A DNA stretch of 9,104 bases from a virus (lineage: Duplodnaviria > Heunggongvirae > Uroviricota > Caudoviricetes), in the IMG/VR virus record IMGVR_UViG_2703718773_000014, one strand, 5' to 3'. This document shows, piece by piece, positions 1 through 9,104 of this stretch. Numbering within the stretch: position 1 is the stretch's first letter; every line of letters begins with the position of its first letter. The translations under genes and the position numbers were made by a program. The notes beneath the pieces are model-generated. The model worked only from the letters and a program-made list of their open reading frames with translations. It ran no database searches and had not been told where the DNA came from.

Positions 1-24
1 CTCCAGGATTCCCGGGGCGGTTCA
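1..24 (-). mobile_element. Terminal 24 bp (left inverted repeat) of an IS3-family, IS629-like insertion sequence whose body lies left of the window
   Basis: Bases 1-24 are the reverse complement of TGAACCGCCCCGGGAATCCTGGAG, which I recognise as the IS629 IRL. The same 14-bp terminus TGAACCGCCCCGGG occurs in inverted form at 8945-8958. The name IS629 is from memory, not a search. Confidence 0.75.
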
Positions 25-41
25 GTGTGGTTTATTTTGAT

Positions 42-73
42 GCCCTTTTTCAGGGCTGGGATGTGTAAGAGCG
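42..73 (-). promoter_or_regulatory. nutR N-utilisation site (boxB 42-56, boxA 65-73, read on the minus strand)
   Basis: The minus strand reads CGCTCTTAC (boxA) ...GCCCTGAAAAAGGGC (boxB hairpin), matching lambda nutR as I remember it. It lies immediately downstream of cro, as expected. Confidence 0.8.
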
Positions 74-81
74 GGAATGTC

Positions 82-1434
<1,353 letters not shown>

Positions 1435-1484
1435 TCCCCACCTCAATCTCGATAACAAAAAAACAAACTATTTTCCGTTTAAAA

Positions 1485-1565
1485 ACAATGGAGTTTGTTT
1501 TTCACGCCCCTTTTTTACAATATTTCTTGTTTACAACATACAATCTTCCTTGTAATTTTAAGCCA
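1485..1565 (+). promoter_or_regulatory. OL operators (OL3 1485-1498, OL2 1517-1530, OL1 1540-1553) with pL promoter (-35 1530-1535, -10 1553-1558, start ~1565)
   Basis: Three ACAA-N6-TTGT sites: ACAATGGAGTTTGT, ACAATATTTCTTGT, ACAATCTTCCTTGT. -35 TTTACA and -10 TAATTT are 17 bp apart, followed by ATCAGCAGGACGCACTGACC, which matches the lambda pL transcript 5' end as I remember it. Confidence 0.75.
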
Positions 1566-1598
1566 TCAGCAGGACGCACTGACCACCATTGAAGGTGA

Positions 1599-1629
1599 GG
1601 CTCTTAAAAATTAAGCCCTGAAGAAGGGC
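1599..1629 (+). promoter_or_regulatory. nutL (boxA ~1599-1608, boxB hairpin 1615-1629)
   Basis: GCTCTTAAAAATTAA followed by GCCCTGAAGAAGGGC, the lambda nutL boxB inverted repeat as I remember it. It sits between pL and N. Confidence 0.85.
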
Positions 1630-1786
1630 AGCATTCAAAGCAGAAGGCTTTGGTGTGTGTGATACGAAACGAAGCATTGGCCGGAAGTGCGAATCCGGAT
1701 TAGCTGCCAATGTGCCATTGCGGGGTGTTTTCGTTCAGGACTACGACTCCCACACACAACCAAAGCTAACTGACAGGAGAATCCAG

Positions 1787-2110
1787 ATGGATGCACAAAC
1801 ACGCCGCCGCGAACGTCGCGCAGAGAAACAGGCTCAATGGAAAGCAGCAAATCCCCTGTTGGTTGGGGTAAGCGCTAAACCAGTTAACCGCCCTATTCTC
1901 TCGCTGAATCGCAAACCGAAATCACGAGTAGAAAGCGCACTGAATCCGATAGACCTTACGGTGCTGGCTGAATACCACGAACAGATTGAAAGCAACCTGC
2001 AACGTATTGAGCGCAAGAATCATCGAGTTTGGTATAGCAAGCCAGGTGAGTTCGGTATAACTTGTCAAGGAAGACAAAAGGTTAAAGGGGAATCCATTCC
2101 ATTGGCATGA
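1787..2110 (+). CDS. N: Antitermination protein N (107 aa)
   Basis: MDAQTRRRERRAEKQAQWKAANPLL... carries the arginine-rich motif and matches lambda N. AGGAGA RBS lies upstream. The track ORF start at 1655 is an upstream extension through nutL and is rejected. Confidence 0.92.
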   Translation: MDAQTRRRERRAEKQAQWKAANPLLVGVSAKPVNRPILSLNRKPKSRVESALNPIDLTVLAEYHEQIESNLQRIERKNHRVWYSKPGEFGITCQGRQKVKGESIPLA

Positions 2111-2118
2111 GGTACGTA

Positions 2119-2988
2119 ATGAAGAAGATTGATTACAAGTCCATACCAAAACCAATAGACTCAGCATCAGAGCGAAAAAAACACAAAAAAGAGGCTGAAA
2201 AATTAGCAAATTATATCAGTTTTATTAGAAACAATGCTCACGGCGATGGCGACAAGAAGTTGCTTTCAGATGCTCGGACCCAAGCGTTCGGTATACTTCG
2301 TAAGCAGATGCAATATCGTCTTCATCCTGGCTACATAATTGAAATTCGCCCTACTGAAAGACAATTGTTCTTATTAAACTCTGTCTTTGACTTTGTAAAC
2401 GTAGTTGGAGATCTTATCGACAGGTCTGTAGATAAGGATCCTGATACAAATAGTTTTCTTCTAACAAATAAAGAATACTTATATGGTAAATTCGGTATAA
2501 ACGGATGGCAAAAATATGTACGCTTCTTACGTGCATTCGTTGATGCGTATAAAAATTCCGACATGATTTATACATATTTGCCTGGTGGTGATAATTGTAC
2601 GCTTTCGGCAGACAATAGAATATTCATACCTGTACTTGGTCTTGGGCTGATTAATGCAGTAAATGAAAAAGATGTTATAATTGTTAAGCAGTGGCGAAAA
2701 TATGAGGGATATAGATATCTGCCATGCTTTGATATATTAAAAATACAGAATAAATTCTATGTAAAAATTAAATATAAAGAAGATATTTTCTTCCTCAGAA
2801 AAAACATAGATCTTTTACAAGAACTTTCTGGTACAATAGATGTCATCTTAGGTTCTAGGTTTATAAAAGAACTGAAAGAAAGCAGGTCTTTCTCTCGTGT
2901 AGAGATAAGCGAGTCAGAGTTATGGGGTATATCAAATAATCCTGTAAACCACGCTCACCAACGAAACCCAAACAAAAAGTGGTCATAA
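2119..2988 (+). CDS. Hypothetical protein (~289 aa; alternative start 2107 gives 293 aa), AT-rich, unknown function
   Basis: Long uninterrupted ORF. The ATG at 2107 overlaps the N stop (ATGA); the ATG at 2119 is preceded by GAGGT with a 5-nt spacer. Composition is visibly more AT-rich than the flanking genes. No motif I can recognise (no Walker A, no TM segments). Confidence 0.6.
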   Translation: MKKIDYKSIPKPIDSASERKKHKKEAEKLANYISFIRNNAHGDGDKKLLSDARTQAFGILRKQMQYRLHPGYIIEIRPTERQLFLLNSVFDFVNVVGDLIDRSVDKDPDTNSFLLTNKEYLYGKFGINGWQKYVRFLRAFVDAYKNSDMIYTYLPGGDNCTLSADNRIFIPVLGLGLINAVNEKDVIIVKQWRKYEGYRYLPCFDILKIQNKFYVKIKYKEDIFFLRKNIDLLQELSGTIDVILGSRFIKELKESRSFSRVEISESELWGISNNPVNHAHQRNPNKKWS

Positions 2989-3130
2989 CCCGCTCAGGCG
3001 GATTTCATTTTCACGCAAACAACAGAATAAACACAGCGCTGTGTATTCATTCCAACGAGTGAATACACGGAGCAATGTCGCTCGTAACTAAACAGGAGCC
3101 GACTTGTTCTGATTATTGGAAATCTTCTTT

Positions 3131-3158
3131 GCCCTCCAAGATGAGGGCGATTTTTTAT
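3131..3158 (+). terminator. Rho-independent terminator-like hairpin (GCCCTC-N6-GAGGGC followed by a T-run)
   Basis: Perfect 6-bp GC-rich stem 3131-3136/3143-3148, then GATTTTTTAT, just upstream of ea10. Confidence 0.6.
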
Positions 3159-3176
3159 CTGTGAGGATATGAACAG

Positions 3177-3545
3177 ATGTCAAACATCAAAAAATACATC
3201 ATTGATTACGACTGGAAAGCATCAATAGAAATTGAAATCGACCATGACGTAATGACAGAGGAAAAACTTCACCAGATTAATAATTTCTGGTCAGACTCTG
3301 AATACCGACTCAATAAACACGGCTCTGTATTAAATGCTGTATTAATCATGCTGGCGCAACATGCTCTGCTTATAGCAATTTCAAGCGACTTAAATGCATA
3401 TGGTGTTGTGTGTGAGTTCGACTGGAATGATGGAAATGGTCAGGAAGGATGGCCTCCAATGGATGGTAGTGAAGGAATAAGAATTACCGATATCGATACA
3501 TCAGGAATATTTGATTCAGATGATATGACTATCAAGGCCGCCTGA
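3177..3545 (+). CDS. ea10: Ea10-like early protein (122 aa)
   Basis: 122-aa ORF with the same length and position (between N and cIII) as lambda ea10. The sequence MSNIKKYIIDYDWK... is consistent with my memory of Ea10. GAGGA lies upstream. Confidence 0.75.
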   Translation: MSNIKKYIIDYDWKASIEIEIDHDVMTEEKLHQINNFWSDSEYRLNKHGSVLNAVLIMLAQHALLIAISSDLNAYGVVCEFDWNDGNGQEGWPPMDGSEGIRITDIDTSGIFDSDDMTIKAA

Positions 3546-3617
3546 GCGCGGCGTTACCGCATACCAATTACGCTTCACTCGAGGCGTTTTTCGTTATGTA
3601 TAAATAAGGAGCACACC

Positions 3618-3782
3618 ATGCAATATGCCATTGCAGGGTGGCCTGTTGCTGGCTGCCCTTCCGAATCTTTACTTGAACGAATCACCCGTAAATTACGTGA
3701 CGGATGGAAACGCCTTATCGACATACTTAATCAGCCAGGAGTCCCAAAAAATGGATCAAACAATTATGGCTATCCAGACTAA
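3618..3782 (+). CDS. cIII: CIII (54 aa, inhibitor of FtsH-mediated CII degradation)
   Basis: ATG at 3618 after AAGGAG. Translation MQYAIAGWPVAGCPSESLLERITRKLRDGWKRLIDILNQPG... matches lambda CIII. It is below the ORF-track length cutoff. Confidence 0.9.
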   Translation: MQYAIAGWPVAGCPSESLLERITRKLRDGWKRLIDILNQPGVPKNGSNNYGYPD

Positions 3783-3894
3783 ATTCACTATCGCCACTTT
3801 TATTGGCGATGAAAAGATGTTTCGTGAGGCCGTCGACGCTTATAAAAAATGGATATTAATACTGAAACTGAGATCAAGCAAAAGCATTCACTAA
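3751..3894 (+). CDS. kil: Kil (47 aa, host cell-division inhibitor)
   Basis: [47 protein letters not shown] matches lambda Kil. It overlaps the 3' end of cIII in another frame, as in lambda. The longer track ORF from 3625 is rejected. Confidence 0.88.
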
Positions 3895-4265
3895 CCCCCT
3901 TTCCTGTTTTCCTAATCAGCCCGGCATTTCGCGGGCGATATTTTCACAGCTATTTCAGGAGTTCGGCCATGAACGCTTATTACATTCAGGATCGTCTTGA
4001 GGCTCAGAGCTGGGCGCGTCACTACCAGCAGATAGCCCGTGAAGAGAAAGAGGCAGAACTGGCAGACGACATGGAAAAAGGCCTGCCCCAGCACCTGTTT
4101 GAATCGCTATGCATCGGTCATTTGCAACGCCACGGGGCCAGCAAAAAAGCCATTACCCGTGCGTTTGATGACGATGTTGAGTTTCAGGAGCGCATGGCAG
4201 AACACATCCGGTACATGGTTGAAACCATTGCTCACCATCAGGTTGATATTGATTCAGAGGTATAA
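3849..4265 (+). CDS. gam: Gam (RecBCD inhibitor); 138-aa long form, shorter form would start at the internal Met at 3969
   Basis: [79 protein letters not shown]... matches lambda Gam. Confidence 0.9.
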
Positions 4266-4270
4266 AACGG

Positions 4271-5056
4271 ATGAGTACAGCACTCGCAACGCTGGCAGGG
4301 AAGCTGGCTGAACGTGTCGGCATGGATTCTGTCGACCCACAGGAACTGATCACCACTCTTCGCCAGACGGCATTTAAAGGCGATGCCAGCGATGCGCAGT
4401 TCATCGCATTGTTGATCGTCGCCAACCAGTACGGCCTTAATCCGTGGACGAAAGAAATTTACGCCTTCCCTGATAAGCAGAACGGCATCGTTCCGGTGGT
4501 GGGCGTTGATGGCTGGTCCCGCATCATCAATGAAAACCAGCAGTTTGATGGCATGGACTTTGAGCAGGACAATGAATCCTGTACATGCCGGATTTACCGC
4601 AAGGACCGTAATCATCCGATCTGCGTTACCGAATGGATGGATGAATGCCGCCGCGAACCATTCAAAACCCGCGAAGGCAGAGAAATCACGGGGCCGTGGC
4701 AGTCGCATCCTAAACGGATGTTACGGCATAAAGCTATGATTCAGTGTGCCCGTCTGGCCTTCGGATTTGCTGGTATCTATGACAAGGATGAAGCCGAGCG
4801 CATTGTCGAAAATACTGCATACACTGCAGAACGCCAGCCGGAACGCGACATCACTCCGGTTAACGATGAAACCATGCAGGAGATTAACACTCTGCTAATC
4901 GCCCTGGATAAAACATGGGATGACGACTTATTGCCGCTCTGTTCCCAGATATTTCGCCGCGACATTCGCGCATCGTCAGAACTGACACAGGCCGAAGCAG
5001 TGAAAGCTCTTGGATTCCTGAAACAGAAAGCCACTGAGCAGAAGGTGGCAGCATGA
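4271..5056 (+). CDS. bet: Bet (Red-beta single-strand annealing protein, 261 aa)
   Basis: [68 protein letters not shown]... matches lambda Bet in sequence and length. Confidence 0.93.
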
Positions 5057-5733
5057 CACCGGACATTATCCTGCAGCGTACCGGGATCGACGTGAGAGCT
5101 GTCGAACAGGGGGATGATGCGTGGCACAAATTACGGCTCGGCGTCATCACAGCTTCAGAAGTTCATAACGTAATAGCAAAACCCCGCTCCGGAAAAAAGT
5201 GGCCTGACATGAAAATGTCCTACTTCCACACCCTGCTTGCTGAGGTTTGCACCGGTGTGGCTCCGGAAGTTAACGCTAAAGCGCTGGCCTGGGGAAAACA
5301 GTACGAGAACGACGCCAGAGCCCTGTTTGAGTTCACTTCCGGCGTGAATGTTACTGAATCACCGATCATCTATCGCGACGAAAGTATGCGTACCGCCTGC
5401 TCTCCAGATGGTTTATGCAGTGACGGCAACGGCCTTGAACTGAAATGCCCGTTTACCTCCCGGGATTTCATGAAGTTCCGGCTCGGTGGTTTCGAGGCCA
5501 TAAAGTCAGCTTACATGGCCCAGGTGCAGTACAGCATGTGGGTGACGCGAAAAGATGCCTGGTACTTTGCCAACTATGACCCGCGTATGAAGCGTGAAGG
5601 ACTGCATTATGTCGTGGTTGAGCGGGATGAAAAGTACATGGCGGGTTTTGACGAGATGGTGCCGGAGTTCATCGAAAAAATGGACGAGGCACTGGCTGAA
5701 ATTGGTTTTGTATTTGGGGAGCAATGGCGATGA
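5053..5733 (+). CDS. exo: Lambda exonuclease (Red-alpha, 226 aa)
   Basis: [73 protein letters not shown]... matches lambda Exo. Its start overlaps the bet stop (ATGA). Confidence 0.93.
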
Positions 5734-5912
5734 AGCATCCTCACGATAATATCCGGGTAGGTGCGATCACTTTCGTCTACTCCGTTACAAAGCGAGGCTG
5801 GGTATTTCCCGACCTTTCTGTTATCCAAAATCCACTGAAAGCCCAGCGGCTGGCTGAGGAGATAAATAATAAACGAGGGGCTGTATGCACAAAGCATCTC
5901 CTGTTGAGTTAA
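5730..5912 (+). CDS. orf60a: Orf60a-like small protein (60 aa)
   Basis: [27 protein letters not shown]... immediately downstream of and overlapping the exo stop, as in lambda. The track start at 5724 would add two residues. Confidence 0.75.
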
Positions 5913-6076
5913 GAACGAGCATTGAGATGGCACATAGCCTTGCTCAAATTGGAGTCAGGTTTGTGCCAATACCAGTAGAAACAGACGAAGAATTTCATAC
6001 GTTAGCCACATCCCTTTCACAAAAGCTGGAAATGATGGTGGCGAAAGCAGAAGCAGATGAGAGAGACCAGGTATGA
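5885..6076 (+). CDS. orf63: Orf63-like small protein (63 aa)
   Basis: 63-aa ORF overlapping the orf60a 3' end, with the same size and position as lambda orf63. Confidence 0.7.
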   Translation: MHKASPVELRTSIEMAHSLAQIGVRFVPIPVETDEEFHTLATSLSQKLEMMVAKAEADERDQV

Positions 6077-6086
6077 CAACCACTGA

Positions 6087-6368
6087 ATGCATTTTTCTGG
6101 CAGCGGGCTTCATATTCTGTGTGCTTATGCTTGCCGACATGGGGCTTGTTCAGTGACACCTCAGCAAGAAAACGCCCTTCGCAGCATTGCCCGTCAGGCT
6201 AATTCTGAAATCAAAAAAGCCAGACAGCAGTTTCCGGATAAAAACGTCGATGACATTTGCCGTAGCGTACTGAAGAAGCACCGCGAAACGGTAACGCTGA
6301 TGGGATTCACACCGACTCATTTAAGCCTGGCGATCGGCATGTTAAACGGCGTCTTTAAGGAACGGTGA
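6087..6368 (+). CDS. Hypothetical small protein in the lambda orf61 region; start uncertain (ATG 6087, or in-frame GTG 6153 giving 71 aa)
   Basis: ORF on the operon strand. The N-terminal 22 residues are hydrophobic and Cys-rich and may not be translated. I cannot confirm orf61 identity from memory. Confidence 0.45.
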   Translation: MHFSGSGLHILCAYACRHGACSVTPQQENALRSIARQANSEIKKARQQFPDKNVDDICRSVLKKHRETVTLMGFTPTHLSLAIGMLNGVFKER

Positions 6369-6466
6369 GCATGAAAAGCAAAATCATCAGGGAGCTACAG
6401 GCTCCTTTTTTATTGTTCGCATTCACCCTCAAGCGTATTAACCAACAATTCAGGGATTAATGGAAG

Positions 6467-6688
6467 ATGGCAGACATCATTGATTCAGCATCAGAAATTG
6501 AAGAATTACAGCGCAACACAGCAATAAAAATGCGCCGCCTGAACCACCAGGCTATATCTGCCACTCATTGTTGTGAGTGTGGCGATCCCATAGATGAGCG
6601 AAGACGCCTGGCCGTTCAGGGTTGTCGGACTTGTGCAAGTTGCCAGGAGGATCTGGAACTTATCAGTAAACAGAGAGGTTCGAAGTGA
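6467..6688 (+). CDS. orf73: TraR/DksA-family C4 zinc-finger protein (lambda orf73-like, 73 aa)
   Basis: CxxC-N17-CxxC motif (CCECGDPIDERRRLAVQGCRTCASCQ), characteristic of the DksA/TraR zinc finger. The 73-aa size matches lambda orf73. Confidence 0.8.
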   Translation: MADIIDSASEIEELQRNTAIKMRRLNHQAISATHCCECGDPIDERRRLAVQGCRTCASCQEDLELISKQRGSK

Positions 6689-6840
6689 GCGAAATTAACT
6701 AGAAGCCAAAGATAAAATCATCGCTGAGCAGGAGAAAATCGCTAACGGAGAAAAGACAGTAAGTCAGTATATGAAAACCGCATGATATCATCAGATAAAA
6801 ATCGATCGTAAAGCGAAATATTAATACCAGAATAAACGAG

Positions 6841-6864
6841 TCGAGGTAAATTATATTACCTCGA
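6841..6864. terminator. Hairpin (9-bp stem TCGAGGTAA / TTACCTCGA, 6-nt loop) between convergent genes; possible bidirectional terminator
   Basis: Perfect inverted repeat in the AT-rich spacer between the 3' ends of orf73 (+) and the 6899-7501 gene (-). The flanking A/T runs are only moderately U-rich on either strand. Confidence 0.4.
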
Positions 6865-6898
6865 TAAATTAACTAAAACTTGCCCGCTATATACTATC

Positions 6899-7501
6899 TC
6901 ATTCAGTATCATCACGCGCGGTCTGTGCATATGTTACTACCGCACCTAATGTATTAATTTTCTTTTCAACATAGATAATATTATCGTACTCATAATTGCC
7001 ATACGGATAGCAAATGCGAATATTCTCATGTAGATCGGGGTCATCCACCTCAGCTCCAGAACAACTTTTTGAACTACCGGAAGTATACCGATACGGTGCA
7101 ACATAAGACGATGTCTCTCCAGGCAAAAAATAAGTTAGTGTTGTAAGGGGTATAATCAGAAAAAATCCAGCAAATATGCACATCCCTGCATAAACCTTAA
7201 GGTATGCTGACAGACTCTTCCAGCCGCTTTGTTTTACTATCCCCTTCTTAACCCAAAACAGAGATAACAGAAAAGCTATTCCCATGCTAAACAGAATGTA
7301 ATAGTGGGATATACTCTGATTAAGAAACGTGACCCTGTAAATATCTGCCCGCCACCAGAAGAAAAGGAAAATAAAGATCAGGCCTGAAACTGTCATGCAA
7401 ATCAAATAAGGATACGAATCTTTTTTCATGTTTAGCGTCCATAAAATTTTTCCTGCCCCGGACAAATTTACCATCCATTTTTTGCGCAGAAAATAGCTCA
7501 T
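6899..7501 (-). CDS. Hypothetical integral membrane protein (up to 200 aa; alternative starts at 7474 and 7429), AT-rich, reverse-oriented
   Basis: Three hydrophobic segments (LICMTVSGLIFIFLFFWW; YYILFSMGIAFLLSLFWV; VYAGMCIFAGFFLIIPLTTLTYFL) followed by a ~75-aa Cys-containing hydrophilic C-terminal domain. It is on the strand opposite the pL operon and visibly AT-rich. No candidate start has a strong RBS. Confidence 0.6.
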   Translation of the reverse strand: MSYFLRKKWMVNLSGAGKILWTLNMKKDSYPYLICMTVSGLIFIFLFFWWRADIYRVTFLNQSISHYYILFSMGIAFLLSLFWVKKGIVKQSGWKSLSAYLKVYAGMCIFAGFFLIIPLTTLTYFLPGETSSYVAPYRYTSGSSKSCSGAEVDDPDLHENIRICYPYGNYEYDNIIYVEKKINTLGAVVTYAQTARDDTE

Positions 7502-7743
7502 TACTTACTGCACAATAATACACAAAATTGCGTAAATTTTTTGCATGGATTTTAGCTCTTTCAGCCGACGTTTAAGGGGTAAATAGCATTTCCTAAAAGC
7601 AACTGCACCAACCCAACAGAATGAGCTACCGCTTACGTTGAGAGCAAAAAAGTGTATAGCAGCAATGAACAGCATCCTCGCACTGACGAGGATTTCTTTT
7701 ATCTGAACTCGCTACGGCGGGTTTTGTTTTATGGAGATGATAA

Positions 7744-7911
7744 ATGCACTTCCGAGTCACAGGTGAATGGAATGGAGAACCATTCAACAGAGTTATCGAA
7801 GCAGAGAACATCAATGACTGCTATGACCACTGGATGATATGGGCGCAGATAGCACATGCAGACATAACCAATATTCGAATTGAAGAACTGAAAGAACACC
7901 AAGCCGCCTGA
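7744..7911 (+). CDS. orf55: Orf55-like small protein (55 aa) upstream of xis
   Basis: ATG at 7744 preceded by GGAG. Translation MHFRVTGEWNGEPFNRVIEAENINDCYDHWMIWAQIAHADITNIRIEELKEHQAA. It is below the ORF-track cutoff; size and position match lambda orf55. Confidence 0.6.
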   Translation: MHFRVTGEWNGEPFNRVIEAENINDCYDHWMIWAQIAHADITNIRIEELKEHQAA

Positions 7912-7926
7912 TGGCGGCTTTTTCTT
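7903..7926 (+). terminator. Rho-independent terminator-like hairpin (GCCGCC-TGAT-GGCGGC followed by TTTTTCTT)
   Basis: Perfect 6-bp GC stem with a 4-nt loop and an immediate T-run, overlapping the orf55 stop codon. Confidence 0.65.
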
Positions 7927-7950
7927 GCGTGTAATTGCGGAGACTTTGCG

Positions 7951-8169
7951 ATGTACTTGACACTTCAGGAGTGGAACGCACGCCAGCGACGCCCAAGAAG
8001 CCTTGAAACAGTTCGTCGATGGGTGCGCGAATGCAGGATATTCCCTCCTCCGGTTAAGGATGGAAGAGAGTATCTGTTCCACGAATCAGCGGTAAAGGTT
8101 GACTTAAATCGACCAGTAACAGGTAGCCTTTTGAAGAGGATCAGAAATGGGAAGAAGGCGAAGTCATGA
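7951..8169 (+). CDS. xis: Excisionase Xis (72 aa)
   Basis: MYLTLQEWNARQRRPRSLETVRRWVRECRIFPPPVKDGREYLFHESAVKVDLNRPV... matches lambda Xis. Its 3' end overlaps the int start. Confidence 0.93.
   Translation: MYLTLQEWNARQRRPRSLETVRRWVRECRIFPPPVKDGREYLFHESAVKVDLNRPVTGSLLKRIRNGKKAKS

Positions 8170-9104: not shown

What the first reader, a model, noticed from the sequence alone, without database searches (positions are those of the whole stretch)
1..81. IS inserted immediately downstream of nutR, at the tR1/cII boundary
Reading the minus strand, cro is followed by boxA and boxB of nutR and then, within about 17 bp, by the IS terminus. In lambda the sequence after nutR continues into tR1 and cII. 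Here cII, O, P, Q and the late genes are absent from the window. That leaves cI, N and the Red genes without the replication, lysis and structural modules nearby.
Basis: partly seen in the sequence, partly recalled or inferred. Interest (0 to 1): 0.4.

Follow-up and report, generated by a model that had tools for sequence, protein, structure and literature searches.

The report
IS629 insertion after nutR of 434-like prophage
A common E. coli jumping gene (IS629) has landed just after the nutR antitermination site of a phage-434-like prophage; the window simply stops 24 bases into it, so the "missing" replication and late genes are a window-edge effect, not evidence of loss, and the whole thing is ordinary.

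Summary
On the minus strand, cro (82-297) is followed by boxA (66-73), boxB (42-56) and 17 nt (25-41). Then come the last 24 nt of an IS629/IS1203-type IS3-family element (1-24, its left inverted repeat). Window 25-1100 is 100% identical to phage 434, whose record annotates nutR at these bases. More than 200 complete E. coli genomes align up to position 25 and stop there. An independent SRA assembly carries the same junction, so it is real.

The window ends 24 nt into the IS, and at its other end 160 nt into a second IS629 copy that truncates int. It looks like a short-read contig broken at repeats, so the absence of cII-O-P-Q says nothing about loss. Near-identical sister contigs and every uninterrupted relative have cII-O-P directly after nutR. 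Of five other IS629-type insertions examined in this prophage family, four are simple 1310-bp insertions with 3-bp duplications. One has a 608-bp adjacent deletion, and none lost the right arm.

The most likely reading (about 0.7) is a simple insertion with cII 62 nt beyond the IS. I could not read the far side. This is a known kind of event and of low interest.

The parts
1..24 (-). Terminal 24 nt (left inverted repeat, IRL) of an IS629/IS1203-type IS3-family element. The element lies to the left of the window. Its transposase genes point the same way as pR transcription.
   Evidence: 23/24 to the IRL of IS629 in phage PA4, and 29/30 when extended by contig L004; only 22/24 to the IRR. Homology to 200+ genomes ends at 24/25.
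25..41 (-). The 17-nt remnant of the nutR-to-cII spacer (ATCAAAATAAACCACAC). By homology to lambda this is the start of rutB of the Rho-dependent terminator tR1. The first 3 nt next to the IS (CAC, or GTG on the plus strand) are the expected target-site duplication.
   Evidence: Identical to phage 434 and to uninterrupted prophages, which continue CTATGGTGTATGC... into cII. The rutB assignment rests on established lambda knowledge and was not tested here.
42..56 (-). nutR boxB hairpin (GCCCTGAAAAAGGGC)
   Evidence: Annotated 'nutR' stem-loop in phage 434 OL657226.1 at the homologous bases. Folds as a 5-bp stem with a 5-nt loop.
66..73 (-). nutR boxA (CGCTCTTA)
   Evidence: Annotated 'boxA right' in phage 434. 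Pattern search: 1 match, 0 expected.
82..297 (-). cro, 434 type, 71 aa
   Evidence: 100% identical to phage 434. Pfam HTH_3, E = 2.7e-13.
312..375 (.). OR1-OR3 with the divergent promoters pR and pRM
   Evidence: Positions transferred from the phage 434 annotation across a 100% identical stretch.
401..1033 (+). cI repressor, 434 type, 210 aa, intact
   Evidence: 100% identical to phage 434. Pfam HTH_3 plus Peptidase_S24.
1615..1629 (+). nutL boxB (GCCCTGAAGAAGGGC)
   Evidence: Inverted-repeat partner of nutR boxB (I3). 'nutL' stem-loop in the 434 annotation.
1787..2110 (+). Antiterminator N, the protein that acts at nutR and nutL
   Evidence: Pfam N36 arginine-rich peptide, E = 1.9e-26. Annotated as N in relatives.
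8147..8947 (+). int truncated by the second IS: 266 of 356 codons, with the stop codon supplied by the TGA that begins the IS
   Evidence: Relatives have a 1071-bp int. The Pfam Phage_integrase match covers only profile positions 2-86 of 172. The same truncated protein occurs on 23 public contigs.
8945..9104 (-). Right end (IRR and the 3' end of orfB) of a second IS629-type copy, in the same orientation as the left one
   Evidence: 157/160 to the IRR end of PA4 IS629. Alignment. The same int::IS junction is present in L004 and L006-L011.

Best explanation
The window is the left arm (nutR-cro-cI-N-Red-xis-int') of a phage-434-like prophage. A 1.3-kb IS629/IS1203-type element (IS3 family) transposed into the spacer between nutR and cII. 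The insertion point is 17 nt after boxB and 62 nt before the cII start codon. The element's left end faces nutR, so pR transcripts run into it in the sense direction of the transposase genes.

The window stops 24 nt into that IS, and at its other end inside a second, directly oriented IS629 copy that truncates int. The most likely reason is that it is a short-read contig broken at a multi-copy repeat. The absence of cII, O, P, Q and the late genes from the window is therefore a boundary effect. The most likely state is a simple insertion with a 3-bp GTG/CAC duplication, with cII-O-P resuming immediately beyond the IS.

The following functional consequences are inferred, not shown:
- The IS puts 1.3 kb between pR/nutR and the delayed-early right operon.
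- It splits the tR1 rut site.
- It separates pRE, which lies on the far side, from cI.
- Immunity (cI, OR, OL), N, nutL and the Red genes stay intact, because cI is maintained from pRM.
- Together with the truncated integrase, which lacks the C-terminal half of its catalytic domain, the prophage is expected to be immune but unable to excise. At best it would be impaired in replication and late gene expression, i.e. a decaying, 'grounded' prophage.
For: nutR and the IS end:
- nutR is identical to that of phage 434, and the junction is exact.
- The IS end matches IS629. RefSeq names related copies 'IS3-like element IS1203/IS629/IS3411 family transposase'.
- The same junction occurs in an independent assembly, Logan SRR21743773 contig L004. 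That contig is also bounded by about 30 nt of IS at both ends, as expected for k = 31 contigs ending in a repeat.

What relatives show beyond nutR:
- The sister contig L003, with 1 mismatch and 1 gap in 8919 bp and broken at the same int site, has an uninterrupted nutR-cII-O-P.
- C7 and C3 carry an independent insertion 5 bp away with a GTT duplication and an intact cII-O-P-ren-nin-Q.
- Other IS629-type insertions in this prophage family are 1310 bp with 3-bp duplications: kil/gam ACC, exo TAA, gene O GAT.
- Ten of ten contexts of this cro have cII next to it.

Literature:
- 62% of IS629 copies in O157 genomes lie in prophages or prophage-like elements (PMC3271280).
- IS629 is the main source of variation within Stx phage types (PMC4587872).

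Int truncation.
Against: - The far side was never seen. No collection searched holds this junction on a contig that crosses the IS.
- One of the five comparison events has a 608-bp deletion next to the IS and no duplication (O145:H28 RM12761).
- Only 24 nt (30 nt in L004) of the left IS are visible, so a full-length copy is inferred.
- All functional consequences (polarity, excision defect, non-inducibility) are inferred from the roles of lambda and 434 genes, not measured.
Confidence: 0.7

Rival explanations
1. One reading: an IS-associated deletion or rearrangement. After or during insertion, DNA next to the IS was lost or moved. This could happen by an IEE/transposase-driven adjacent deletion, or by homologous recombination with another IS629 copy. 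In that case cII and some or all of O, P, Q and the late genes are no longer adjacent, leaving an isolated immunity, N and Red block.
For: - The O145:H28 strains RM12761 and RM13516 carry an IS629-type copy in gene O of the same prophage family, with 608 bp missing next to it and no target duplication.
- IEE-dependent deletions adjacent to IS629 range from a few nucleotides to more than 40 kb (PMC9943667).
- This lineage has at least two IS629 copies in the prophage, and STEC genomes have many more. That provides substrates for recombination.
- Nothing in the window excludes this reading.
Against: - Four of the five comparison insertions are simple, and none removed the right arm.
- The nearest sister contig still has cII-O-P.
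- The absence of those genes from the window is fully explained by the window ending inside the IS.
Confidence: 0.24
2. The 8.9-kb segment is part of a composite, IS629-flanked unit that moved or was amplified as a block. Under this reading neither flank is the original prophage context.
For: The two IS ends bracket the segment in direct orientation, with usable outer ends.
Against: - The int::IS junction is shared by contigs whose nutR-cII-O-P is uninterrupted (L003). That IS therefore sits in the ordinary prophage at its normal place.
- No plasmid or second-site copy of the junction was found.
Confidence: 0.03
3. The junction is an assembly artefact (a chimeric join to a repeat end), or bases 1-24 are a solo IS-end remnant rather than a full element.
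For: Only 24 nt are visible. The 160 nt of IS at the window's right end differ at 7 positions from the IS at the same junction in other assemblies. This shows that repeat sequence in this contig is not copy-specific.
Against: - An independent run's assembly has the identical junction, and it extends 6 nt further in perfect register with IRL.
- Both contigs terminate there, as expected when the sequence continues into a multi-copy repeat.
Confidence: 0.03

Closest known systems
IS629 / IS1203 / IS3411 (IS3 family) insertions in lambdoid prophages of Shiga-toxin-producing E. coli
   Same: Same element: the ends are 23/24 and 157/160 identical to IS629 of phage PA4. Same habitat: 62% of O157 IS629 copies lie in prophages or prophage-like elements (PMC3271280), and IS629 is the main source of variation within Stx2a phage types (PMC4587872). 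In relatives the copies have the same size (1310 bp) and the same 3-bp duplications.
   Different: This particular site, 17 nt after nutR boxB of a 434-type prophage, is in none of 5426 complete E. coli genomes. It was found only in one Logan assembly. The insertion is intergenic in a regulatory spacer and does not disrupt a gene.
The IS629-type insertion in E. coli strains C7 and C3 (NZ_CP010240.1, NZ_CP010119.1)
   Same: Same prophage family, same nutR-cII spacer and same IS family (95.95% identical to PA4 IS629), 5 bp from the window's site.
   Different: It is an independent event. The orientation is opposite (IRR faces nutR), the duplication is GTT rather than the predicted GTG, and the end sequence differs (GGAAACC against GGATTCC). 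There the far side is visible and intact: cII-O-P-ren-nin-Q.
Classical polar IS insertions in the lambda pR operon (lambda r32, IS2 between cro and the replication genes; lambda r14, IS1 in cII). Recalled from my own knowledge; no paper was found in the library.
   Same: An IS sits between pR/nutR and O-P. It is expected to be polar on replication genes, with polarity at least partly overcome by N-modified, terminator-resistant RNA polymerase.
   Different: These involve different IS families and were laboratory-selected phage mutants, not natural prophage decay. No expression data exist for the present case.
Defective ('grounded') lambdoid prophages that keep immunity and recombination genes, reviewed in PMC6379469 (seen in the search listing only, not read)
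   Same: Intact repressor, N and Red genes, with integrase inactivated by an IS. The prophage can no longer excise.
   Different: Here it is not shown that any module has actually been lost. Only int is demonstrably damaged.

Membership tests
lambda-type N-utilisation site (nutR) | boxA consensus CGCTCTTA followed by a 15-nt boxB hairpin with a GAAAA loop | tested here: met
   Exact match at 66-73 and 42-56 on the minus strand, with 0 expected by chance. Hairpin predicted. Annotated as nutR and boxA in phage 434 at identical sequence.
lambda-type N-utilisation site (nutR) | Located in the pR transcript just downstream of cro, with a cognate N gene carrying an arginine-rich boxB-binding peptide | tested here: met
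   The cro stop codon is 8 nt upstream of boxA. N at 1787-2110 matches Pfam N36 with E = 1.9e-26. nutL boxB is at 1615-1629.
IS629 (IS3 family) | Terminal inverted repeats TGAACCGCCCCGG...; at least 95% identity to a reference IS629 | tested here: met
   Over the visible parts only: 1-24 is 23/24 to IRL (29/30 with L004), and 8945-9104 is 157/160 to the IRR end of IS629 in phage PA4 (copy defined in PMC4587872).
IS629 (IS3 family) | Full element of about 1310 bp with orfA and orfB joined by programmed -1 frameshifting | not testable with these tools
   The window holds only 24 and 160 nt of the two copies. Full 1310-bp copies with an annotated programmed frameshift are seen in relatives.
Simple transposition (as opposed to deletion or rearrangement) | A 3-4 bp direct target duplication and contiguous target sequence on both sides | not testable with these tools
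   The far junction is outside the window, and no contig crossing the IS was found. Predicted far junction...CACCATAGGTG|TGAACCGCCCCGGGTTTCC. In relatives, 4 of 5 events meet this feature and 1 does not.
Phage 434 immunity type | 434 cI and cro with their operators | tested here: met
   Window 25-1100 is 100% identical to OL657226.1, and 25-8944 is 99.4% identical.

The most novel reading that the evidence does not exclude
The short palindrome-containing stretch just after nutR boxB (ACACC-TAT-GGTGT in the tR1 region) may be a preferred or selected landing site for IS629-type elements in 434/lambda-like prophages. Two independent insertions lie 5 bp apart in opposite orientations: one in the window's lineage and one in C7/C3. 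Such insertions would uncouple the lethal replication and lysis genes from pR while sparing immunity, N and Red, which would be a recurrent route to prophage domestication.
Probability: 0.1. Interest if true: 0.4.

Novelty: already known. Interest (0 to 1): 0.12.

Why it matters
It matters little beyond bookkeeping. The case shows that a contig or window ending in a multi-copy IS must not be read as a gene loss. It adds one more IS629 site to a 434-like prophage that is repeatedly hit by this element in cattle- and STEC-associated E. coli: kil/gam, exo, gene O twice, int, and the nutR-cII spacer twice. For strain phenotype, the combination of an int truncation and an IS between nutR and cII predicts a lysogen that is still immune to 434-type phages and still carries inducible N, Kil and Red functions. 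It is unlikely to release phage.

Tried and rejected
- I scanned three collections for the exact junction: species-representative genomes, IMG/VR viral contigs and JGI metagenome contigs. All returned 0 hits.
- I scanned genomes and metagenomes with a gapped pattern for any IS629 end within 30 nt of this boxB. Both returned 0 hits.
- I ran megablast of the window against 5426 complete E. coli genomes. None holds the window's own junction, so the far side could not be read there.
- I used a chimeric query (both IS ends plus boxB-cro) to list every complete genome with an IS629-type end near this cro. Only C7/C3 have one in the spacer. O157:H7 2571 and O145:H28 RM12761/RM13516 have one in gene O.
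- A look-up of the truncated Int found the twin contig L004, but it breaks in the IS as well.
- A look-up of Cro gave 10 contexts, all with cII adjacent and none with an IS.
- I considered looking up cII, O or P by exact sequence to find the far-side contig of the same sample. I rejected this. It needs a costly homology search first, the proteins occur on thousands of contigs, and the tool cannot be restricted to one sample.
- A promoter and terminator scan of a full IS copy with the same IRL variant gave nothing above the shuffled expectation. I therefore make no claim about intrinsic terminators or outward promoters.
- A literature search for the classical lambda r32/IS2 case found nothing relevant. 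Ooka et al. 2009 (PMC2765283) is not held.
- Rfam has no nut-site family. Its only hit in the window is the cIII thermoregulator.

Full report
**Observation.**
Read on the minus strand, the first 300 bases of the window contain five features in order:
- a 71-codon cro (82-297, stop codon at 82-84);
- boxA CGCTCTTA (66-73);
- boxB GCCCTGAAAAAGGGC (42-56);
- 17 nt, ATCAAAATAAACCACAC (25-41);
- TGAACCGCCCCGGGAATCCTGGAG (24-1).

The combined boxA/boxB pattern occurs once in the window and never in 200 shuffles. boxB folds into the expected 5-bp stem with a pentaloop. Window 25-1100 is 100% identical to Escherichia phage 434 (OL657226.1). Its curated record annotates a 'nutR' stem-loop, 'boxA right' and Cro at exactly the homologous bases.

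**The IS end is real and is IS629-type.**
- Megablast against 5426 complete E. coli genomes gives more than 200 genomes that align from window position 25 onward and not before. An alignment with uninterrupted relatives shows the break exactly at 24/25.
- PMC4587872 defines an IS629 copy in phage PA4 (KP682372, nt 24,350-25,659). I fetched it.
- The window's bases 1-24 are the reverse complement of that copy's left inverted repeat at 23/24. The window's last 160 bases (8945-9104) are the reverse complement of its right end at 157/160.
- RefSeq names related copies 'IS3-like element IS1203 / IS629 / IS3411 family transposase'.
- PMC3271280 describes IS629 sub-types that differ by 4-5%. This fits the roughly 96% identity between PA4 IS629 and the copies in C7, O103:H2 CEC12044 and strain 2015C-3163.
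- The left IS has its IRL next to nutR, so pR transcription would enter it in the sense direction of orfA and orfB.

**Position relative to phage features.**
Transferring the phage 434 annotation across the identical sequence:
- The insertion point is 17 nt after boxB and 62 nt before the cII start codon.
- The cII ribosome-binding site, pRE, oop, ori, O and P all lie on the far side.
- By homology to lambda (my own knowledge: the tR1 rut site is split into rutA and rutB by boxB, and the termination end points lie just before cII), the IS sits inside rutB. That is upstream of the tR1 release sites rather than at a tR1/cII 'boundary'.

**What lies beyond the IS.**
The other end of the window is also inside an IS629-type copy (8945-9104). 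That copy has the same orientation as the left one and interrupts int. The window is therefore exactly the 8920 bp between two copies of a multi-copy repeat, which is the signature of a short-read contig.

A look-up of the truncated Int protein found a Logan contig, SRR21743773_143 (L004, 8979 bp). It has the same two junctions, about 30 nt of IS at each end, and one mismatch in 8968 bp. This shows that the junction is real and that assemblies break there.

I searched for the junction in species-representative genomes, IMG/VR and JGI metagenomes, both as an exact string and as a gapped pattern. I found nothing. No complete E. coli genome has it.

**Indirect evidence on the far side.**
- Every uninterrupted relative examined has cII-O-P-ren-nin-Q directly after nutR. 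Ten of ten diverse contexts of this exact Cro have cII 120 nt downstream.
- Contig L003 (GCA_022650935.1) differs from the window by one mismatch and one gap in 8919 bp and breaks at the same int position. It has an uninterrupted nutR-cII-O-P. The nutR insertion is therefore a recent event in a lineage whose immediate relatives have the right operon in place.
- Strains C7 and C3 have an independent IS629-type insertion 5 bp away, in the opposite orientation, with a GTT duplication. cII through Q are intact beyond it.
- Other IS629-type insertions in this prophage family are 1310 bp with 3-bp duplications: kil/gam ACC, exo TAA, and gene O in O157:H7 strain 2571 GAT.
- In O145:H28 RM12761 and RM13516, the copy in gene O has a 608-bp adjacent deletion and no duplication.

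In total, four of five comparison events are simple, one has a small adjacent deletion, and none lost the right arm. IS629 with the IS-excision enhancer is known to cause adjacent deletions of up to more than 40 kb (PMC9943667), so loss cannot be excluded. My estimates are about 0.7 for a simple insertion (predicted far junction ...CACCATAGGTG|TGAACCGCCCCGGGTTTCC, duplication GTG), about 0.24 for an adjacent deletion or rearrangement, and a few percent for the composite-unit and artefact readings.

**State of the prophage and likely consequences.**
Window 25-8944 is 99.4% identical to phage 434 over the whole left arm. The following are present:
- cI, cro and the OR sites;
- hex and nutL;
- N (Pfam N36);
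- the Nun-like gene;
- cIII with its RNA thermoregulator (Rfam);
- kil, gam, bet, exo and xis.

Int is cut after codon 266 of 356. The Pfam integrase match stops at profile position 86 of 172, so the C-terminal half of the catalytic domain is missing. By established knowledge that half carries the catalytic tyrosine.

Inferred consequences:
- Immunity is maintained from pRM.
- On induction, pL functions (N, Kil, Red) are expressed.
- pR transcripts run through cro and nutR into the IS.
- If cII-O-P are still there, their expression depends on N-modified polymerase reading through 1.3 kb of IS. pRE is separated from cI.
- Excision should fail.

A consensus scan of a full IS copy with the same IRL variant found no terminator or promoter signal above the shuffled expectation. 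I make no claim about these.

**Comparison with what is known.**
This is a typical IS629 insertion into a lambdoid prophage in a cattle- or STEC-associated E. coli background. 62% of O157 IS629 copies lie in prophages or prophage-like elements (PMC3271280). IS629 copy number and position are the main variation within Stx2a phage types (PMC4587872). The functional analogue is the classical polar IS insertion in the lambda pR operon (lambda r32/IS2, r14/IS1). I recall these from my own knowledge and could not find a source for them in the library.

**Verdict.**
The kind of event is already known and the interest is low.

The one mildly unusual point is two independent IS629-type insertions 5 bp apart on a small palindrome. 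The statistical support is weak. Roughly 3 independent events lie within about 830 bp on the cII side in complete genomes, and one of them is within 5 bp, giving p of about 0.04. That estimate is biased by how I searched.

Noticed in passing
window 8945-9104 (and int 8147-8947): A second IS629-type end (IRR side, same orientation as the left copy) cuts int after codon 266 of 356, and the IS's first TGA supplies the stop codon. The same int::IS junction is on at least 7 draft or Logan contigs, and the truncated protein is on 23 contigs. No complete E. coli genome examined was seen to carry it.
   Followed up: partly
window 8969-9104 versus L008 2771-2906 and L007: The IS sequence at the identical int junction differs at 7 of 160 positions between the window and other assemblies. 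The window's version is closer to O157-type IS629. This suggests a collapsed or consensus repeat sequence at the contig end, or conversion between IS copies.
   Followed up: partly
L001 (NZ_CP010240.1, strain C7) 7381-8690; also strain C3: An independent IS629-type insertion in the same nutR-cII spacer. It is 5 bp from the window's site, in the opposite orientation, with a GTT duplication and cII-O-P intact beyond it. Both sites lie on or next to the small palindrome ACACC-TAT-GGTGT. This is a possible target preference, with weak support.
   Followed up: partly
L017 (NZ_CP007133.1, O145:H28 RM12761) 2391-3700; same in RM13516: An IS629-type copy in replication gene O with 608 bp of O missing next to it and no target duplication. 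This is an IS-adjacent deletion in the same prophage family. Its IRL variant (GGATTCCC) is the same as the window's.
   Followed up: yes
L016 (NZ_CP038425.1, O157:H7 strain 2571) 2391-3700; L002 12872-14181; L014 9872-11181 and 12462-13771: Further simple IS629/IS1203 insertions in this prophage family: gene O (duplication GAT), the kil/gam spacer (ACC) and exo (TAA). The prophage is a repeated target of this IS in several STEC lineages.
   Followed up: yes
window 3605-3663 (+): Rfam Lambda_thermo (the cIII mRNA thermoregulator), 88.5 bits against a gathering score of 50. It overlaps the start of cIII.
   Followed up: no
window 2119-2988 (+) and 6899-7501 (-): Two ORFs without Pfam matches. 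The 289-aa gene after N is annotated in phage 434 as a 'Nun C-terminal peptide-containing protein'. The other is a 200-aa minus-strand hypothetical gene between the Red region and xis. The single mismatch between the window and L004 may fall in the 200-aa gene, since L004's gene call there is 176 aa.
   Followed up: no

Follow-up and report, generated by a model that had tools for sequence, protein, structure and literature searches.

A gene adjoining N in coliphage 434 combines a Nun-type C-terminal peptide with a predicted TnpB-like recognition lobe

Phage 434 is a textbook model, in which the gene adjoining N has had no assigned function. What this gene might do was the question raised by the stretch of DNA analysed here (the window, 9,104 nucleotides).

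The locus and the expression of the 289-aa gene

Comparison with known phage genomes identified the 9.1-kb window as the leftward early region of coliphage 434, with 99.4% identity over 98% of its length to OL657226.1. The gene order was cro (on the minus strand), cI, hex, pL/nutL, N, the gene in question (encoding 289 aa), a terminator, ea10, cIII, kil, gam, bet, exo, more early genes, xis and int. Features annotated in OL657226.1 were transferred with an offset of 394 between L001 and the window. The features of the locus are as follows (+, plus strand; the basis of each is given in brackets).

1552-1630, +, pL and nutL: -10 element of pL at 1552-1557, transcript start at ~1565, nutL boxB hairpin at 1614-1630 (transferred from the OL657226.1 annotation)
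1787-2110, +, gene N, lambda-type antiterminator of 107 aa with the arginine-rich motif MDAQTRRRERRAEKQAQWK (ORF, 434 record)
2109-2113, +, Shine-Dalgarno sequence GAGGT, overlapping the N stop codon TGA (2108-2110) and lying 5 nt before ATG 2119 (sequence; annotated ribosome-binding site in the 434 record)
2119-2988, +, the 289-aa gene, 289 codons plus stop; CPT_434_48, PHROG 12139 (ORF, PHROG, 434 record)
2119-2325, +, aa 1-69, basic (pI 10) N-terminal extension, predicted helical hairpin with helices 16-38 and 43-65 (structure model, alignment, charge calculation)
2326-2778, +, aa 70-220, predicted TnpB/Cas12-like REC lobe (structure model)
2779-2895, +, aa 221-259, predicted long helix after the WED-like barrel, where TnpB would run on into RuvC (structure model)
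2878-2916, +, aa 254-266, motif ESRSFSRVEISES (alignments; pN/pS 0.25)
2917-2943, +, aa 267-275, variable disordered linker (pLDDT <50; pN/pS 0.85)
2944-2988, +, aa 276-289 VNHAHQRNPNKKWS plus stop, putative Nun-type RNA-polymerase arrest peptide (identity to Nun 96-109; pN/pS 0.13)
2943-3158, +, DNA module in common with the 3' end of HK022 nun and its downstream flank, ~95% identity (DNA comparison); the HK022 counterpart is interrupted by IS903
3129-3158, +, intrinsic terminator, 8-bp G+C-rich stem followed by TTTTTT (terminator scan, 434 record)

The DNA of N was 95.5% identical to that of lambda up to window position 2043, and the nutL boxB hairpin (gccctgaagaagggc) was visible in the window DNA. 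According to the transferred annotation, pL drives both N and the 289-aa gene; the terminator at 3129-3158, downstream of the latter, was the first strong G+C-rich one after pL. Homology to lambda was found at 1561-2043 and at 3017-3700. The intervening segment, 2044-3016, therefore replaces lambda 35103-34065 (the end of N, sieB, orf28 and ral). A preliminary description of this DNA had placed the gene in the slot that lambda uses for ral and sieB and had regarded it as separately acquired cargo, and both views were borne out by this non-lambda segment between N and ea10. The 434 protein shares this genomic slot with lambda SieB and Ral, but it differs from them in size and showed no sequence similarity to them in any library.

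The open reading frame spans 2107-2988 on the plus strand. The functional start was placed at ATG 2119, 8 nt past the N stop, which gives a protein of 289 aa, and the GenBank record of phage 434 has the same start. In L005, which carries a 68%-identical homologue, an in-frame TAA comes two codons after the counterpart of the ATG at 2107. Since the upstream ATG is blocked in this way, the start at 2119 was confirmed. The tight junction between N and the 289-aa gene was conserved in L005, L015/L016, L092 and L136. Judged from the sequence, the GAGGT that overlaps the N stop is a translational coupling signal, by which the 289-aa gene is made together with N from the immediate-early pL transcript; the coupling to N that had been proposed earlier thus stood.

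The GC content of the 289-aa gene was 34.6% (GC3 30%), compared with 45.7% for the rest of the window, ~49% for N and 38.5% for ea10. Only 0.15% of all 870-nt windows were as low in GC, and the gene is essentially the lowest-GC 870-nt stretch present. The earlier impression of an AT-rich gene of ~290 aa, visibly richer in AT than N and ea10, therefore agreed with the computed composition. A promoter scan revealed no sigma-70-like site between N and the 289-aa gene, and such sites were overall fewer than in shuffles. Because no promoter-like site was found upstream, pL-independent expression of the gene in a lysogen was unsupported, and so was classical prophage-mediated exclusion.

The C-terminal tail and its relation to Nun

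The last 14 residues of the protein (VNHAHQRNPNKKWS, aa 276-289) proved to match HK022 Nun 96-109 at every position. The Nun-like termination factor family PHROG 5632 matched only aa 270-289 (E = 5e-5), and a PDB sequence search with the last 40 residues returned Nun as its sole match (6ALG chain N, in an arrested elongation complex; E = 1.8e-5). The name in GenBank is already 'Nun C-terminal peptide-containing protein'. The preliminary description had recognized no motif in the protein, and this had to be revised in view of PHROG 5632, 6ALG and the GenBank name. It had also held that a confident match to a phage regulatory protein would speak against an exclusion role. Such a match was obtained for the last 14-20 residues only; as the regulatory protein in question is itself an exclusion factor, the exclusion idea was strengthened rather than refuted.

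The pattern V-N-H-A-H-x-R-x-x-x-K-K-W was retained by six full-length homologues (36-68% identity to the 434 protein) and by the fragment P0007. Its invariant residues correspond to Nun N97, H98, H100, R102, K106, K107 and W108, with W108 at the C-terminus or one residue from it, and the tails of the homologues vary at the equivalents of Nun Q101, N103, P104 and N105. In Nun, the seven residues that are invariant here contact the polymerase or nucleic acids, or lower the activity when mutated (PMC5386594). R102 pairs with the C-terminal carboxylate, K106, K107 and W108 are located between the hybrid and the downstream DNA, and the substitution N103A is without effect, the mutant being about as active as wild type (PMC5386594). 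Only residues 87-109 of Nun, which include all known arrest determinants, are ordered in the arrested complex (PMC5386594; PMC6391919). H93 and R94 contact the upstream DNA duplex and add to binding (PMC5386594); they were not conserved in the present family, in which the aligned residues were S/N/D/G and N/S/K/Q.

A codon comparison of six genes gave pN/pS values of 0.13 for the tail, 0.25 for the motif at aa 254-266, 0.45-0.54 for the folded parts and 0.85 for the linker, which serve as an index only, because synonymous divergence was ~0.8 throughout and saturated. As this divergence was the same everywhere, the conservation of the tail reflects selection and not recent transfer. By this comparison no part of the protein is under stronger selection than the tail, which argues that the tail is not a mere by-product of the mosaic joint at 2943-3158. 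The motif at aa 254-266 (ESRSFSRVEISES) was conserved in the Nun-tailed family; it recurred in remote homologues as S.xY(S/A)RVDF, downstream of which the tails differ.

The portability of the tail was examined by a degenerate-pattern scan of viral contigs, which yielded 121 matches. Of these, 46 stood at the C-terminus of HK022-type Nun proteins, 30 at that of long-family proteins, and 45 in other ORFs. The last group consisted mostly of 83-125-aa proteins with different arginine-rich N-termini; the others were remnants, pieces of Nun cut off by a contig end, and a 787-codon frame that matched once by chance. Because one tail ends many different proteins, the Nun plug can be regarded as a portable module, and the long family was the only case found in the viral contig scan with the tail on a large folded domain.

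The N-terminal arginine-rich motif by which Nun binds boxB (SRDRRRIARWEKRIAY) had no counterpart in the 289-aa protein, as judged from the alignment and from PHROG 5632. The basic helix at aa 16-38 was considered as a homologue of a Nun/N-like arginine-rich motif and rejected, since it is lysine-rich and poorly conserved (P0003 reads SERTKQDIAAKMLRNC). This N-terminal helix may have a role in RNA binding.

Overall, the likeness to HK022 Nun (P18683; 6ALG chain N; PHROG 5632) comprises the identical C-terminal 14 residues with all arrest residues from N97 on, the disorder of the tail in both proteins, a place in the pL operon, either immediately behind N or in the N/nun slot, and the ~95% DNA identity from the tail through the downstream flank. 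In contrast to Nun, which is intrinsically disordered and ~110 aa long, the 434 protein has 289 aa with a folded body of 220 residues (predicted), and it lacks both the arginine-rich motif and H93/R94. Nun arrests the translocation of RNA polymerase, depends on Nus factors and excludes superinfecting phage, and its arginine-rich peptide binds lambda boxB RNA. The 434 protein coexists with the lambda-type N and boxB that 434 itself uses, so its target must differ and cannot simply be lambda boxB.

The gene was always found directly after an N-like gene, or in the nun slot of an HK022-like phage. It adjoins a lambda-type N in 434, L005, L015/L016 and L109, and N-like genes with other arginine-rich motifs in L092 and L136; in L014 it is preceded by a remnant of N. 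In L003 and L084 a 42%-identical homologue follows a cI-type repressor, without N and exactly in the place of nun. The leader of L003 and L084 matched the HK022 operators, pL and a ~70-nt near-identical block, which we take to be putL. Phage Kapi1 carries a genuine nun in the same post-N position, two nucleotides after a phi21-type N. The gene had been proposed earlier to serve exclusion or abortive infection. The exclusion part was backed by the Nun tail and by the 42%-identical homologue in the place of nun, whereas nothing pointed to abortive infection.

Predicted fold of the body and its remote relatives

An AlphaFold model made with three close homologues had a pLDDT of 45 and was discarded. 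An alignment of 24 sequences that included the remote relatives gave a usable model (pLDDT 82, pTM 0.72), in which residues 11-259 were predicted to be folded with a mean pLDDT of 82; its N-terminal 69 residues were backed by only ~5 of the 24 sequences. The predicted elements were helices 16-38 and 43-65, strand 71-77, helices 80-102, 110-116 and 118-145, strands between 152 and 219 together with helix 183-196, the long helix 221-259 and a disordered end. Within aa 70-220 of the model, beta1 (71-77) is followed by a REC-like insertion (helices 80-145) and by a WED-like barrel (strands 152-219 with helix 183-196). The hallmark of TnpB and Cas12, a WED beta-barrel with a helical REC domain inserted after beta1, was thus present in the predicted model. 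Foldseek placed the same families (TnpB/Cas12) on top, with weak E-values, and the top matches of a search against viral models included giant-virus 'transposases', presumably of TnpB/Fanzor type.

In the REC lobe of TnpB, the WED domain (residues 1-12 and 117-176) forms a beta-barrel flanked by a helix, a four-helix REC domain (13-116) is inserted after beta1, and the lobe holds the TAM duplex (PMC10097598). The order of elements predicted for the body of the 289-aa protein was the same. An hhalign comparison of the family with a profile of 66 TnpB N-terminal sequences weakly aligned aa 71-98 with TnpB 6-33 (score 27.5, P = 0.003). The score exceeded those of all 100 column shuffles (mean 13.5, sd 2.1, maximum 19.8), and with relaxed settings the alignment was collinear, extending over aa 68-224 against TnpB 3-178. 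Among the 24 family members no Pfam match to PF12323 or PF01385 (OrfB_IS605) was obtained at E <= 10, with only scattered single matches overall, and a PDB sequence search with the family-alignment profile returned nothing meaningful.

Neither RuvC (D-E-D triad) nor a TNB/zinc-finger domain was detected by the model and Pfam in any family member, those of 430-454 aa included. Rfam found no omega-RNA, Rfam family or put next to any homologue, a result for the flanks of the ORF; its sole match there was the known cIII thermometer (3605-3663). IS200/IS605-type ends were also absent: on the upstream side lay N or put, and on the downstream side the 3' flank shared with nun. By charge calculation the protein is basic (pI 9.5), as are all family members (pI 9-10.5). 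On the basis of the predicted model, the core shares the REC-lobe fold of TnpB/Cas12, probably by distant homology, and the protein is not itself a TnpB. The earlier suspicion that the fold may be uncharacterized gave way to a core predicted to be a TnpB/Cas12 WED+REC lobe.

To our knowledge, the described exaptations of TnpB (TldR, dCas12f-sigma, Cas12k) all retain the RuvC lobe and a guide RNA. TldR and the dead TnpB/Cas12f regulators reportedly keep an inactivated RuvC lobe together with a guide RNA, and work while bound to DNA, as roadblocks or recruiters. The likeness to the 434 protein would be that TldR and the nuclease-dead TnpB/Cas12f derivatives are TnpB-lineage proteins repurposed for transcription control, some of them on mobile elements (bioRxiv 10.1101/2023.11.30.569447; PMC13472631). 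In contrast to these proteins, the 434 protein would have lost the NUC lobe and has a peptide that, by homology, would enter the polymerase cleft. TnpB, Cas12 and Fanzor proteins (ISDra2 TnpB, 8H1J; RdCas12n, 9UDI) have RuvC and TNB domains, whereas the 434 protein has neither of them and is also without a detected Pfam signature or IS200/IS605 ends, and no omega-RNA was found in its flanks; instead it bears a C-terminal tail that would bind polymerase, by homology with Nun.

A search of 5.8 billion clustered proteins yielded only four matching clusters (99% identity, a fragment, 68% and 42%), and an exhaustive profile search of 1.8 billion representatives yielded 25 proteins. PHROG 12139, of unknown function, matched the 289-aa protein end to end. 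Among 5,426 complete E. coli genomes, 93 carried the gene, in every case on the chromosome and under a hypothetical-protein annotation, and about one-sixth of the copies in viral contigs were truncated or interrupted by IS1. Seventeen remote proteins carry the core and S.xY(S/A)RVDF, all of which reciprocally matched PHROG 12139 (best E = 2e-13). They are without the N-terminal extension, which is present only in the Nun-tailed subfamily, and they end in a different invariant tail, ..GGLPSLGKRR, for which no PDB sequence match was found. One remote relative lies between brxC and pglX of a BREX locus, which was confirmed by PADLOC. Another, from Burkholderia, lies in a 1.3-kb unit with ~29 bp terminal inverted repeats and 4-bp target duplications, and this unit was present at two different chromosomal sites. 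The relatives in the BREX locus and in the transposable unit suggest that the scaffold may have been reused in bacterial immunity. Searches of the 289-aa protein against Pfam, NCBIfam and PADLOC returned no match, and no defence, exclusion or anti-restriction profile was hit, remote group included; anti-restriction or SieB-like membrane exclusion accordingly found no support in these three libraries.

Proposed mechanism and alternatives

We give somewhat better than even chances to the reading that the 289-aa gene encodes a modular transcription-elongation blocker of the Nun type, whose targeting module derives from TnpB. By homology, the 14 disordered residues at the C-terminus would act as a Nun plug, and the tail would enter the polymerase cleft like Nun and block translocation. 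The fold of the basic body suggests that it would most likely tether the plug to particular transcription complexes by recognizing a DNA motif or a nascent-RNA structure. In TnpB/Cas12, recognition of the TAM/PAM DNA duplex, and of part of the guide RNA, falls to the WED+REC lobe. The body might bind DNA or nascent RNA near the upstream duplex and the RNA exit; it is near these that the Nun chain emerges from its complex (PMC5386594). Such a blocker would act without a nuclease domain and would be expressed early from pL with N, before the first G+C-rich terminator. Its role would be competition with other phages, and possibly restraint of host transcription; polymerases that the phage itself has modified through N or put would escape. 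It was reported that put-modified polymerase reads through Nun-dependent termination (PMC8632103), and that N antagonizes Nun, both acting on the same complexes (PMC5386594).

A serious alternative, although we consider it unlikely, is that the protein is a general shut-off factor without a specific target, arresting any unmodified polymerase, whether of the host, of an incoming phage or of a resident one. The folded domain would then only raise the affinity for the elongation complex, and N or put RNA would shield the polymerases of the phage itself. Nun alone arrests non-specific complexes with a Kd of ~300 nM and is toxic when over-produced (PMC5386594), and the passage of put-modified polymerase through Nun-dependent termination (PMC8632103) fits such protection. 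The constant pairing of the gene with put or with an N-like gene, of several arginine-rich-motif types, and its early expression from pL before the first terminator are consistent with it as well. However, a conserved DNA/RNA-reading fold of 150 residues exceeds the needs of a non-specific affinity tag, and the resistance of N-modified complexes to the Nun plug is an assumption. The gene is moreover lost or truncated in a sizeable minority of prophages, which indicates that it is dispensable.

It is improbable that the Nun tail is a recombination relic, joined in frame by chance, and that the folded domain alone carries the function, for instance regulation through DNA binding. The DNA identity of 434 to HK022 does begin abruptly at 2943 and runs past the stop codon to 3158, as at a typical mosaic joint, and the remote homologues combine the same core with a quite different tail. 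Nevertheless, the tail was kept in the homologues although its codons differ at most synonymous sites, and a relic is contradicted by the selection analysis, in which the tail had the lowest pN/pS of the gene and the invariant positions were functional Nun residues.

The chances are similarly slim that the phage uses the protein for autoregulation of early transcription; the protein would then arrest or terminate transcription from pL or pR at a set point and serve as a brake on N. Strict translational coupling would fix the ratio of N to the protein, and Nun and N are antagonistic on the same complexes (PMC5386594); but in the HK022-like phage there is no N for the homologue to counter, and the gene is absent from lambda and from many relatives with the same N. 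Very improbable, finally, is an RNA-guided arrest factor, in which the WED/REC module would hold a guide RNA that pairs with the target and positions the Nun plug, like TnpB or nuclease-dead TldR: the fold relationship to TnpB/Cas12 in the predicted model and the contribution of the TnpB WED domain to omega-RNA binding (PMC10097598) would suit it, but RuvC, which in TnpB makes up half of the omega-RNA surface and half of the heteroduplex channel (PMC10097598), is absent here, no non-coding flank is conserved across the family, the 3' flank also occurs in nun-bearing phages without this gene, N or put makes up the 5' flank, and Rfam found nothing.

Beyond the modular blocker with its targeting module, a wider class can be put forward tentatively, and we regard it as rather doubtful. 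The protein could be the first of a class of TnpB REC-lobe derivatives that lack a nuclease and bring short effector peptides, borne at their C-termini, to the machinery of the cell, the lambdoid version being a sequence-directed transcription arrest factor. Its REC lobe would read a short DNA motif, like a TAM, or an RNA structure, and would put the Nun plug into a passing polymerase. A search of the literature found no study of this protein, and nothing that joins TnpB with Nun or the phage 434 genome with Nun. The Nun peptide was already known to annotators, but no report of the fold link to TnpB was found.

The 289-aa protein probably serves in competition between phages, as a targeted transcription blocker of a new kind. 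If this is true, the 14-residue Nun plug would be a portable effector carried on unlike targeting devices, namely several arginine-rich peptides and, in this protein, a folded domain that reads nucleic acid. The TnpB lineage would have been exapted in an undescribed way, with the recognition lobe kept and the nuclease lobe dropped, and the protein might yield a compact means of sequence-directed transcription blocking. Lambdoid phages would then own a second, Nun-independent means to disturb the transcription of each other or of their host.

Small proteins ending in the Nun plug and nun genes after N

Many small proteins of 83-125 aa carrying the Nun C-terminal plug at their end were found in IMG/VR loci L019-L138. 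The arginine-rich motifs at their N-termini were of at least six kinds, including the following:

MDAQARRREKRKEKQEEWK, lambda-N-like motif at the N-terminus (for example L049, L052, L063, L064 and L104)
NSRNRRREARKAER, arginine-rich motif (L023, L065 and L069)
GPRTAKGRRRAKR, arginine-rich motif (L047 and L055)

Because the plug was common to proteins with differing arginine-rich motifs, comparison of these sequences suggests that they constitute a diversified family of Nun-type factors, which would be aimed at different nut sites.

In two other phages, nun was located 2 nt downstream of a phi21-type N:

L017 900-1546, phage Kapi1, N followed by a genuine nun
L018 901-1546, phage PA28, N likewise followed by a genuine nun

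The reading frame of the PA28 nun was intact but its start was lost, and it was therefore annotated solely as a 45-aa remnant.

Damaged copies of the target gene and other features of the window

A minority of the copies of the target gene had lost the first ~20 codons including the start, were cut by IS1, or were partly deleted:

IMG/VR loci L048, L071, L076 and L115 (242-codon frame), damaged copies
IMG/VR locus L102, damaged copy with IS1 upstream
H72-H75, damaged copies in E. coli

Such damage indicates that the target gene is dispensable in prophages.

Two further features were observed in the window:

3605-3663, cIII RNA thermometer (Rfam Lambda_thermo, 88.5 bits), a known element whose presence was expected
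6899-7675 (-), second AT-rich block (GC 35-40%), whose two genes lie antisense to the pL operon

The two genes were annotated in the 434 record as putative membrane proteins, with sizes of about 190-200 aa (depending on start choice) and 56 aa.

Remote homologues and their alternative tail

Two of the remote homologues sharing the core of the 434 protein were found in these settings:

L008 about 4488-5787 and L010 about 5413-6712, 1.3-kb unit with P0041, Burkholderia
L011/L012 3137-12246, BREX locus with P0033 (276 aa, tail GGLPSLGKGR) between brxC and pglX

The P0041 unit was found at two different chromosomal sites, with 4-bp target duplications of GCCC (L008) and ATGC (L010). At each end was an inverted repeat (TGC.GGGAAAC.GAATTC.TGAGAC.GAG), about 29 bp long, and additional copies of GAATT..TGAGAC were present inside. 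The unit resembles a small transposable element of the non-autonomous type, with P0041 as its one gene.

The BREX genes gave PADLOC matches to BrxA, BrxB, BrxC and PglX (E = 4e-74 to 0). A gene at one end of this locus contained the transposase domains rve and Mu-transposase C-terminal and also showed a faint Tn7 TnsA-like match.

Alignments A5/A6 of the family revealed an invariant C-terminus, ..L.G..V.GGLPSLGKRR, in the remote homologues (P0010-P0028). No PDB sequence matched this GGLPSLGKRR tail, which may represent another effector peptide carried on the same scaffold as that of the Nun-tailed proteins.

What the first reader, a model, noticed from the sequence alone, without database searches (positions are those of the whole stretch)
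6899..7501. Reverse-oriented AT-rich membrane protein gene replacing the lambda ea22/ea8.5 interval
Everything from pL to int is on the + strand except this one ORF, which is minus-strand, AT-rich, and bracketed by a convergent hairpin (6841-6864) and a ~240 bp divergent intergenic region. These are the hallmarks of an independently transcribed moron. The product has three predicted transmembrane helices and a ~75-aa Cys-containing C-terminal domain. Small prophage membrane proteins of this kind are often superinfection-exclusion or abortive-infection effectors, but that is inference, not something the sequence proves.
Basis: partly seen in the sequence, partly recalled or inferred. Interest (0 to 1): 0.68.

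Follow-up and report, generated by a model that had tools for sequence, protein, structure and literature searches.

The report
Prophage membrane-protein cassette borrowed from P2
The reverse-oriented gene in this phage-434-type prophage is real: it encodes a small inner-membrane protein of unknown function and arrived as a self-contained cassette from the anti-phage "hotspot" of P2-like phages, so it is a good but untested candidate for blocking infection by other phages.

Summary
A minus-strand, moderately AT-rich ORF sits in an otherwise plus-strand pL operon of a phage 434-type prophage. It has a 3' hairpin, three hydrophobic helices and a Cys-containing C-terminal domain. One correction: the true start is ATG 7429 (176 aa), not ATG 7501 (200 aa). 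The annotated upstream ORF56 is spurious.

The protein is under strong purifying selection (dN/dS about 0.1). It models confidently as three TM helices plus a five-stranded OB-like beta-barrel, predicted to be periplasmic, with two invariant cysteines. The family is small and enterobacterial. It has no Pfam, NCBIfam, PADLOC, PDB or viral-structure relative and is unrelated to P22 SieA.

The whole 946-bp module (6702-7647) derives from the cos-proximal gpQ-gpA slot of P2-like phages, a validated defence hotspot. It still carries decayed relics of both P2-type cos flanks and an Ea22 fragment. The "CII-binding site" in the 434 record is two of those relic cos-flank repeats. The cassette's own conserved element is an extended -10-like motif (TGnTAAATT).

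Function is unproven. Most likely it is a lysogen-expressed, envelope-level superinfection-exclusion protein. This is an ordinary kind of element, an uncharacterised family, with a neat evolutionary history.

The parts
6899..7429 (-). Coding sequence of the membrane protein: 176 aa plus the TGA stop at 6899-6901. Start codon is ATG 7429-7427, preceded by a weak SD (GGA 7440-7438).
   Evidence: ORF. Conserved N-terminus MKKxSYPxL in all diverged homologs. dN/dS 0.07-0.15. AlphaFold pLDDT 86 for the full protein and 91 for the C-domain.
7430..7501 (-). 5' leader wrongly included in the 200-aa ORF. Includes ATG 7501, ATG 7474 and the TTG 7465 start used in the GenBank 434 record.
   Evidence: Upstream starts are not conserved. 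There is an in-frame TAA in the E. coli and Salmonella P2-like copies. A 1-nt poly-A indel in the P0022-type contigs shifts the frame.
7465..7493 (-). Predicted promoter of the cassette: -35-like TTTTCT (7493-7488), 17-bp spacer, extended -10 with TG (7473-7472) then TAAATT (7470-7465). Predicted transcript start near 7458.
   Evidence: Core at -66..-35 is 30/32 identical between 434 and the E. coli P2-like copy, and 24/32 with Salmonella, while synonymous sites have pS 0.60-0.72. TGnTAAnTT persists in Salmonella, Enterobacter and Cedecea copies. It is below the threshold of the consensus scanner. No experimental mapping exists.
7509..7535 (-). Three decayed, 10-bp-phased repeats (TTACGCA / TTGTGTA / TTGTGCA). 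They are a relic of the P2-type cos flank. Repeats 2+3 (7512-7525) are the 'CII binding site' in the GenBank 434 annotation.
   Evidence: The exact TTGTGCA x3 array occurs in at least 120 viral contigs. 106 of 120 have a P2-type cohesive end 118-120 nt upstream, and 0 of 115 have this gene family downstream. Conservation stops at the third repeat. P2 itself has ATGCA repeats at the same place. The TTGY-N6-TTGY pattern is not enriched in the window.
7562..7622 (-). Relic of the portal-gene (Q) side flank of a P2-type cos site. The cohesive-end core (about 85 nt) is deleted after GGCTG.
   Evidence: Window 7576-7590 matches 36 P2-like contigs at a fixed position next to the cohesive end. Direct comparison with L021 agrees.
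6841..6864 (-). 3' hairpin (9-bp stem, 6-nt loop) followed by a weak U-tract. Probable, modest intrinsic terminator of the cassette.
   Evidence: -12.9 kcal/mol, z -2.8. The equivalent hairpin in the P2-like copy is weaker (-8 kcal/mol, z -0.7), so conservation is partial.
6685..6786 (+). Ea22 remnant: start codons GTG-S-E-I-N then a stop, followed by a coiled-coil fragment LEAKDKIIAEQEKIANGEK...
   Evidence: Translation. Homologous to the truncated ead/Ea22-like pseudogene that lies convergent to the gene in E. coli P2-like prophages.
6702..7647 (.). The whole 434-type-specific module (about 946 bp), bounded by lambda-type homology on the left and shared lambdoid sequence on the right.
   Evidence: Present at >=80% coverage in 905 of 5,426 complete E. 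coli genomes.
7505..7675 (-). ORF56, annotated 'putative membrane protein' in the 434 record. Judged spurious.
   Evidence: It overlies the cos-flank relics and crosses the module boundary at 7648. It has no counterpart in P2-like copies, where this stretch is cos, and no family hits.
7674..7724 (+). Two plus-strand terminator-like hairpins (7674-7693, which is tL4 of GenBank M60848, and 7705-7724). They lie just outside the module and act on pL-direction transcripts.
   Evidence: -20.9 kcal/mol, z -4.2.

Best explanation
The feature is an autonomous accessory cassette (a 'moron'). It encodes a 176-aa inner-membrane protein.

Predicted topology:
- N-terminus in the cytoplasm.
- Three TM helices.
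- A short conserved periplasmic loop 1.
- A 75-aa C-terminal five-stranded OB-like beta-barrel in the periplasm, probably stabilised by a disulfide between two invariant cysteines (C123 and C140 of the 176-aa protein).

Origin: the cassette arose in the cos-proximal gpQ-gpA accessory slot of P2-like phages. It was copied into a lambdoid phage together with both cos flanks and an adjacent Ea22 fragment. The crossover probably used Ea22 homology on one side. The cos core was later lost.

Expression (inferred): the gene is transcribed from its own weak extended -10 sigma-70 promoter. Expression should occur in the lysogen, when pL is repressed and convergent antisense transcription is absent.

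Function (inferred, not shown): the protein most likely acts at the cell envelope to block superinfecting phages. It would interfere with DNA transfer across the periplasm and inner membrane, probably by engaging a conserved host component rather than a fast-evolving phage protein. The reason for that last point is that the periplasmic domain is the most conserved part of the protein.

My confidence by step:
- Real gene with corrected start: about 0.95.
- Topology and fold: about 0.8.
- P2-hotspot origin: about 0.85.
- Own promoter, lysogen expression: about 0.6.
- Exclusion function: about 0.4.
For: Gene reality and start:
- establish the ORF and its start.
- dN/dS is 0.07-0.15, and the C-domain is more constrained than the TM part.

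Architecture:
- Three KD-positive segments. Charge bias: N-terminus +, loop 2 with 5 K and 0 acidic residues, C-domain net -6.
- AlphaFold pLDDT 86 and 91.
- The two Cys are invariant, even in the most distant relatives.

Mobility as a unit:
- DNA homology between 434 and the P2-like copy spans window 7566-6792 plus patches on both sides.

P2 hotspot location:
- Homologs in E. coli, Salmonella (two subtypes), E. hormaechei and K. michiganensis all sit there.
- That slot holds old/tin in P2 and is an experimentally validated defence hotspot (PMC9122126).
- The P2-like variant WP_000711113 is listed there as 'hypothetical'.

Promoter:
- The leader core is conserved well above neutral expectation.
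- P2's mapped old-tin transcript start lies at a comparable position downstream of the repeats.

Precedent:
- P22 SieA is a 162/164-aa inner-membrane protein with three predicted TM segments. It blocks DNA injection (PMC10883804).
- Lambda and 434 need the inner-membrane ManYZ proteins for DNA entry, and a prophage protein (DicB) blocks that step (PMC6832061).
Against: - There is no experimental phenotype. No paper was found on this protein.
- There is no homology to any known exclusion or defence family: PHROG hit of unknown function only, PADLOC none, SieA hhalign probability 0.2%.
- Homologs at 35-56% identity are chromosomal or on Pantoea megaplasmids, away from prophages. This fits a host-physiology role equally well.
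- Many E. coli P2-like copies are frameshifted.
- Other genes in the same slot are also unannotated, so guilt by association is weak.
- The promoter is below the consensus-scan threshold and is unmapped.
- Topology and disulfide are predictions.
Confidence: 0.42

Rival explanations
1. Lysogenic-conversion or host-physiology factor unrelated to phage defence. The periplasmic domain would bind or modulate a host envelope component such as a transporter, a PTS permease, peptidoglycan or a stress sensor. Alternatively the protein is an orphan immunity protein against a periplasm-acting bacteriocin, T6SS or CDI toxin. Either way it would benefit the lysogen directly.
For: - Chromosomal or megaplasmid homologs lie outside prophages in Enterobacter, Klebsiella, Cedecea, Citrobacter, Pseudescherichia, Serratia and Pantoea.
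- The periplasmic domain is strongly conserved, with no sign of arms-race diversification.
- Two chromosomal copies lie next to glucose-family PTS permeases.
Against: - No toxin, bacteriocin or consistent partner gene lies next to any copy.
- PTS adjacency is seen in only 2 of about 9 independent contexts.
- There is no match to colicin-immunity or any other Pfam family.
- Phage-borne copies sit specifically in a slot dominated by anti-phage cargo (PMC9122126).
Confidence: 0.27
2. Abortive-infection membrane effector. The protein sits inertly in the inner membrane and, on sensing infection, permeabilises or depolarises the membrane and kills the cell before phage release.
For: - It is a small multi-TM protein in a defence hotspot.
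- TM proteins in known systems are often suicide effectors (statement in PMC9122126).
- It is a single-gene cassette.
Against: - No sensor partner or cytoplasmic domain is present. Cytoplasmic parts are only about 7 aa plus an 18-aa loop.
- The conserved, probably disulfide-bonded domain faces the periplasm. That suits an entry block better than intracellular sensing.
- There is no PADLOC match.
Confidence: 0.13
3. CII-activated establishment gene. The TTGT-N6-TTGT box at 7512-7525, marked as a CII site in the GenBank 434 record, would make the gene part of the lysogeny-establishment regulon, like pI, pRE and paQ.
For: - The pattern is present immediately upstream, on the gene's strand.
- The hexamer 13 nt downstream (AGCTAT) resembles the poor -10 that I recall for lambda pRE. 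This is from memory, not tested.
Against: - The pattern is not enriched: 4 in the window against 2.3 expected, and 38 of 200 shuffles reach 4.
- It is TTGT-type, whereas the genuine pI site in the window is TTGC-type.
- By descent it is two of three P2-type cos-flank repeats. These are conserved in at least 120 P2-like contigs regardless of cargo, and P2-like phages have no lambda CII.
- The repeats are decaying in 434.
Confidence: 0.08
4. Not a functional gene: a chance ORF or a decaying remnant in AT-rich DNA.
For: - Many copies in E. coli P2-like prophages are frameshifted or truncated.
- No family annotation exists anywhere.
Against: - dN/dS is about 0.1 across pairs with saturated synonymous sites.
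- 33 invariant columns across 42-78% identical homologs.
- Confident fold prediction.
- Intact in the sampled lambdoid copies among 905 E. coli genomes.
Confidence: 0.02

Closest known systems
P22 SieA (superinfection exclusion protein A)
   Same: It is encoded by a prophage with its own promoter, on the opposite strand to its neighbours. It is about 163 aa, an inner-membrane protein with three predicted TM segments, and a single gene sufficient for its effect, which is to block DNA injection (PMC10883804).
   Different: There is no detectable sequence relationship (hhalign probability 0.2%). SieA's conserved motif FxRYPxEAxxFNK is absent. SieA's conserved C-terminal motif is predicted to be cytoplasmic, whereas here the C-domain is predicted periplasmic with two invariant Cys.
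P2 old/tin and other cargo of the P2 cos-proximal (gpQ-gpA) defence hotspot
   Same: Homologs occupy exactly this slot, immediately after the cos-flank repeats and in the same orientation as old. They have a promoter at a comparable distance. The slot is a validated reservoir of anti-phage genes (PMC9122126).
   Different: Old is an ATPase/nuclease and Tin a cytoplasmic protein. This is a small membrane protein with no similarity to them. Its anti-phage activity has not been tested.
HK97 gp15 / DicB-type blocks of inner-membrane DNA entry
   Same: These are prophage-encoded small proteins that stop phage DNA crossing the inner membrane by acting on or near PTS permeases. DicB acts on ManYZ for lambda and 434 (PMC6832061). 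HK97 gp15 with PtsG is from my memory of Cumby et al. 2012/2015.
   Different: There is no sequence similarity: the only PHROG hit is an unknown-function family. DicB is cytoplasmic. Any link of this family to PTS permeases rests on two gene-neighbourhood coincidences.
Lambdoid 'morons' (e.g. lambda bor/lom, HK97 gp15)
   Same: It is an insertion between conserved backbone genes, with lower GC, its own promoter-like element and terminator hairpin, and presence/absence polymorphism among close relatives.
   Different: The donor can be identified here (a P2-like phage), because backbone relics (cos flanks) came along. That is unusual.
DUF1093 / YxeA-like membrane-anchored small beta-barrels (PDB 3npp, 2k5q)

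Membership tests
Moron (autonomous accessory cassette in a phage genome) | Present/absent between otherwise collinear, closely related phages | tested here: met
   Lambda-type phages share sequence up to about 6701 and from about 7648 but lack 6702-7647. Only 434, 2B8 and mEp332 carry it among 50,697 phage records.
Moron (autonomous accessory cassette in a phage genome) | Own promoter and terminator; transcribed independently of the flanking operon | tested here: inconclusive
   Supporting: opposite strand, a conserved extended -10-like core (30/32 against pS 0.60), and a 3' hairpin. Against: the promoter is below the consensus-scan threshold, the hairpin is only partly conserved, and no transcript data exist.
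Moron (autonomous accessory cassette in a phage genome) | Base composition different from the surrounding genome | tested here: met
   GC 0.35-0.40 against 0.45-0.53.
P2-like cos-proximal defence-hotspot cargo | Located between portal gene Q/cos and replication gene A of P2-like phages | tested here: met
   Met for homologs at 56-78% identity in five host species. The 434 copy retains relics of both cos flanks.
P2-like cos-proximal defence-hotspot cargo | Confers resistance to phage infection | not testable with these tools
   Needs plaque assays. WP_000711113 is listed as 'hypothetical' in Table S5A of PMC9122126. It does not occur in that paper's other held supplementary files, including the table of evaluated systems.
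P22 SieA family | Sequence homology to SieA types A/B/C, including the FxRYPxEAxxFNK motif | tested here: not met
   hhalign probability 0.2%, E = 0.28. The motif is absent from the sequence.
P22 SieA family | Inner-membrane protein of about 160 aa with three TM segments | tested here: met
   Met by prediction only: 176 aa, three KD-positive segments, AlphaFold helices 5-29, 38-61 and 70-101.
Known anti-phage defence systems (PADLOC-DB 2.0) | Significant match to a model of a known or candidate defence protein | tested here: not met
   0 families at E <= 1.
Lambda CII-dependent promoter | TTGC-N6-TTGC flanking the -35 region, conserved with the regulated gene | tested here: not met
   Only a TTGT-N6-TTGT version is present and it is not enriched. 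The repeats co-vary with P2-type cos, not with the gene: 106 of 120 next to cos and 0 of 115 next to this family.
Curated protein families (Pfam-A, NCBIfam, PHROGs with function) | Match above the curated threshold | tested here: not met
   Pfam: only DUF6057 at 10.6-13 bits against a 29.8 cutoff. NCBIfam: none. PHROG 1416 (unknown function) matches aa 113-200 of the 200-aa ORF.

The most novel reading that the evidence does not exclude
The family is a new class of envelope-level superinfection-exclusion proteins. Its conserved periplasmic OB-like domain would lock or mask a conserved host inner-membrane component used for phage DNA entry, for example a PTS permease such as ManYZ or PtsG. This would explain three things: why the same cassette is useful to unrelated temperate phages (P2-like myoviruses and lambdoid siphoviruses), why it has been domesticated on chromosomes, and why its periplasmic domain does not diversify.
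Probability: 0.3. Interest if true: 0.6.

Novelty: new member of a known kind. Interest (0 to 1): 0.38.

Why it matters
- The cassette is in about 17% of complete E. coli genomes (905 of 5,426), including O157:H7 strains. It is also in the classic phage 434, yet nothing is known about its product.
- If it is an exclusion protein, it adds a new, structurally distinct family to the small set of inner-membrane DNA-entry blockers. It would also be a tractable one, because 434, mEp332 and K-12 genetics are available.
- The analysis corrects three annotations in public records: the start codon, the spurious ORF56 and the supposed CII site.
- It documents, with sequence relics, a direct transfer of defence-hotspot cargo from a P2-like phage into a lambdoid phage. 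This is a concrete example of defence genes shuttling between unrelated temperate phages.
- It flags a conserved triple TTGTGCA repeat about 119 nt from the cohesive end as a backbone element of a large group of P2-like phages.

Tried and rejected
Homology and structure searches that gave nothing useful:
- Pfam, NCBIfam and PADLOC on the protein, on 18 family members and on ORF56: nothing significant.
- A PDB sequence profile search: nothing.
- Profile comparison with P22 SieA: unrelated.
- Deep HMM search of 1.84 billion representatives: only 61 hits, all the same small family, apart from a 3,074-aa repeat lipoprotein (P0116). I judged that weak multi-repeat match to be Cys/Gly-pattern noise.

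Hypotheses tested and dropped:
- The CII-site idea from the GenBank annotation was tested and rejected in favour of a cos-flank relic.
- The PTS-neighbour lead was tested across all chromosomal loci I could fetch and is not a pattern.
- Slot neighbours in Salmonella, Klebsiella and Enterobacter P2-like prophages were scanned for known defence genes: none found.

Other dead ends:
- Rfam on the window shows no RNA family in the module.
- Literature searches for mEp332, for the 434 genome paper and for the WP accessions found no functional data.
- The 112-aa protein could not be looked up by contig. RefSeq annotation shows instead that those copies are frameshifted.
Full report
WHAT THE WINDOW IS

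The 6700-7800 stretch is 100% identical to Escherichia phage 434 (OL657226/OL657227). It is 98.8-99.9% identical to phages 2B8 and mEp332. The window runs from the 434 immunity region (cro, cI) along the pL operon to int, all on the plus strand. To the right of the finding the gene order is ORF55-xis-int. That matches mEp332 and many E. coli prophages. The sequenced 434 instead has an extra ORF114 there.

CHECK OF THE OBSERVATION

The ORF at 6899..7501 (minus strand, 200 aa) exists.
- GC is 0.35-0.40 over 6750-7650, against 0.45-0.53 around it.
- A 9-bp-stem hairpin lies at 6841-6864. On the gene's strand it folds at -12.9 kcal/mol (z = -2.8) and is followed by a weak U-tract.
- Three 19-residue windows exceed the Kyte-Doolittle 1.6 threshold, and a 75-aa C-terminal domain contains two Cys.
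- Lambda-type phages share sequence up to window position ~6701, just inside the start of ea22. Other lambdoid phages share sequence again from ~7648.

A ~946-bp module therefore occupies the ea22/ea8.5 interval. The description is correct except for the start codon.

START CODON AND ORF56

Homologs at 42-78% identity are 169-180 aa long and all begin MKKxSYPxL. That motif aligns with M25 of the 200-aa ORF.
- In the E. coli and Salmonella P2-like copies, the frame upstream of this ATG hits TAA.
- In other E. coli copies (P0022), a 1-nt change in a poly-A run shifts the upstream frame without harm to the rest.
- The gene is therefore 6899..7429 (176 aa). ATG 7501 and the TTG 7465 used in the GenBank 434 record are not supported.
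- ORF56 (7505-7675), annotated 'putative membrane protein', lies over non-coding relics described below and crosses the module boundary. It is not a gene.

THE PROTEIN

Nei-Gojobori dN/dS is 0.07-0.15 for pairs whose synonymous sites are near saturation. The C-domain is more constrained than the TM part.

AlphaFold with an 18-sequence alignment gives pLDDT 86 and pTM 0.70.
- Helices: 5-29, 38-61 and 70-101.
- A short strand at 34-36 in loop 1.
- Five strands between 105 and 171.
- The C-domain alone gives pLDDT 91.

Charge distribution predicts N-in/C-out. The N-terminus is MKKD, loop 2 has five Lys and no acidic residue, and the C-domain has net charge -6. The two Cys (C123 and C140 of the 176-aa form) are invariant even in the most remote relatives, with C-x16-17-C spacing. 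This fits a periplasmic disulfide across the beta2-beta3 hairpin. That last point is an inference, because I could not read the model coordinates.

FAMILY SEARCHES
- No Pfam, NCBIfam or PADLOC match.
- PHROG 1416 (unknown function, 90 positions) matches only aa 113-200. It may have been built from truncated gene calls like the 112-aa forms. I could not inspect its members.
- An exhaustive profile search of 1.84 billion representatives found only 61 proteins.
- No PDB sequence relative.
- No Foldseek hit in BFVD or PDB at E <= 0.001.
- P22 SieA has the same size and three-TM inner-membrane architecture (PMC10883804) but is unrelated (hhalign probability 0.2%).

WHERE THE FAMILY LIVES
- The lambdoid version is a tight cluster (96-100% identity). 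It is in only three sequenced phages but in 905 of 5,426 complete E. coli genomes.
- Every more diverged phage-borne copy sits in P2-like prophages between the portal gene Q and the replication gene A. This holds for E. coli 78%, Salmonella 70% and 58%, E. hormaechei 57% and K. michiganensis 56%.
- That slot holds old and tin in P2. Rousset et al. showed it to be a hotspot of anti-phage systems next to cos (PMC9122126). Their Table S5A lists the E. coli P2-like variant (WP_000711113) as 'hypothetical'.
- Copies at 35-56% identity are chromosomal in Enterobacter, Klebsiella, Cedecea, Citrobacter, Pseudescherichia and Serratia. They are on Pantoea megaplasmids too. No recurrent neighbour was found.
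- Many E. coli P2-like copies are frameshifted.

THE MODULE CAME FROM A P2-LIKE PHAGE

DNA homology between 434 and an E. coli P2-like prophage (L021) runs from window 7566 to 6792 at 76% identity. That covers 137 bp upstream of the ATG and 107 bp past the stop. Further patches lie on both sides.

Upstream of the gene, the P2-like copies have three perfectly phased TTGTGCA repeats at -106, -96 and -86. These are conserved even where the protein is only 57% identical. In 434 they are decayed to TTACGCA, TTGTGTA and TTGTGCA at 7535-7509.

The exact triple repeat occurs in at least 120 IMG/VR contigs.
- In 106 of them, a P2-type cohesive end lies 118-120 nt upstream.
- None of 115 has this gene family downstream.
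- Column conservation collapses immediately after the third repeat.
- P2 itself has ATGCA repeats at the equivalent place, between cosR and the mapped old-tin transcript start.

The repeats are therefore part of the P2-type cos flank, not of the cargo.

Window 7576-7590 also matches 36 P2-like contigs at a fixed position on the portal side of the cohesive end. In 434 the ~85-nt core between the two flanks is missing.

On the other side of the gene, window 6685-6786 is an Ea22 remnant. It is homologous to the truncated ead/Ea22-like pseudogene that lies convergent to the gene in E. coli P2-like prophages. Intact Ead_Ea22 genes are common cargo of that P2 slot.

The simplest history is as follows. 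The gene sat next to cos in a P2-like phage, beside an Ea22-type gene. Recombination through Ea22 homology on one side, and illegitimately beyond cos on the other, moved the block into a lambdoid phage. The cos core was then lost.

THE 'CII SITE' AND THE PROMOTER

The CII-binding consensus marked at 7512-7525 in the 434 record is repeats 2+3 of this relic.
- The pattern is not enriched in the window: 4 found, 2.3 expected, and 38 of 200 shuffles reach 4.
- One of the four is the genuine TTGC-type pI site at 7925-7938.
- I therefore reject it as evidence for CII control, although exaptation cannot be excluded.

What is cargo-specific and conserved is the leader core TTTTCTGCGCAAAAAA-GGATGGTAAATTT.
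- It is 30/32 identical between 434 and L021, while synonymous sites have pS 0.60.
- It contains an extended -10-like TGnTAAATT (hexamer 7470-7465) and a poor -35 (TTTTCT, 7493-7488).
- The TGnTAAnTT element persists in Salmonella, Enterobacter and even the chromosomal Cedecea copy.
- I infer a weak constitutive sigma-70 promoter with a start near 7458.
- Because pL transcription runs antisense through the gene, expression should be favoured in the lysogen. This is an inference.
- No Rfam family lies in the module.

MECHANISM

Shown:
- It is a real, selected gene.
- It is a mobile unit shared by P2-like and lambdoid phages.
- Diverged phage-borne copies sit in a validated defence hotspot.

Predicted:
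- An inner-membrane protein with N-in/C-out topology.
- A periplasmic OB-like barrel that is probably disulfide-bonded.
- Its own promoter.

Inferred: it acts at the envelope against superinfecting phages, most plausibly at DNA transfer across the periplasm and inner membrane.
- The periplasmic domain is the most conserved part, and the same protein serves unrelated phages and chromosomes. It therefore more likely engages a conserved host component than a phage protein.
- Lambda and 434 need ManYZ for DNA entry, and a prophage protein (DicB) can block that step (PMC6832061). That shows the strategy exists.
- The only hints of a PTS link here are two neighbourhood coincidences, which do not generalise.

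Rivals are a host-physiology or immunity role, an abortive-infection effector, and CII-controlled expression. They are scored separately.

VERDICT

- The 'moron' interpretation is well supported, and the donor has now been identified.
- The functional guess is reasonable but untested.
- It is an uncharacterised member of a familiar kind of element. Interest is moderate to low, and rises if the exclusion function and a host target are demonstrated.

Noticed in passing
L005:7895-7921, L021:5895-5921, L025:4892-4918 and at least 120 IMG/VR loci (L030-L149); P2 NC_001895 about 33450-33480: A perfectly phased triple repeat (TTGTGCA-N3, three times) lies 118-120 nt from the cohesive end in a large group of P2-like phages. 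A fourth copy lies closer to cos, and P2 itself has ATGCA repeats at the same place. Conservation ends exactly at the last repeat, where the variable hotspot cargo begins. It is probably a terminase-binding or packaging element. It also marks the hotspot boundary.
   Followed up: partly
window 958-1434 (+): A 158-aa ORF overlaps the 3' end of the 434 cI gene (401-1033). After an internal Met it has a signal-peptide-like segment ([18 protein letters not shown]). Its position fits the 434 Hex protein described as translated from an ORF overlapping the repressor gene (PMC3564112). No Pfam match.
   Followed up: partly
window 2107-2988 (+): A very AT-rich (GC 0.30-0.38) 293-aa ORF lies downstream of the N-like gene. 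It is annotated in the 434 record as 'Nun C-terminal peptide-containing protein' and has no Pfam match. It looks like another foreign insertion, this time co-oriented with pL.
   Followed up: no
window 3605-3663 (+): Rfam Lambda_thermo (cIII thermoregulator) matches at 88.5 bits. This is the expected feature at the cIII start.
   Followed up: no
window 7912-7950 versus L001 5213-5691: The window goes from ORF55 straight to pI/xis, as in mEp332 and E. coli prophages. The sequenced phage 434 records have an extra ~440 bp with ORF114 and a terminator. The window is therefore 434-like but not identical to the deposited 434 genomes in this part.
   Followed up: partly
L152:3333-5510 (Serratia marcescens) and L018:4882-7543 (Klebsiella sp.): Two chromosomal homologs lie next to glucose-family PTS permease genes: directly downstream of ptsG in Serratia, and divergent from an EIIBCA gene in Klebsiella. 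This is intriguing because phage DNA entry uses PTS permeases. It is not seen in the other ~7 chromosomal contexts. The Serratia record is labelled a plasmid but carries mltG-tmk-holB-ptsG, so it is probably a chromosome fragment.
   Followed up: partly
L004:7284-7888, L012:6227-6831, L013:6106-6836: In several Salmonella P2-like prophages, a co-oriented pair of small ORFs (81 or 123 aa, plus 119 aa) sits between cos and this gene. In L004 only two of the TTGTGCA repeats remain, still 10 bp apart. They have no Pfam or PADLOC match. They are not obligate partners, because they are absent in L005, L021 and L025.
   Followed up: partly
L165:394-969, L166:394-969; proteins P0131/P0133 (112 aa): In many E. 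coli P2-like prophages the gene is frameshifted. Gene callers then report a 112-aa product (TM3 plus beta domain from an internal GTG), which is seen on at least 1,000 contigs. Whether this short form is made and active is unknown.
   Followed up: partly
L155 (JARKOR010000073.1, 3,561 bp): A contig assigned to a 'Candidatus Nanosynbacter' MAG carries a 99% identical copy of the E. coli lambdoid gene. This is almost certainly binning contamination.
   Followed up: no
protein P0116 (3,074 aa): A giant repeat lipoprotein gives 11 weak matches to positions 122-158 of the family profile (overall E = 2e-11). The repeats share a C-x-G-x-x-C-like pattern. I judged this to be pattern similarity, not homology.
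   Followed up: partly
L015:3281-6623 (-): In K. michiganensis P2-like prophages the slot also holds a 790-aa AAA_16-type ATPase and a 279-aa protein, both with no PADLOC match. This may be an undescribed two-gene defence candidate.
   Followed up: no
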